This document shows, in pieces, positions 1 to 64,000 of a stretch of 64,000 nt of DNA; within the stretch, counting starts at the first letter, position 1, and every line of letters begins with the position of its first letter. The stretch is taken from the IMG/VR virus record IMGVR_UViG_3300023184_000088, positions 1 through 64,000 of that record; one strand, given 5' to 3'. Source of the DNA: an uncultured virus (IMG/VR IMGVR_UViG_3300023184_000088) (lineage: Duplodnaviria > Heunggongvirae > Uroviricota > Caudoviricetes). Both the position numbers and the translations under genes were made by a program. Below the pieces are notes generated by a model that saw nothing but the letters and a program-made list of their open reading frames with translations, did not search any database and was not told the DNA's origin.

Positions 1-2620
1 CGCTAGAACCGCTAGACCCAGAAGTCCCTCTAGTCCCTGAAGTTCCTGAAGAACCGCTAGTTCCGGATGTACCACTAGAACCTGAAGTTCCTTTAGTTCC
101 ATCTGTTTCACCACTTGTTCCGCTTGTTCCTGAAGTTCCGCTAGTACCTTTAGTACCATCTGTCTCACCGCTTGTTCCTGAAGTACCTGAAGTACCTGAA
201 GTTCCATTAGTTCCGGATTTACCGCTAGAACCTGAAGTTCCTTTAGTCCCTGAAGTTCCTGAAGAACCGCTAGTCCCGGATGTTCCACTAGAACCTGAAG
301 TTCCTTTAGTCCCATCTGTCTCACCGCTTGTTCCGCTTGTTCCCGACGTTCCTTTAGTACCATCTGTCTCACCACTTGTTCCGCTTGTTCCTGAAGTTCC
401 GCTTGTTCCTGAAGTTCCGCTAGAACCGCTAGACCCAGAAGTCCCTCTAGTCCCTGAAGTTCCTGAAGAACCGCTAGTTCCGGATGTACCACTAGAACCT
501 GAAGTTCCTTTAGTTCCATCTGTTTCACCACTTGTTCCGCTAGTCCCTGAAGTACCTTTAGTACCATCTGTCTCACCACTTGTTCCGCTTGTTCCTGATG
601 TTCCGCTTGTCCCTGATGTTCCGCTAGAACCGCTAGAGCCTGAAGTTCCTTTAGTCCCTGACGAACCTGAAGTCCCGCTAGAACCTGAAGTCCCTGAAGT
701 CCCTGAAGTACCTTTAGTACCATCTGTCTCACCACTTGTTCCTGAAGTTCCGCTTGTTCCTGAAGTTCCGCTTGTTCCTGAAGTTCCGCTAGAACCGCTA
801 GACCCAGAAGTCCCTCTAGTCCCTGAAGTTCCTGAAGAACCGCTAGTTCCGGATGTACCACTAGAACCTGAAGTTCCTTTAGTTCCATCTGTTTCACCAC
901 TTGTTCCGCTAGTCCCTGAAGTTCCGCTAGTTCCTGAAGAACCACTAGAACCTGAAGTTCCTTTAGTACCTGAAGAACCGCTTGTTCCTGAAGAACCGCT
1001 AGTACCTGAAGAACCACTAGAACCTGAAGTTCCTTTAGTACCGTCTGTTTCACCACTTGTTCCGCTAGTTCCTGAAGTTCCGCTAGTTCCTGAAGAACCA
1101 CTAGAACCTGAAGTTCCTTTAGTACCTGAAGAACCGCTTGTTCCTGAAGAACCGCTAGTCCCTGATGTACCACTAGAACCTGAAGTTCCTTTAGTACCAT
1201 CTGTCATACCACTAGTTCCGCTAGTTCCTGAAGTTCCGCTAGTTCCTGAAGAACCACTAGTTCCTGAAGAACCACTAGAACCTGAAGTTCCTTTAGTACC
1301 TGAAGAACCGCTTGTTCCTGAAGAACCGCTAGTCCCTGATGTTCCACTAGAACCTGAAGTTCCTTTAGTACCATCTGTCATACCACTAGTTCCACTAGTT
1401 CCACTAGTTCCACTTGTTCCACTAGAACCTGAAGTTCCTTTAGTACCTGAAGAACCACTTGTTCCTGAAGAACCACTTGTCCCTGAAGAACCACTTGTCC
1501 CTGAAGAACCACTAGTTCCTGAAGAGCCACTAGTTCCTGAAGTTCCTGAAGAACCGCTAGTACCTGAAGAACCGTTAGTTCCTGAAGTTCCTGAAGAACC
1601 GCTAGTTCCTGAAGTTCCTGAAGTTCCTGAAGAACCGCTAGTCCCTGAAGTTCCTGAAGAACCGCTAGTACCTGATGTTCCACTAGACCCTGATGTTCCT
1701 GAAGAACCTGATGTTCCAGAAGTTCCTTTAGTCCCTGATGAACCAGAAGTTCCGCTAGACCCTGAAGAACCTGCTGCTCCTGACGCTCCATCAAGATTTG
1801 TAACCCATGAAGAAAAATCTCCAGTACCATTTATAACGGTTACGGTAACTTGTAAATCACCTGTTGATGCGGAGTAAGATATAACATCACAAAGAAATTT
1901 ATTTGTGTTAGAATTGGCAATAATTAAATGTTGTCCTATTGTGTAAGATAATCCTGTTGATGTAGTTAATGATAATGTCTGGCCACTAACTAAAGTTGAT
2001 AAGTTTATATAATTAGTTGATTGTCCAATAACCCCTAAACTAGTTCCTGAAGAACCATCAGAACCTGAAGAACCTGAAGAACCTGAAGTCCCACTTGTTC
2101 CTGATGAACCTGATGTTCCGCTAGTGCCTGATGAACCAGATGTTCCGCTAGTACCTGAAGAGCCACTTGTTCCTGAAGAGCCACTTGTTCCTGATGAACC
2201 TGAAGTCCCGCTAGACCCAGATGTTCCGTCAATTCCGCTCGTCCCGCTAGACCCAGATGTTCCGTCAATTCCGCTTGTCCCACTAGAACCCGATGTTCCG
2301 TCGATTCCGCTTGTCCCACTAGAACCCGATGTTCCGTCGATTCCGCTTGTACCGCTAGACCCCGATGTTCCACTTTCTCCTGAAGTTCCTGCAGTACCAT
2401 TTGACGACCCTGAGGTTCCGCTAGCACCACTAGAACCTGTTGCTCCTGAAGAACCACTAGTCCCTGAAGAGCCGCTAGCACCACTAGAACCTGTTGCTCC
2501 TGAAGAACCACTAGTTCCTGAAGAGCCGCTAGAACCTGAAGTTCCTTTACCCGAAGAACCACTTGAACCCGAAATTCCTGAAGTACCGCTAGTTCCATCA
2601 ACACCTGTTAAATTAATAGG
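1..2620. repeat. Coding low-complexity tandem repeat (9-nt units) with larger block duplications
   Basis: Units such as cctgaagtt/ccgctagtt/ccacttgtt; a ~120-nt block recurs starting at 1, 418 and 787. Confidence 0.95.
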
Positions 2621-3253
2621 TATTGTTGCACCATCATTTCTAAATAAATCTAATCTAGATGTTGCGGAAAAATAAGTACCCCCCGTAACATATATATCTT
2701 GTATTGCTGTTGCAAATTTTCTCCATCTGGCGTTGATTCTAGTAACCCCGTTAATACCTTCAATCGTGGAACCTGTCCAAGTATTAATAAGTGATTGACC
2801 TTCCGGCGAATTGTTTTTTACTGTTGTTCCGAAATCGGATATAACGACAGTGTCGCCACCAGGTCCTGAAGCTCCTAAAGCGTCAGACCATAATGTGTTA
2901 TAATTATCTATTGAGAATTGATATACTTGGTCTGTTTCATAAACATAAACCAACATACCCAATCGTCGTCTACCTGATGAAATATTATCAGAATTTAATG
3001 TTATTGTGTCAAATGAAAATGAAGAATTAATTCCTTTATAAAATTGAATAGGAATAGTATTACCTGAATATTCAATATCCCCTGTATTTCCAAGAGGTAT
3101 TACATAAATTAAATCATTTAAGGTGTAAACCTCCATAAAACCACCCGTATTTAAAACACTAAATGTTGTTCCAAATGTGCTGGTTCTTGTTGAAGATATA
3201 CCCCCTACAGCGATTAAAGGAGTTAATGGATTTTTATAATTTAAGTTAGACAT
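1..3253 (-). CDS. Large Gly-Ser/Thr triplet-repeat putative tail fibre/virion protein, >1084 aa, runs off the left edge (absent from ORF track)
   Basis: ATG at 3253 (MSNLNYKNPLTPLIAVGG...). The same frame reads (GTS/GSS)n below ~2620 and at the window edge, with a non-repetitive insert at ~1790-2040. Confidence 0.9.
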   Translation of the reverse strand, partial: MSNLNYKNPLTPLIAVGGISSTRTSTFGTTFSVLNTGGFMEVYTLNDLIYVIPLGNTGDIEYSGNTIPIQFYKGINSSFSFDTITLNSDNISSGRRRLGMLVYVYETDQVYQFSIDNYNTLWSDALGASGPGGDTVVISDFGTTVKNNSPEGQSLINTWTGSTIEGINGVTRINARWRKFATAIQDIYVTGGTYFSATSRLDLFRNDGATIPINLTGVDGTSGTSGISGSSGSSGKGTSGSSGSSGTSGSSGATGSSGASGSSGTSGSSGATGSSGASGTSGSSNGTAGTSGESGTSGSSGTSGIDGTSGSSGTSGIDGTSGSSGTSGIDGTSGSSGTSGIDGTSGSSGTSGSSGTSGSSGTSGSSGTSGTSGSSGTSGTSGSSGTSGTSGSSGSSGSDGSSGTSLGVIGQSTNYINLSTLVSGQTLSLTTSTGLSYTIGQHLIIANSNTNKFLCDVISYSASTGDLQVTVTVINGTGDFSSWVTNLDGASGAAGSSGSSGTSGSSGTKGTSGTSGSSGTSGSSGTSGTSGSSGTSGTSGSSGTSGTSGTSGSSGTSGTNGSSGTSGSSGTSGTSGSSGTSGSSGTSGSSGTSGSSGTSGSSGTKGTSGSSGTSGTSGTSGTSGMTDGTKGTSGSSGTSGTSGSSGTSGSSGTKGTSGSSGSSGTSGSSGTSGTSGTSGTSGMTDGTKGTSGSSGTSGTSGSSGTSGSSGTKGTSGSSGSSGTSGTSGTSGTSGETDGTKGTSGSSGSSGTSGSSGTSGSSGTKGTSGSSGSSGTSGTSGTSGTSGETDGTKGTSGSSGTSGTSGSSGTSGTRGTSGSSGSSGTSGTSGTSGTSGTSGTSGETDGTKGTSGTSGTSGSSGTSGSSGTKGTSGSSGSSGTSGTSGTSGTSGTSGETDGTKGTSGTSGTSGETDGTKGTSGSSGTSGTSGSSGTSGTRGTSGSSGSSGTSGTSGTSGTSGTSGETDGTKGTSGTSGTSGETDGTKGTSGSSGTSGTSGSSGTSGTKGTSGSSGKSGTNGTSGTSGTSGTSGETDGTKGTSGTSGTSGTSGETDGTKGTSGSSGTSGTSGSSGTSGTRGTSGSSGSS

Positions 3254-3270
3254 AATTTAATAATTATTTG

Positions 3271-4284
3271 TTACGGAGAAACATTATTTCCTCTGAAATA
3301 AATACTTTGATTATTGTTTAATGCGAATATTCTATGAGGAAAAGTCGTATAAACTCTATATGTTGTTGGAGGAATTGTTCCACCACTATATGTGAAAGTA
3401 TAAGTGTTAATTGTTCTTTCTGTATTTATTGTTGCTAAAGAATTAGGGTCACCATCACTATTAACATCTATTGATGTTTGTCTTTGATTGTTCGTTAATA
3501 AAACAGGGATTATCCAAGTATACCAAGCCGTGTCTGATATTGTATTTTGAAGAATTTCTGTTGTTAAGAAATTATATCTAATAATTGGATTACCAAAAGT
3601 GTCTAATCCTCCACTTTGTTGTGGAACCGATTGACGAATAACTGACGGGAATAAACCACTAGTCCAACCACTAAAGTCAACATAACGATTCATATCTAGG
3701 TTAAATTGAGTTTGGTTTTGATTTGGTTGGCTATTATTTGAGAAACCAAAGAAGTTAGACTCACCATCAAACATCCATTGACCAATTTCAGTGGCTCCTG
3801 ACATTGGCTCAATAAATAAGGTTGCGAAATAAACAGGTGTTGGTGTTGGAGTCGGTGTTTTTGTCGGTGTTTGAGTATTTGTCGGTGTTGGTGATAACCC
3901 AATAGTTGGTGTAGGTGTTTTTGTTACCGTTCTTGTTGGTGTTGGTGTACGAGTTGGTGGTATTGGTGGGCAAGGATTAAATGTTGGCGTAACCGTTGGT
4001 GTTGCCGTAGGTGTTGGTGTTTGAGTTTTTGTTGTTGTAGGTGTAGGTGTTACCGTAGGTGTTGGTAACGGAACGTTTAAAATATTAGGGCAGTCACTAT
4101 CCAATACTAATATAGTATAGGTTCCATATACACCTCTAGGTGGTGTTAATAATCCGGGAACAAATAAATACGGTAATACTTGATTACCCAAATTAATGAC
4201 AATGAGTTCATTATAAGGTTTGAATAAAATATTTGCTACTTCTCCATCGTAATTAACACTTTTTATCGTTATTGATTGTGACAT
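3271..4284 (-). CDS. Putative virion structural protein with Pro-Thr linker
   Basis: 337-aa ORF with PTPT repeats, in tandem with the fibre-like gene. Confidence 0.75.
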   Translation of the reverse strand: MSQSITIKSVNYDGEVANILFKPYNELIVINLGNQVLPYLFVPGLLTPPRGVYGTYTILVLDSDCPNILNVPLPTPTVTPTPTTTKTQTPTPTATPTVTPTFNPCPPIPPTRTPTPTRTVTKTPTPTIGLSPTPTNTQTPTKTPTPTPTPVYFATLFIEPMSGATEIGQWMFDGESNFFGFSNNSQPNQNQTQFNLDMNRYVDFSGWTSGLFPSVIRQSVPQQSGGLDTFGNPIIRYNFLTTEILQNTISDTAWYTWIIPVLLTNNQRQTSIDVNSDGDPNSLATINTERTINTYTFTYSGGTIPPTTYRVYTTFPHRIFALNNNQSIYFRGNNVSP

Positions 4285-4295
4285 TTATAATATGT

Positions 4296-4886
4296 TTACG
4301 AAATTGTACTGATTGTTATTGCGACAGATGGTGTTGATGGTCTGTTATGAGGAGACGTTACTGGTCCCACATATTTTAAATACACGGTACGGTCATCCGA
4401 ATCAAACACAAATTCAACATATTGACCAGCAGTTAAAACATACGAATATGGTATAAAAGGTAATTGTTCATTATTATTATTTAATAATACAAGTTCACCC
4501 GCACTTCTTTCTACATCAACACCATCAACTCTTGTCCAAAAATATACTGTTGCATTTGCTGGTGAGGATGTATTTTTATCCAATTGGAATGATACTCCAA
4601 ATAAGTATGTTCCATCCTGTAATGCCGTGAATTTTGAATTATCAACTAATTCAAACCCCACCTGAGATTCTATAGTATCAACATATACAACTTGAGGTAA
4701 ATCTAAATCTACTGTAGAACCTGATACAGGTTGGTTTACTGTTGATGTGTATGAAGCGTTTGGTTTTGCTAAAATTTGAGAGTAGTTAATATGGTAAGTT
4801 ACACCACTTAATTCCACTGGAGCAACCATATTTGGATTTGGCGTTGATAATAATGGTAATTCGCTAATTGTTTTTCCTGTTAACAT
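4296..4886 (-). CDS. Putative virion protein, beta-rich (C1q/TNF-like C-terminal domain possible)
   Basis: 196 aa; GTYLFGVSFQL and LTAGQYVEF segments resemble C1q/BclA-C strands. Confidence 0.55.
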   Translation of the reverse strand: MLTGKTISELPLLSTPNPNMVAPVELSGVTYHINYSQILAKPNASYTSTVNQPVSGSTVDLDLPQVVYVDTIESQVGFELVDNSKFTALQDGTYLFGVSFQLDKNTSSPANATVYFWTRVDGVDVERSAGELVLLNNNNEQLPFIPYSYVLTAGQYVEFVFDSDDRTVYLKYVGPVTSPHNRPSTPSVAITISTIS

Positions 4887-4961
4887 AATTTTGTTTTATT
4901 TATAAATATTGTTTATTTTTAATTAAATTTTAAATACTTCGTATTTTATACTGAAATATAT

Positions 4962-7900
4962 TTATACAATGGTTGGTGTTGGTGTAGGAGTTTGAGTTGG
5001 AGTTTCCGTAATTGTTGGGGTTGGTGTTGGAGGTATTTCTATATATTTTAAATAAAGTTTATCAAATATTGCAGTATTACCTGTAAGTGTTGACCCGAAA
5101 TTATAAAAATACCCGAACGAATCTAATGTTGTGTTTGTGTATGTTCCATCTGTCGCCACACTAGAAATACTATATCCTGTTGTTAGTGTAGGGTCAACCC
5201 AAGCCGCTCCATCATTTCTGAAATATAATTGCCAATTATTTGTTATCGAATCATAAGAAACCTTTAAACTTAAATAATCACCATCACCGAACCCTGGTGA
5301 ATTTGGTGTTGATAAAATCGTTGTTATATTAGCATTTGCTTGCAAACCACCTGTAAAACTAACTAAACGCCATTGTCTAGTCCCTGACCCTCCATAAACT
5401 AAAGCATAACCATAACCATCAGTTAACACATTAGTCCCACTTGACGCTAAAATAACAACTTGACCAAAAAGACCTGAATCAAACCCACTTAAAATGGTGG
5501 TCCAGTTATTTCTTACATTCACAGACCAGTTAACAACTGTTGGGTTTAAGTTTAATTGAGAATAAAAATTAGGATTATTCACTAAAGTATATGTGGACAT
5601 TGTGTAAAGTCTTCCGGTTGTGTTTGTATTATCCGCTCTTAATCTTAAATAGTTTGAACTAACGATGGAGATATTACCTGTGTTTGTTATTGTAGATGTA
5701 TATGTGATAGATGGTGTTCCACCAGGACTAACTGACACTCTATTAAAATCGTCCACAAAAACATCATAACCCGGTGCGTATGGGTTTGATGGTGTTGGTG
5801 TATTTGTTGGTGTTTGTGTGGGCGTTTCAGTATTTGTTGGTGTTTGTGTAGGTGTTTCGGTGTTTGTCGGTGTATTAGTTGGGGTTTCAGTGTTAGTTGG
5901 TGTTTGTGTGGGCGTTTCAGTATTTGTTGGTGTTTGTGTAGGTGTTTCGGTGTTTGTCGGTGTATTAGTTGGGGTTTCAGTGTTAGTTGGTGTTGGTGTT
6001 TGAGTTGGAGTTTCGGTTGGTGTTTGAGTTGGAGTTTCAGTTGGTGTAGGGGTTTGAGTAGGGGTTTCAGTAGGTGTTTGAGTTGGTGTTTCGGTATTTG
6101 TTGGAGTTTGAGTATTTGTTGGTGTCGGTGTCGGTGGTATTCCAAGAAATTTTAAATAAAGTTTATCCCCCACCAAGATATAGTCACCAATTCCATCTAA
6201 AATAGCGTTATTTATAATTTGTTCCGGTGTTGTTGGTGTTGGTGTAGGCGTTGTTGTTGGTGTAGGCGTTGTTGTTGGTGTGGGTGTTGGTTCTAACCCG
6301 GCAATTCTTAAATATAAAGAATCTCCTACAGAGATATATTCTATTTCGTTAGTTATAATAGCGTCATAAATATTGTCTTCCACTTGAGTTGGTGTAATTG
6401 TTGGTGTAATTGTTGGAGTAATTGTTGGTGTGTTAGTTGGTGTAGGTGTTGGAGGGTACACATCAATTTCATAAGTAAAATCATCTATTAAACATACATT
6501 AGTATTACAATCCGGACAATCCGGATTAAACATTTTGAAAGTGTCTTTTAATAACTTAAAGTTATGTTTTATTTCAGGTGCCGATAATGGTGAAACATAC
6601 ATTCTAAATTGAGATATTCCCCCATCAAAAGTTCCAGCAAAATTCTGTTCTATTAATATATTATTATTTAAACCTGAAAATGTTGTCCCACTTAAATCAT
6701 TAGTTGGCAGACATTCAGGGTCTTGTATGTATGGACCTAATGGAGATGTGGATGAAGAGAATGTTAAATTTTCTCTTAAACCTTGAGTGCCACCACCCCA
6801 CGAAACATTAAAGGGAACACCAACTTGTTTTTCTTTATCAGTATTTAATCCTCTTGGGATAATCTCTTCAAAATCCTCAATAGTGTAAAATATTTTACCA
6901 TTAATATAAATTTTTAATCTACCTTTTCTATAGTCTTTATCTAATAACCATTTTTCATTTAAATTAACTAATTCTATTTGTTCTGGTGTACGACCATTTG
7001 TATGTGTATAAGGTACTGTGATTAACGATACCGTGTTATTAGCTAACGATTCTAAATATTTTCTTTCTGTTATATCACCAAGACCTCCACGATACCATAA
7101 ATCACAAGTGTCTAACCAAGTATATCTTTCCCAAACCGCATTTAACTGAAACCAATGTTCTTCCTCTAAATAAGCTGGGTTAATTATCTCACAATCAGGG
7201 TATATTCCACCAGGTGAACAATATTCGGTAATTGTATATCCTGTTGTGTAAGTGATTCCTGTTGTCTCACAACTACCAGTTGTTTCACATCCTCCGGTGA
7301 ATCTTAAAACTTTTACGCCAATTTGTGGATTCTTTGGGTCACCACAAAGTTTGAATGATAATGCGTTGGACATTGAATCATATAATGGGTCAACCTCACA
7401 AGTATTTTCTATTGATGTGAATCCTGTGGTATTACAAGTGTCGCAAGTATCACAAGTGGTACAATTACTACAAGTTGGGGTACATATTGGGGTTATAACA
7501 CAATTAGATTGAGTTGATGTTGGCGTAGGAGTTGGTGTTGGTGTTATATCAATAATCGTCTCACAGATATGGTCTTGACATTCCCAACCACAACTTGCAC
7601 AAGAAGTTTCATTACAACCACAACCACAACTAATTTTAGTTACTGGATTTCCCCCACATAAATCACAACCATAACTGGCGTGAGTATCGTGTTGATTATT
7701 TATAGACCTAGGTGGATAAACATATATACAACGACTATTAGTTATTGTATTATCACAACAAGCACAAGTTGTCACACCCGTTAATTCAGATGTTATTCTT
7801 GTATATCCTGTAAAACAATTTGGAGTACCATTTGCGTGATGATAAAATTTATTTTCCGCCCTTGTACCTAAATAAAAGAATGTGTTCTTATTTTGGGGAT

Positions 7901-8618
7901 ATATTACATTAAGAGTTGTCTCACCTGAACTTGGTGTGTATTCATCAATTAAACGAGGTTTTAAAACCATCTCAACGCTCCACCCTTTATTTACTCGTTC
8001 AGGGAAAATTTCATAATCATATCCAAATAATTTATAAAACCCTTGATAAAATCCTCCATATAATTCGTGGTATTTACCTTCCGATAATCCTTCTTTACTT
8101 ACAACCTCATATAATATGGTTTTATTAAACCCTGAAAATCTAACATTAGGTGATTGGGTATTACCTGTTATTTGAAATAATTTTAATCTTCTATCAAATG
8201 ATAACCTATCAAATTTAATAAAATCTGAATATAATCCTTTAGTGAAATTAATTGTTTCACCGCTCATTTTATCAACCAAACCATTATCAATACCTGTTAA
8301 TCCAATATCGCAAGATGTTGATGATGAAAAACAAGATAAATCTTCATTATTTGGGTTATAGTAATTTTGAGATACAAAAATATTATTAACATTATAATTT
8401 TTATAAGTTAATGTTTGGTCTTGTACTATAAGGGGGTTATTTATATCGAAATAAAACGGCAATCTATTACCGTAAGTTTGAGCAATCAAATATGGTGAGA
8501 AAATTACTTCCTCATTATAGTCTCGTTCATCATTAGTTAACGACATATCTTGTGAGTCTAAACTCAACTTTAGAGACCAATTTGACTTATAATATTGATT
8601 TATATTCTGACTCGCCAT
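4962..8618 (-). CDS. Large putative virion protein: Cys-rich N-terminal part, LamG-like strands, PT linkers, C-terminal beta-rich domain
   Basis: 1218 aa; Cys clusters; GRLKIYING and [11 protein letters not shown] strands; long TPT repeats. Confidence 0.75.
5806..5994. repeat. 90-nt tandem duplication in PT-linker coding sequence
   Basis: 5806-5895 is repeated at 5896-5985. Confidence 0.9.
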
Positions 8619-8668
8619 CTTTTTTATGATAAATACTCTAAAACGAAGTATTTATATGAAAAAGTTAT

Positions 8669-9499
8669 ATGATAAATTTTAACACGGAGTACTTCAGTAA
8701 TAATTATTACTTCTTTTTAAAAGATAGAGGAGATAAAATATCCCTATATTATTCTGTTGCGGATACTTTAACCGAATCAAGAAAAAAAGATGACAAGATT
8801 GACTTTGATAAAAAAGATACAAAAAAAATTAAAGATGTTATGTCTAAAGTTTTAAAGTCAAAGAAAAAAGTGTCAAAAGACGATTTAACTAAAACTTTAA
8901 AAAATGTTAAATCCAAAACGGAAATAGAAGAATTTGTTGATGAGGATGGTACAATGTTAACATCTAGAATACCATATATTAATACGGCACTATCTCCAAG
9001 AAAAACAATGGACCAAACCGTTCCTATGGCAAGAACAACTAACGACCCTGTTACTAGAGGTTATAGAGTTTATTATGGTGAGGGTGAAGAAAAGGGTGAT
9101 GAGATGATAAATGAGATTGACTATTCCGAAGCATTTGGATATGTTGAAACTGAAAATATGGATTACGATAATACGGTTAAAACTCTCGCTAAAATGGGTG
9201 TTGAAAATCCTGAAGAAAGAGCTCAAGAATTTGGAAAACTTCCAAAACAAAAAAAACACGATGGTAAGTTAAAACAAAGATTATCAGAGAAAGATACAAT
9301 AGAAGAACAACAGAAACAACAAATGACTAAAATGGTTGAGGATATTTTAACCAAAAAATCAAAAGACGATTCTGGTGTTATAAAAAATAATGGTATCAGT
9401 AAAATATTAATGAAAAATCTACAATCTATTAAAAAAATTGCTGAAAAAGAAGGTATTAGTATTAATATGTTAATTAAATCACTAAAATCAAATGAATAA
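8669..9499 (+). CDS. Hypothetical protein (possible head-internal protein)
   Basis: 276-aa K/E-rich ORF preceded by TATTTAT motif. Confidence 0.75.
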   Translation: MINFNTEYFSNNYYFFLKDRGDKISLYYSVADTLTESRKKDDKIDFDKKDTKKIKDVMSKVLKSKKKVSKDDLTKTLKNVKSKTEIEEFVDEDGTMLTSRIPYINTALSPRKTMDQTVPMARTTNDPVTRGYRVYYGEGEEKGDEMINEIDYSEAFGYVETENMDYDNTVKTLAKMGVENPEERAQEFGKLPKQKKHDGKLKQRLSEKDTIEEQQKQQMTKMVEDILTKKSKDDSGVIKNNGISKILMKNLQSIKKIAEKEGISINMLIKSLKSNE

Positions 9500-9962
9500 G
9501 GATTTATACGGAAAATCTTTTGCTATCCCCCAAGATGTCATTGAATATTTACATCAATGCAATCAAGCTGTTGGTGAAGTTGATGAAACAACCGAAGGAT
9601 TTAAAAGAAATAAAGATTTAAGAGATAAGAAAGAAATTACATACCAACAATTAAAACGAATGAAAAATTGGTTTGATAATTTTGATGGTCACGAAAATGA
9701 TACTACTCATATTTTAAATGGTGGACATTATGTGAAAAATTGGGTCAATGATACATTAAATTCTATGAGAGATAATGTTGAGAATACTAAACAGAATAAG
9801 TCTGAAGTATTACCAAATCAATTTATCCAACCTCACGAAAAAAATGATATGACCACAATGAATAGACCAACTCAAGCACATAAATCAGCGGTTAATAGAT
9901 ATGATTCAGCAATTGTTGAGAATTTACAAAGAATAAACGATTTAATAAAAAAAATAATTTAA
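9492..9962 (+). CDS. Hypothetical protein
   Basis: 156-aa ORF overlapping the upstream stop; ends ENLQRINDLIKKII. Confidence 0.75.
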   Translation: MNKDLYGKSFAIPQDVIEYLHQCNQAVGEVDETTEGFKRNKDLRDKKEITYQQLKRMKNWFDNFDGHENDTTHILNGGHYVKNWVNDTLNSMRDNVENTKQNKSEVLPNQFIQPHEKNDMTTMNRPTQAHKSAVNRYDSAIVENLQRINDLIKKII

Positions 9963-9965
9963 GTT

Positions 9966-10259
9966 ATGGCAAATATAGACCCAACAGACTTAGCTCAACC
10001 AGAAAATAAGTTGTCGTCAATTGCGACAGCTCAAAGAGCAATATTATTCCCGAAAAATGATTATAAAACAACCAACCAATATTCTTCGGTTAATCCTGAC
10101 GCATTGGCGGATGGTGATACTAAAGGTAAAGGAACTGGTGGAGATTTAGATGTTTATAATCAAGGTGCCGGAGCAATCCAAGACATTTTAGAAAGAAAAT
10201 CTGAAATAGTAGTGAATACCTTTAAACCAAACGCACCTTACACCACACCAAGCGCTTAA
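9966..10259 (+). CDS. Hypothetical protein
   Basis: 97-aa ORF in tight operon. Confidence 0.7.
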   Translation: MANIDPTDLAQPENKLSSIATAQRAILFPKNDYKTTNQYSSVNPDALADGDTKGKGTGGDLDVYNQGAGAIQDILERKSEIVVNTFKPNAPYTTPSA

Positions 10260-10660
10260 TGAAACTTTACAATACATTTAAGTCCCTTATTTTAGAAGTA
10301 GCGTCAGTTGACTCAATAGTCAATGCTATAAAAAATAAAGACAAGATAATAATTTACTACGATGGTGATGAACCAGGTGGTCGTGGATTAAGGGAGATAG
10401 AACCTGTATGTTTTGGATACAGTAAAGCCGATAACCCTGTCTTACGAGCTTGGGATACTCAAGGAGCGTCTCACACCGGTTATAAAGGAGAACAACCCTT
10501 ACCAGGATGGAGACTTTTTAGAGCGGATAAAATCCTTTCTTTTAAACCATCCGGAGAAAAGTTTGACACACCAAAATCCGGCTATAATACAACCGGAGAT
10601 AAAAGTATGACAAGAGTTATCATAAATGTGGTTTTTGATGAAGAACCAATACAATATTAA
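10259..10660 (+). CDS. Stand-alone WYL-domain protein
   Basis: IIIYY...REIEPVCFG...LRAW...WRLFRADKI pattern typical of WYL domains. Confidence 0.8.
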   Translation: MKLYNTFKSLILEVASVDSIVNAIKNKDKIIIYYDGDEPGGRGLREIEPVCFGYSKADNPVLRAWDTQGASHTGYKGEQPLPGWRLFRADKILSFKPSGEKFDTPKSGYNTTGDKSMTRVIINVVFDEEPIQY

Positions 10661-10666
10661 AACATT

Positions 10667-11278
10667 ATGACAAACGAAAATAGTTTAATGGAAAAATTAA
10701 TGGTGTCTAAAAAAATGATAGATATCCATAACCAAACACCAAGAGGGGGATTACCTTCTATGGATTCTTATAATTCACCAGAAGTTGCCTCATATGACGC
10801 ACCAAAGGCTAATTATGTTTTACCTCAAGAGTTTTTACAAGAAAACTCAACAACAAATGAGCCTTATCTATCATCAATTCCAAAAACACCAACGACACAA
10901 CAACCAATGACTCAAGATAGAGTTATGTCGTCTAAATTACCGGATGAGATAAAACGATTAATGATAGAACATCCAATCAGTCAACCAAACTCTATGGGGG
11001 GTGGTTCAGTATTGTCAGATGAATTAGTTGAGAAGGCGTCTAAATTAATGAATTTAAAAGGTCCTCAACAACCAAAACAAGTTGTTAAAGAACAATCATC
11101 TCAAACAAATTTTAATAACAAACAATTAAAAGAAATGTTAAAAGAAGTTGTTGAAGAAGTGTTGTTAGAAAATGGTATACTTGCCGAATCAACACAAAAA
11201 TCAAATGAAGTCTTTTCTTTTAAAGTTGGGAAACATATATTTGAAGGTAAGGTTACAAAGATAAAAAAACTATCTTAA
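10667..11278 (+). CDS. Hypothetical protein
   Basis: 203-aa ORF followed by terminator. Confidence 0.75.
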   Translation: MTNENSLMEKLMVSKKMIDIHNQTPRGGLPSMDSYNSPEVASYDAPKANYVLPQEFLQENSTTNEPYLSSIPKTPTTQQPMTQDRVMSSKLPDEIKRLMIEHPISQPNSMGGGSVLSDELVEKASKLMNLKGPQQPKQVVKEQSSQTNFNNKQLKEMLKEVVEEVLLENGILAESTQKSNEVFSFKVGKHIFEGKVTKIKKLS

Positions 11279-11298
11279 CTTTATTTACTCTCAAGATT

Positions 11299-11329
11299 AA
11301 CCCTCATCTACCAAGTTGGGGGTTTTTTT
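11299..11329 (+). terminator. Rho-independent terminator
   Basis: AACCCTCA...TGGGGGTT stem then T-tract. Confidence 0.7.
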
Positions 11330-11390
11330 ATGGGGTAATGGTTGATATTTTCATTAAGTATTGTTATATTTTCATTTATAATTTAATAAT

Positions 11391-12608
11391 ATGAAAGAAA
11401 AAATTAATGTATTAGTTCTACCATCAGATACGTCAGGTGTTGGAAAATTTCGTTCGGTAGACCCTCATGTATTCTTACAAAACCAATATCCCGATGATTT
11501 TCATGTGGATATTGACTATACCCCAAAGATAGATGATATTAATTATTGGAAAAAATATCAGATAATTCACGCACATAGAACTATTGGTAATAACTACGAA
11601 GTGTCGTCACAAATAATCAAAGGGTTAAAAGAATTAGGGATTATTGTTATTGTTGATATTGATGATTATTGGTTACCAACAATAGACCACCCAATCCATA
11701 GTATTATTGTAAAACATAAAATTCATGAGAAAATTGTTGCGAATTTAAAAGAAGCCAGTTATGTAACAACAACAACTGATTTATTTGCAAACGAAATTCG
11801 TAAGCTTAATAAAAATGTATTAGTTTTACCAAACGCTATAAATCCAAAAGAAGGACAATTTAATCAACCAACACCACCATCAGAAAAAATTAGAGTTGGA
11901 TGGCTCGGAGGTAGTTCTCACATTGAGGATTTAAATTTGTTGGGGGATTTTGTTCAAAAAAATCAAGACATAAATGATAAATTACAATATGTTATTTGTG
12001 GTTTTGATATTAGAGGTACCGTAACAGAACTTAACCCACAAACAGGTGAAGAACGAAAAAGAGACATATTACCTCACGAAACTGTTTGGACTAAATATGA
12101 AGATATTTTTACCAACAAATATAAAACTGTCGATGAGAACTATAAAAAACATTTATTAGAGTTCAAAGAACGAGAATTCTTATCAACAAGTGATTTACCA
12201 TATGTTAGAGTTTGGACAAAACCTGTTACAACTTATGCTATGAATTATTCAAAATTTGATATATCTTTGGCACCGATTAAAAATCATATCTTCAATAGGA
12301 TGAAATCTCAATTAAAAGTGATTGAGGCTGGGTTTTATAAAAAAGCATTAATTGCATCAGAAATAGGTCCTTACACCATTGATTTAAAACATTGTTTGAA
12401 AAATGGTAATTTTACTGATGGTAATGCAATTTTAATTCCTGAAAATAGAAATCATAGTGATTGGTCTAAATCAATTAAAAAGTTGGTTCAAAACCCTGAA
12501 ATGATTACTGAATTGGGTGAGAGATTATTTGAGACCGTTAAAGACAAATATGATTTAAAAAATGTTACGATTACAAGAGCAGAATTTTACAAATCTTTAA
12601 TTAAATAA
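11391..12608 (+). CDS. Glycosyltransferase, GT-B fold (GT4-like)
   Basis: DIDDYW, VGWLGGSSH, DISLAP...FNRMKSQLKVIEAG motifs. Confidence 0.85.
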   Translation: MKEKINVLVLPSDTSGVGKFRSVDPHVFLQNQYPDDFHVDIDYTPKIDDINYWKKYQIIHAHRTIGNNYEVSSQIIKGLKELGIIVIVDIDDYWLPTIDHPIHSIIVKHKIHEKIVANLKEASYVTTTTDLFANEIRKLNKNVLVLPNAINPKEGQFNQPTPPSEKIRVGWLGGSSHIEDLNLLGDFVQKNQDINDKLQYVICGFDIRGTVTELNPQTGEERKRDILPHETVWTKYEDIFTNKYKTVDENYKKHLLEFKEREFLSTSDLPYVRVWTKPVTTYAMNYSKFDISLAPIKNHIFNRMKSQLKVIEAGFYKKALIASEIGPYTIDLKHCLKNGNFTDGNAILIPENRNHSDWSKSIKKLVQNPEMITELGERLFETVKDKYDLKNVTITRAEFYKSLIK

Positions 12609-12611
12609 AAA

Positions 12612-13313
12612 ATGATAAACATACCTTTAACCAAAATATTGTTTCTTGATATTGAAACAGTTGGTGGATGTAAAAACTATACCGAGTGTAAAGTTAACAA
12701 TCCAAATGTCGCAAAACAATTTGAGAAATATTTTGATTGGTTTCAAAAAAGATTTCCGGAAGATATTGGAGAATCATTAGACTATGTTTTTGAAAACCGA
12801 GCGGCTTTAGTTCCCGAGTTTGCAAAAATTGTTTGTGTTAGTGTAGCGTTTGTTATGGACAATGGTGATATTAAAAAACAATCATTCTCCGGAGATGATG
12901 AAAAAAAATTACTAAAAGATTGCCAAACATTACTTAATCGTTGTGGTAAATTAGATTTTTATCTATGTGGACATAATCTTAAGAATTTTGATATACCAAT
13001 GTTGGCAAAACGAATGATTGTTAATGGTTTAATGCCTTCATCAATATTACCATCTTACAATACAAAACCTTGGGAGATTAAAGCCATTGACACCAAAGAA
13101 ATTTGGCAATACGGAGCTTACACCGCAATTGGTTCATTGGACTTAATGTGTTCTTGTATGGATGTTCCATCACCAAAGGAAGGTGATGTTACCGGAGATA
13201 AAGTTCACGACGCGTATTGGAATAAAAATATGTTACCAGAAATCACTGCTTATTGTGAACGAGATGTGTTGGTATTAATTGATGTAATAAAAAAATTAAA
13301 AGAATTAGAATAA
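12612..13313 (+). CDS. DnaQ/PolB-like 3'-5' exonuclease
   Basis: FLDIET, GHNLKNFDIP, YCERDV (DEDDy exonuclease motifs). Confidence 0.85.
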   Translation: MINIPLTKILFLDIETVGGCKNYTECKVNNPNVAKQFEKYFDWFQKRFPEDIGESLDYVFENRAALVPEFAKIVCVSVAFVMDNGDIKKQSFSGDDEKKLLKDCQTLLNRCGKLDFYLCGHNLKNFDIPMLAKRMIVNGLMPSSILPSYNTKPWEIKAIDTKEIWQYGAYTAIGSLDLMCSCMDVPSPKEGDVTGDKVHDAYWNKNMLPEITAYCERDVLVLIDVIKKLKELE

Positions 13314-13909
13314 TGGAATATAATAATTTAGATTTTTTAGAGGAAAAGGCTAAAGAATTAAGACAAAGATTAGAGGGTGATTTTGAAGATTTAGATATGA
13401 CCGAAATGATGAATGAATTGGGTGTTGATATTAAAGATTTAGAGGATAAAATGTTAAATCATAGAACTAAACTACCATTACAATTTAATAAATTACATCC
13501 CGATGCAACAACACCAAAATATAATTATGAAGGTGATTCAGGGTTTGACTTACATTCTATTGATGAAGTAGTTATACCCCCATTTGGGAGAGCATTAGTC
13601 CCTACAGGATTATCCTTTGACATTAAAGATGGTTATGAAATTCAAGTTAGAACCAAAAGTGGGTTAGCCATTAATCAGGGTCTTATGATATTAAATTCTC
13701 CCGGAACAGTAGATTCCTCATACACTGGAGAAATAAAAGGAATTATTTTTAACACTAACCCTTTTGAGTTTACAATACATAAAGGTATGAAAATAGGACA
13801 AGCTGTTCTATGTCCTGTTGTAAATGGGGGTTGGGTTGATTTAATAGAAGTTAATAAAATAAACGAAAAAGATAGAGGCGAAAATGGATTCGGAAGTACA
13901 GGAATATAA
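13313..13909 (+). CDS. dut: dUTPase (trimeric) with N-terminal extension
   Basis: GDSGFDL, KSGLA, GTVDSSYTGEI, RGENGFGSTG. Confidence 0.95.
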   Translation: MEYNNLDFLEEKAKELRQRLEGDFEDLDMTEMMNELGVDIKDLEDKMLNHRTKLPLQFNKLHPDATTPKYNYEGDSGFDLHSIDEVVIPPFGRALVPTGLSFDIKDGYEIQVRTKSGLAINQGLMILNSPGTVDSSYTGEIKGIIFNTNPFEFTIHKGMKIGQAVLCPVVNGGWVDLIEVNKINEKDRGENGFGSTGI

Positions 13910-14642
13910 CATAAAAGTTGCATTAGTCTGTATTGCTAAAAATGAGGATAATTACATTCAAGAATGGGTTGATTATAATAAAAAATTGGGGTTTGACGAC
14001 ATTTTCATTTATCAAAACAATTGGAGGTGTTCAATTGACGAACCTAACGTAATTAAAATAGAATACGATGGAGTAACAAGACAAATACCCTGTTATAATG
14101 AATTTATTAAAAATTATAAAAAAGATTATGATTGGGCCGCGTTTTTTGATGTTGATGAATTTTTAGTGTTAAAAAAACATAAAAACATTAAAGAATTTAT
14201 TTTTGATTATAAAGACCACAATGGTATTGGTATTAATTGGGTCATGTTTGGAGATAATGGTTTATCTGAAATTAACAATGAATATACCGTGATTAAAAGA
14301 TTTACCAAATGTCAGTCAATCCCTAACAAACATATAAAAACAATTCTTAATTTAAAAGAATATAATCATATGAGTGTTCACGCTCCAAACAGAGAAATTG
14401 TTGATACTAATTATAGAAAATTTAAAGGCCCTTTTAACGATAAAGGATTAATAGACATAGCACAACTTAATCATTACGCTTGTAAAACAAAAGAAGAGTT
14501 TATCCTTAAATGTGGTAGAGGGAGAGCTGATTTAAAAATAGGTAGAAATATTAAAGAATTTAACGACTTCAATTTTAACGAAATAACCGATTTAACCGCA
14601 TACAATTTTTTATATGATAACAATAATATACTCAACACATAA
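13884..14642 (+). CDS. Glycosyltransferase, GT92/GT2-like
   Basis: IAKNEDNYIQEWVDY, WAAFFDVDEF, QLNHY. Confidence 0.85.
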   Translation: MDSEVQEYNIKVALVCIAKNEDNYIQEWVDYNKKLGFDDIFIYQNNWRCSIDEPNVIKIEYDGVTRQIPCYNEFIKNYKKDYDWAAFFDVDEFLVLKKHKNIKEFIFDYKDHNGIGINWVMFGDNGLSEINNEYTVIKRFTKCQSIPNKHIKTILNLKEYNHMSVHAPNREIVDTNYRKFKGPFNDKGLIDIAQLNHYACKTKEEFILKCGRGRADLKIGRNIKEFNDFNFNEITDLTAYNFLYDNNNILNT

Positions 14643-16131
14643 AGACGAAGCATACAATAACAAATTTAGACAACATTTGTTACAAAGTTCCGGATTAAAA
14701 GATATTCAAATATTAGAATATATTAACCATAATCAATATAGTTTATCCGAATTATATAATAAAGGGATTTCAGAATCAATTTACAATATAATAGTTTGTT
14801 GCCATAATGATATCAAACTTGAAAATGGTTGGGGTAAAAAATTACTTAACGATTTTAATGAAAATCCTGATTATGGTATTATAGGCAAAGCAGGTTCTTG
14901 CTATTTTCCTAAATCCGGAATTTACTGGGAAAGAATGAATCAAACAATGGTTGGTCAAGTTTATCACCACCCTGAAGGTCAGAAAAAATGGATTAACACA
15001 TATTCATCAAAATTACCATATTTAATACCTGTGGTAACTATTGATGGATTATTCATATCGTTTAATAAATTAAAAGTTAATCATCAATTTGACGAAACAA
15101 TTGGTAAATTTCATTTTTATGACCATTTATTTTGTATACCAAATTATTTAGATGGTGTTAAAATTGGTGTTACCTCATCTTTTGAAATTACTCACGAATC
15201 CGTCGGACAACCAAACCAAGAATTTTTTGAATCAAAAGATAAATTTGTTGGAAAGTGGGGTAATAAATTACCTTTGGATTTAAAACCATTTGAGGTTCAC
15301 ATACCAATTATAAAAGAAAAACCATTAAAAAATATTGGTAAAGTAGCTGTTATTATACCAACAAAAGGTAAAACTGAACTACTATTTTCTTGTGTTAATT
15401 CCTTTATTACAAATTGTAATACCAATTTATTTGACATTTTTATTGCCGATACAGGGTCTTCTGAATTTGAGAAAATTGAAATTAAAAAATTTATATTAGA
15501 TAATCAAAATATTATTAATATAAATTTAATTGAATATGATTACTACAACTTTGGTAAAATTAATAATGACGTTGTTAAAAATCATATAACCAATGAATAT
15601 GAATTTTTATTATTTTGTAATAATGACATTAAAATCCTTAATAACATTATCTATGGGATGTTAAAAACTTTTAAGGAAAATCCAAAAATTGGGACAGCGG
15701 GATGTCGACTACATTATGAAAATAACACAATACAACATAATGGTGTTGTTGCTTATATAGATTCTAAAGGTAGTTTTGGTGTGGGACATTTGGAATTAAA
15801 TAAATACTATTCTAACTCATACACAATTAATGATGTTATCGGTTCAACAGGGGGTTTATTAATGATTAAAAAAGTTCTTTTTGAAAAATTGGGAAGTTTT
15901 AATGAAAATTATATTTCTTGTTTTGAGGATGTTGAATTGAATTTAAAATCTATTTTATTAGGATATAGAAATATTTGCGACACTAATTTAGTTGCTTACC
16001 ATTTTGAAAGTCAGACTAGAAATGAAGACCCTAAAAATTTGGAAAAATTAGAAGTAGATTTTAAAAATAATTTGTTCCCTTTTGTTTCTAATAATATTGA
16101 AAAACTACACAAACATCTTTTAAAGATTTAA
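14614..16131 (+). CDS. Two-domain GT-A (GT2-like) glycosyltransferase
   Basis: First domain CCHNDI...IDGLF...FHFYD; second domain VIIPTK...FCNNDI...FEDVELN. Confidence 0.85.
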   Translation: MITIIYSTHKDEAYNNKFRQHLLQSSGLKDIQILEYINHNQYSLSELYNKGISESIYNIIVCCHNDIKLENGWGKKLLNDFNENPDYGIIGKAGSCYFPKSGIYWERMNQTMVGQVYHHPEGQKKWINTYSSKLPYLIPVVTIDGLFISFNKLKVNHQFDETIGKFHFYDHLFCIPNYLDGVKIGVTSSFEITHESVGQPNQEFFESKDKFVGKWGNKLPLDLKPFEVHIPIIKEKPLKNIGKVAVIIPTKGKTELLFSCVNSFITNCNTNLFDIFIADTGSSEFEKIEIKKFILDNQNIININLIEYDYYNFGKINNDVVKNHITNEYEFLLFCNNDIKILNNIIYGMLKTFKENPKIGTAGCRLHYENNTIQHNGVVAYIDSKGSFGVGHLELNKYYSNSYTINDVIGSTGGLLMIKKVLFEKLGSFNENYISCFEDVELNLKSILLGYRNICDTNLVAYHFESQTRNEDPKNLEKLEVDFKNNLFPFVSNNIEKLHKHLLKI

Positions 16132-16186
16132 ACATAGACATTTAAATTAAAAGAAGTATTCTTATAAAATAAAAAACAATTATAAA

Positions 16187-16948
16187 ATGGCTGAACAACG
16201 AAAAAAGAAACCAATAACTACATCTACACCTGAACCAACAGGTAAACCGGTAAGTAAAAAAGAGTTAATTGGTCAAATCATTAAGAGAAAAACTAAAGAA
16301 AAATTTTTAACTCTAAATCAAAAAAAGTATTACGACACTTTAATTGATAGTGAAATAACAATTTGTTCCGGACCGGCAGGTGTTGGTAAAAGTTATATAA
16401 CAATGAAGGCGGCTATTGATTTACTTTCAGAACCAAAAAACTCTTACGAGAAAATAATCATTGTTAGACCGGCTGTTGAGGCTGAAGAAAAATTGGGTTC
16501 CCTACCAGGGAATGTTGAGGAAAAACTTGACCCTTATATTTTCCCATCTTATTACTTATTAAATAAAATTATAGGTAAAGAATCTAGAGAAAAGTTAAAA
16601 GAGATTGAAGTTATTGAAGTATTTGCTTTAGCTTTTATGCGAGGTATGAACATTGATAATTCTATTTTAATTTTTGAAGAAGGTCAAAATGCTTCTCCAA
16701 GTCAAATGAAACTACTGTTAACTAGAATTGGATATAATAGTAAATTCTTTATATCTGGAGATGTGGAACAATCCGATAAATATAAAAATAAAACACATAG
16801 TGGTTTATGGGATGCAATTGAAAAATTTAGAGATGATGATTACGTATCAACATTTGAATTTAAAGATAAAAACGATATTGTAAGAAATCCTTTAATTAGT
16901 AAAATATTACGTAAATACGATAACGAATCCGATGAGAATAGCAATTGA
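16187..16948 (+). CDS. phoH: PhoH-family ATPase
   Basis: GPAGVGKS, RPAVEAEEKLGSLPG, FMRG, LLLTRIG, GDVEQSD, DIVRNPLI. Confidence 0.95.
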   Translation: MAEQRKKKPITTSTPEPTGKPVSKKELIGQIIKRKTKEKFLTLNQKKYYDTLIDSEITICSGPAGVGKSYITMKAAIDLLSEPKNSYEKIIIVRPAVEAEEKLGSLPGNVEEKLDPYIFPSYYLLNKIIGKESREKLKEIEVIEVFALAFMRGMNIDNSILIFEEGQNASPSQMKLLLTRIGYNSKFFISGDVEQSDKYKNKTHSGLWDAIEKFRDDDYVSTFEFKDKNDIVRNPLISKILRKYDNESDENSN

Positions 16949-17531
16949 GATTAATGGCGTTTTAAGAAACACTATTGGTAAAATAGAACAAACATATCAA
17001 AAATATTATATTGACAAAACTGATGGTATTGAAGATGAGATATTCAGTTATGGTATGTCTTTACCGGTAACATCACTAACATTACAAGACCATTTCAAAT
17101 TTCAAAATGATGATGAATTATTTTCATTTTTATATGAAGAATTTCCAATGGAGATATTTGGTCATTCACAATCTTCGGAATACTCAACATTCACCGATTT
17201 AAATGAGATATATGTGAATTTAAGAGACAATCACGAATTATTAATCGTGTCTGACGAAATTGGTAGGTCTAAACCAGCGTCATTATTTTTCTTATCAAAA
17301 TTTGGTTGTTTATTAGAAAAAGTAAAATTTTATAGTAATTCCACAATAAATTCTATGTGGAACGAAATTGATGTTTTACTTACATCAAATCCTACCTTAT
17401 TATTAGAACATCCTTCAGATAAAATATTAATAAAATTTGAGACGGAGTACAATAAAGAGATTAACACAATCCATTCAATAACATCAATTAAAGAACTGGA
17501 AGATAAATTAAAAAAAATTATAGAATGTTAA
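16932..17531 (+). CDS. HAD-fold 5'(3')-nucleotidase-like protein, catalytic motif degenerate
   Basis: MRIAIEINGVLRN aligns to the IAIDxDGVL motif but lacks both Asp. Confidence 0.55.
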   Translation: MRIAIEINGVLRNTIGKIEQTYQKYYIDKTDGIEDEIFSYGMSLPVTSLTLQDHFKFQNDDELFSFLYEEFPMEIFGHSQSSEYSTFTDLNEIYVNLRDNHELLIVSDEIGRSKPASLFFLSKFGCLLEKVKFYSNSTINSMWNEIDVLLTSNPTLLLEHPSDKILIKFETEYNKEINTIHSITSIKELEDKLKKIIEC

Positions 17532-17800
17532 AAGTATTAGGTGAAAATTATTATTTGGATTTAGATAAAATTGATGCTTATGTTCAAATAGAAGAGAAAG
17601 TATCGTCATCCGGAGAAACAGAGGGTACAGCAATTAGTATTATAAAATACGAAACAATTAAATTAATGTTAGAAATAATAATGGACGAACAGGAAGAAAT
17701 TGACGATAAATTAGGTATTAAAGGTATTAGTCAATTATCAATTCCGTTTAAATTAGCCTTTAACACTTTATTATATAAAAATTTACTAAACAAATTATAA
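17525..17800 (+). CDS. Hypothetical protein
   Basis: 91-aa ORF in operon. Confidence 0.7.
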   Translation: MLKVLGENYYLDLDKIDAYVQIEEKVSSSGETEGTAISIIKYETIKLMLEIIMDEQEEIDDKLGIKGISQLSIPFKLAFNTLLYKNLLNKL

Positions 17801-17804
17801 CACA

Positions 17805-18866
17805 ATGACACAAGAACAAATTTCAAAATTAGAGAAATCTATTCAGAACATGAAAGATAAGAAATCTAGAATTTATCTTTTAGTTCAAGACACTAAAGGC
17901 AACGCGAAAGCCTCATTATCCTATATCTACAATTTAGGTATGACATTATTAAATGAAGGGTATAATCCAATTATGTTACACGAAAAATCTGACTACACGG
18001 GAGTTCAAAGTTGGTTAGGTCAGGAGTACATGGATTCATTACCTCATAAACCAATTGAGGGTGAAAATTTAGAGGTTTCTCCTGAAGATTTCATTATTTT
18101 ACCTGAGCTTTATGGGTTTGTAATGAGTCAAATTTCCAATTTACCTTGTGGTAAGATAGTTTTATGTCAAGCATATGACCACATATTAGAAACTTTACAA
18201 CCAGGTCAAACTTGGTCTCAATTAGGGTTTTTCAAATGTATAACAACTTCAGAGATTCAAAAAGAATATTTAGAAAATATTATGAGAAATATCTCATTTG
18301 ATATATTAAAACCATTTATTTCCGACGAATTTATACCAAATCCATTACCGGCTAAACCAATTATTGCCATACACGCTAGAGACCAAAGAGAGTCCACTAA
18401 TATTATAAAATCTTTTTATATTAAATTCCCCCAATATAGATGGGTAACATTTAGAGATATGAGAGGATTATCTGAGACTGAATTTGCAAAAGCACTAAAA
18501 GAGTGTTTTCTTTCTGTTTGGATTGACGAAACAAGTTCGTATGGTACCTTCCCATTAGAATCTATGAAATGTAATGTTCCTGTTTTAGGGTTAGCACCTA
18601 ATTTAGTACCGGAATGGATGAATGAAGATAACGGTATTTGGATTAATAATAAAACACAAATAGTTGATTATATTTCTGACTTTTTACAAAATTGGTTAGA
18701 GGATAGTATTAACGAAAATTTAGAAGGTGAAATGTTAAAAACAGTTGAATCATTGTCAACTAAAGAAACTTTCAACTCCGAAGTAATAAACCTTTTTGAA
18801 AGATACTTGTCTGTTAGATTAGAATCATTTGAAGAACAATTATCTAAACTAGAAACAATAGAATAA
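17805..18866 (+). CDS. Glycosyltransferase-like protein (GT-B)
   Basis: IILPELYG and SSYGTFPLESMKCNVPV (ExFGLPxLEAM-like). Confidence 0.7.
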   Translation: MTQEQISKLEKSIQNMKDKKSRIYLLVQDTKGNAKASLSYIYNLGMTLLNEGYNPIMLHEKSDYTGVQSWLGQEYMDSLPHKPIEGENLEVSPEDFIILPELYGFVMSQISNLPCGKIVLCQAYDHILETLQPGQTWSQLGFFKCITTSEIQKEYLENIMRNISFDILKPFISDEFIPNPLPAKPIIAIHARDQRESTNIIKSFYIKFPQYRWVTFRDMRGLSETEFAKALKECFLSVWIDETSSYGTFPLESMKCNVPVLGLAPNLVPEWMNEDNGIWINNKTQIVDYISDFLQNWLEDSINENLEGEMLKTVESLSTKETFNSEVINLFERYLSVRLESFEEQLSKLETIE

Positions 18867-18867
18867 T

Positions 18868-19680
18868 ATGGAAGAAACTAAAACATTTGATGTATCCGTA
18901 ATATTACCGATAAAATCAGGTAAAACATTAGGATTTACAGAGTATTTTGAAAAATGTATACTATCATTACAAAATCAAAAAGTAGAAATAAATGAACTAA
19001 TAATTGTTCATACTGACGAAAGTTATTTGGTTGATTATTTAAACAAGTTTGACTTTGGAAGTTTAACGGTTAAGAAATACGAATGGACTAAAGACCCTAA
19101 CTACGCCGACCAAATAAACTATGGTGTTAGAAATTCAAATTCAGAATGGGTTTCATTGTTTGAATTTGATGATGAGTATTCTAGTATTTGGTTTAAAAAT
19201 GTTAACCTTTATAGTGAGGTATATCCTGATGTAAACGCTTTTTTACCAATAGTTGTTGATACTGATGAATCGGGTAAATTTGCTGGATTCACTAATGAGG
19301 CAACTTTCGCAGCTAATTTCAGTGAAGAAATGGGTGTGTTAACTAATGAAACATTACTTGACTATCAGAATTTTCAAACATCAGGTATGGTTATTAAAAA
19401 ATCATCATTCCTTGATTTTGGATTAATTAAATCGTCGTTTAAATTAACCTTTGGCTACGAATTCTTTTTAAGAATGACACATAACTCGGTAAAAATTATA
19501 TCAATCCCAAAAATAGGTTATAAACACACAAATTTAAGACAAGGGTCTATTTTTTGGAATTATAAAAATGGTGAAAATGTGTTAACCGATGATGAGATTA
19601 AGTTTTGGATTGATTCAGCAAAAAAAGAATATTTTTTTATTAATGACAGAAACATAAAATACGAACCTCAAGAAGTTTAA
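18868..19680 (+). CDS. Glycosyltransferase family 2-like protein
   Basis: DVSVILPI, NYGV, SLFEFDDEY, YEFFLR. Confidence 0.75.
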   Translation: MEETKTFDVSVILPIKSGKTLGFTEYFEKCILSLQNQKVEINELIIVHTDESYLVDYLNKFDFGSLTVKKYEWTKDPNYADQINYGVRNSNSEWVSLFEFDDEYSSIWFKNVNLYSEVYPDVNAFLPIVVDTDESGKFAGFTNEATFAANFSEEMGVLTNETLLDYQNFQTSGMVIKKSSFLDFGLIKSSFKLTFGYEFFLRMTHNSVKIISIPKIGYKHTNLRQGSIFWNYKNGENVLTDDEIKFWIDSAKKEYFFINDRNIKYEPQEV

Positions 19681-20429
19681 TGAGTGAAATAATTAATTTA
19701 ACAGGAGATACCGTTGTTGAGTTAAAAAAGAAAGGTAGAAAACCAACTCAATTAAATTATTTTGATGTTCGGGAAGAATTGGCGGTTGTTAGATTTTTAT
19801 CAACCGAGGATTATGAAGAAAGAAATAAAATTTATAATGAGTTTTTAAAACAACCTTTAGATAAAATGATATCCTCGATTATTCGTCGATACAAATTATA
19901 TAGAAAAGACATGGATTTCACCGAAATTCATGTAGACACTCATTCATTTTTAATGACCAAGATAGAAAAATTTAAGCCTTCTAGAGAAAAGAAGGCGTAT
20001 TCTTATTTTGGTACCATATGTAAAAATTATTTAATGGGTCAAATCATTAAAGACCAAAAAGAAACAAATAGAAAAATCTCATACGAGGATATCTCAACTA
20101 GTATAGAAAATAATGAAATGTTTTCATATAGTATAGAAAACGATGGGTTAGACCCCGAAAGAATTATTAGACATTTTTTATTAGAATTAGAAAAATTAAT
20201 TAAAGATGGTAATCTTTCAGAAAACGAAATTAAATTGGGACACGCTTTGTACGAAATATTTGAGAATTATGATAAAATTTTTATAGGAAATGATAATAAT
20301 AAATTTAATAAAAACATTATTTTATTATCGCTACGAGAGATGACAAACTTAACAACAAAGGAAATTAGAGGGTCTATGAAAAAATTTAAAAATATGTATT
20401 TGGTGTTAATTCAAAATATGGTTAAATAA
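19680..20429 (+). CDS. Phage sigma factor, T4 gp55 (late)-like
   Basis: KFKPSREKKAYSYFGTICKNY resembles sigma region 2 of gp55-type factors. Confidence 0.65.
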   Translation: MSEIINLTGDTVVELKKKGRKPTQLNYFDVREELAVVRFLSTEDYEERNKIYNEFLKQPLDKMISSIIRRYKLYRKDMDFTEIHVDTHSFLMTKIEKFKPSREKKAYSYFGTICKNYLMGQIIKDQKETNRKISYEDISTSIENNEMFSYSIENDGLDPERIIRHFLLELEKLIKDGNLSENEIKLGHALYEIFENYDKIFIGNDNNKFNKNIILLSLREMTNLTTKEIRGSMKKFKNMYLVLIQNMVK

Positions 20430-20454
20430 ATCACACACCTAAATATTTATCATT

Positions 20455-20835
20455 ATGGCAAGACCGAAAAAAAACGAAATTAATTTATCTAAAGAATCAA
20501 TGTTATCATTGATGCAAGAAATCTATAATGAACTAGTAGAACAGAGAAACACCGCAATCAGAATTCAAAATAAAATGTTGACAATGATGAAGGAACCTGA
20601 AGATATGACTATCATAGGACCTGTAATTGAGAAACAACAAAAAATAATTAATGATTGTGTTGAGAAAAAATTAACTCTTTCTAAACTTCAATCTGGTATG
20701 TGGGAAAAATCTAATAACAATAATAGTGGTGAAAGTTTTTCTATTACTGATTTAGGTGACGATGACGATTTACTAAAAACATTAATTGAAAAAGACATAT
20801 CCAAAAGTTCTGATTCTTATAAAATGAAAAAATAA
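20455..20835 (+). CDS. Hypothetical coiled-coil protein
   Basis: 126-aa ORF with upstream TATTTAT. Confidence 0.7.
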   Translation: MARPKKNEINLSKESMLSLMQEIYNELVEQRNTAIRIQNKMLTMMKEPEDMTIIGPVIEKQQKIINDCVEKKLTLSKLQSGMWEKSNNNNSGESFSITDLGDDDDLLKTLIEKDISKSSDSYKMKK

Positions 20836-20841
20836 TTTAAA

Positions 20842-22764
20842 ATGGGGTTAGATTTAAACTTTGACTATAATTCTGTTCAAAATAAAATAAATGCGACAAA
20901 GTCATATACCGATTTAAAAGGTCAGTATGATAATACCACTAAAAAAGCTGGAGAATCGTTTGAGAATGCAAAATCAGACATTACCGGTCAAATTCAAAAT
21001 TTAAAAAATCAATCTAAAAGATATCAAAAAGAGATTAAAACTCAACTTGAACAACTATTAGACATTAATAAAATTACCGGTGGTAAAGGGAGTAATTCAA
21101 CTAGATATGTTAAAAGATTATTTTTAACAGCCCTTAAAAATATTGAACCTAAAATTGCTAAAATTTTATCTGAAGAGGCGTTAAATGCTGTTGGATGTGA
21201 CCAACAGCAATCTTTTAGTGCTCAAACTATATACATTAAAGTTAAATCAATTGATTTGATTAATCTTTTAAAATTATCTCCAACTGAAGATGATGGAAAA
21301 CCATTGTACGAAAAACAACAAATAGATGTACAAAATTATCCATTTGCGATGAATAAAGAACTATATGAATTAATTCAAAATGGTAACCCATATTCAACAA
21401 CTAATGGTCAATTATATAAAGGGCAATCGGGACAAAATTTATTTGACATTCAATATGTTGAACAGGATAATTTTTTTGTTACCGGACCGTGGTATAAAAT
21501 AACATTACAAGACCGTATTGGGATTGGTGGAGGAACACCAAATAAAGTTGGTGAATTTATGGTGGATTATTTTAAAACAATTAAAGTTGTTGATACCACA
21601 AATATAATGGCAAATATTATGGAAGCTTTGTCGGGAGCAATCTCAATTAAAGCCAACGCAGGTATTGGTCAAATTGGTGACCAAACTAAATTTGGCTCAA
21701 TTGTTCAAAGAATATTGGGGTTATGTTTTGATAACAGAAAAGAAATTGATGTTAGTGGAATTGCCAAATTAGCTGATTTAGATGGAGTTGATGAATCATT
21801 TTTTGAATTTAACGAAATTGATTTAAGGAAAATAGAACAGACAATCACAAATATAAAAAATGGGGTTATTGAATTTGAAGGGTGTGATAACATTAAAGTA
21901 CCTGTGAATGCAAACGCAATTTTTGAAGATTTAAATAATTTAAATTTTGTTTCCGATAATGATTTGGTTGATGCAATGGATAATCTAACCAATTCGTTAA
22001 TTAATGACCCAGTATGGGGATTATCACCTCAAATAGACGTACAAGCAGCCGTTGATTTTAGTTTTATAAAATTAATGTGTCAAGGTATTGCATCATCATT
22101 ATTATCACCAAAAATATTATTACCAATTTACATTATGTTAAAATCTTTAGGTCAATCTGCGGTTGATTTAATTAATTCTTTTATGGCTTTTATTAAAGAG
22201 TTTAAGAAATTCGCTATTAATGTTATCTCAAAAGTTGGTGCAATATTTATCGAAGAATTATTTGAGTTAATTAAAAAAGATATAATGGCATTAATTCAGA
22301 AAGTAATTACTGATTTAATCAAAGAAAAAATTGATAAAAGATTAACGATGATTTTAAAATTAGTACAATTATTATTAATTGTGTCAAGTTTTATTAGTGA
22401 TTGGAGACGATGTAAAAGCGTTGTTGATGAAATATTATCAATGTTATCGTTAATAACATCATCAATACCTGGTCTTGGTGGTGGAATACCATTACCATTA
22501 TTATTCGCTTCACAACTATTAGACGGGTATTCAGCATCAAGAGCTTTTATTGGTTCTATTGAGGAATTCCAAAAAATTGGGGTTCCAACAGGTGCATTAC
22601 CAGATGGGAGCCCAAATTTAGATATATTGTCAAAATTTGGCCAAATGAGAGCCATGGCAAATGAAGAAGATTCAAATGGTAAATTAGAGATAGCTATAGG
22701 ACCATTAACAATGACACCTGCAGGTTTAACTATCCCATCCAAAGCCACCGGAAAAAAAATATAA
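20842..22764 (+). CDS. Hypothetical protein (putative structural)
   Basis: 640-aa ORF next to the baseplate-spike-like gene. Confidence 0.7.
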   Translation: MGLDLNFDYNSVQNKINATKSYTDLKGQYDNTTKKAGESFENAKSDITGQIQNLKNQSKRYQKEIKTQLEQLLDINKITGGKGSNSTRYVKRLFLTALKNIEPKIAKILSEEALNAVGCDQQQSFSAQTIYIKVKSIDLINLLKLSPTEDDGKPLYEKQQIDVQNYPFAMNKELYELIQNGNPYSTTNGQLYKGQSGQNLFDIQYVEQDNFFVTGPWYKITLQDRIGIGGGTPNKVGEFMVDYFKTIKVVDTTNIMANIMEALSGAISIKANAGIGQIGDQTKFGSIVQRILGLCFDNRKEIDVSGIAKLADLDGVDESFFEFNEIDLRKIEQTITNIKNGVIEFEGCDNIKVPVNANAIFEDLNNLNFVSDNDLVDAMDNLTNSLINDPVWGLSPQIDVQAAVDFSFIKLMCQGIASSLLSPKILLPIYIMLKSLGQSAVDLINSFMAFIKEFKKFAINVISKVGAIFIEELFELIKKDIMALIQKVITDLIKEKIDKRLTMILKLVQLLLIVSSFISDWRRCKSVVDEILSMLSLITSSIPGLGGGIPLPLLFASQLLDGYSASRAFIGSIEEFQKIGVPTGALPDGSPNLDILSKFGQMRAMANEEDSNGKLEIAIGPLTMTPAGLTIPSKATGKKI

Positions 22765-22766
22765 TT

Positions 22767-22982
22767 ATGACAAAAATAGAAGAATCAGAAAAGGCGTTAG
22801 ATATTATAAAAAATTATAAATCTTCATCAAACAAAGATTTAATTTTTGTTATGGATTTTATTCAAGAAGATTTTAAATTAACAAAAGAAACTATTATAAA
22901 ATTAACAGAACATTTAGATAAGGTTGAGATTACTTATAACACAATTCTAAAAGAATATCAAAAAAGAACAAACACTAAATAA
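22767..22982 (+). CDS. Hypothetical protein
   Basis: 71-aa ORF in operon. Confidence 0.65.
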   Translation: MTKIEESEKALDIIKNYKSSSNKDLIFVMDFIQEDFKLTKETIIKLTEHLDKVEITYNTILKEYQKRTNTK

Positions 22983-24559
22983 TGCAAATAGATAGTCAAA
23001 ATAAGTATCAAATATTATTTGCTGGTAGAGTATATGATGACCAAGACCCCACTATGCTTGGTCGTTTACGTGTTTTACCTGAAAGTAAAGATTATTCAGC
23101 CATAATAGGTGCTGTTCCAGATTGGGATGAAGAGATTGATAAATGGACAATTAAAGACCCAATTGTTTTTATACCATTATTACCTTTCTACTTTAGTCAA
23201 ACACCTAAAATTGATGAATATGTTCATATAATTTATATGAACAAAAAATTTCCAAATCAGAATCAATTTTATATTCAAGGACCATTTTCTTCACCAACAA
23301 AAACATCGTTTGAACAATTTAATGCTGCTCAAACATTTTTAGCATCTGGTGATAAAATAAAAGAGGGGATATCAATTAAAAATCAAAATGGTGAATATAG
23401 AAACCCAACTTTAAATAAGGGTATTTATCCTGAACCAGGCGATAACGCTTTATTGGGTAGAGGTTCTGCTGATGTCGTTGTAAAACAAAATGAGGTATTA
23501 ATTCGTGCGGGTAAATCAAAACCTCTTACTGGTGCATTACCTGAAGTTAACACAAAAAGGGGATTTTTACAATTATCTAATTTCTCAACAGAAGAAATTC
23601 CAGGTAATCCAACTTTAGATACTAGATTTGAAGAGGTTGTTGACATGGTTAAAAAAATGATAATATGGGATATAACAACATTAGAAAGTAATTCTAATTT
23701 TACGGGAACTGTTAGTTTACATAATGTAATACCAAGTATATCTGTTAACACTAAAAATTTTAGACCTGAAAGTATAACTACATTAAGTATTGGAACTAAT
23801 TATACAAACGCTATTGAGAATTATTCATTTGTTGGGGAATCTTTTGAAAGTTGTGTTAATAAAATTAATACTTTTATTACATCGGTTTTTAATGGTCGCA
23901 TTAATATTCCGGGTTATGCTGTTAGAAACCCTCAAAATTTTGCTGAAGGGGCTAATTTACCTTTAATTGTTACACCATCAAAATTATCGTATGAATTAGG
24001 TAATAATTTTACAGCAACTAAAACTAGTGGTGATATTACCATATTAACAAATTATCTTAAATTTTATTCTAAAATTAAATGTAATTCAACACAAACTAAA
24101 ACCGGTTTTTTTTTAATATCAACTAGAAACTCAAAAGGTACACCATTTATAGGACCACAGTTTGATAAAAAAGAAGAAATTTCAATATTAAACAATTTTC
24201 ATAATTCTGATATAACTTATGGAATATTAGGTAGTCAAAGGGTTTATTTATTATCTCACGATTCCACAGGACCAAAAGGTTTGATTGATTTATCTGATAC
24301 TCTTTATGGTATTCCCCAAGATAGATTTGTTAGAGGTGAGGGAAGTATTCTCAATAAAACTTATCCTGTTGTTAGAGGAGACCAATTGATGATATTACTC
24401 CGAAAAATGTTTGCATTTGTTACCGGTCATGTACATCCAACGGCAACAATGGCACCAGTTCCAGTGGCATCCGGTAATGGACAAACTAGTTTTGAGGTAG
24501 AAAGTATTTTAGCCAATGCGGAAAATGACATACTAAATCAAAATATTCGAATTAATTGA
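22982..24559 (+). CDS. Baseplate hub/central spike protein (gp5/VgrG-like)
   Basis: N-terminal GRVYDDQDPTMLGRLRV (gp5 OB-fold-like) and C-terminal HVH metal-binding spike motif. Confidence 0.7.
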   Translation: MQIDSQNKYQILFAGRVYDDQDPTMLGRLRVLPESKDYSAIIGAVPDWDEEIDKWTIKDPIVFIPLLPFYFSQTPKIDEYVHIIYMNKKFPNQNQFYIQGPFSSPTKTSFEQFNAAQTFLASGDKIKEGISIKNQNGEYRNPTLNKGIYPEPGDNALLGRGSADVVVKQNEVLIRAGKSKPLTGALPEVNTKRGFLQLSNFSTEEIPGNPTLDTRFEEVVDMVKKMIIWDITTLESNSNFTGTVSLHNVIPSISVNTKNFRPESITTLSIGTNYTNAIENYSFVGESFESCVNKINTFITSVFNGRINIPGYAVRNPQNFAEGANLPLIVTPSKLSYELGNNFTATKTSGDITILTNYLKFYSKIKCNSTQTKTGFFLISTRNSKGTPFIGPQFDKKEEISILNNFHNSDITYGILGSQRVYLLSHDSTGPKGLIDLSDTLYGIPQDRFVRGEGSILNKTYPVVRGDQLMILLRKMFAFVTGHVHPTATMAPVPVASGNGQTSFEVESILANAENDILNQNIRIN

Positions 24560-24581
24560 TATTTATAAGTAAAACACTTAA

Positions 24582-26063
24582 ATGTCAATTAATAACTCGT
24601 ATTTTAGCAAGAACAATACCCTTACTTCAAATAGTTTTGTAAATACTGGAAGAAACCCAGTTACTGAGCTTTTTTATGGTTCAGTTATTAGTTCTCAATA
24701 CCCAAACGGGTATAGTAGATTTATCTTTGATTTAGATTTAACCTTATTAACTCAAAAAGTTTCTGATGGTACAATAAGTTTAAATTGTGATGAATTACCT
24801 ACACATACTTTAAGAATGGTAAACACCTCATCATTTAATGAAGAATTATTAAATACTACCACATCTCAAGGTAGAATGAGAGCGACATCGTTTGATTTAA
24901 TTTTATTTAGAATACCGTATATTGATAACGACCCTGACCAACCTCAAGTTTGGGATGAAGGTGTTGGTTACGATTTCGCTGATTTAATTTATGATTATAG
25001 TCCATCGGATAAAAACTTTTCTGATAGAGCATCAAATTGGTTTCAAACAACGACTATTGGTACTTGGGAAGAAGAAGGTTTATATAATAATCAAAATCTT
25101 GGTAATGTTCCTTATAGTGGTTTAACAATTGTTGATACACAACATTTTGAATTTGGTGATGAGAATATTAGTTTTAATATGTCTAACGAAATAAATGCAA
25201 TTTTATTTGGACAAAGTCAGTTAACTAATGTATCTGGATGGGGTATTGCTTACAAACCACAAGTTGAGAACTTAACGGGATTAACCGATAACTACGAAGT
25301 TCAATTTTTTACTCGTCATACACAAACATTCTACGAACCATTTTTAGAAACATCTTACGATGATTTAATTGAGGATGATAGAAACTCTTTTAGTTTGGGT
25401 AAAGTTAACAAATTATACTTATATCTTTTTGATAATGGCAATCCAATTAATTTAGATAATAACCCAATTGTAGATATTTTAGATATGACAGGTACTGAAA
25501 TACCTGGTTTAATTGGTCTTGAGACTTGCCAAAAAACTAAAGGTGTTTATGAAGTTATTATTCCACCTCTTTTAGGTTATAAAACTCCTTGTACTTTTTC
25601 AGATAGATGGTATGATTTAAATTTAAATGGATTTGAATTACCTCAAATGACTAATGATTTTGTTATATACCCATTAAAAAACTCAATTCAAATGGGGGTT
25701 GTTTCATCTGAACCTAAATTATATGGTTTTGACTTTTATGGTTTAAAACAAGATGAGAAAATATATAATACCGACATGAGAAAAGTTGGTGTGGTTATTA
25801 AACAAGCATACTCAACACAAAAATTATTACAAAATGTTAGTGCGTATTATAGAATTTATGTTAGAGAAGGACAAACTGAAGTTCAAGTTCAAGATTGGAC
25901 AAAAATAAACAGAACCCCCAATGAATATTATTTTATGTTTGACACAAGAGATAAAATCCCTAACGAATATTATGTGGATATGAAGGTCATTAGCAGTGGG
26001 GAAATAAATACTTACAAAAAACAAATTAAATTTCAGATTGTTAATGTGAAGTATTTGGAATAG
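24582..26063 (+). CDS. Putative virion structural protein
   Basis: 493 aa, beta-rich, TATTTAT motif upstream. Confidence 0.65.
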   Translation: MSINNSYFSKNNTLTSNSFVNTGRNPVTELFYGSVISSQYPNGYSRFIFDLDLTLLTQKVSDGTISLNCDELPTHTLRMVNTSSFNEELLNTTTSQGRMRATSFDLILFRIPYIDNDPDQPQVWDEGVGYDFADLIYDYSPSDKNFSDRASNWFQTTTIGTWEEEGLYNNQNLGNVPYSGLTIVDTQHFEFGDENISFNMSNEINAILFGQSQLTNVSGWGIAYKPQVENLTGLTDNYEVQFFTRHTQTFYEPFLETSYDDLIEDDRNSFSLGKVNKLYLYLFDNGNPINLDNNPIVDILDMTGTEIPGLIGLETCQKTKGVYEVIIPPLLGYKTPCTFSDRWYDLNLNGFELPQMTNDFVIYPLKNSIQMGVVSSEPKLYGFDFYGLKQDEKIYNTDMRKVGVVIKQAYSTQKLLQNVSAYYRIYVREGQTEVQVQDWTKINRTPNEYYFMFDTRDKIPNEYYVDMKVISSGEINTYKKQIKFQIVNVKYLE

Positions 26064-26087
26064 TTAGATATTTATAAATAAAAAATT

Positions 26088-26453
26088 ATGGCAAATATAT
26101 ATTACTCAGGAACATCTTGTGTTGATAGTTCACCAATTGAGATTATTTCGGTTGAGGGTTTGTTAACCGGAAAAACATATCAAGATTTTAGTTTAAATTG
26201 TGTTTCATTAACATATAGTGCATCTACAACCGGAGAAACTAACACAACATTCTTATATGGTCCATTCGACGATTGTACCGAGTGTAACGCTCCGCTATCA
26301 GCGGGAACTGAATATAATGTATGTGATTTAGATTGTAGTGGTAATACTATCTCTATAACGCCCCCTCACCCAACTTACACAAATGAGTTTGGTAAAGCTG
26401 TGGTAGAATTAAACTCTGTCGCATTAGGAGGAATAAATGGATTAAACAATTAA
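26088..26453 (+). CDS. Small Cys-containing putative virion protein
   Basis: 121-aa ORF. Confidence 0.65.
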   Translation: MANIYYSGTSCVDSSPIEIISVEGLLTGKTYQDFSLNCVSLTYSASTTGETNTTFLYGPFDDCTECNAPLSAGTEYNVCDLDCSGNTISITPPHPTYTNEFGKAVVELNSVALGGINGLNN

Positions 26454-26468
26454 AAATAAATAAAAATT

Positions 26469-26810
26469 ATGTTATACTTACAAATTACACCAGCAGCTGA
26501 AAAAACAACACAAGTAACCCCTTTTTCAGCAATTACTGAATCCGCAGACTTAATGTTTGCTGTGGCAAGACCATACACATTAGGAGCGTCAAGAGTTAAC
26601 TTCCAAGTAACTTTTGGAAATGGAACTATCGCCGATAATCAAGTGTCCGATTTTGTGGAATTATTAAACACAAATGTTGTGTTAACTAGTGAAGAATTTT
26701 CTAATTGGGGTACCGACGATTCAGTTATATTAGAAACTATAGCGACTAAATTAGGTACAACATCTTTAGGTGTTTATACCTCATCTCCACAACAAGGAAA
26801 CAATTTTTAA
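26469..26810 (+). CDS. Hypothetical protein
   Basis: 113-aa ORF. Confidence 0.65.
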   Translation: MLYLQITPAAEKTTQVTPFSAITESADLMFAVARPYTLGASRVNFQVTFGNGTIADNQVSDFVELLNTNVVLTSEEFSNWGTDDSVILETIATKLGTTSLGVYTSSPQQGNNF

Positions 26811-26879
26811 TTAAAAGTTTAATTTTTCTTTTTTATATCATTTTTATTCTTATCTTTGTCGAATAATATAAAAATAAAA

Positions 26880-27290
26880 ATGATGAGAATTTTAAGGAGA
26901 TTAAGAAAAAAAATTAATTATAAGATTGTTAAATTCTTCAGAAATTTAACAAGTGGTGATAGACCAATACTTGAGGATAATGAGAGAATCTGTACATCTG
27001 TATGTAGGAAATTAATTAATCACCCAAATTCTAAATTTTTAATAGCCCCCCTCTCAATGAAGAGGTACATTAAAAATAGTGAGTTAGAATTGTTTATTGT
27101 TTTACAAGATAGACAAATTAGTATCACTAACCACGTATATCATTATGATGTTGTTATTAGTAATAGAAATTGGGAAAGAATTACAAATATGTACGATAAT
27201 AAAACCGAGAAAATTAGACAAGAATTTGAAAATGAAATGAGTTCTCAAATAAAACATTCTTTATCAACGATACTATCTAAATTAGATTAG
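26880..27290 (+). CDS. Hypothetical protein
   Basis: ATG at 26880 downstream of host-type promoter TATCTTTG (26851-26858). Confidence 0.65.
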   Translation: MMRILRRLRKKINYKIVKFFRNLTSGDRPILEDNERICTSVCRKLINHPNSKFLIAPLSMKRYIKNSELELFIVLQDRQISITNHVYHYDVVISNRNWERITNMYDNKTEKIRQEFENEMSSQIKHSLSTILSKLD

Positions 27291-27317
27291 TGTTTTTCAG
27301 ATAAAACCTTTTTAATT

Positions 27318-27349
27318 AAATCCCTTAACGATTCGTTTTGGGATTTTTT
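27318..27349 (+). terminator. Terminator between convergent genes
   Basis: AAATCCC...GGGATTT then T-tract. Confidence 0.6.
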
Positions 27350-27350
27350 A

Positions 27351-28349
27351 TTAAAACATATCTTCAAGTCTATACAAATGTTGTTTAACAATATCTAAAT
27401 CACTTATATCGGTAAAGGTCATACCTTGTTTTTTTAATTTCTGAACTTGAGTGTGCAATTGTGTCATCATCTGTTTAACAGCTGAAGACATCATAGGGTA
27501 GTTTGTAACCATTTGGTCTAACTGATAATACTCATTAGGTAATCCTAAACCTTTCCCAATTTTATTAACCCAATTTTTGCCATAATTATCAGCATCCATT
27601 TCCATATCCCAATAAATTTTGTAGAACTCTTCAAAGTCCTCAATATCCCCCATATAGGAATCGGCCAAATCAAACTCACTCATTTGTTGTTCGTGTTTTA
27701 ATTCGTGAAATAAAACATAAACGAACCCTGCTAAATTAGGTATTGTGTCCGGAGAACATAAAATGATTGAATCTCTTGTACGAACACCTCTATATCCTGT
27801 CTGACATCCATTAATAACTTTTATGTTAAATCCTCGGTCTTGTATAAAGTCCTTTATCTTATTAAACATAACATCAAGTTTATGGTGATACTCTTGAGGT
27901 ATCTTACTTTTAAATTTGTCAATTACTCTATCGTAATTAGAGGGTGTTTTTAGAGCGTTTGGGACAATATCTTCTAAAATGGTGTCTTTGGTTATCTCAA
28001 ACCATTCCGTTACAATAGGGACTATCCCCTTCTTCTTACCGGGGGTTTGATTGATATTGTTTCCATCGTCATCACTCGCAGTTAGATTGGGATGTTTTTC
28101 CATATACTTGGAAATTTTTTTAGCTTTAGACTCAATCTTTTTGATTTGTTTTTTTGGTTCATCCATAGACCCATCATAACTATCATACTCCAACATCGCA
28201 TCATCATACTTAGATACAGGGATGTTAAACGGTTGCATATCAGATTTTTTAAATATTCTAATTCCCGGTTGCATAGGAGCAATATATGAACCTCTACCCC
28301 CACTTCCATCAGATGATGCCTCGTTAATATGTATTTTATTATTTTTCAT
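27351..28349 (-). CDS. Protein with C-terminal zincin-like HExxH metallopeptidase domain
   Basis: VLFHELKHEQQ followed by EMDADNY. Confidence 0.6.
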   Translation of the reverse strand: MKNNKIHINEASSDGSGGRGSYIAPMQPGIRIFKKSDMQPFNIPVSKYDDAMLEYDSYDGSMDEPKKQIKKIESKAKKISKYMEKHPNLTASDDDGNNINQTPGKKKGIVPIVTEWFEITKDTILEDIVPNALKTPSNYDRVIDKFKSKIPQEYHHKLDVMFNKIKDFIQDRGFNIKVINGCQTGYRGVRTRDSIILCSPDTIPNLAGFVYVLFHELKHEQQMSEFDLADSYMGDIEDFEEFYKIYWDMEMDADNYGKNWVNKIGKGLGLPNEYYQLDQMVTNYPMMSSAVKQMMTQLHTQVQKLKKQGMTFTDISDLDIVKQHLYRLEDMF

Positions 28350-28381
28350 AGTATAATTATAAATATCTTATATAATTAAAT

Positions 28382-28618
28382 ATGGAACAACAACCTGAAA
28401 TATTCGGAAAACTATTTGAATCAATCCCCCTACACACTGAAGAACACTTAGATATTCTTTTAGACACTATGGATAATGATAGAGCTAACTACTTTTTAAT
28501 ACAAGCCGTTAAATATGCCTTTCATTCCGGAATATACTCTCTCGGTGAAGCTGAAGTGATTTCTAAATCAATTAGGGTTTTATCTAAAAAAGATATAGAA
28601 AAAGTTGTGGAGGAATAA
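28382..28618 (+). CDS. Hypothetical protein
   Basis: 78-aa ORF. Confidence 0.65.
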   Translation: MEQQPEIFGKLFESIPLHTEEHLDILLDTMDNDRANYFLIQAVKYAFHSGIYSLGEAEVISKSIRVLSKKDIEKVVEE

Positions 28619-28622
28619 TTTA

Positions 28623-30332
28623 TTATAATTCTAATCGATATTTAAATAACCCACAATCCCATATTTTGTCATAACCCAGTTCAGATGTGAGTTCTTTTTC
28701 CGTTTTATTATAGTCTAAATCCGGAAATCTTTTTTTAAGATTATTTTTACCAAATCCAAATTTATGAAATCTTTTATATTTACTAATTTTTGAATTATAA
28801 TAATAATAATTTGGTTTTGTTATTGATACTAAATTAAACCCCAAATTAGTATATAGATTATTTTCCGGATTAATTGTCCATCTTCTATCCGCAAAACTAA
28901 TTATTGATGTTGGGTTATACTCATTAATAAAATGTTTAATAAATTTAGAGGCTAACCCTCTAATTAAATAATTTTGTTTTGTTGCGTATCGACTTAATTC
29001 AAATTCACCGTCATTATTTTTAGTCATATTTCTATGACTATTAAATGTTATAACACCAACTAATTCATTATTATAATACGCCCCGTAATATATGTTTGAC
29101 TTATCGGTGCCTTGTATATGATTATTATTTAAAAAAAATGTTTTATCTTCTAAATTTATTTTTTTAATGACAACATTTCTACCACCAATTTTAACACCAT
29201 CATTCACATTTAATAAATGTTTTAATTTTGATTTAACTAATTCAGTATTTACAACCCATTCATCCTCAAAAATATGTATTAATTTATACCCTATTTGATT
29301 ACACTCTATTGTTTTATTTAGATGATATGATGAAGTTTTTCCCATTTTTTCTGTGTGATAATATAATCCATCATACTCAATACAAATATTGGTACCATCA
29401 ACAATCAAATCAATTTCTTTACCATCTAATAATTTACGATTTTTACCTTTATTAACCATAAACCCAACACTTTCAATAAACTCTTTAATCTCCGTCTCAC
29501 CTTTTGATGTCCAAGTAGGTGTCATATTAATGTTTGTTAGTTTCGCTAAATCACTTAAACATTCAGAAATAGATGTTGAAACTATTTTTTCATTAGGATA
29601 TTTTAATTTATATTCTAATGTTGTGATATTATGTTTATTTTTTAAATGAGTGTTTGATATACTTTTCATTTTTTCGCCACAAATTTTACAAATAACATAA
29701 TTTTTACTTTTAGATAAAAATTTGGTTAATTCTGTTTTTTTTATATAATTTGGGTGATGTTTAATATCTTCAGGGAATTTTAATAAATAATCGTCTAATG
29801 TTATTTTATGAGATTTACTTATATGTGTCTCAAAACAACCTGTTTTATTTGAAGTGTCTTCTGTTACCCATTCACATAATTTACATTTTCTTGTAGGAGA
29901 ATTTTCAATCTTAATTATGTTGAAATATTCCTCAAACCACTTTTTGTTGTTAATTAATTCGTATTTTTTTCTTTGGTAAGTATTGGATGGAATCCATACA
30001 TCTCCATATAACTCAATAATATGTTTGGTTAATTTACCGGATAAATTATTGGGGTCTTTAATTACTACATTAGTTTTTTTACATTGTGCAATTAATTCGT
30101 GGGTATCTGATGTTGTGTATAAATTAGATTTTGTAGATTCAATTTCAAAACTATTACCCATTTGGTTTTGACCACCCTTTTTATTAATCACAACATTATT
30201 TTCTTTTAATATTTGACTAATTTTTTTATGACCAACTTTAAATTTTTCAGCTAATTTATGAGTACTCGGAATTTCAGTTTGATATAATTCAATAATATTA
30301 ATCATATTTTCAGGGGTTAATTTGGTTTTCAT
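28623..30332 (-). CDS. Putative free-standing homing endonuclease: Zn fingers + PD-(D/E)xK nuclease + GNAT/Mom-like domain
   Basis: CKLC...H, CKICGEKMKSISNTHLKNKH; EIDL...IEYDGLYYH; ELSRYAT...ISFADRRW...LYTNLGF...IWDCG. Confidence 0.7.
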   Translation of the reverse strand: MKTKLTPENMINIIELYQTEIPSTHKLAEKFKVGHKKISQILKENNVVINKKGGQNQMGNSFEIESTKSNLYTTSDTHELIAQCKKTNVVIKDPNNLSGKLTKHIIELYGDVWIPSNTYQRKKYELINNKKWFEEYFNIIKIENSPTRKCKLCEWVTEDTSNKTGCFETHISKSHKITLDDYLLKFPEDIKHHPNYIKKTELTKFLSKSKNYVICKICGEKMKSISNTHLKNKHNITTLEYKLKYPNEKIVSTSISECLSDLAKLTNINMTPTWTSKGETEIKEFIESVGFMVNKGKNRKLLDGKEIDLIVDGTNICIEYDGLYYHTEKMGKTSSYHLNKTIECNQIGYKLIHIFEDEWVVNTELVKSKLKHLLNVNDGVKIGGRNVVIKKINLEDKTFFLNNNHIQGTDKSNIYYGAYYNNELVGVITFNSHRNMTKNNDGEFELSRYATKQNYLIRGLASKFIKHFINEYNPTSIISFADRRWTINPENNLYTNLGFNLVSITKPNYYYYNSKISKYKRFHKFGFGKNNLKKRFPDLDYNKTEKELTSELGYDKIWDCGLFKYRLEL

Positions 30333-30413
30333 AGTATCATATTTATATAAATATAATAATAATTATTTAAAAATCAAATCATAATCCATTTATTTTTAAC
30401 CCATTCTATAAAT

Positions 30414-30442
30414 AAAAAAAGAGGACTATATGTCCTCTTTTT
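30414..30442 (-). terminator. Terminator after major capsid gene
   Basis: AAAAGAGGAC tatat GTCCTCTTTT hairpin with A/T tracts. Confidence 0.85.
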
Positions 30443-30465
30443 GTTAAATATAATAAGATTTTTGA

Positions 30466-32307
30466 TTATCTCAATTCTCTTAAGTCAAATGTTCTTACAC
30501 CATCTACAGTGATACGTCCGTAAAAACGGTTATTCACCATTTTCTTCGCGTATCTCGTCATAATCCCTTTAATTGGTGTAAAATTAAATGGGTTATACAT
30601 TGTAGGTGTTAATTGTAATGGTACGTATGGTGCGTAGATGTATCCTGTGTCTAACAATGATGTTCCTTTATGTCCAATTAACACTGTGTTAGCTGGGAAG
30701 TAAGGGTCACGGTAAACTTGGTAACGACCTGCTAATGTTCCAACTCTTTCAATACCCATGTTATATTGGTCTTGTTCAGGAGAAGCATTAGATACGTGGA
30801 AGTACTCTAAATCATCAAAGATAGCAGAAACCTCAGAAGATACAACAATCCAGTTTGCTCCACCTCTTAAAGTAGATTTGTGGATTTGTGCAGACAATTG
30901 GTTGATTGCTGTAATTAATGTTTGGTTCCAATCTTTTTGAGTATAAGAAGTTGTCAAAGATAAACGTTTCCAACCATTGTAATCCCATCTCAAGTTCCAA
31001 GCAGCACCTTTACGTAAATCTCTCAAGATTTCACGGTCAATTTCAGCAGCAACTTGTTCAGATAATAAAGCTGTTAATTCAGCTTCAGCATCGATGTTGT
31101 GGAAAGCCGCAACGTCTTGAGCTAACTCAGGAGACCATTGTGCTCTTAATTTTCTTTCTGTAACAGAAACAGTAACTGAATCTAATTCGAAAGAAACCTC
31201 ACCGATTTTATCTTCAAATTCTAATTCTTTATATCTTCTGAAAACACAAGAGAAGTCATCATTCGCTAATGTTCCAATTGTTGTTCCTGTGTAACCGTCT
31301 AAAGAGTCAGCACCACATGAAATACATACAGGACAAGATAAATCAACTTCTAAATAGATAATACCATCTCCACTACAGATATTATTATAGCTACCACCAT
31401 TACCATTAGTTGCCCAAGTAGTAGATGCTTGATTACCGTAAGCAACGATACCTTTACCGTATTGTTGAGTAACAACTCTAAACAATAAAGAATTAGGTGT
31501 ACCAGCAGCGTTAAATACTACATCACAAGGAGAAGCTCCTGACCAAGTACTATCTGTTGCGGTACCGTTAGCGAAAATTTTCAAATCAGATAAGAAAGTT
31601 TCAGAATCATATTCGTTACCATCAGGTCCGATTAATTTACCAGCACCAGAGTTAGCGAAACCTGACATTTTAACGATTACTTTTCTAATGTTTTGGTTAT
31701 TATAAGCTCCGTCAGCATCATCTAATCCACCATCAACCCAAGCTTGAACTGTTGTTGTAGCAGTAACTGCTGACCATTGTCCTTTAGAATAATCAAACAA
31801 TCCTGGAGGGTCTAATTGACCTTCATTTCCTTCATAGAATAAATCATAAAGATTTTTCTTGTAAGCTCCAGCACTGTCTCCGTAACCATCCCCAATTGCT
31901 GTTGCGTTACTGTTTGGTGCTCCGTATGGAGAATAGTGTTCTCCTGATTCAGATGCACTTCCGTTATCATATCCTTGAATTTTAGGTACAAAGAAGAATA
32001 ATTTACCGATTGGTAAATTCATTGCTTGTACAGATACGATTTCATTCGCTAATAATTTAGAGAATACTCTTCTTACGATAGGGAATACAACAGTTTCGAA
32101 TGAACCTGAAGACCCGTCAGAAGTAGCTTCGTTGATTAGGAAAGACGCTTGGTTCTCATATAATTGAGCTACGTTTTCTTTTAAGTGACCTTTAAGTCCT
32201 TCTAGGAATCCTAATTTATCCCATTTGTTAATTGTGTCTTCTTTAATAACTTTAAGGTGTTTTAACCCGATGTTACCAACTAGACCTGATTCTAATAATG
32301 CTCCCAT
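30466..32307 (-). CDS. Major capsid protein, T4 gp23-like
   Basis: VSVQAMNLPIG, RKLRAQWSPELAQD, DAEAELTALLSEQVAAEIDREI, YAPYVPL, FTPIKGIMTRY. Confidence 0.97.
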   Translation of the reverse strand: MGALLESGLVGNIGLKHLKVIKEDTINKWDKLGFLEGLKGHLKENVAQLYENQASFLINEATSDGSSGSFETVVFPIVRRVFSKLLANEIVSVQAMNLPIGKLFFFVPKIQGYDNGSASESGEHYSPYGAPNSNATAIGDGYGDSAGAYKKNLYDLFYEGNEGQLDPPGLFDYSKGQWSAVTATTTVQAWVDGGLDDADGAYNNQNIRKVIVKMSGFANSGAGKLIGPDGNEYDSETFLSDLKIFANGTATDSTWSGASPCDVVFNAAGTPNSLLFRVVTQQYGKGIVAYGNQASTTWATNGNGGSYNNICSGDGIIYLEVDLSCPVCISCGADSLDGYTGTTIGTLANDDFSCVFRRYKELEFEDKIGEVSFELDSVTVSVTERKLRAQWSPELAQDVAAFHNIDAEAELTALLSEQVAAEIDREILRDLRKGAAWNLRWDYNGWKRLSLTTSYTQKDWNQTLITAINQLSAQIHKSTLRGGANWIVVSSEVSAIFDDLEYFHVSNASPEQDQYNMGIERVGTLAGRYQVYRDPYFPANTVLIGHKGTSLLDTGYIYAPYVPLQLTPTMYNPFNFTPIKGIMTRYAKKMVNNRFYGRITVDGVRTFDLRELR

Positions 32308-32339
32308 TTTTTTGGTTTTTATTAATTTTTAGTTTATTT

Positions 32340-33800
32340 TTATTTTAATTTTCCCATTAAATCCTTCATTCTAAGGAATTGAGGATTTTCATAAGTTTTT
32401 GATTCAATTAAGTTAATCGCTGAACCTGATATTGGAGTTTTTTGAATTGCTCTTTCCATTGATTCGTTCATTGGTTGTGTAGTCTTAACTGAAAGTTCTT
32501 CTTTAAGATTTTGATATAAATTTTTAGATTCTTTGATAGTTTCAACACCGTCAAATCTTCTTAATATATTTATTTTTTCTTGTTTTGATGTTGAGTGTTC
32601 TGTAAACAAACGAGTAGCGTAAGCTAAGTTTGAATTAAATACTGCAACTTCATTCAATTTATTTCTAAATACATTAAGAGCTTTTCTATACTCTTCATTC
32701 TTTTCTCTAAGAATTGTTAATTCATTTGATTCTGTATTTTCAAATGTTAGATTTCTGTTAGGTGTAATACCTTTTCTTAATCCTCTACCTGATTTAGAAC
32801 CATTTCCGTATGTGTGTGCAGCTTCTTTAGTTTCTACTTTTTTAACGGACGATTTTTTAACCGGTGCTTTTTTAATGGCTTTAAATTCACCATCAAGATT
32901 TTCACCTTCTTTGTATTCAAATTTAGCTTTACCTGTTCCAACTGATTTTGGTGCTTCTTTTTTCTTCACATCAAATCCTTTTCCTTGGTTTGGTTTAGCA
33001 TCGTATTTGAATTTAGGACTTCCGATTCCAGTACCTTTAGGTTTTACAGACATTTTAGATTCCATAACAGGCTCCTCTTCGTCGCCCATATCGTCATCTT
33101 CATTCATCTCTTCTTCCTCTTCTTCGTCTTCTTCTTCGTCTTGTTCGTCCATTTCAATTTCATAAACTAATTCTTCAGACTCATCAAATTCTTCAAAATC
33201 TTCTTCGTCTTCATCATCTTCGTCTTCGTCATCAAAAGAAAATTCCTCTTCTTCTTCGTCGTTTCCAAAAATTCTTTCAACAATAGATTCGATAGATTCA
33301 TCTGATTCATCAAATTCTTCTGATTCATCAAATTCTTGATATTCATCGTCATCTTCTTCACCTTCTGTAACAATCATATATTCAGCGTCGGTTTCGTTGT
33401 CTTTAATATTAATGTTACCAGAATCATCTTTAGTAACAACAATATTATCGTCCGGACCCATCAATTTGAATACACGTAAGATTTCTTCGTCATCTTTAAT
33501 GTTAGTTAGGTCGATAACATCTTCATCATCTGAATCGTCATCGTCCATATCAAGGTTATCCATATCCATTTCATCACCTTCTTCATCGTCAGACTCTTCG
33601 TCCTCCATGTCAGGTAATTCCATGTCAATGTCAGTTTCAATCTCATCTTCTTCTTGTTCAGTTAGAGATTCTTTTACTAGTTCGTTGATTTCTTCCTTCA
33701 TAGTAGAAGCAAGTATTCCTTTTGCATTTTCAGCTACCGCTTCTTCCAAATTTTTCATTTGGATGATAGCTTCTTCAACTAAAGATTTTTCTTTTGCCAT
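32340..33800 (-). CDS. Prohead core/scaffold protein
   Basis: Very acidic coiled-coil protein directly upstream of MCP; ends RMKDLMGKLK. Confidence 0.8.
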   Translation of the reverse strand: MAKEKSLVEEAIIQMKNLEEAVAENAKGILASTMKEEINELVKESLTEQEEDEIETDIDMELPDMEDEESDDEEGDEMDMDNLDMDDDDSDDEDVIDLTNIKDDEEILRVFKLMGPDDNIVVTKDDSGNINIKDNETDAEYMIVTEGEEDDDEYQEFDESEEFDESDESIESIVERIFGNDEEEEEFSFDDEDEDDEDEEDFEEFDESEELVYEIEMDEQDEEEDEEEEEEMNEDDDMGDEEEPVMESKMSVKPKGTGIGSPKFKYDAKPNQGKGFDVKKKEAPKSVGTGKAKFEYKEGENLDGEFKAIKKAPVKKSSVKKVETKEAAHTYGNGSKSGRGLRKGITPNRNLTFENTESNELTILREKNEEYRKALNVFRNKLNEVAVFNSNLAYATRLFTEHSTSKQEKINILRRFDGVETIKESKNLYQNLKEELSVKTTQPMNESMERAIQKTPISGSAINLIESKTYENPQFLRMKDLMGKLK

Positions 33801-33914
33801 TTGTTTTATGTTATTTTAATATATAAATATATGATATTATGAAAAAAGCACATTTGTACTAATATTCACAACATCTTTTTATTTATTAATAAATATCACA
33901 AAAATGTAAAAAAC

Positions 33915-33942
33915 AAAAAAAGGAGACAAAATGTCTCCTTTT
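33915..33942 (-). terminator. Rho-independent terminator
   Basis: AAAAGGAGACA aaa TGTCTCCTTTT. Confidence 0.8.
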
Positions 33943-33964
33943 AGTTTAATTAATTAAAATTTTT

Positions 33965-34174
33965 TTATTCTATAACTTCGTTAATTTTACTTTCAACGAT
34001 AGCGGTTATTCTCCACTCCATAGAATAATTTTCAAATACTTTAGTGACTTTTGCCTCTACGTCAGTGGGATTATAACCACTAACCAATTTTTCTTCTCTT
34101 AACTTTTTAAGTTTTCCTGTTTCAGTATCTACTGAATCCAATGTAATTTTTGCGATGAAATACTTTTCGTCCAT
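33965..34174 (-). CDS. Small protein resembling DUF4494
   Basis: YFIAKI...GKLKKLREEKLV...TDVEAKV pattern recalled from Bacteroidota DUF4494. Confidence 0.5.
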   Translation of the reverse strand: MDEKYFIAKITLDSVDTETGKLKKLREEKLVSGYNPTDVEAKVTKVFENYSMEWRITAIVESKINEVIE

Positions 34175-34188
34175 AATGTTTAATTTTT

Positions 34189-34914
34189 TTAGTATCCTAA
34201 ATAATCGTTTAATTTTTTCATTAAGTCAAGTGATTTGTTTCCAGATTCACCAACTTGTCTTTCTATTTTCATTTTTTTCTCTTCTTCCAAATTCTCGTCA
34301 AAGTTAAATCTATCGTCAGGATTTTGAAAAAGGTACGCTCCCGGAGTAGATGGTGATGAAACTAAATCAAAACAGATTAATTCAAAATCGTCCTGTACTT
34401 CATTTTGTTCACCAACTTTTTTAAGAGACCCTACACCTCTTGAAGATATACCCAATGTAACACCTTGTCTAAGATAATTTGCTGCTAAATCACCTTTAGT
34501 TGATACAATCCCTCTTTCATGGAAACCCGGAGATGTTAATAACTTTATTTTACCCATTAAAACGGGTCCTTCCCACCATATCTCTGTAATTGCGTGAGAT
34601 ACTCTATCTAAATCAATTAACGACGATTCAGGATGATTTAATTCAGAAAGGGCGGTACCCTTATTAATCATTTTTTTATAATTCTCAGCCTCTCTTTTTA
34701 ATATTCTTTCAGGATACAATCTACCATTTCTATTTGGTGTGTTATATTTTTGTAGAACAGCATAAAATTCAAAAGGTTTTGAATGGTCTAAATCTTCTTT
34801 AGACTCTTTAATCATTGCGGCATTTTTTTTATCTGTCGGTGAAATAAACCCAGCATCTTCTTCAATTAATATTCCCCTCCCTATTTCATTTGGTTTTAAA
34901 ATTGTTAAATTCAT
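34189..34914 (-). CDS. Prohead core protease, T4 gp21-like
   Basis: NRNGRLYP, ELNHP, VSHAI, LGISSRGVGSL, FDLVSSPSTPGAY. Confidence 0.95.
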   Translation of the reverse strand: MNLTILKPNEIGRGILIEEDAGFISPTDKKNAAMIKESKEDLDHSKPFEFYAVLQKYNTPNRNGRLYPERILKREAENYKKMINKGTALSELNHPESSLIDLDRVSHAITEIWWEGPVLMGKIKLLTSPGFHERGIVSTKGDLAANYLRQGVTLGISSRGVGSLKKVGEQNEVQDDFELICFDLVSSPSTPGAYLFQNPDDRFNFDENLEEEKKMKIERQVGESGNKSLDLMKKLNDYLGY

Positions 34915-34937
34915 TTTGAATGTTTTATTTATAAATA

Positions 34938-35408
34938 TTAAACATTCTCAATTTGTACTGGTTCTTCTAACGATTTGATTTTTTTTGTTAGATAAAATTT
35001 AAAATTTTCATTTTCTAAAAAGTTATCTAAAAAGATTTGGTTAATAATTTCTTTTAGTGAATTTTTGATTTCATCGGATTTAAAGTCCATATCAGTTTGA
35101 ATTATAAAAAAATTAATTTCTAAATTCATAAAAGATTTTTTTCCGGTTGATAGACCGCTTGACCTTAAATCTAAATCAACAATAAAATTTGTATCAAAAA
35201 TTGTTTTGTCTAATGATTCATAGACTGAATGTTTTATACCTCTACTCATATTAAGAACTGTCCTTGTCCAGTTATTAGATTCGTAAATTGGTTCTACCCA
35301 CGTTTGAATGTTTAGGTAGAGAGATTTTAAACTCATTGAGTCGACTGTTCCGTATATTATTTTAGCAGTCTTAAACCCATGAATTTGTGAGGTTTTCCCC
35401 TTTTTCAT
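34938..35408 (-). CDS. Hypothetical protein
   Basis: 156-aa ORF. Confidence 0.7.
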   Translation of the reverse strand: MKKGKTSQIHGFKTAKIIYGTVDSMSLKSLYLNIQTWVEPIYESNNWTRTVLNMSRGIKHSVYESLDKTIFDTNFIVDLDLRSSGLSTGKKSFMNLEINFFIIQTDMDFKSDEIKNSLKEIINQIFLDNFLENENFKFYLTKKIKSLEEPVQIENV

Positions 35409-35502
35409 TAATTTCCATATTTTCTCGTTTATTTTTTAAAAAAATAGGTGAAAATACCACAATAGTCAAAACTTTTTGGGAATATGGGGATATATGTAGT
35501 AT

Positions 35503-35697
35503 ATGTTAATAGTTAAATTAGATAAAAACACTACGATTGAGAGGGCTTTAAAACTTTATAAAAGTAAGGTAATAAAAACTCGACAAAGTTCTGAACTTGT
35601 TAAAAGAAAAGAATTTGTTAAAAAGTCTGTTATTAATAGAGCGGAAATTTCCAAGGCAAAGTATGTCCAAAAGAAATTTAAATCAAATAATGACTAA
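35503..35697 (+). CDS. rpsU: Phage-encoded 30S ribosomal protein bS21
   Basis: MLIV...IERALKLYKSK...ELVKRKEFVKKSV..R...KAKY matches the Bacteroidota bS21 pattern. Confidence 0.9.
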   Translation: MLIVKLDKNTTIERALKLYKSKVIKTRQSSELVKRKEFVKKSVINRAEISKAKYVQKKFKSNND

Positions 35698-36413
35698 AGA
35701 GTTTCGTTTAAACTTTTAAGTTTAAAATAAGTTAGTTTGTCGTATTTCTCAGAGATTACCTTGGATAGGGTATCATTGATTCTGCTATTAACTGAACTAT
35801 CATCGGAAGTAGATTTCATTTTAGTTAATTTATTAACAACACTTTCTTTAATCACATTAAAATCTTCGTTAAGGGTACTATCATCTTCAGATAGTAATTT
35901 AAACAATTCATCTTTATCAGATTCGTTTAATGATTCAATATAATTACTAATTGTTTGATTTGCGATACTAACCATTGCTTTTAAAGGTATATTAACACTT
36001 TCAGTTTTAGTGATAGGTAATTTTCTTAAATTTTCTGAAATAATTTTTTTACTTTTAATTCTTGATTCAATTGTTAAAACATCTCTTGAAAATAATTTAT
36101 CTATATTGTCGTATGAGTCGTTTGATTTAGAATCTTTAACCCATTCGTTTAATTTTTTAATTTCTGATGTAGATATTTTATTCACGGTATTTTCATATAT
36201 AGTAACACATTCATTAATGTAATCACTCACATATGATTCTGACAATGCTTTCGGTGAATTTAATTCATCGTACATATAGAAAATTTTACTGATGTTTTTA
36301 TTCTCTAACACCAATTTTTTAAAATTTTTTATTTCTTGTTTAAATGTTCCGTTATTATATGATTCTAATAACACATTTTCTATTTTCGATTTTAATATAC
36401 CAAACTTTGTCAT
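35694..36413 (-). CDS. Hypothetical protein of the head module
   Basis: Likely start MTKFG at 36413 after TATTTAT motif. Confidence 0.7.
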   Translation of the reverse strand: MTKFGILKSKIENVLLESYNNGTFKQEIKNFKKLVLENKNISKIFYMYDELNSPKALSESYVSDYINECVTIYENTVNKISTSEIKKLNEWVKDSKSNDSYDNIDKLFSRDVLTIESRIKSKKIISENLRKLPITKTESVNIPLKAMVSIANQTISNYIESLNESDKDELFKLLSEDDSTLNEDFNVIKESVVNKLTKMKSTSDDSSVNSRINDTLSKVISEKYDKLTYFKLKSLNETL

Positions 36414-36435
36414 TTTTCTTTTTTTATTATAAATA

Positions 36436-38301
36436 TCAATCATTTAGAAGTTTATTCAATTCAGTCTCAATATCTCCTAAAGAATTTCTAGATTTAGATA
36501 AATCTATATAAGAATCATCATCAATCATATTACCACTTTCTAATATGATATTCCAATTTTCTTTTCTTTTAAAGGATTCCGGGGTTATTTCAGCTTCACC
36601 ACTTGCTTCAGGTGCTGGTGGGAGTTCTTCAGTACCTAATTCAGGTTCTCCACCCAAATCCGATTCTCCACCAAAACTACCTCCACCAAAACTACCTCCA
36701 CCTCCCGGTGGTGCTGGTGCGGGAGCCTCAGCTGATTGAGTTGTCCCTGATTTACTACCATATAACTTATCAATATTATCAAATATACCTGTGTGAGATA
36801 TTATTGTTGCAGTATTTGTTAATTCAGCGCCAACAGCCTTTTCTATTCTTTGTTGTTGTAAATCTAATTTAATTTCATCATCAGAGAATCCTAATACATG
36901 TTTTTTAGCCCAAGTAACCGATACAGGTGCAATACCTTCTATTGCCGTTACAGCGTCTTTATACAATAATATTTTTTCTTTCCAAACATCAATTTTTAAT
37001 AAATCTGCTTGAGTTGATGGATTAGTTAAACTTAATCTAAAGTTGGATAATTCATCCTCAAAACCTAATAAAAATAAATGAACAATTGCGATTTTATTTA
37101 ATTCGGCAATCATACATTTTTGTATTCTATTGATAGTTCTTGCAAAACGAATATCCTGTAATGATAAATTTTTTCCATCACCAACAGTTTCTTCAAACCC
37201 TAAAAAGGCTTTAGGAACACGAAGTGCTGTTAATAATTTCTTTTGGATGTATTCTATATCGGCAATTTCTGCTAAATTCTGAGCTCCTGGTAATGTTTCT
37301 ATCGGTGATGTTGCCGCTGGGTCTCTAACAGGGATAAAATAATCTTGGTCAACCGCCATTTGATTAAATCTCATATCCACGTTTCCGGTTTTAGAATCAA
37401 CAATTTGGTCTCTTTTAAATTTATTGGCAACTCGTTGTACATATGGTTCAACATCCTTATCATCCATATTACCAACAAATACTTTAAAAACTCTTCTTTC
37501 AGGTGCTCTGGATGTTCTATAAATTAACATTGCATCTTCAGATAACAATAATTGTTTCCAAATACGTCTAGCCTTTTCTAACATAGAAGTACCATAAGGA
37601 AGTTTTCTATCATCACCCAATAATCTAAAATGAGCTACTTCCCAAGCATTAAACTCCATATCTTTAGCTTTCCACTTAAATCGTAATCCTTTGTTTTCAG
37701 CGGGTTCATCAACATTCGCTGATTTTGCGGCCATACCTCTTTCTAATCTTTCAATCTCTATGTTTGGTAATTGCATACAACCAACAATACCTTTTTCAGC
37801 GTCAAGTTTTAAATACACAAAATTATCACCATATTTACAAGTGTTTCTTGTCCACATTGGTAAATTGGTGTTAAGGTCTAATACATTGTTAAATAAATCT
37901 GAAATAATCCCTTTTATCCTTTTTGATTCTGAATAAATTTGTAACATATGACCATTTTGGTCAACTGTGGTTGATTCTTCACCATAAATGTCTAACGCCG
38001 CGGAAATTTCTGGTGTATATTCCATACTCTCATAATCATAAAATGATGCTAAACGAGTTGGTTCATAATAAACGGCTTGAGTGTATAAATTACTTTCAAT
38101 TTTTGTCCACTGATTAGCTAAATAATATGTTTGTTGAGCCTGAAGTTTTTCTCTCTCATACTCGGCTTGAGATGTAGTTTTTAATAATTCTTTCTTATCT
38201 AACTTATATGTTGGGTAATCTTGATTTAATAGAGCATTTGGTCCAAAAGCTCTGGATAATCTTTGCCAAACAGTTAAGTCATTATTTTGGTTATTTTCCA
38301 T
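36436..38301 (-). CDS. Portal protein, T4 gp20-like
   Basis: PEISAALDIY, LSEDAMLIYRTSRAPERRVF, DYFIP, IETLPGAQNL, ALRVPKAFL. Confidence 0.95.
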   Translation of the reverse strand: MENNQNNDLTVWQRLSRAFGPNALLNQDYPTYKLDKKELLKTTSQAEYEREKLQAQQTYYLANQWTKIESNLYTQAVYYEPTRLASFYDYESMEYTPEISAALDIYGEESTTVDQNGHMLQIYSESKRIKGIISDLFNNVLDLNTNLPMWTRNTCKYGDNFVYLKLDAEKGIVGCMQLPNIEIERLERGMAAKSANVDEPAENKGLRFKWKAKDMEFNAWEVAHFRLLGDDRKLPYGTSMLEKARRIWKQLLLSEDAMLIYRTSRAPERRVFKVFVGNMDDKDVEPYVQRVANKFKRDQIVDSKTGNVDMRFNQMAVDQDYFIPVRDPAATSPIETLPGAQNLAEIADIEYIQKKLLTALRVPKAFLGFEETVGDGKNLSLQDIRFARTINRIQKCMIAELNKIAIVHLFLLGFEDELSNFRLSLTNPSTQADLLKIDVWKEKILLYKDAVTAIEGIAPVSVTWAKKHVLGFSDDEIKLDLQQQRIEKAVGAELTNTATIISHTGIFDNIDKLYGSKSGTTQSAEAPAPAPPGGGGSFGGGSFGGESDLGGEPELGTEELPPAPEASGEAEITPESFKRKENWNIILESGNMIDDDSYIDLSKSRNSLGDIETELNKLLND

Positions 38302-38409
38302 ATTAATAATTTAAATATTTTTTTTTATTAATAAATAGTCCATTTTTTTATAAGACATTATTAATTTTTTTAATTAATCTAATTGTAAACCGATAATACA
38401 TCTTTATTC

Positions 38410-39663
38410 TTATGGGTAAACATAGATATTAAAGTTATCAAAAAATGTTGTGTAAAACGTTGTTGTTGCACCAAAATTATAAAAATACCCAAAAGAATCT
38501 AATGGTGTTGATACATATGTTGAATCAGTAAACGTTGAACCTGCAACATATCCCGCATCTATTCTAGAGTCGGTAAATCCACTAGAACCGTCGTTTCTAA
38601 AGTCAACTCTCCAAGTATTAGGTGGGGTGTACGTTGCACGTATACTTAAATAATCGTTATCGGCAAATCCGGGCGATAAAGGTGTTCCATATAAATTTGT
38701 TATATTAGCATTTGATTGTAATCCTCCGGTAAATCTAACTAATCTCCATTGTCTATTTACTGACGCACTACCATAAATTAAAGCATAACCCGAACCATTT
38801 GTTAACACATCTGAACCATCAGATGCTAATATAACCGCTTGTCCGAAAAGACCTGAATCAAAACCTGTTAAAGGTGATGAATAATTACTCCTAACATTTA
38901 CTGACCATGTAACTGGTTTAGTATTTAAATTTAATTGTGAATTAAAATTAGGACTATTCACTAATGTATATGTAGACATAACATAAAGTCTACCCGTTGT
39001 ACTTCCTGATGAACCTCTCAACCTTAAATAGCGAGTTCCAGTCAGTATACTAATATCTCCACCATCTGTTATTGTTGAAGTGTAGCTAACTGATGGTACA
39101 CCTCCTGGACTAACCGGATTTCTTAAGAAATCGTCAACAAAAATATTAGTTCCTGGTGCTAACCCAGGAGTTAGAGTCATAGTAGGTGTTGGTGTATTTG
39201 TTGGCGTATAGGTTGGAGTTATTGATGGTGTTGGAGTATAGGTTGGTGTTATTGATGGAGTTGGTGTATAGGTTGGCGTTTGTGTATTTGTTGGCGTTAT
39301 AGTTGGCGTTTGTGTATTTGTTGGGGTATGTGTTGGAGTTCTTGTTGGTGTTGGGGTATGTGTTGGAGTTCTTGTTGGTGTTGGGGTATGTGTTGGAGTT
39401 CTTGTTGGTGTTGGGGTATGTGTTGGAGTTCTTGTTGGTGTTGGCGATAATCCAGGTGTTGGTGTCATTGTTGGTGTCATTGTTGGTGTTCTGGTAGGTG
39501 TTGGCGTAGGTGCTGGTTCAAAATATGATTCACTATCTTGAGAATTTTTACCTTTATTAAAATTAGGTAAGTTAACTTGTACGTTAAACACATTTTGTCC
39601 ATTAACGATTAATCGAGACCCCCCAATAATATTCCCTGATTTTTTTCTATTAACAAATCCCAT
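38410..39663 (-). CDS. PT-linker protein with C-terminal beta-rich domain paralogous to that of 4962..8618
   Basis: 417 aa; FVDDF.R..VSPGG.P...[11 protein letters not shown] shared. Confidence 0.8.
39321..39440. repeat. Four perfect 30-nt tandem repeats encoding a 10-aa Thr/Pro unit
   Basis: ttggggtatgtgttggagttcttgttggtg at 39321, 39351, 39381, 39411. Confidence 0.95.
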
Positions 39664-39683
39664 CTTCTTTTAATTAATAAATA

Positions 39684-41453
39684 TTATCTTCCTCCAAATA
39701 ACCAACCATATTTCATATAATCATCTTTAGATACTTGGCTGGAACTAAATTGGTTTATTCTTTCGGTTAAATTTGGCATAACCGGATTAAAAGAAATGGA
39801 TTGTCCTATGTTCTGATTATTACTAACCGACCAAGAATCAATCATTGCTTTGGTATGTTCTGTTACTTTGGTTAAATTACTAAATGATGATTCTGCAACA
39901 TATGTTGCCATAGCAATTGACATAATTAAATCATCGTGGTGACCTTTTTGATGGTCAGGTCTACCATTCATATAGATAAAAGTATTCATTTCCCCACATA
40001 AACGAGTACTATAAATCTTAAATCCGTGTCTTAAAACTTCTTCAAAGGATGCGATAATCTGAACCCTTTTATTATTAAAATTTATTCCTGGTATTTTATC
40101 TAAAGCTTTTGGGTCATATTTCCATTTATTTGATGCGTCAATCCCATCAATATATAAATTTCTATATCCCATCTCTTGCATTTTTCTTGCCGTTGACACA
40201 CCCATTCCTCCGGTAATATCAATAACAACAAAACACGAATACATTGTCGCCCATTTATAGGCGATTTCTGCCATAACATCGGGTGGTATTTTCCCCACAT
40301 ATTCGGCGACTTGTTCATTAGTATCAAAATCAACAATTTGGAATGAACTAAAATCTTCACTATCACCCCTAGATACATCACAACCCATAATATATTTATG
40401 TCCGATAACTGGTTCTTTCCAAATCCAAAGAGCATTACCCATCATTTTACTAATAGGGTCTTTAACCATATTTTCATGGATTCCTTGCATCATTTTAGAA
40501 TCAAATACATTATCACCTGACCCAAGAAAATTACATTCTAACTCCTGCGATACTTTACGTTTGTCGTATTTTAATTTTTTAACCATCGCTTCAAACCAAG
40601 AAGAACAAGGTTTGTATCCATCATCCATTAAAACTCTTAATTCTTTATAGTCTCTTTCATATGGTGATATGTTAGCCCAACTAATGATTTCTTTTTCATC
40701 ATAATCTTCTTTATTTAAAAGATAATGGATTATATCATCGGTTTTAACCATATATAAATCTTTAGTATAACGAGGGTCACGATACCAAAACATTTCGGTA
40801 ATCTTGAAGTCATTCATACCTCTTAAGGCTTGGTCATAAATTTCGTAGTAAATTGGGTCGTATCCATTGGGTGTTGAAACCACAATTACTTTACCCCCCG
40901 TAGATAGGGATGCCATACAGGCAGACCAGAAGTCATTGTCGGCCTCAATAAACGCCGCCTCATCAAATATTAATATTGTAGGTGTAAATCCACGAAGTGC
41001 ATCCTTTGATGTTGCAACGGCTTTTACTTCACTACCATTAAGTAATTTATAATGTTTTTGAGCGTTTTTATCAGGTGAAAACCCAATACCAACCCAGTCA
41101 GGCCATTGAGCAACAAATGCTCTAATCTTGTTCGCCATCTCAATGGATGTGTCAAGTTTATTGGCAATAATTAAGACTTTCTCGGGTTTTGTTTTTTTTG
41201 CGAAAGATAATTTCATTGACGCCCAAGCTGCGGTAACGGTTGTTACGCCCGCTTGTCGGTATTTTAACGCAATATTTTCGTTGTTGTTTTCGTAATCCTC
41301 AAGTAAGGTTATTTGGTCGGGGAATAATTCTAATGGGACATATTTTGAAACAGTATTGTCATAAGTCTGTAGATACGTTTTTAATGCGTAACTTACATCC
41401 TTATGACATTTTACATATTCTATTAATACTTGTTCTCTTGTTAAATTTGACAT
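39684..41453 (-). CDS. Terminase large subunit, T4 gp17-like
   Basis: KYRQAGVTT Walker A, LIFDEAAF Walker B, STPNG, QELECNFLGSG, GCDVSRG, HDDLIM. Confidence 0.96.
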   Translation of the reverse strand: MSNLTREQVLIEYVKCHKDVSYALKTYLQTYDNTVSKYVPLELFPDQITLLEDYENNNENIALKYRQAGVTTVTAAWASMKLSFAKKTKPEKVLIIANKLDTSIEMANKIRAFVAQWPDWVGIGFSPDKNAQKHYKLLNGSEVKAVATSKDALRGFTPTILIFDEAAFIEADNDFWSACMASLSTGGKVIVVSTPNGYDPIYYEIYDQALRGMNDFKITEMFWYRDPRYTKDLYMVKTDDIIHYLLNKEDYDEKEIISWANISPYERDYKELRVLMDDGYKPCSSWFEAMVKKLKYDKRKVSQELECNFLGSGDNVFDSKMMQGIHENMVKDPISKMMGNALWIWKEPVIGHKYIMGCDVSRGDSEDFSSFQIVDFDTNEQVAEYVGKIPPDVMAEIAYKWATMYSCFVVIDITGGMGVSTARKMQEMGYRNLYIDGIDASNKWKYDPKALDKIPGINFNNKRVQIIASFEEVLRHGFKIYSTRLCGEMNTFIYMNGRPDHQKGHHDDLIMSIAMATYVAESSFSNLTKVTEHTKAMIDSWSVSNNQNIGQSISFNPVMPNLTERINQFSSSQVSKDDYMKYGWLFGGR

Positions 41454-41472
41454 ACATTGTCGTTTTGTTTGT

Positions 41473-42831
41473 TTAGAACCCTAGTTCTGACAAATCAAAA
41501 TCATCAAAGTCGTCATCACCGTAGTCTTCGTTATCATCATCGGAACCCATTTTTTCATCGTATTCGTCTTTTTTCAAATCTTCAGTAATTTCATTTACCA
41601 TTCTTTGAATAAATTCGCTACCTTTTGGGTCACCTTCTAAAATTAATTTAGCCACTCTCATAAATTCTGGTGCCGATAATTTTGAAAATCTAACAAATAA
41701 GTAATGTTGGATATGTTTCATATCATCGTCAAATAATTTGTCAGGATATGATTCTATAAATTTTTCCCAAAATATTGGTCCTAATCTAGAATCCCATACC
41801 TCAGCAGGTAAAGTATCTTCAGCACCTAAAACCATTTCGGCTTGTCTTGGGTCATCAGGTAAACCGTGAGTACCAAACACTTCATAAACACCTTTCACCA
41901 ATTCGTGAATTAATAAAGGAAATGTCATCGCTTTTGCCTTAACTGTTGGTGGGTCGGTTTCTTCATCAACTTCACTTTGACCCATTTGACCACCACCTCC
42001 GGCTGCCATACCTTCCATATCAGGATATAACCAATATAAATGCTCCATTAAGGATTGTGTTACACCATAAAGATTCAATAAATTAGGGTCTAATCTATTA
42101 ATTTCGTCGCTAAGTAAAACATACATATGTCCACCTTTAAATGCTGCACCTTGTATAAGAGAATTAATCATTCTTCTTTTTGCCTTCTCTAAATTGAATT
42201 GTTCAAATTCGTCGGCAAAATCTTGTAATTCTTCACTATGTTCTTCAGCCTTTTTGAAGGCATCTTTAACTTCTTCTTCACTAGGTTCTGTTGGTTCTGA
42301 TTGCATTCCTTGAGCAGCACCCATTGGTCGTTGGATAAGTTGAGCGTCAAATTGTAAAGACCCTTCAGGTATGCCCAATTCTTTTTTAACCAAATTAACA
42401 GCCAAATTCTCAAGATATTCTTTATTTTGAGATTCAACTCTCATAATTTGTTGTAGACTATTCATTACGGTTTGCATAATGTTCATCATAGGGTTATTTC
42501 CTTGTATAGCGGAAGTATCACCCAAATAACGTCTTACCTTATCAACAGAGTCTTTAAAACGCTTTGAGGATATAACCTCAACATAATCAGTATCACCATC
42601 TTTTGGTAATGCCGGATGTTCAGCGTAAGGAGTTTGTCTTGAAGTTATTTTTCTCTCGATTCCCGGCTCCATTCTTTCCGGACCTTCATAGCTAATAGGA
42701 GCCTCTTTTAAATTAGATTTAATTTCGTTTAAAATTAACTGTTCTTTTTTTGTTAAACCTTCGTTAACTAATTTTTTTTCTAAATTCGCCTTTGATTTCA
42801 ATATCTTTTCCATTTTTAAATTTACACTCAT
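41473..42831 (-). CDS. Hypothetical protein
   Basis: 452-aa ORF in operon with terminase. Confidence 0.75.
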   Translation of the reverse strand: MSVNLKMEKILKSKANLEKKLVNEGLTKKEQLILNEIKSNLKEAPISYEGPERMEPGIERKITSRQTPYAEHPALPKDGDTDYVEVISSKRFKDSVDKVRRYLGDTSAIQGNNPMMNIMQTVMNSLQQIMRVESQNKEYLENLAVNLVKKELGIPEGSLQFDAQLIQRPMGAAQGMQSEPTEPSEEEVKDAFKKAEEHSEELQDFADEFEQFNLEKAKRRMINSLIQGAAFKGGHMYVLLSDEINRLDPNLLNLYGVTQSLMEHLYWLYPDMEGMAAGGGGQMGQSEVDEETDPPTVKAKAMTFPLLIHELVKGVYEVFGTHGLPDDPRQAEMVLGAEDTLPAEVWDSRLGPIFWEKFIESYPDKLFDDDMKHIQHYLFVRFSKLSAPEFMRVAKLILEGDPKGSEFIQRMVNEITEDLKKDEYDEKMGSDDDNEDYGDDDFDDFDLSELGF

Positions 42832-43760
42832 TACCCTTTAAGTTTAATACCTATTTCATTAAAAGACAACCAACTTGGTAAATTCTTTTTAATTGCTTTT
42901 GGAGCTGGTTTAGGTCCTGGTTTTGGACTATATGGTGACCCCGGTTTTTTAGGTTTTGTTCCCGGTTTAACCGTTGGTCTTGCCGGAGCAATTTCAGGAG
43001 ATTGTTCACCAATTTCTTTTTTCGCCTTTGGAGCTGGTTTAACACCAGGTTTAGGTTTGTATGGAGAATCAGTTCCCGGTTTTGTTGTTGGTTTAACTTT
43101 TGGTTTTGCAGGGGCAGTTTCTGACCCTTCATCTAAAAGACTTAAAAAATCTTTTTTACTCATTTTTGGAGTAATGTGTTTCTCAACTAATTTTGTAATT
43201 CTATTTTCCAATTCACTTACAAATTTAGGGTTTGATTGGACTTGTCCTACTTTATTTGACATAATTTTAGTGTGTGCGTTTTGTACCATATCTAAATAAC
43301 CTTCTTTAGTTTCTGTTTTCTTTTCAGGTAGTTTGGCAAAGTTAGTGTCTTTTGAAAATTCATCAGCCATTTTACACCATTTTTTTTGTTCTTTAGTTTT
43401 TCCATCACCACATTTTGCAAAAAATAATTTTTGTTGTTTTTTTGATTCAAACTTTTCGTCCACTTCACCTTCAACTGTTTCGTCTTTTTCAGACACAACC
43501 GTTAATTTTTTAGTTGCCGGGTCTATACTCATTGGAACACCTTTTTTAGACATCAAATCTTGAGCCGCTTTTCTATCAGCATCTACCGCTGGGTCAAATG
43601 TAGTTGTTGTGGAGGTTTTTGTAACCGATTCTTTAGTATCTTTTTTAGATTCCGTTAATTTACCAAATAATAAATTAACTTGAGATTCACTTAAATTTTC
43701 TAAAGTGGATGGTTTTAATCCGTGACCAATTAACTTTAATTTTTTTTGATTAGTGTTCAT
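42831..43760 (-). CDS. Hypothetical K/P-rich protein
   Basis: Likely start MNTNQKK; duplicated PxxKPGxxSPYxPKPGxKPAPKA motif. Confidence 0.7.
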   Translation of the reverse strand: MNTNQKKLKLIGHGLKPSTLENLSESQVNLLFGKLTESKKDTKESVTKTSTTTTFDPAVDADRKAAQDLMSKKGVPMSIDPATKKLTVVSEKDETVEGEVDEKFESKKQQKLFFAKCGDGKTKEQKKWCKMADEFSKDTNFAKLPEKKTETKEGYLDMVQNAHTKIMSNKVGQVQSNPKFVSELENRITKLVEKHITPKMSKKDFLSLLDEGSETAPAKPKVKPTTKPGTDSPYKPKPGVKPAPKAKKEIGEQSPEIAPARPTVKPGTKPKKPGSPYSPKPGPKPAPKAIKKNLPSWLSFNEIGIKLKG

Positions 43761-44160
43761 ATATAATTGTTTTTTCAAATTCTAAAACGATATCTCGTTC
43801 ATATAATTTATTTTTAACCGATTCTTCGGTTTCTCCAAATTTAAAAACCAACCTTTTTTGGTGGTTAAAATCAACATCATCGTTTTCATTTTCCCAAGAC
43901 AATGATATAATACCATCAATAGTATCAATCATTGAGAAATAGTCAGAGTTTTGAATTACTGACATTGTTATAACGTCATTCTTCAAAACTCCTACTTTTT
44001 TTATATGCTCTAAATCAGGTGGTAATGGGTAACCGTTAGATGGTTTTGAATCCCAATTTTCCCCCCAAATATTTTCTGAACTATCCGAAAAAATAAATTC
44101 ATATATGTTATCACCCTTATAATTTGGTCCTAATTCATTAACATATATTAAATAATTCAT
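43750..44160 (-). CDS. Hypothetical protein
   Basis: 136-aa ORF. Confidence 0.7.
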   Translation of the reverse strand: MNYLIYVNELGPNYKGDNIYEFIFSDSSENIWGENWDSKPSNGYPLPPDLEHIKKVGVLKNDVITMSVIQNSDYFSMIDTIDGIISLSWENENDDVDFNHQKRLVFKFGETEESVKNKLYERDIVLEFEKTIIYEH

Positions 44161-45623
44161 TACAATATTTGACCTTTGGTGTTTACTCTTAATTGTTTAT
44201 TGTTCATTTCAAACACTAAATTATTTTTGTTAGTTTTACCAATTAATTTTGCTTCAGGATATTTGTTAATCACTTTAGTTGACGCAACTTCTTGAGAAAT
44301 ACTTTCAGAAAGTTTTTTAATATTATTAATTTTTTCTTTTCTAACTTCCTTTAATGAAGTTGATTGTTGTATTTTAGATTCTAAAAGTTGTTTTTCTTTT
44401 TCATTAACTTTAAAATATTTTTCTAAAATACTATCAACTTTTGATTCACTAAACAATCCTTCTATCATTTCTTCCATACGACCAGAGTGGTCATTATCCA
44501 TTTCATCTTTTTTAGTTTTAACTTTAAATGGTTTACCTGTTGTTTTTTTATAGTAATCAAAATGTTTTTCACCATTGTTTGAACCAAACCATTTTTGTTT
44601 ATCACCATATTTGTCGTGTAATTGTTTAAAAGTTTCAAATTCTTCAGTGTCAAAATCATCACCAGCTATCCCATATAACTCAGAATCTTTAACTGGTCTA
44701 TCTTTTTCATCAAAATATTTATCACCTTTGAAATCTTTTCTATCTGTATTACCAAATGAACCATACATTCCTTCACCCATTTCACCACTTGGTACTTCAG
44801 GTTGTAATTCTTCATCCGGAGCCAATTCATCGGCACCCATTTCATCTGAACTATCTTCACCACCAAAAGGATTTTCATCTTCAATACCTTCTAATTTATT
44901 CATAATATCTTCTTTATCTTCTTCTTCTAAAGATTCTAAATCTAAAGCCGATAAAATAGAGTTGATAACATATTTCACATCTTTTGATGAAAGTTTTTCT
45001 TCATCTTCATTATCTTCAAGGATTCTCAATTTTTGAGCTAATTTTCCTGTCAATTTTTGAATAACTTTAAGGTTAACAACCTCGTCACCCATTTCTTGGT
45101 CATCACCTAAATCCATATCTTCTTCCGGTTCAGGTAAATCTAATTCTTCTTCAGGAGCCGGAGCGGGTGCCGGTGCAGGAGCGGGTGCTGGTGCAGGAGC
45201 CGCCGCAGGAGCTACTTGTTCTGTAGCATCTATTTTTAAAATATATTTCGTAGCGTCATTATCGCTTTCAAAAAATAAATTAACATTATTTTCTTGACCT
45301 TCATTAACATTAATTTCTTTCGCAATTAAGTTAAGTCTTTTAAAGGCTTGTGAATATGATGAATAATATTTTCTATTTTTCATAGGGTCTAAATAATCAC
45401 CTTCACCGGTAGATTCTGATATTGTTTTTTTAATTACATAACCATTTCTTTCTTTAACAATTTGATAATTGTTTCCGTCAGCCAATACTTTATTATATTC
45501 AACTGATTTATTCTCATTAATTGAATTTGGAGTACTTTCTTTATATCTGGCAATTTCCATTATACGAGTAATTTTTTCCATACCCTCTAATTTTTCACTA
45601 CCAATTGGTTTTAATTTTCCCAT
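44160..45623 (-). CDS. Acidic hypothetical protein (possible head-internal protein)
   Basis: 487 aa, AP repeat, many [IL]xE sites. Confidence 0.7.
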   Translation of the reverse strand: MGKLKPIGSEKLEGMEKITRIMEIARYKESTPNSINENKSVEYNKVLADGNNYQIVKERNGYVIKKTISESTGEGDYLDPMKNRKYYSSYSQAFKRLNLIAKEINVNEGQENNVNLFFESDNDATKYILKIDATEQVAPAAAPAPAPAPAPAPAPAPEEELDLPEPEEDMDLGDDQEMGDEVVNLKVIQKLTGKLAQKLRILEDNEDEEKLSSKDVKYVINSILSALDLESLEEEDKEDIMNKLEGIEDENPFGGEDSSDEMGADELAPDEELQPEVPSGEMGEGMYGSFGNTDRKDFKGDKYFDEKDRPVKDSELYGIAGDDFDTEEFETFKQLHDKYGDKQKWFGSNNGEKHFDYYKKTTGKPFKVKTKKDEMDNDHSGRMEEMIEGLFSESKVDSILEKYFKVNEKEKQLLESKIQQSTSLKEVRKEKINNIKKLSESISQEVASTKVINKYPEAKLIGKTNKNNLVFEMNNKQLRVNTKGQIL

Positions 45624-45699
45624 TTTTTTATTTTTGTTTTTTAAATTAATTTATATATAAATATATTCAGAATTAAAAATGTTAAAATTTTAATTCTTT

Positions 45700-46446
45700 T
45701 TATTGTATTTCATTTAAGGATAATGACTTATCGATGTACTCATTTTGAAAATCAAACAATTTTTCTAGGTATCCATTTCTTCTCAGTACCTTGAAAACTA
45801 AATTTTCATTTGATAGTTCCCCACCTTTCTCTAGTCCTGAAGTTCTATACTTTTTTAACTTATCTTTATATCTATCTATCAATTTTTTTGCGTCGTCCAA
45901 TGACTCATCTTTAGCGTTTTCAATAACATCGTCGATGGTTTTCATCCATTCTTCTGATTTTATCTTAACTGATTGGGTATCAATTTCCACATTTTCTTTT
46001 TTTGGTTCGCTAACCCATTCATCGAATAATACAGAATATTCTCCACTACTAAAATGTTTTTCAACATCATCCTGAACATACAATTCAACATCATATCCAT
46101 ATATGGTGATATTATGTTTATCGTTATATAAAGTTTTTTTTAATCTAAATAATTCTTCGTATAATGGTAATTCTTTTTTCGAAAATTGTTTAAAATCTAC
46201 AATTATATGTAAATCCACATCAGAATATTTTGACCAATTAAAATTTGCCAATGAACCTGTCATTACCACATCGGAGACAATTACATCAACACCCAAAAAA
46301 TCAATGAACTCATAAGCAATTTCTAAAAGACGTTCCCTTACTTTGGGTACCATCGTTTCTACTTCATCATCTTGTGAGTTCCAAAATTTAGGATTTAATT
46401 CGTCTTGTAATCTAAAACTGGATAATATACTTTTTAAATTGCTCAT
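45700..46446 (-). CDS. Pol-beta superfamily nucleotidyltransferase
   Basis: GSLANFNWSKYSDVDLHI (GS...DxD) and DVELYVQD. Confidence 0.8.
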   Translation of the reverse strand: MSNLKSILSSFRLQDELNPKFWNSQDDEVETMVPKVRERLLEIAYEFIDFLGVDVIVSDVVMTGSLANFNWSKYSDVDLHIIVDFKQFSKKELPLYEELFRLKKTLYNDKHNITIYGYDVELYVQDDVEKHFSSGEYSVLFDEWVSEPKKENVEIDTQSVKIKSEEWMKTIDDVIENAKDESLDDAKKLIDRYKDKLKKYRTSGLEKGGELSNENLVFKVLRRNGYLEKLFDFQNEYIDKSLSLNEIQ

Positions 46447-46476
46447 TAACTATAAATACTTAATTATTTATAATTG

Positions 46477-46719
46477 TTACAATTTTTTGTATTTGAATAC
46501 CTTTGAAATATCTGTGGTAAAAAACTTACCCTGTGATTCCGCCATTCTGAATTTTGTATATACATTATGAGGAACAGCCTCATACTCGTATTTCATACCA
46601 TTTTTAAATTCAGCGATTAATTTTTTAGTTTCTGTATCGTATTCAGTTTTTACGATATTTGTTGACTCAATTTCGTTAATAATTTTAGTCCCGTCTATTG
46701 TTTCTTTTTTTATTGCCAT
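46477..46719 (-). CDS. KTSC-domain protein
   Basis: STNIVKTEYD...LIAEFKNGMKYEYEAVP...AESQGKFF. Confidence 0.85.
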   Translation of the reverse strand: MAIKKETIDGTKIINEIESTNIVKTEYDTETKKLIAEFKNGMKYEYEAVPHNVYTKFRMAESQGKFFTTDISKVFKYKKL

Positions 46720-47017
46720 TTTTTAAAGGTGTTTCTAAATCAATTATTTGTAATTTATCCATAAGATAAGTAGTAAACTCATTATGGTCAACATCACCGA
46801 AAAAACTTCTTAATTCTGAATAAACATTATCCCTTAATGTTGAGAATTTTTGAAAGTTTCTCATAATATCATTTGGGTAATATGGGGGACTTTTAATATC
46901 CTCATCCGACCAACCCTCTCGTTGGAATGCCAATCTAAGATTCCTATAAGTTTCTATTAGTTCATTATCAATACCTAAAGTATCGATGTATTTCATCCAA
47001 GCATTTTTATAATCCAT
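46685..47017 (-). CDS. Hypothetical protein
   Basis: Likely start MDYKNAW at 47017 directly after TATTTAT; the longer ORF-track start overlaps clpC. Confidence 0.65.
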   Translation of the reverse strand: MDYKNAWMKYIDTLGIDNELIETYRNLRLAFQREGWSDEDIKSPPYYPNDIMRNFQKFSTLRDNVYSELRSFFGDVDHNEFTTYLMDKLQIIDLETPLKNGNKKRNNRRD

Positions 47018-47042
47018 TTTTATAAATATATTAAAATAATGT

Positions 47043-47073
47043 TTTGGTAATTCAAAAATATGTATTACTTTTG
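47043..47073 (+). promoter_or_regulatory. Bacteroidota housekeeping-sigma promoter (-33 TTTG / -7 TAnnTTTG)
   Basis: TTTG...TACTTTTG upstream of clpC. Confidence 0.75.
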
Positions 47074-47129
47074 TCCAATCATTTGAAATAATGAAATTAA
47101 CCCTTATACTTAAATAAAACAAATTAATT

Positions 47130-49181
47130 ATGATAGAATCTATGGATGGTAACGAAGGAAGAGGTAAGAACACAAGTGTTTCCGAATCAGCAACACCAGT
47201 GTTAGACAATTTTAGTCGAGATTTAATAAAATTGGCTGAAGAAGGGAAATTAGACCCTGTTATTGGTAGAGAAAGTGAAATTACGAGAATTGCCCAAATT
47301 CTTTCTCGTAGAAAGAAAAATAACCCAATTATTATTGGAGAACCTGGTTGTGGTAAAACCGCAATCGTTGAGGGTCTTGCAATTAAAATCTATAATGGGG
47401 ATTGTCCAAGAAACTTAATGGACAAAAGAATCGTATCATTAGATATGACATCAATCGTTGCAGGAACAAAGTATCGTGGTCAATTTGAAGAACGAATGAA
47501 AGTAATTATAGAAGAATTACAAAACGCACCAAACATCATCGTATTCATTGATGAGATTCATACCATCGTTGGAGCAGGGAATTCATCAGGGTCAATGGAC
47601 GCATCAAACATCTTTAAACCAGCTCTTGCTCGTGGGGAAATCCAATGTGTTGGAGCAACAACATTAGATGAATATAGAAAAAACTTTGAAAAAGATGGAG
47701 CGTTAGAAAGACGTTTTCAAAAAGTTGTTGTTGATTCACCAAGCAAAGAAGAGACATTACTTATCTTGGAAAACTCAAAAGATAAATACGAATCTTACCA
47801 CAAGGTAACCTATTCCAATGAGATTTTAAATCTATGTGTTGATTTAGCGGAAAGATATATCACCGATAGAGAATTTCCGGATAAAGCGTTTGACATCTTG
47901 GATGAGGTTGGTGCGAGAAGTCAGGTAGAGATTAAAACTCCGGACTCAATAGAAAAGTTGAAACTCCAAGCATTCGATATTAAACAACAAAAAATGGATG
48001 TTGTTAAACGACAAGATTATGAGGAAGCCGCAAATCTTCGTGATAAAGAAAAAAGAGTCTTAAATAAACTTGAATCTGAAAAGAAAAAGTTTGAAGAAGA
48101 ACTCCTTACAAATAAAAAAGAAATCACCATTGATTTGGTTTATGAGGTTGTATCCAATATTACCAAAATTCCAATCACCAAATTAAACTCTGATGAGACT
48201 AAATTATTATCCGAAATGGAAGTTAATTTATCAGATAAAGTTATTGGACAATCTGATGCAGTTTCAAAAATTGCCAAGTCAATTAGAAGAAGTAGAATTG
48301 GGATTAAAGACCCAAACAAACCAATTGGTTCATTTATCTTTTTAGGGTCAACCGGTGTTGGTAAAACATATTTAGCAAAACAACTCGCCAAACAAATGTT
48401 CGGTAGTGAGGATAATATGATTCGTGTGGATATGTCAGAATACCAAGAAAAACATACCATATCAAGATTAATCGGAGCACCTAGCGGATATGTTGGGTAT
48501 GAGGATGGGGGACAACTAACCGAACAGGTTAAAAATAAACCATATTCTGTTATTCTATTTGATGAGGTTGAGAAAGCTCATAAAGATATTTTCTCCACAC
48601 TTCTTCAAGTATTGGATGAAGGACACCTAACCGATAGTTTAGGGAAAAAAATCAATTTCAAAAATTGTGTGATTATTATGACCTCAAATGTTGGAGCAAA
48701 AAAATTACAAGATTTTGGTTCAGGTGTTGGTTTTAAAACTGGGTCAAGTACCTATGTTGAGGAAGAATATCGTAGAGATGTTTTGAAAAAGGAATTAAAG
48801 AAATTCTTTACTCCGGAATTTTTAAATCGTGTAGACGAGATTGTAATCTTTAATTCTTTAGTGAAAGAAGATGTTAAAAAAATTGTGAAATTAGAATTGG
48901 ACATCCTAACTAATAGATTAATTGGAATGAAATACGACATCACTTTTGATGGTAGTGTTTTAGATTTAATATCTGATGTTGGATTCGATGAAACCTACGG
49001 AGCAAGACCAATTAAACGAGCTATCCAAGACAAACTTGAGGATTTTGTGTCAGAGGAGATTATAAAAGGAACTGTGGTTGAAAACACCCCATACACAATT
49101 ATCTCTGTGGATAAAGAAATTAAATTTCAAGAAGTTGTAGAAGTTGTGAAAAAGACAAGAAAGAAAAAGGGGGATGTATAA
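47130..49181 (+). CDS. clpC: ClpC-like AAA+ unfoldase lacking the N-terminal Clp-repeat domain
   Basis: Two AAA modules (GEPGCGKT, GSTGVGKT), UVR-like middle domain, VGF putative ClpP-docking loop. Confidence 0.9.
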   Translation: MIESMDGNEGRGKNTSVSESATPVLDNFSRDLIKLAEEGKLDPVIGRESEITRIAQILSRRKKNNPIIIGEPGCGKTAIVEGLAIKIYNGDCPRNLMDKRIVSLDMTSIVAGTKYRGQFEERMKVIIEELQNAPNIIVFIDEIHTIVGAGNSSGSMDASNIFKPALARGEIQCVGATTLDEYRKNFEKDGALERRFQKVVVDSPSKEETLLILENSKDKYESYHKVTYSNEILNLCVDLAERYITDREFPDKAFDILDEVGARSQVEIKTPDSIEKLKLQAFDIKQQKMDVVKRQDYEEAANLRDKEKRVLNKLESEKKKFEEELLTNKKEITIDLVYEVVSNITKIPITKLNSDETKLLSEMEVNLSDKVIGQSDAVSKIAKSIRRSRIGIKDPNKPIGSFIFLGSTGVGKTYLAKQLAKQMFGSEDNMIRVDMSEYQEKHTISRLIGAPSGYVGYEDGGQLTEQVKNKPYSVILFDEVEKAHKDIFSTLLQVLDEGHLTDSLGKKINFKNCVIIMTSNVGAKKLQDFGSGVGFKTGSSTYVEEEYRRDVLKKELKKFFTPEFLNRVDEIVIFNSLVKEDVKKIVKLELDILTNRLIGMKYDITFDGSVLDLISDVGFDETYGARPIKRAIQDKLEDFVSEEIIKGTVVENTPYTIISVDKEIKFQEVVEVVKKTRKKKGDV

Positions 49182-49206
49182 TCCCCCCTTTAAATACCAA
49201 AAAAAT

Positions 49207-49232
49207 AACCCCACCTTTCGGAGGGGTTTTTT
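49207..49232. terminator. Terminator hairpin between convergent genes
   Basis: AACCCC.CC tttc GG.GGGGTTTTTT; a second hairpin lies at ~49166-49191. Confidence 0.75.
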
Positions 49233-49234
49233 AT

Positions 49235-50056
49235 TTAAAACTTATAAAAATATTTTGAATCTGTTTTATATAGATATTTTTTATATCCCAAATCCTGAAT
49301 CATCTTTTTACCCGTCTCTATTCCATTATAAACATCCTCAACAACCACATACTCATTTCTTGTGTGATAGTCGTAATAACCTATCGCAAAATTGATACAG
49401 GAGAAGTCAAATAGGTTCTTCAGAGCATAAACATCAGTATATGGATTTGAAAAGTATTCTTGTTCACCTTTAAAGTTTTCTGTTAAGACATTATCACAGG
49501 TCTTAAAAAATTCACTCTCTCGGTCAAACAATTGTGTTCCCATACAAAATTCTGTAACCATTCTGTTTCCTGGTGCATCAAATTGAATTCCGTATCCAAC
49601 ATTTATAAAGAAGTCAGGGTTTGCTTTTTTGGACCCGTGACATCCGGTTTCTTCAGATACAAAGAAAGCAGCCTTTAGATTTGGTAATTCTTTTAATAAT
49701 TCCAAACAAGCATAAACACCACATTTGTCATCACCACCAATACCGGTTGGATTTCCAAAATCGTTATAAGCCTTTAAAGCTGGTTTGAGTTCATATTGAT
49801 TGTTCTGTAACATCTCCTCACGAATATTTATCGTGTCTATGTTATGAACCGTATCTGTATGAGCAATAACACAGGGAAAATAATCTATAAATTCGTCTGT
49901 TTGTTTTGTTGCGTAGATATTATTATGTTCATCCACATTAAAGGGAATTCCATTTTCTTCTAACCAATTGATTAGAAATTCTACCATAAGGTCTTCTTGA
50001 TATGTTTTTGTCGGAACCGACAATACATCTTTTAATAATTGATAATTTCTTTCCAT
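49235..50056 (-). CDS. Zn-dependent peptidase, M20/M28 clan
   Basis: AHTDTV, GGDDKCG, SEETGCHG, GYYDYH. Confidence 0.85.
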   Translation of the reverse strand: MERNYQLLKDVLSVPTKTYQEDLMVEFLINWLEENGIPFNVDEHNNIYATKQTDEFIDYFPCVIAHTDTVHNIDTINIREEMLQNNQYELKPALKAYNDFGNPTGIGGDDKCGVYACLELLKELPNLKAAFFVSEETGCHGSKKANPDFFINVGYGIQFDAPGNRMVTEFCMGTQLFDRESEFFKTCDNVLTENFKGEQEYFSNPYTDVYALKNLFDFSCINFAIGYYDYHTRNEYVVVEDVYNGIETGKKMIQDLGYKKYLYKTDSKYFYKF

Positions 50057-50097
50057 AGCACAAATATAGGGAAAATAATTAACATAAAAACATTATT

Positions 50098-51459
50098 TTA
50101 ATTTATTCTAACAAAACCCTCAAATAATTCGGGTGAAACTAAAAAGTTATTAAATTCTTCTTCGGTATAACTTCTACGAGCAACACCAGTTTTAGTGAAA
50201 ACATCCATGTGTATTCTATTTGTTTCGGGGTCAATTTCTCTAATAAAAAATTCTCTACCATACGAAGTCTTACTTCTAGTATTAAGTGGGTATTTAGAGA
50301 TAACTCTATCGTAGATATTTGAGTATTCTAAAATATCCACATACTTATCAGATTCTTCTAATTCCTCAAGTATTTCATCTAATTCTTCACCTATAACAAT
50401 ATTAAGTCGTTCTTCATCAAAATCATTACATTGTATTTCATATCTATATTCATCCCATCCACCAGTATTAAATGTGTGACCAATGTCTGTTAAAACACCA
50501 TTGATATTTTTGGTGGGGTCTTGACTAATCTTGAACATTGATAATAAAAGACCAACAGTAGTATAATAAGTTCTAAAACAATCTATGTTGATTAACCCAT
50601 AATTTTGGAAAATTTCACAAATTTCATCCTTAATTTGTTTTTTAGCCTCATCGTGACGACACCCATTTTCAAGGTCCACATATTCTTCTAACATACTTTC
50701 AATTTGACCACCAAACATATCCATCAATTTTTCAGCAGCCTTTTCTTTGGTTTCCTCGCCATCTAACGAAATTAAATCAGGTGAAATATATTTTAAAATC
50801 TGTTTTAATTTAACCTTATTTTCATCTGAAAACCAACCGAAAAAATACCCCCCTTGCCAATCATCGGCGGCTACATTATAATCAACATAATCATATGTGT
50901 CGCCGTAATATGAAAATAATCTATCCACATAATAAACATCTTCTTCTTCAACCTGAAATAATTTAACATAATCCGAAATTTCATCAAAACGTAATTTGAT
51001 TGTACTTTTACCTGGATTTTTTTCATTGTAATTAAATTTATAAACTAAATCGTCAGCACCTTCCATTTCATTAGATGACACCGGTTCACCATTCTTAACC
51101 TTAACCAATAATTCATAAATTGGACTATAACCAATTATGGGTTCAAGTTCCGATTTAACTTCATCAGGTAACTCATGAAATAATTCTTTTCTATCAATAA
51201 GCCTATATCTCATAACCTCACTACCCAAATAAAGTATTTCATTATCGGGGCCTTTATGAATAACATATATTTGGATAGGTTCTTTATCTTTATCAATAAT
51301 AAAGTAAGTATCTCCATCCCGAAATTCATCCCATTTAGATTTTATCGAAGGAGGAGCGTAATATATAAAAGAATCGTAATCCATTGGTTCAACAATTAAC
51401 CAATCGTCATTGTCAAATATTGTTTTAAATTCCCCGTGAGAGTCGTTTTTATCGGGCAT
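50098..51459 (-). CDS. Hypothetical acidic protein
   Basis: 453-aa ORF. Confidence 0.75.
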   Translation of the reverse strand: MPDKNDSHGEFKTIFDNDDWLIVEPMDYDSFIYYAPPSIKSKWDEFRDGDTYFIIDKDKEPIQIYVIHKGPDNEILYLGSEVMRYRLIDRKELFHELPDEVKSELEPIIGYSPIYELLVKVKNGEPVSSNEMEGADDLVYKFNYNEKNPGKSTIKLRFDEISDYVKLFQVEEEDVYYVDRLFSYYGDTYDYVDYNVAADDWQGGYFFGWFSDENKVKLKQILKYISPDLISLDGEETKEKAAEKLMDMFGGQIESMLEEYVDLENGCRHDEAKKQIKDEICEIFQNYGLINIDCFRTYYTTVGLLLSMFKISQDPTKNINGVLTDIGHTFNTGGWDEYRYEIQCNDFDEERLNIVIGEELDEILEELEESDKYVDILEYSNIYDRVISKYPLNTRSKTSYGREFFIREIDPETNRIHMDVFTKTGVARRSYTEEEFNNFLVSPELFEGFVRIN

Positions 51460-51491
51460 AGATATTTATTTTAATAATAAATATATTTTTA

Positions 51492-51522
51492 TTTGGAATT
51501 ATCTAAAAATGTATTATCTTTG
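51492..51522 (+). promoter_or_regulatory. Bacteroidota-type promoter for tmRNA
   Basis: TTTG (51492) ... TATCTTTG (51515-51522). Confidence 0.8.
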
Positions 51523-51536
51523 TAGAGTTAAAATAT

Positions 51537-51949
51537 GGGAGTGACACGGAATTGACTATTCGTAATAGTTATTTGGGGCACGTAGTGAGATGTTCTCTAT
51601 CACTTAAATCTATGGGCACAACAATTTAGACGGAAACGTTTTAAACAAAATGGCTCTAGTAGGTCTTGTACGTCAAGATGAGCTTGTGAACGTAGCGTAA
51701 GCAAACACACATTGGGGTCGACAGACAGATGCACCTAGCAACAGAACTGTCTTAAGGTGTAATACCACCAGAAGATGTATTAGGAGTCTCGTTCAGGGGT
51801 CTACTCCAACACAAGTGAACCCGACACAGTTATTGGTGACGATGTCAAAATAGGAACCAAATATTTGTCAGTTGAGAATTAACTGAATAAACGTGTAGTC
51901 CTTAATAGGTAATACAAGTAACACCGGAGTTCGAGTCTCCGCACTTCCA
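51537..51949 (+). ncRNA. ssrA: tmRNA; predicted tag (A)GNVLNKMALVGLVRQDELVNVA at 51632-51700
   Basis: 5' GGGAGTG pairs with 3' CACTTCC-A including G3-U; GGAATTGAC D-like segment; T-arm CGGAG TTCGAGT CTCCG; UAGAC before the resume codon; smpB nearby. Confidence 0.93.
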
Positions 51950-51956
51950 CAAAAAG

Positions 51957-51984
51957 AAAAACCCATCATACGATGGGTTTTTTT
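51957..51984. terminator. Bidirectional terminator after tmRNA
   Basis: AAAAACCCATC atac GATGGGTTTTT. Confidence 0.9.
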
Positions 51985-52008
51985 GTTATCAGTTCAAATG
52001 TTTATTTT

Positions 52009-52374
52009 TTAATCTTTTAATACTTGTTTATCCCCAACCGGAGACGTGAATTTGGATGTTAATTTATCTAATCTTGAATCAAAATTTCTATATACATCAC
52101 TAAACATTTTATCTACGTCATCCATTCTTTTGTTGGTGTACATATTTGTTTCAGTATATAATCTATCAACCCTATCAATCTCACCATCAATACGACGGTT
52201 TAGAGAATCCCCACCACTATTAATATCATTAAAGATATGTCCTTGAACTTGTTCTAATTGTTTGCATTTATTTTTTAATCTGTTAATCTGAATGCACATT
52301 ATAACCATAACCACAACTCCCAGTACCCCGAGAACCAAACCTATACCCATAATGAACGATGTTAAATCTACCAT
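52009..52374 (-). CDS. Membrane-anchored coiled-coil protein
   Basis: N-terminal hydrophobic helix, 121 aa. Confidence 0.7.
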   Translation of the reverse strand: MVDLTSFIMGIGLVLGVLGVVVMVIMCIQINRLKNKCKQLEQVQGHIFNDINSGGDSLNRRIDGEIDRVDRLYTETNMYTNKRMDDVDKMFSDVYRNFDSRLDKLTSKFTSPVGDKQVLKD

Positions 52375-52434
52375 AATTTCTGTTTTTTATTTGTTTATTT
52401 TTGAACTGATAATTAATGATAATAAAAAAAGAGA

Positions 52435-52872
52435 CTATTTCAAGTCTCTCTTCATATCTCTTTCAATATCCCGAGATTTAATACTATCTCGTTTATCGTG
52501 TATCTTCTTCCCTTTGGCAAGAGCAATTTCCATTTTAATTAATCCGGTTTCATTTATGAAGACACGATAAGGAACGATGGTTACACCATTGATTAACTCA
52601 TTCTCCCACTTATTAAGTTCTTTTCGTTTGGCCAATAGTTTTCTATCCTTTACGGTCTCGTGGAAGGACCCAAACCCATAATCGGAGATATTCATCCCCT
52701 TTATAAATAACTCCCCGTTATTGAAATAACAATACCCTTCAGAGATGGATACCTTCCCCTGACGAATGGACTTTACCTCTGAACCAACTAGTTTGATTCC
52801 CACAATTAGTGTCTGTAGGAATGAATACTCAAACTTGGCTTTCTTATTGACTATGTTAATTGAATTTTTCAT
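52435..52872 (-). CDS. smpB: SsrA-binding protein SmpB (145 aa; true start 52872)
   Basis: NKKAKFEY...GIKLVGSEVKSIR...RKLL...KGKKIHDKR. Confidence 0.95.
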   Translation of the reverse strand: MKNSINIVNKKAKFEYSFLQTLIVGIKLVGSEVKSIRQGKVSISEGYCYFNNGELFIKGMNISDYGFGSFHETVKDRKLLAKRKELNKWENELINGVTIVPYRVFINETGLIKMEIALAKGKKIHDKRDSIKSRDIERDMKRDLK

Positions 52873-52902
52873 TGGACAAAGATAATATAAAAATTGATAT
52901 AA

Positions 52903-52937
52903 ACAAAAAAAGGTGATACAAATTAATGTATCACCTT
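52903..52937 (-). terminator. Terminator of the large ncRNA
   Basis: AAGGTGATACA...TGTATCACCTT then T-tract on minus strand. Confidence 0.85.
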
Positions 52938-53823
52938 CTTGGCTAATTAGGTTGAGATTAAACCTATTATTGAGAATCTTTAAAAGGATTATTAGTTCCC
53001 TCTGTATCCACACCCTTTTGGGATGTAATCCTCAGTGACGATTGGTTAGACCAATCACTCCTCGAGTCGTAAATTACTCTCTTATTACTACACTCTCTTT
53101 AATCTTGCGAACTAATTAATCCTTGCGGGATTAGAGGTTTTTGGTAAGAATACACATCAACTTGCGGTCTTTGTGTGCTATGGACGGCCCATAACTAAGT
53201 AGTCACCTTGTCATCTACGACTGACAGACACTTTTGCTTTTTTCTGTTTAGTTTTTCACCATGTTGAAAATAGTAATTGTGTTGTGGATGTGTCGAAGAA
53301 GGGGTCTGTCGTAAGCTTCGCTATCTTTTGGACAACAAAATACTAACCTCCTCCGTGTAATGTCCCCATTACGAAATTTCAAGTGTAGTTCATATCAACA
53401 TCTTGGTAGATGTTTGATAGGGATAAAATCGACACCACTCGTTCTTTATCTTACCTTTCGGTTTTAACTCAACTCTTATTTTGGAACCCGCAATTACATA
53501 TTTGGAAATATGTTTCTTACTTGGTTCCTATGGGTTATTCTTATTGGTGTTCCCACCTCAACCGGACAATCCACATTGCCAAGTTAGTATTCCATTTCCC
53601 TACGAAGTTATCCTCGGTACTACAGGACTACTAATATCCCACTTGCTTACTCGAGTTCGGTTTCCCAAACCCCAAAATTAGTAACACAACTAATTTCGGT
53701 TTATCCTGCTTTCGCAGTTTATTTAAAGATGATAAGCCACCTATTATCTTTGATACAACACCGAAGTGTTATAATGGATAATCTAAAATTTCTAAGAACG
53801 TCTTTAAGGTTTCCCTTAATTGT
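52903..53823 (-). ncRNA. Large (~920 nt) highly structured ncRNA, probably GOLLD-like
   Basis: Own promoter (TACCTTTG 53835-53828) and terminator (52903-52937); no credible ORF; many GNRA-capped hairpins; adjacent to tRNA genes. Confidence 0.7.
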
Positions 53824-53887
53824 TTTACAAAGGTAAGTGATTTTTTTCATTTGTCAAGCACTTTATAAAACTTTTTTTTAAAAAATA

Positions 53888-53981
53888 AAATGTGTTGTGT
53901 AAGCTCTACCACTGCAGCTAAACCTTGGTCACCAGGATTACGGTTGTTGGAATCGAACCAACGACTCTACACGACACATTT
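53888..53981 (-). ncRNA. Circularly permuted tRNA-like RNA (YrlA-like topology), copy 2
   Basis: Terminal stem AAATGTGTCGTGTA/TACACAACACATTT; T-arm GTTGG TTCGATT CCAAC precedes a closed acceptor-like stem and the D-arm GCTGC AGTGGTA GAGC. Confidence 0.75.
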
Positions 53982-53985
53982 ATAG

Positions 53986-54076
53986 TGGTATCAACGGGAC
54001 TCGAACCTGTGACACAGGGTTTTTCAGAACCCTTGCTCTACCAAGGGAAATAAATCTCCCACTGAGCTATAATACC
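53986..54076 (-). tRNA. tRNA-Phe(GAA)-like gene with a hairpin inserted in the D-loop and an 8-nt anticodon loop
   Basis: Acceptor GGTATTA/TGATACC-A; D-arm GCTC...TGGTA GAGC; anticodon stem AGGGT/ACCCT around TCTGAAAA; T-loop TTCGAGT; CCA not encoded. Confidence 0.8.
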
Positions 54077-54084
54077 ATATAAAA

Positions 54085-54168
54085 TAATGTGGGTGTATGC
54101 TCTACCATCTGAGCTACGGATTTGAAACCGGAGGGATTTGAAACCTCGACACAACACCCACACCATTA
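54085..54168 (-). ncRNA. Circularly permuted tRNA-like RNA (YrlA-like topology), copy 1
   Basis: Terminal stem TGTGGGTGT/ACACCCACA; T-arm GAGGT TTCAAAT CCCTC, closed CGG...CCG stem, TA, D-arm GCTC AGATGGTA GAGC. Confidence 0.75.
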
Positions 54169-54192
54169 ATTCAATGAACTTATTTTCTTCTA

Positions 54193-54224
54193 CAAAGATA
54201 ATACATTTATTTTAATCTGTCAAA
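54193..54224 (-). promoter_or_regulatory. Bacteroidota-type promoter for the tRNA/tRNA-mimic transcript
   Basis: TTTG...TATCTTTG on minus strand. Confidence 0.75.
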
Positions 54225-54240
54225 TCTTTTTTGATTTTTT

Positions 54241-54450
54241 TTAATTCATGTTATCCAAGAACATTTCAATAATCTCATCTTCCTCTTCATCTGTCCCCTC
54301 GGCTCCGTTAAGCCATTCTATGGTATCCACAGTGTAATCGTCCCAACTATCCCAGAACGCGTGAATTGTAAATTCTCTTCCATCCTCTGTTTGACCATCA
54401 TAATCGTAATTTGCAGAAGTTAGAACTTCGCTTGAATAATTTATTTCCAT
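54241..54450 (-). CDS. Small acidic hypothetical protein
   Basis: 69 aa, very D/E-rich. Confidence 0.65.
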   Translation of the reverse strand: MEINYSSEVLTSANYDYDGQTEDGREFTIHAFWDSWDDYTVDTIEWLNGAEGTDEEEDEIIEMFLDNMN

Positions 54451-54584
54451 TTTTTTTCTATTTTTAATTTTTTAATCCCCTCATTAATATCATTTGATAA
54501 CCACTCTTTCCACTCATCAAATGTAAATTTTGAATCCGGATTGTCTTTCAAATAATTTTTATATTGTGTCTCTAATGTCGCCAT
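54441..54584 (-). CDS. Small hypothetical protein
   Basis: Likely start MATLETQY; the ORF-track extension runs into the tRNA-like gene. Confidence 0.55.
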   Translation of the reverse strand: MATLETQYKNYLKDNPDSKFTFDEWKEWLSNDINEGIKKLKIEKKWK

Positions 54585-54598
54585 ATAATTTAAATTTG

Positions 54599-54701
54599 TA
54601 GTCAGGACAGGAATCGAACCTGTAAATATTGACTTGAACAATTGCTCGAAGTCTCAACGTCTACCACGCCAGGGACATCCCTAACCTTCCTCCACCTGAC
54701 T
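54599..54701 (-). ncRNA. tRNA-like RNA with D-loop hairpin insertion and no canonical anticodon loop
   Basis: Acceptor AGTCAGG/CCTGACT-A; perfect T-arm ACAGG TTCGATT CCTGT; long hairpin in place of the anticodon arm. Confidence 0.7.
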
Positions 54702-54848
54702 ATTTTTCGCTAATGTTAAAAACTGACTCAATCTTCCAAAAAAACATCAACTTGGTACTTACTATATCGGCTCCCCCATCCTAGTTATATATTTACCTGA
54801 AACTTCGGCCGGCTGTTGATTGACCACTCCCACCTACTCAAGTAGTTT

Positions 54849-55103
54849 TTACACACTCATCATCCAACCCATCCGGTTTTGAGATTGATACTCACTATAA
54901 GTACATTTTCTCATTGAGGAATAGTCGGGTCTCAACTTAACATGAGTCGGATATTTTTTCTCGTGTTCTTTACTCTCTCTTATCACCTTAGCATAAGCTT
55001 CTCTTTTACTTGGAGCCCACACATCATTAAATCCACCACCTATCCAATTAAACAAATAAAGGTATTCACCGTTAACACTTCTATACAATTTCTCTTTAGC
55101 CAT
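54849..55103 (-). CDS. Hypothetical protein
   Basis: Start MAKEKLY, downstream of TATCTTTG promoter (55134-55127). Confidence 0.65.
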   Translation of the reverse strand: MAKEKLYRSVNGEYLYLFNWIGGGFNDVWAPSKREAYAKVIRESKEHEKKYPTHVKLRPDYSSMRKCTYSEYQSQNRMGWMMSV

Positions 55104-55280
55104 AATGATTAGTTTTAAATCCGATACAAAGATAAGCATTAAATCCACACTTCCAAACTTTATTTCATTTTTTTTTAAAAAATTTTTTTACTATAACGAT
55201 TCCGTAGATTTATTTACTATTTTTCTTGACATGACGATGATATTTATATATAATTTAACAGAATAAAAAAACAAACTATT

Positions 55281-55457
55281 ATGAAAAAGTTATTATTGGC
55301 GATTGTTATCGCAGGGTCTTTGTCTCTAACTTCTTGTTGGAAAGGTACAAAAAATGAAGAATCAACAACAGAAGTTGCAACCGATACCACACAAGTGGAT
55401 TCAGTACAGGTTGATTCAGTGGAAGTGGATACTATAAAAGTAGATACGGTTAAGTAA
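55281..55457 (+). CDS. Small lipoprotein, 58 aa (absent from ORF track)
   Basis: MKKLLLAIVIAGSLSLTSC lipobox, then WKGTKNEESTTEVATDTTQVDSVQVDSVEVDTIKVDTVK; terminator follows. Confidence 0.85.
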   Translation: MKKLLLAIVIAGSLSLTSCWKGTKNEESTTEVATDTTQVDSVQVDSVEVDTIKVDTVK

Positions 55458-55461
55458 TCAG

Positions 55462-55489
55462 AAACCCCTCTTAACGGAGGGGTTTTTTT
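55462..55489. terminator. Terminator between convergent genes
   Basis: AAACCCCTC ttaacg GAGGGGTTT then T-tract. Confidence 0.85.
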
Positions 55490-56051
55490 ATTTTAAAAGT
55501 TGTTTAATTCTATTAATATCTTCATTAAGTTCATCGTCTTTTTTCTTTGGTTTGTCGGATAACGCTTTATTAATAAAAGATATTGGACTTAAAAGTATAT
55601 CGGTAAAAATGTCTGACCCACCGATTCTAGGTTCATTTGATTTTACAATAGGTTCTTTGGTTTTAGGCTCTTTGGTTTTAGGGTCTTTAACATTCTTGTT
55701 AAATTGATGACCACTTAAAAAATCACCAACATTTTGTTTTGATTTGTTTTTATTTAGTATTGAGAATGATATTTCTTTATCTGAAAAATATCCAATAGTG
55801 TGTCCTTGTTTTACTGTACTACCAATTCCAACAATAACTCTACCTATTTCACAAAAATCTGAATAAAATGTCTCCCCATTAACATTATGCTCAATACTAA
55901 GATTTCCATCACAACGATTAAAGGATGGTACAACTATACCATCATAAGGACTAACTAATCTATCGTTATCGTATGACGAAAGACTAACAGTTTTTGATAA
56001 CATACCTTGTTTTAATTCACCATTAGGTGAAGGTGAGATGAAATAATTCAT
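55488..56051 (-). CDS. M23 peptidase-like protein, Zn ligands apparently lost
   Basis: VSPYDGIVV...IEH...YSDFCEI...VGIGSTVKQGHTIG M23 scaffold without HxH. Confidence 0.55.
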   Translation of the reverse strand: MNYFISPSPNGELKQGMLSKTVSLSSYDNDRLVSPYDGIVVPSFNRCDGNLSIEHNVNGETFYSDFCEIGRVIVGIGSTVKQGHTIGYFSDKEISFSILNKNKSKQNVGDFLSGHQFNKNVKDPKTKEPKTKEPIVKSNEPRIGGSDIFTDILLSPISFINKALSDKPKKKDDELNEDINRIKQLLK

Positions 56052-56662
56052 TATAATAAATTTTTTATACGATTAATACTCTCAAGTATTCTTTTATTTT
56101 TAAAAAAATTTTCATTATTTAACGACATAATTTTTGATATTCCAGCCGATAATAAATCACCTCCAATCTCTGGTTGTCCATCAACATAGGTAATATCACC
56201 TTCATCACCGGTTAAATCGCTTTCTGTTGAACCTTTACCTTCTGGTTGACCACCTCTATATGATATATGAAAATGACCACCAGTTGCTTTAGAAGTTGGA
56301 CTTGTATATTCATCAATATATGAAAATCCATTGTATTTTGTCTTATATGAATCTAATAATGATTTAAAGTCTGAACGACACACACTATCTAAAGTCACAT
56401 CAACCGCCTCACCTTTAGTATGACGACTAGTATAACTTGTAATTTTTTTATGAAAAGAATCATTACCGGATGTAAAAGTTAAAGGACAATTACTTTTTAG
56501 TTTTTTCCAATCATCCATGAATTTAGATAATATGTCTAAAAAATCAGGTTGTAAATCACCACCAGAGGTTAATTCATTACCCTTTTCAACATTCCCAACA
56601 CTTTTAAGTTTAGATTTGAATTCTGATGAAGATATTTCTAATAATGTTATTAATTTTTTCAT
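56051..56662 (-). CDS. Peptidase M15-type peptidoglycan hydrolase
   Basis: SRHTKGEAVD and HFHISY Zn motifs. Confidence 0.8.
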   Translation of the reverse strand: MKKLITLLEISSSEFKSKLKSVGNVEKGNELTSGGDLQPDFLDILSKFMDDWKKLKSNCPLTFTSGNDSFHKKITSYTSRHTKGEAVDVTLDSVCRSDFKSLLDSYKTKYNGFSYIDEYTSPTSKATGGHFHISYRGGQPEGKGSTESDLTGDEGDITYVDGQPEIGGDLLSAGISKIMSLNNENFFKNKRILESINRIKNLL

Positions 56663-56663
56663 A

Positions 56664-57269
56664 TTATTGTTGTAGATGGTTCATTAAGACACCACCCAAT
56701 GAGGCTGAATACATTTTTAAATGTTGGATATCTTCTTCGTCAAGTTTAGTTTTTCTTTTTGTATAATCTAAACCTAATGTTCCAATATACTTTCCGTCAA
56801 TGGATTTGATTGGGAATAAGTATCCGGATTTACATCCGGTATCTTCAGCAACATATTTTAACCCAAAAGTCGCTATTGTTTCATCTTTATAATCTGCAAT
56901 TTCAATAGATTCGTTCTCTAATAAATAGTTGATAGATTTTGAAAATAAATTAACGGGGATATTTTGGAAGTTTGATTGGATGGATGAAACACCGGTTTTT
57001 ACTGTTTCGTAGATAACGCTAAACTTAGCCATTGATTTACCTGTTGGGTAAAAATTTCCACCATTATGAAATTGAGTCACCCAAACTCTATCGGGTTTTA
57101 ATTCGTCTTTGATACGGTCCAATTTAGTCATTACTAACTCACTAACTTTTAAAGTTTCTAAAACCATATCAGGTTTTTGACTCTTTTTATCTAATTTATT
57201 TTTAATAAATAATAATATAACTGGTCCTAAAACTCCCGTGATAAACGCTACTATTACTGATGTACTCAT
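56664..57269 (-). CDS. Putative holin: N-terminal TM helix + GAF-like domain (T4 T-like architecture)
   Basis: One TM helix; DRVWVTQFHNG...YLFPIKSIDGKYIGTLGLDY GAF-like; next to PG hydrolases. Confidence 0.6.
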   Translation of the reverse strand: MSTSVIVAFITGVLGPVILLFIKNKLDKKSQKPDMVLETLKVSELVMTKLDRIKDELKPDRVWVTQFHNGGNFYPTGKSMAKFSVIYETVKTGVSSIQSNFQNIPVNLFSKSINYLLENESIEIADYKDETIATFGLKYVAEDTGCKSGYLFPIKSIDGKYIGTLGLDYTKRKTKLDEEDIQHLKMYSASLGGVLMNHLQQ

Positions 57270-57307
57270 AATTTGTTAATATATCAAGATAAATAGTTTA
57301 AAAATAA

Positions 57308-57334
57308 AAAAAGTGAGGACAATTCCTCACTTTT
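57308..57334 (-). terminator. Rho-independent terminator
   Basis: AAAAGTGAGGA caat TCCTCACTTTT. Confidence 0.85.
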
Positions 57335-57345
57335 AGTCATTTTTC

Positions 57346-58371
57346 CTACAATTTTTTAAATTCCGGTTTGATTAGATTCCATATAATTTCGGAGTAATCT
57401 TTACGGTCAAACATCCTAAATAAAATACCTGATAAATGTTTAGGTTGTTGTGATACCCACTCAGCATACTCTTTTCTATCTGTGATGGGTTCTTTGTCGT
57501 TATATTTACCATACATTTTACCATCAAATTTTTTACCAGCATCTTCAGATATTTGGAAATAAAAATACCTTAATTCTTTTACATAATTTTTAATTTTGGT
57601 GTAAAATTCATCCGGAACATCTTTTAATAATTCCATTACATCTTCACCATTTTTTAAATATTCCCATATACCTGTTGTAGACACATTGGTCATAATTTTA
57701 TGAAGACGAAGATACTCAACACCTTTTACTTTAACTCTATCTCCATTTGAGAACTTCACCACGAACCCCTCTTGGTCGTTTTTAACCATTTCTTTTAATT
57801 GTTGGTAGTCCTTGATACCATCGTATTTTTTAACCACATCAAAACCCCACTCATCCCAATCTGACATGTCATAATCTTTACCCCAATTATCGAATGCTCC
57901 CAATAGGACCAGTTTCTCTTCACCTTTATAATCCAAAACAATTCTGTTTTCCGGGTAGATAATCTCAAAACAAAATGTCATATGTCTAAACATTATGTCT
58001 GTATTGTATTTCTTTAAGAGTTCTCTCGCTTTGATTGCTTGGTCTGATGTAAATGAACCACGAGTGGCAACCACCCATTGACCTTCATACCAAAATACGA
58101 TACCTAATGAACCATCCATTTTTTCATAAACTTCAAAGGTTTCAGTAGGAGTATATTTTCCTTCCTCAATATTAAAGAATTTTTTAAATGGTGTTGCAAC
58201 AATATCTCCTTTGTCGTCAGTAACTAAACCTCTTGTACTAAGAGTCACCTCATCCCACAGGTTCTCGTACTGAACTTTTTCAGAGTAGTTCCATATGGTT
58301 AATGGGAGTGTTGGATGTACTTGTTTGTAAAGTAATCCGTCTTCGTAATATTTGTTTAGTTTTTCTAACAT
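57346..58371 (-). CDS. RNA ligase, T4 Rnl1-like
   Basis: RGLV, FKKFFN, EKMDGSLG (motif I), ATRGSF, FEII, EGFVV, RVKVK..EY. Confidence 0.9.
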   Translation of the reverse strand: MLEKLNKYYEDGLLYKQVHPTLPLTIWNYSEKVQYENLWDEVTLSTRGLVTDDKGDIVATPFKKFFNIEEGKYTPTETFEVYEKMDGSLGIVFWYEGQWVVATRGSFTSDQAIKARELLKKYNTDIMFRHMTFCFEIIYPENRIVLDYKGEEKLVLLGAFDNWGKDYDMSDWDEWGFDVVKKYDGIKDYQQLKEMVKNDQEGFVVKFSNGDRVKVKGVEYLRLHKIMTNVSTTGIWEYLKNGEDVMELLKDVPDEFYTKIKNYVKELRYFYFQISEDAGKKFDGKMYGKYNDKEPITDRKEYAEWVSQQPKHLSGILFRMFDRKDYSEIIWNLIKPEFKKL

Positions 58372-58375
58372 AATT

Positions 58376-58513
58376 TTATTTTTTCTTTTTCTTTTTTTTA
58401 ATAGGTCTTTCAGGTCTTTCTAAATATCTTGGGGGTAAAGGGATTTGTCTTCCCCCTCTGAATACACATCCATTTCCCATCATGAGGAAGGACCAAATAA
58501 ACCACCCTATCAT
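58376..58513 (-). CDS. Small 45-aa ORF, hydrophobic N-terminus and poly-Lys tail (absent from ORF track)
   Basis: ATGA overlap with the kinase stop; MIGWFIWSFLMMGNG...PIKKKKKKK. Confidence 0.5.
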   Translation of the reverse strand: MIGWFIWSFLMMGNGCVFRGGRQIPLPPRYLERPERPIKKKKKKK

Positions 58514-58902
58514 AATTTTATTTCAAATCTATCTTTCATTTGGACTAATTTATCCTCCGGAACTCCGTGTTCATTGACACCACCGTGTCTATTTTCCACA
58601 ATGATGGAGAATACTTTATACCCGTATTTTGCTGCCAAGTCATAATATGGTTGCATTTCCCACTCTTGTGTGAATGTATTAGACACCACAACTTTATGTT
58701 CGTATTTCATCAAAAAATCAACTTCTTCTTGACACCAAGCGTGAGCATCTTTAATTTCAGATGGTTTGAAATTATAATTTCCATCTCTATCCACAAAGAA
58801 CATATCGGCTTCTTTGACATACCCTTTATTACCGGCAATAGATTTTGCCAATGTTGATTTACCACTTCCTGGTAATCCTCTCAATAAAAATAACTCTTTC
58901 AT
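58510..58902 (-). CDS. P-loop kinase (AAA_33 / polynucleotide kinase-like)
   Basis: LRGLPGSGKST, EADMFF, VVVSNTF, HGVP. Confidence 0.85.
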   Translation of the reverse strand: MKELFLLRGLPGSGKSTLAKSIAGNKGYVKEADMFFVDRDGNYNFKPSEIKDAHAWCQEEVDFLMKYEHKVVVSNTFTQEWEMQPYYDLAAKYGYKVFSIIVENRHGGVNEHGVPEDKLVQMKDRFEIKL

Positions 58903-58903
58903 T

Positions 58904-59185
58904 TTAATTTTTTAAATATTTCACAATCTTTTCAATTCCTTCGGTATCATCCGAATTAATAATAAATTCATCAAACGCTCCGTACTTACATTGATAACCA
59001 AAAATATATTTCAAACCATAACTAACTCTTTCCCAAAAAGGTCGTTTAGTTAAATGAGTGTGGATATATACCATTGGATGTTTCACACCATCAATTTCGT
59101 CTTCATCATACATTACCACCATTTGATGTTCTGTGTTATGACAAGAACAGATGAATAAATCTTTTTGTGTTTGTTTAATTTTCAT
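58904..59185 (-). CDS. Hypothetical protein
   Basis: 93 aa with CSC..EH motif. Confidence 0.65.
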   Translation of the reverse strand: MKIKQTQKDLFICSCHNTEHQMVVMYDEDEIDGVKHPMVYIHTHLTKRPFWERVSYGLKYIFGYQCKYGAFDEFIINSDDTEGIEKIVKYLKN

Positions 59186-59678
59186 GTTTTTTTAATCTTT
59201 TTTTTATTTTTTTTAACACTATTTTATCATTCGCAGCATCTTTTAGTGAATTATATTTAGTGTAGGATTCTTTAGTTAGTTTTAATAACTCAATACTTTC
59301 TTCATCCGATAAATCAAATAAAATATGACCACAAATTACTTTTGTTATAAATCTATAAGTCGTAACTGTTGTCCAAAACTTTTTTAATCCAAAATATTTT
59401 GTCTTATAAATCTCATCCGCAGAACTATAATCCCACTGCGTATAAACTCTAATATCGGGTTCACCATCTTCAAATTTTAAAGTAAACTCCATTATATCGG
59501 GACTTATGTGTTCTGATTTGTCATAATTCTCTTTAACTTTAAACCGCTTTGTAACGTATGGTGATGGACTATAACTACCACAATATATGTGATTAGCAAA
59601 ATAACAATTGTGAAAAATATTTTCACCACCCACATTCTCTAATTCTTTGTGAATTAATTCTAAAATTTTTTCTTTCAT
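59175..59678 (-). CDS. Hypothetical protein
   Basis: Likely start MKEKIL overlapping the upstream stop. Confidence 0.65.
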   Translation of the reverse strand: MKEKILELIHKELENVGGENIFHNCYFANHIYCGSYSPSPYVTKRFKVKENYDKSEHISPDIMEFTLKFEDGEPDIRVYTQWDYSSADEIYKTKYFGLKKFWTTVTTYRFITKVICGHILFDLSDEESIELLKLTKESYTKYNSLKDAANDKIVLKKIKKRLKKHEN

Positions 59679-59938
59679 CTTATTTTTACTTCTATTAATT
59701 TTTTTCTTAACCATTCTTCATTAACATAATCCGGTCTTTCCCCCAAAATAATTTCATCTATTGTCTCCCCAAGGATTTCCATTAACATTGATTTAATTTC
59801 TGATGGAGCGTCCATTGGTACATATGAAAAACAATCTTGTATCATCTCGTAAGTCAATGGTACCTCAATAATCACTCGCTTGGGGATTAAATTCCCCTTT
59901 TCATCAAAATGGGATTCTTCAATTCTCGTGTTATACAT
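59675..59938 (-). CDS. Hypothetical protein
   Basis: Likely start MYNTRIEE right after the phosphoesterase stop. Confidence 0.6.
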   Translation of the reverse strand: MYNTRIEESHFDEKGNLIPKRVIIEVPLTYEMIQDCFSYVPMDAPSEIKSMLMEILGETIDEIILGERPDYVNEEWLRKKLIEVKIR

Positions 59939-59939
59939 A

Positions 59940-60602
59940 TTATTTTCTTTTTTTACCGTCTTCAGTTTCAATCTCATCCGTGTGGTGGTCAAATAACATA
60001 TCTGACACAATATCACGTTTATCCATTATTCTTATTATATCATCCATATCATATACTCCAAAATTTGGGTGACCATCCATACCAACATCCATTTTCTTAC
60101 CTTTACCAAATCTTAAATTTGTTGGTAAGTGAACGTGTCCATGGAGATGAATAACACCTCTATTCAAGTTCTCCCAAGAAGCTATTGGATAATGAAATAA
60201 TTCAAATGTTTTGAATTTGTATGTCATAATATCTGAACGAGAAACACTTGCAAATAACTCCTGACAATCACCTCTGTTGTTTTGAATGTGGTGGTCGTGA
60301 TTACCTAATATAAGGTGAATCTCTTTACACACAATTCTATCTCTGAATTTTTGGATGTTTTCAAATCCCCCGAAGCTCCAATCCCCAAGATGAATTAACA
60401 CATCATCTTCACCAACAACACTATTAATGTTATTAACGATTGTTTCGTTCATCTGTTCTATTGTATTAAAATCTCTCGTTTGAGATATCGGAATACTACC
60501 ATCAGGGAGACGCCATTCGGTCACTCCTCTACATATGTTTTTGTGTCCGTAGTGTGTATCGGACGTAACAAAAACTTTTCTATCTTTATCTATCTTAATC
60601 AT
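59940..60602 (-). CDS. Calcineurin-like metallophosphoesterase
   Basis: SDTHYGH, HLGD, GNHD, FHYP, HGHVH. Confidence 0.9.
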   Translation of the reverse strand: MIKIDKDRKVFVTSDTHYGHKNICRGVTEWRLPDGSIPISQTRDFNTIEQMNETIVNNINSVVGEDDVLIHLGDWSFGGFENIQKFRDRIVCKEIHLILGNHDHHIQNNRGDCQELFASVSRSDIMTYKFKTFELFHYPIASWENLNRGVIHLHGHVHLPTNLRFGKGKKMDVGMDGHPNFGVYDMDDIIRIMDKRDIVSDMLFDHHTDEIETEDGKKRK

Positions 60603-61092
60603 ACTGCAAATGTAGTTCTTTTTTTCCAAACCAAAAAGGTTTTTCTCTATTTTTCCAAGAGGCTAAATTAATTTTAGCACCCATATAATAATTTCTATAA
60701 GATTCCACAACAGAATCCACCTTAAACTCATCCGGCATTGCCATTGCTGGTTGAGTAAAACCAATATCCGGAATGTTTGGTTTATTAATGATACACCAAT
60801 TAATCACATCTATTGATTTGTGTCTTTTACCATACCTGTGGGTATATTCCTTCCCAAGTTCTAACCCCAATTCACACAAATACAAATAATTTGATAAACT
60901 CTGACGAGCCCACACCGCACAAGGGTGATTTTTATGAGACAACTTGTACGGTACTTGGTCGTTAACTTGGTCGGTTACGTGATGAACGCTACATAATAAT
61001 TGAGCGGTTTCCAAAATCATTTTCACTACGTGTTTATCTACGTGGTATTGAGCCGATAGTTTAGGATTCTCATCCAAGAAAAATATATTCAT
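60595..61092 (-). CDS. Pyrimidine-dimer DNA glycosylase (endonuclease V)-like protein
   Basis: MNIFFLD, DKHVVKMILETAQLL, HKNHPCAVW, EYTHRYGKRH, YRNYY. Confidence 0.8.
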   Translation of the reverse strand: MNIFFLDENPKLSAQYHVDKHVVKMILETAQLLCSVHHVTDQVNDQVPYKLSHKNHPCAVWARQSLSNYLYLCELGLELGKEYTHRYGKRHKSIDVINWCIINKPNIPDIGFTQPAMAMPDEFKVDSVVESYRNYYMGAKINLASWKNREKPFWFGKKELHLQYD

Positions 61093-61562
61093 TATACATG
61101 TGGTATTTTGACTCTTACACAAGTTTGTGCTTGACCCTCGTTCATATAAAAATTATTTAAATAACCCATAATATTTGCACTTCCAATTGGATTAGCCGAA
61201 TGAACATATACAGTTGGAAAAACAAATTTATCTATTTTTCTCTCACTTCTTGTCATATTAAACCTTCCCTCGTTTGTATTGTGGAATAATGCAACCAAGA
61301 ATTTGGCAGCATCATATCCGGTTTTTTCGTTAATATTGTTATAATCCAAAGTATAGTTCGGAGAAACATTACCATAATACTCTTTCATCGCAGAATCACC
61401 TAAATCGTGGTCCAGGGAGATTGTACTAACATTTTCTAAACCAATTTTGTTAACTTCGTTAACAAATTCATCATAATCTCTAACAACAACCCAATCATCT
61501 CCGGTTGGAGTTCTTACATCATCGAGATAAATTCTACAAGTTGTTTTCATATTATTTTCCAT
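61092..61562 (-). CDS. Cyclic-phosphate-processing receiver-like domain protein
   Basis: IYLDDVRTP, ISLDHDLG, TGYD, VHSANPIG. Confidence 0.75.
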   Translation of the reverse strand: MENNMKTTCRIYLDDVRTPTGDDWVVVRDYDEFVNEVNKIGLENVSTISLDHDLGDSAMKEYYGNVSPNYTLDYNNINEKTGYDAAKFLVALFHNTNEGRFNMTRSERKIDKFVFPTVYVHSANPIGSANIMGYLNNFYMNEGQAQTCVRVKIPHV

Positions 61563-61633
61563 ATCACATTATTTAGATGCAAATATAATAATTTTTTTTT
61601 TAATAAAAAAACTATTTATATTAAAATGTTAGT

Positions 61634-64000
61634 ATGAATGGTCAAAAATTAGAAATTATAAATAACGGTAATTCAAAAATAACAATAAAGTATCAAAACT
61701 TTAATGATTCTTCGTGGAAGACTGGGGTAGTATTAAACCCTAAACAATCTAAAACCATATGGTGTTTTAAAGGGACGTTTTCACATACGTTAGGTAAATT
61801 AAAAATTATCTCAAATGTTAACTGGCCCGAAACAAATATTGTTTCATCACCTATTTGTGTTTTACCCAATAATTTAAGTCCCATTGATATTTTAAAATCT
61901 GTTATCTTGGAAAATCCGAGTGAAGTAATAACGTTTGATTTAACTATTGGACCAATTTGTTATTGGATAAATTTACAAAATAGTCCGTCTTACACCAATA
62001 GAAACGCAAAAACTACCTCTTACTCTAACTATAGTTATGATACCCAACAGATGATTATGTATAACAAAAATAATGGTTGTATCGTATCTAATGGTTATTA
62101 TATGTCAAATGATTTGTTATCAGCTCAAAAAGGGGTGATAACAATAGTTGACACGGGAGATATTTGTCAAATACCTACACCTACACCAACACCAACAAAC
62201 ACTCAAACACCAACAATAACCCCAACAATAACTCCAACAAAAACAATAACCCCAACAATAACATCAACCCCAACGATAACACCAACGCCAGGTCTTGAAC
62301 ATTATTTAAGACTAACCTTTAATAATATTGGAAGTATAAACTCATTAGTTGGTGACCCAACAGACGTTACAAATTGGAATAATTTTTTTGATTTACCATA
62401 TTATGGTAATGATTTCTCATCAGTTACCATCAATGATGTAAATGTATTATTATTTGGTGGTAGTGACATTATGATAAAAAGTGGTTTATTTAATAATAAC
62501 AATTCGTTAATAGAAATTGTTGATGAGCTTAATTGTATTACTCAAATTGGTATTAGCGGATTTTCATCTTGTTTAAACCTAACAACAATTATTCTACCAA
62601 ATAGTCAATATTGTAATACTAATTGTTTTAATATAACACCAAAGGTTAACTATATTAGTTTACCAAATCTTAAAACCGCAGGTGAACAAACATTCGGGGG
62701 GGTGATAATGTTAACCAATTTATCTTTACCAAAATTAATAAATTCTGGTGAATATTGTTTTTATTCCTGTAATAATATCACAAATTTTAATCTACCAAAT
62801 TTAATTTCTATAGGTAATAATGGTTTTGATAATTGCGCATCAATGACGGAATTATATATACCATCAATTTTATCTTTAGGTGATAGTGTAGATAATGAGA
62901 ATGTTTTTAATGGTATAACCGGAAAAACAATAAATCTAACAGTTTCATCGTATATTATGACATGTAATGATGGATATCCGGATGGTGATATACAATATCT
63001 ATTATCTAATAATAATGTTACTATCATAACAATCGACATAACGCCAACCCCAACACCAACTCAAACCCCAACTCAAACTCCAACAATAACCCCAACAAAC
63101 ACTCAAACACCGACAAAAACCCCAACAAATACTCCAACAAACACTCGAACACCTGGGTTATCATCAACTCCAACAAACACCCCTACAAAAACGACTACAA
63201 ATACACCAACAAACACACCAACTAATACCGTAACACCAACAAACACACTAACACCAACAAACACACCTACAAATACGCCAACTAATACCGTAACACCAAC
63301 AAATACTGTTACACCAACAAATACCCCTACATCACTATCACCTACAGGTAGTGTATGTGTTAGTGGTGCTGGAAGTGGGGTAAATGGTACGTATATATAT
63401 TTTGGAACTCAAATAGTAAACGGATTTACTAGACCAATGTACGAATATGGTTATTTCAATGTTATACCTGTATCTACTTCAGGAGTAACAGTGTGGGCTA
63501 TATATAACTATAATGATGAGGAAACTTATTATTATGGTAACACTACACCTATACCACAATATCCTTATCAGGAAACCTCGTGGAGAATAGTAACTGTTGG
63601 TGTTCTACCGTTACCCACAGTTAACGCGTCTGCTTGTACAGGACCTACACCTACACCAACAATAACACCCACTGTTACCCCAACAAACACACCAACTAAC
63701 ACTCAAACACCAACAAACACACCAACAAATACTCAAACACCAACAAATACTCTAACTCCGACACCTACAAAAACACCTACAAATACCCCAACAAACACAC
63801 CGACTAACACTCAAACACCAACAATAACACCGACACCTACTAAAACACCTACAAAAACACCGACTAATACACCAACACCAACATTAACACCTAATATAGT
63901 TTACACATCTGTAACAATTTATAGTCAAATATGGACAAATAAAAATTTAGATGTTTCAACATACAGAGATGGAACGGTAATACCTCAAGTAACCGACCCA
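61634..64000 (+). CDS. Large modular adhesin-like virion protein (PT linkers, BspA-type LRRs, start of a FISUMP/Fib_succ_major domain); runs off the right edge (absent from ORF track)
   Basis: ATG at 61634 (MNGQKLEII...), frame consistent with the last codon; [23 protein letters not shown] repeats; ends [30 protein letters not shown]. Confidence 0.85.

Follow-up and report, generated by a model that had tools for sequence, protein, structure and literature searches.

The minus-strand interval 52907-53823 of the investigated DNA is, with high confidence, a free-standing GOLLD RNA gene of an uncultured T4-like jumbo phage of ~300 kb, whose host is probably a freshwater member of the Bacteroidota. 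GOLLD RNAs are among the largest non-coding RNAs of bacteria and phages and have been known since 2025 to form RNA-only cages larger than the ribosome. The RNA described here is an ordinary member of this known giant phage RNA family and adds no new kind of molecule. Its layout within the window, i.e., the complete analysed stretch of 64,000 nt, is as follows:

52907-53823 (-): whole GOLLD RNA gene, ~917 nt including the terminator hairpin, both ends predicted from the sequence
53356-53823 (-): GOLLD 5' domain of 468 nt (the cap domain in solved cages), recognized by blastn and covariation
52949-53355 (-): conserved 3' domain, coextensive with the Rfam model RF02032
53222-53293 (-): variable single-stranded linker (J13/15 region), Rfam alignment positions 63-136

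Counted from the predicted transcription start near 53823 to the end of the model match at 52949, the RNA measures ~875 nt, and ~917 nt with its terminator, in agreement with a family length of about 800 nt upward.

The assignment is based on the GOLLD covariance model of Rfam 15 (RF02032), which matches 52949-53355 (-) over its entire length (model positions 1-416 of 416) with 321.8 bits (gathering score, 150; E = 2.3e-91). This result bears out a preliminary description of the DNA, which had guessed at GOLLD and had called for an Rfam scan that also included ROOL, RNase P and group I/II introns. None of these other models has a match at gathering level in the window or at E <= 1 in 52850-53900. 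In the same interval further families are absent at E <= 0.5, and at E <= 1 only RT-6 appears with 17.4 bits, which is chance level. The whole window contains three gathering-level matches, namely GOLLD, a tmRNA at 51537-51952 (+) and a tRNA at 53986-54076 (-). Two close relatives (L005, L073) and a phage of 634 kb (L123) have RF02032 scores of 287-323 bits. A blastn search with the 921 nt of 52903-53823 against 50,697 phage records retrieved a lone partial match (LR745206.1), and cultured phages gave zero.

The earlier impression of a GC-elevated stretch with no credible ORF proved accurate: no ORF within 52903-53823 is longer than 74 aa, and the GC content amounts to 0.377 in 53001-54000 versus about 0.30-0.34 in most adjacent kilobases. 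The 917-nt RNA folds with an MFE z-score of -6.4, and none of 20 shuffles folds as well. This z-score, the Rfam E-value and a covariation signal that beats all of 500 shuffles (see below) jointly place the signal beyond chance.

Because the Rfam model spans the conserved 3' domain only, the remaining 468 nt (53356-53823) were tested separately. Relatives were collected from IMG/VR with a pattern of the conserved 3' domain, which provided at least 121 loci; 80 of those listed come with up to 6 kb of flanking sequence. The 5' domain has blastn matches in at least 76 loci, with 66-80% identity except in two near-identical relatives. These alignments show that dozens of lake-phage GOLLDs possess a 5' domain homologous to the 5' half of the RNA. 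The first ~70 nt are variable among the relatives and poorly aligned, and two hairpins of the preliminary description are located there, while the rest is conserved. Every hairpin named in that description was recovered on the minus strand. Those of the 5' domain and one distant loop contact are:

53817-53806 (-): AAGG-GAAA-CCTT hairpin
~53770-53757 (-): AACAC-TTCG-GTGTT hairpin
53737-53732 (-): hairpin loop GCUUAU (helix 2), pairing with the distant GUAAGC at 53650-53645 via six pairs
~53717-53706 (-): CTGC-GAAA-GCAG hairpin (helix 3), seen in the sequence and in alignment A1
~53669-53654 (-): GTTTGG-GAAA-CCGAAC hairpin
~53462-53453 (-): ACC-GAAA-GGT hairpin (helix 14), nearly invariant in alignment A1

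Alignment A1 was established from the 70 listed loci with a long match, which were reduced to 44 by removal of near-duplicates and supplemented with the window (45 rows). The RNAalifold structure of A1 comprises 17 helices with 95 predicted pairs, 62 of which exhibit both-sided, compensatory changes; a lack of covariation in the helices had been named in the preliminary description as an argument against its own reading. The proportion of paired cells is 97.6% compared with 86.2% in shuffles, and none of the 500 shuffles reaches any of the five measures applied. When the 3' partners were shifted by 1-3 columns, 33-41% of the cells remained paired and the covariation score fell from 0.416 to values of 0.06-0.105. 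Deriving the structure from the same alignment on which it was scored favours it somewhat, yet the margin is large. One example is helix 3 with covariation at three of its four pairs and an invariant GAAA loop. Another example is the long-distance contact of helix 2, in which 100% of the cells are paired and two of the six pairs exhibit double changes. Its sequence is lineage-specific, with GCUUAU/GUAAGC in the window versus GUGUAU/GUACAC in most relatives.

The 3' domain comprises a pseudoknot, the hairpins P21a and P21b and a terminal AGGUU-UAAUCUC-AACCU hairpin; the helix names P21a and P21b and the loop name L21a were assigned via the Rfam structure line and the text of a review (PMC12990946). 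All helices of this domain are kept in the RF02032 alignment with two non-standard pairs, both located in the first hairpin, and GUCAGUCGUAGAU and AAUUUACGACU provide the two strands of the pseudoknot. Two of the hairpins had already been noticed in the preliminary description:

~53142-53125 (-): TAATCC-CGCAA-GGATTA hairpin
52965-52949 (-): 3' hairpin AGGTT-TAATCTC-AACCT, at the place of the conserved terminal L27 hairpin

In env-38, L21a and L21b are symmetric kissing loops that close the cage. The window retains the loop L21a (CCCGCAAGG) with its self-complementary GC, as do at least 90% of 86 unique relatives. P21b forms a hairpin in the window, and its sequence UUAGUU-CGCAAG-AUUAA differs from that of the majority of relatives. 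The linker starts with the conserved element AUCCACAACACAA, which recurs in each of the 19 further GOLLD rows listed (of the 21 rows listed for this motif, one is an off-target regex catch). No tRNA was called inside the linker (53222-53293).

The available text of Kretsch et al. (PMC12286853) describes the env-38 GOLLD as a D7 14-mer cage, 380 Å across, with 5' domains as caps, 3' domains as rings and the linker disordered inside; it also mentions tRNAs in some GOLLD linkers, ribosomes bound in pull-downs and phage-specific GOLLD expression. In the accessible portion of a 2026 review (PMC12990946), the GOLLD of Streptococcus agalactiae, which is devoid of P21b, is a 12-mer, and the linker of a mycobacterial GOLLD contains tRNA-Phe. 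By analogy with these solved relatives, the transcript would comprise two separately folded domains, of which the 5' one serves as cap and the 3' one as ring. Its copies would join via kissing loops and A-minor contacts, thereby forming a closed RNA-only cage of 12 to 14 subunits with the linker directed inward. Given that P21a and P21b are both present and that L21a is kept, we regard this two-domain fold and the self-assembly into a closed 12- to 14-mer as likely. The sequence of P21b is unlike that of most relatives, and the cage stoichiometry can therefore not be read off.

The boundaries of the gene and its downstream neighbour are:

53828-53857 (-): GOLLD promoter, with TTGACA at 53857-53852, a 16-nt spacer and TACCTTTG at 53835-53828
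52901-52940 (-): intrinsic terminator, consisting of a hairpin of 14 pairs (52940-52907) and a subsequent T run
52435-52872 (-): smpB (145 aa), Pfam SmpB E = 1.8e-46, directly after GOLLD

The promoter and the terminator agree with the bounds proposed in the preliminary description, and TACCTTTG represents what we take to be a Bacteroidota-style -7 box. The motif TTGAY-N(15-20)-TAnnTTTG precedes the 5' domain in 43 of the 59 distinct listed loci with 1 kb of upstream sequence; in those 43 loci, 737-908 nt separate its end from the downstream 3'-domain pattern, and its background elsewhere on the same strand is 0.04 per 350 nt. The 12-kb neighbourhood in the window contains two copies, one before GOLLD and one before a cluster of tRNA-like elements. 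At the position of the window's terminator, 9 of the 80 flanked listed relatives carry a tRNA-Met that starts 12 nt past the GOLLD 3' end. A tRNA just upstream of GOLLD is present in 11 of the 80 (tRNA-Met among the matches listed), and tRNAs are located within 6 kb in 48 of them.

The location of the RNA on the same strand and 35 nt upstream of smpB could also be explained by a cis-acting leader or regulator of this gene that does not exist as an independent RNA. This explanation is highly improbable, because GOLLD and smpB have the 14-pair terminator and a distinct TATCTTTG box between them, and because GOLLD is conserved without SmpB: the protein is found in 2 of 49 related GOLLD-bearing records and its gene directly after GOLLD in 5 of the 121 loci listed. 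The wording "directly upstream of smpB" of the preliminary description is thus correct for the window, but applies only to this lineage. The 192-aa GTG frame at 52435-53013 corresponds to smpB with its start placed too far upstream.

Upstream of the free-standing GOLLD gene, a tRNA and two tRNA mimics are located at a distance of 160-350 nt:

53875-54223 (-): promoter-led unit of three tRNA-shaped RNAs, with TTGACA at 54223-54218 and TATCTTTG at 54200-54193, ending in a T run
54078-54173 (-): YrlA-like mimic (element A), full-length RF02553 alignment with 41.0 bits
~53985-54076 (-): aberrant tRNA, Rfam tRNA match at gathering level
53875-53983 (-): second YrlA-like mimic (element C), full-length RF02553 alignment with about 26 bits (24.6-26.0)

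The minimum free energy fold of element A (54086-54171) exhibits a 10-pair stem with three hairpins, which correspond in order to the T arm, the closed acceptor-like stem and the D arm. This succession on a long closing stem is shared with YrlA RNAs, which are bacterial Y RNA-like tRNA mimics. Both mimics differ from YrlA in scoring below the RF02553 cut-off of 69 bits, in the Ro60 motif and in the gene complement of the phage fragment. The motif of the Ro60-binding helix of YrlA, given as GNCGAAN0-1G in the available text of PMC4201824, is absent: element A has AAUUAAUG at the corresponding positions, and the alignment of element C has gaps there. The TROVE (Ro60/Rsr) gene, next to which YrlA is encoded, has no match at E <= 0.1 in the 76.6-kb record, which represents ~26% of the genome. 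The two flanking mimics, with their permuted layout, are YrlA-like in shape only. Sub-threshold RF02553 matches are also present in 13 of 14 control genomes, and matches at E <= 1e-4 in 6 of these 14 compared with 4 of 49 related records, including the near-identical L005, thus indicating that the model is not specific and that mimic modules are rare in the clade. A regex search for further permuted tRNA-like modules proved uninformative: it returned five ordinary tandem-tRNA junctions at four loci without recovering the elements of the window itself.

The aberrant tRNA contains a six-pair hairpin inserted in its D loop, and the best reading of its anticodon arm is six pairs closed by CUGAAA. 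Its arms exhibit compensatory differences in comparison with L005, a relative without the second mimic. A pairing of the GOLLD linker with the YrlA-like stems, suggested by a common CACAACACA, was rejected: AUCCACRACACAA is kept in the 19 other GOLLD rows listed, most of them without those elements, which makes it a family feature of J13/15 and the resemblance a CA-rich coincidence.

Six metatranscriptomic runs contain 46-51% of the sampled words of the stretch. In all four runs examined, which stem from four studies and were chosen for containing the stretch, contigs cover parts of 52932-53791; three of them provide 20-24 contigs that are at least 99% alike. One contig of 612 nt extends over 52932-53542. 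The preliminary description had conceded that its reading would fail if the region were not transcribed as one RNA, and the contigs do cover the region, in the form of assembled sequence that carries no information on strand, ends or levels. Little or no contig cover in the four runs was found for smpB, orf121 and the sequence upstream of 54312, and such missing cover carries no evidence in either direction. Taken together, the GOLLD model match, the helix covariation and the RNA-library cover exclude the new giant RNA class that the preliminary description had offered as its alternative. The chance that the region is such a class, or a protein-coding or degenerate stretch, instead of GOLLD is negligible in view of the full-length model match, a longest ORF of at most 74 aa and covariation of the RNA type.

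One contig (X16; 727 nt, ~97% alike) spans 53513-54232 and thus crosses the proposed 5' end of GOLLD together with the whole tRNA-like cluster, which keeps a read-through precursor as a rival to the short transcript. Such a precursor of ~1.3 kb would start at the promoter 54223-54193 and continue through the three tRNA-like elements into GOLLD, and these elements would either be processing signals or remain attached. The unbroken contig bridging GOLLD and cluster agrees with this scenario, as do GOLLDs elsewhere that adjoin or embed tRNAs. However, a contig across two genes is no proof of a single transcript, and X16 extends beyond the upstream promoter and need not begin at a transcription start. 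A T run follows the second mimic, and a promoter of the same class is located between the two units and recurs in 43 of 59 listed relatives, most of them without the cluster. We accordingly regard the precursor as unlikely and the separately transcribed GOLLD gene as the better description.

The source virus record comprises 76.6 kb and is estimated to be 26% complete; four related records with 93-100% completeness have sizes of 274-304 kb, and the complete relatives sizes of 290-304 kb. A T4-type gp23 capsid, a gp20 portal and a large terminase are encoded in the window. The nearest cultured relatives of the major capsid protein are Flavobacterium and Microcystis phages with ~41% identity, which lend weak support to the probable freshwater Bacteroidota host. 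Further genes of the neighbourhood are:

47130-49181: ClpB/C-type double AAA ATPase
49235-50056: peptidase
50098-51459: orf453, a conserved neighbour of 453 aa
51537-51952 (+): phage tmRNA, RF00023 with 67.9 bits versus a cut-off of 47, predicted tag GNVLNKMALVGLVRQDELVNVA
57346-58371: Rnl1-type RNA ligase
58510-58902: polynucleotide-kinase-like ATPase
59940-60629: phosphoesterase
61092-61562: cyclic-phosphate-processing receiver-domain protein (cREC_REC)

The tmRNA was not called by ARAGORN. The best ESM Atlas score of orf453 (0.83) is at chance level, and Pfam and PHROGs provided no match for this protein. Across the 121 loci listed and the window, the neighbours of GOLLD include a Clp-type ATPase in 33, orf453 in 36, orf201 in 27 and the ligase in 12 cases, counts that may take in the window's own row (that of SmpB excepted). 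SmpB and the three odd tRNA-like RNAs flank GOLLD only in this lineage.

The linkage of GOLLD and tmRNA extends beyond the window. A tmRNA above the Rfam cut-off is present in 36 of 49 GOLLD-bearing related records; its distance from GOLLD is 0.2-3.5 kb in 34 of the 49 with a median of 1.3 kb (1.1 kb in the window), and more than 160 kb in two of the 36. At the locus of the 634-kb phage (L123), no tmRNA was detected within 3 kb. The 49 records represent one phage clade with a common gene order and several near-duplicates, and the counts are therefore not independent events. The linkage may be inherited synteny and not functional coupling. We found no mention of it in the literature searched, in which the texts naming both RNAs were covered in part, and a literature search for SmpB together with tmRNA in a jumbo phage had no match. 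If the linkage is functional, it would narrow the search for the role of GOLLD to translation rescue and tRNA handling, while mere synteny would turn the finding into routine annotation.

No function is shown for any GOLLD in the available texts of the literature searched. The presence of tmRNA, SmpB, a Clp-type unfoldase, tRNA mimics and tRNA-repair enzymes in the same island leads us to favour a role linked to translation. From this gene context we tentatively propose that the cage may serve the maintenance of phage translation, in which it would hold, shield or concentrate tRNA-shaped RNAs or ribosomal particles late in infection. A far more specific proposal, for which we see slim prospects, makes GOLLD the partner of ribosome-rescue and tRNA-mimic RNAs. 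The RNAs enclosed or organised by the cage would then be tmRNA-SmpB, both YrlA-like mimics and the aberrant tRNA, in which a GAAA-type hexaloop appears to take the place of the anticodon loop. Enclosed tRNA-shaped RNAs would be kept from host nucleases or delivered to stalled ribosomes, and the helix 2 contact (53737-53732 with 53650-53645) would represent an assembly code that separates the cages of co-infecting relatives. If correct, this would be the first function for a GOLLD RNA.

The tRNA-repair genes of T4 counter an anticodon nuclease. The vicinity of GOLLD to tRNA mimics and tRNA-repair genes would thus also suit a decoy or sponge, i.e., an abundant multivalent cage that absorbs host RNA-directed nucleases or defence sensors, and the phage-specific expression mentioned in the available text of PMC12286853 points in the same direction. 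Against this, no nuclease or defence partner is known, and the cage interior and the inward linker, as far as the accessible descriptions go, suggest enclosure over surface capture. A decoy is in our view a rather doubtful explanation, and the maintenance of phage translation is the role that we tentatively favour.

The present instance sets a typical lake-type GOLLD in a defined clade of ~300-kb T4-like phages with its own strong, conserved promoter, and a comparison with known systems, drawn from the available parts of the sources, delimits its position. ROOL, which forms 6- to 8-mer cages and occurs in phages and plasmids, is likewise a large, ornate, cage-forming phage-associated RNA near tRNAs, and its mode of action is similar as far as known, but its sequence and fold are unrelated and the window has no ROOL match. 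The mycobacterial GOLLD, situated in tRNA arrays, shares the association with tRNA-type genes; it carries a tRNA or pseudo-tRNA in J13/15, whereas the linker of the window is devoid of a tRNA and the tRNA-like RNAs are located upstream in a separate promoter-led unit. The GOLLD of S. agalactiae (700 nt; 12-mer, 3' domain alone 10-mer; PMC12990946) belongs to the same conserved 3'-domain family, but is devoid of P9, P11a-c and P21b, whereas the RNA of the window possesses P21b and a longer 5' domain. With env-38 (RF02032; 833 nt, PDB 9MEE according to PMC12990946), the RNA of the window shares the full match to the family model, the origin from an environmental aquatic phage and the adjoining tRNA-type genes. 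The two domains, here ~470 nt (5') and ~407 nt (3') and likened to those of env-38 via the model and the published descriptions, are common to both RNAs, and so are the retention of P21a and P21b as in the 14-mer and the A-rich variable linker. Distinctive features of the window are the lineage-specific P21b sequence, one covarying loop contact, a terminator of its own where some relatives carry tRNA-Met, and the flanking smpB and tRNA mimics.

The phage tmRNA of the window is encoded together with an SmpB protein close to GOLLD, the giant cage-forming phage RNA, and the genes of this region are arranged as follows.

47130-49181, plus strand: ClpB/C-type double AAA ATPase, adjoining the tmRNA region
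49235-50056, minus strand: M20/M42-like peptidase, likewise adjoining it
50098-51459, minus strand: 453-aa protein, downstream of GOLLD and kept in at least 36 loci
51537-51952, plus strand: phage tmRNA (Rfam, 67.9 bits)
52435-52872, minus strand: phage-encoded SmpB

The tmRNA was missed by ARAGORN; its predicted long tag, GNVLNKMALVGLVRQDELVNVA, resembles those read by this program in four of the six flanked relatives with an ARAGORN tmRNA call. A tmRNA is present in 36 of the 49 related GOLLD-bearing records and lies within 3.5 kb of GOLLD in 34 of them. SmpB is found in only two of the 49; the lineage of the window therefore has both members of the tmRNA-SmpB pair, while most relatives have the tmRNA alone. 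The ATPase is kept beside GOLLD in at least 33 loci, and together with the peptidase it may give the phage a pathway of its own for degrading tagged proteins. Searches of Pfam, PHROG and Atlas gave no lead for the 453-aa protein.

Upstream of GOLLD the minus strand carries a unit of tRNA-like RNAs, and each of the two non-coding RNA units has its own promoter, recognized by sequence motif (TTGACA-N16/17-TAnnTTTG).

53828-53857, minus strand: promoter of the GOLLD unit
53875-53983, minus strand: second tRNA mimic with permuted YrlA layout (26 bits)
53985-54076, minus strand: aberrant tRNA (ARAGORN call "undetermined")
54078-54173, minus strand: tRNA mimic with permuted YrlA layout (41 bits)
54193-54223, minus strand: promoter of the tRNA-like RNA unit

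Within 12 kb, this strong promoter class occurs only at these two units, and of 59 distinct relatives, 43 retain it upstream of GOLLD. The aberrant tRNA contains a six-pair hairpin (GGGAGA-UUUA-UUUCCC) inserted into its D loop, an anticodon arm readable as six pairs closed by a CUGAAA hexaloop, which places GAA where the anticodon would be, and A-CUA instead of CCA at its 3' end. Its structure is under selection, because compensatory differences from the near-identical relative L005 are located in the anticodon and T arms. Both mimics score below the Rfam threshold of 69 bits for YrlA, the Y RNA-like tRNA mimic family, and share the order long closing stem, T arm, closed acceptor-like hairpin and D arm. 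A Ro60 motif was not seen in either of them, nor was a TROVE gene found within the 76.6-kb fragment. The second mimic is absent from L005. The 634,780-bp genome of an uncultured phage (LR745206.1) harbors a GOLLD at 420.4-421.3 kb (287 bits) with two tRNAs directly upstream; its 5' domain is 75% identical to that of the window over a partial alignment of 220 nt.

Outside this region, three further loci were recorded.

2-3253, minus strand: open-ended ORF, 1084 aa or longer, with collagen triple-helix repeats (Pfam E = 3.6e-95)
28623-30332, minus strand: 569-aa protein, weakly matching ROS/MucR and REase_MTES_1575
57346-61562, minus strand: RNA-repair cluster

The collagen repeats form most of their protein, which is probably a fibre protein, and the local GC content is elevated (0.44-0.49). 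The gene of the 569-aa protein, which may be a nuclease-type insert among structural genes, adjoins the major capsid gene. The RNA-repair cluster is similar to the tRNA-repair set of T4, with a cyclic-phosphate-processing receiver-domain (cREC_REC) protein as an addition. Its other members are an Rnl1-type ligase, a polynucleotide-kinase-like ATPase, a Pyr_excise/DNA-binding protein and a calcineurin-like phosphoesterase.
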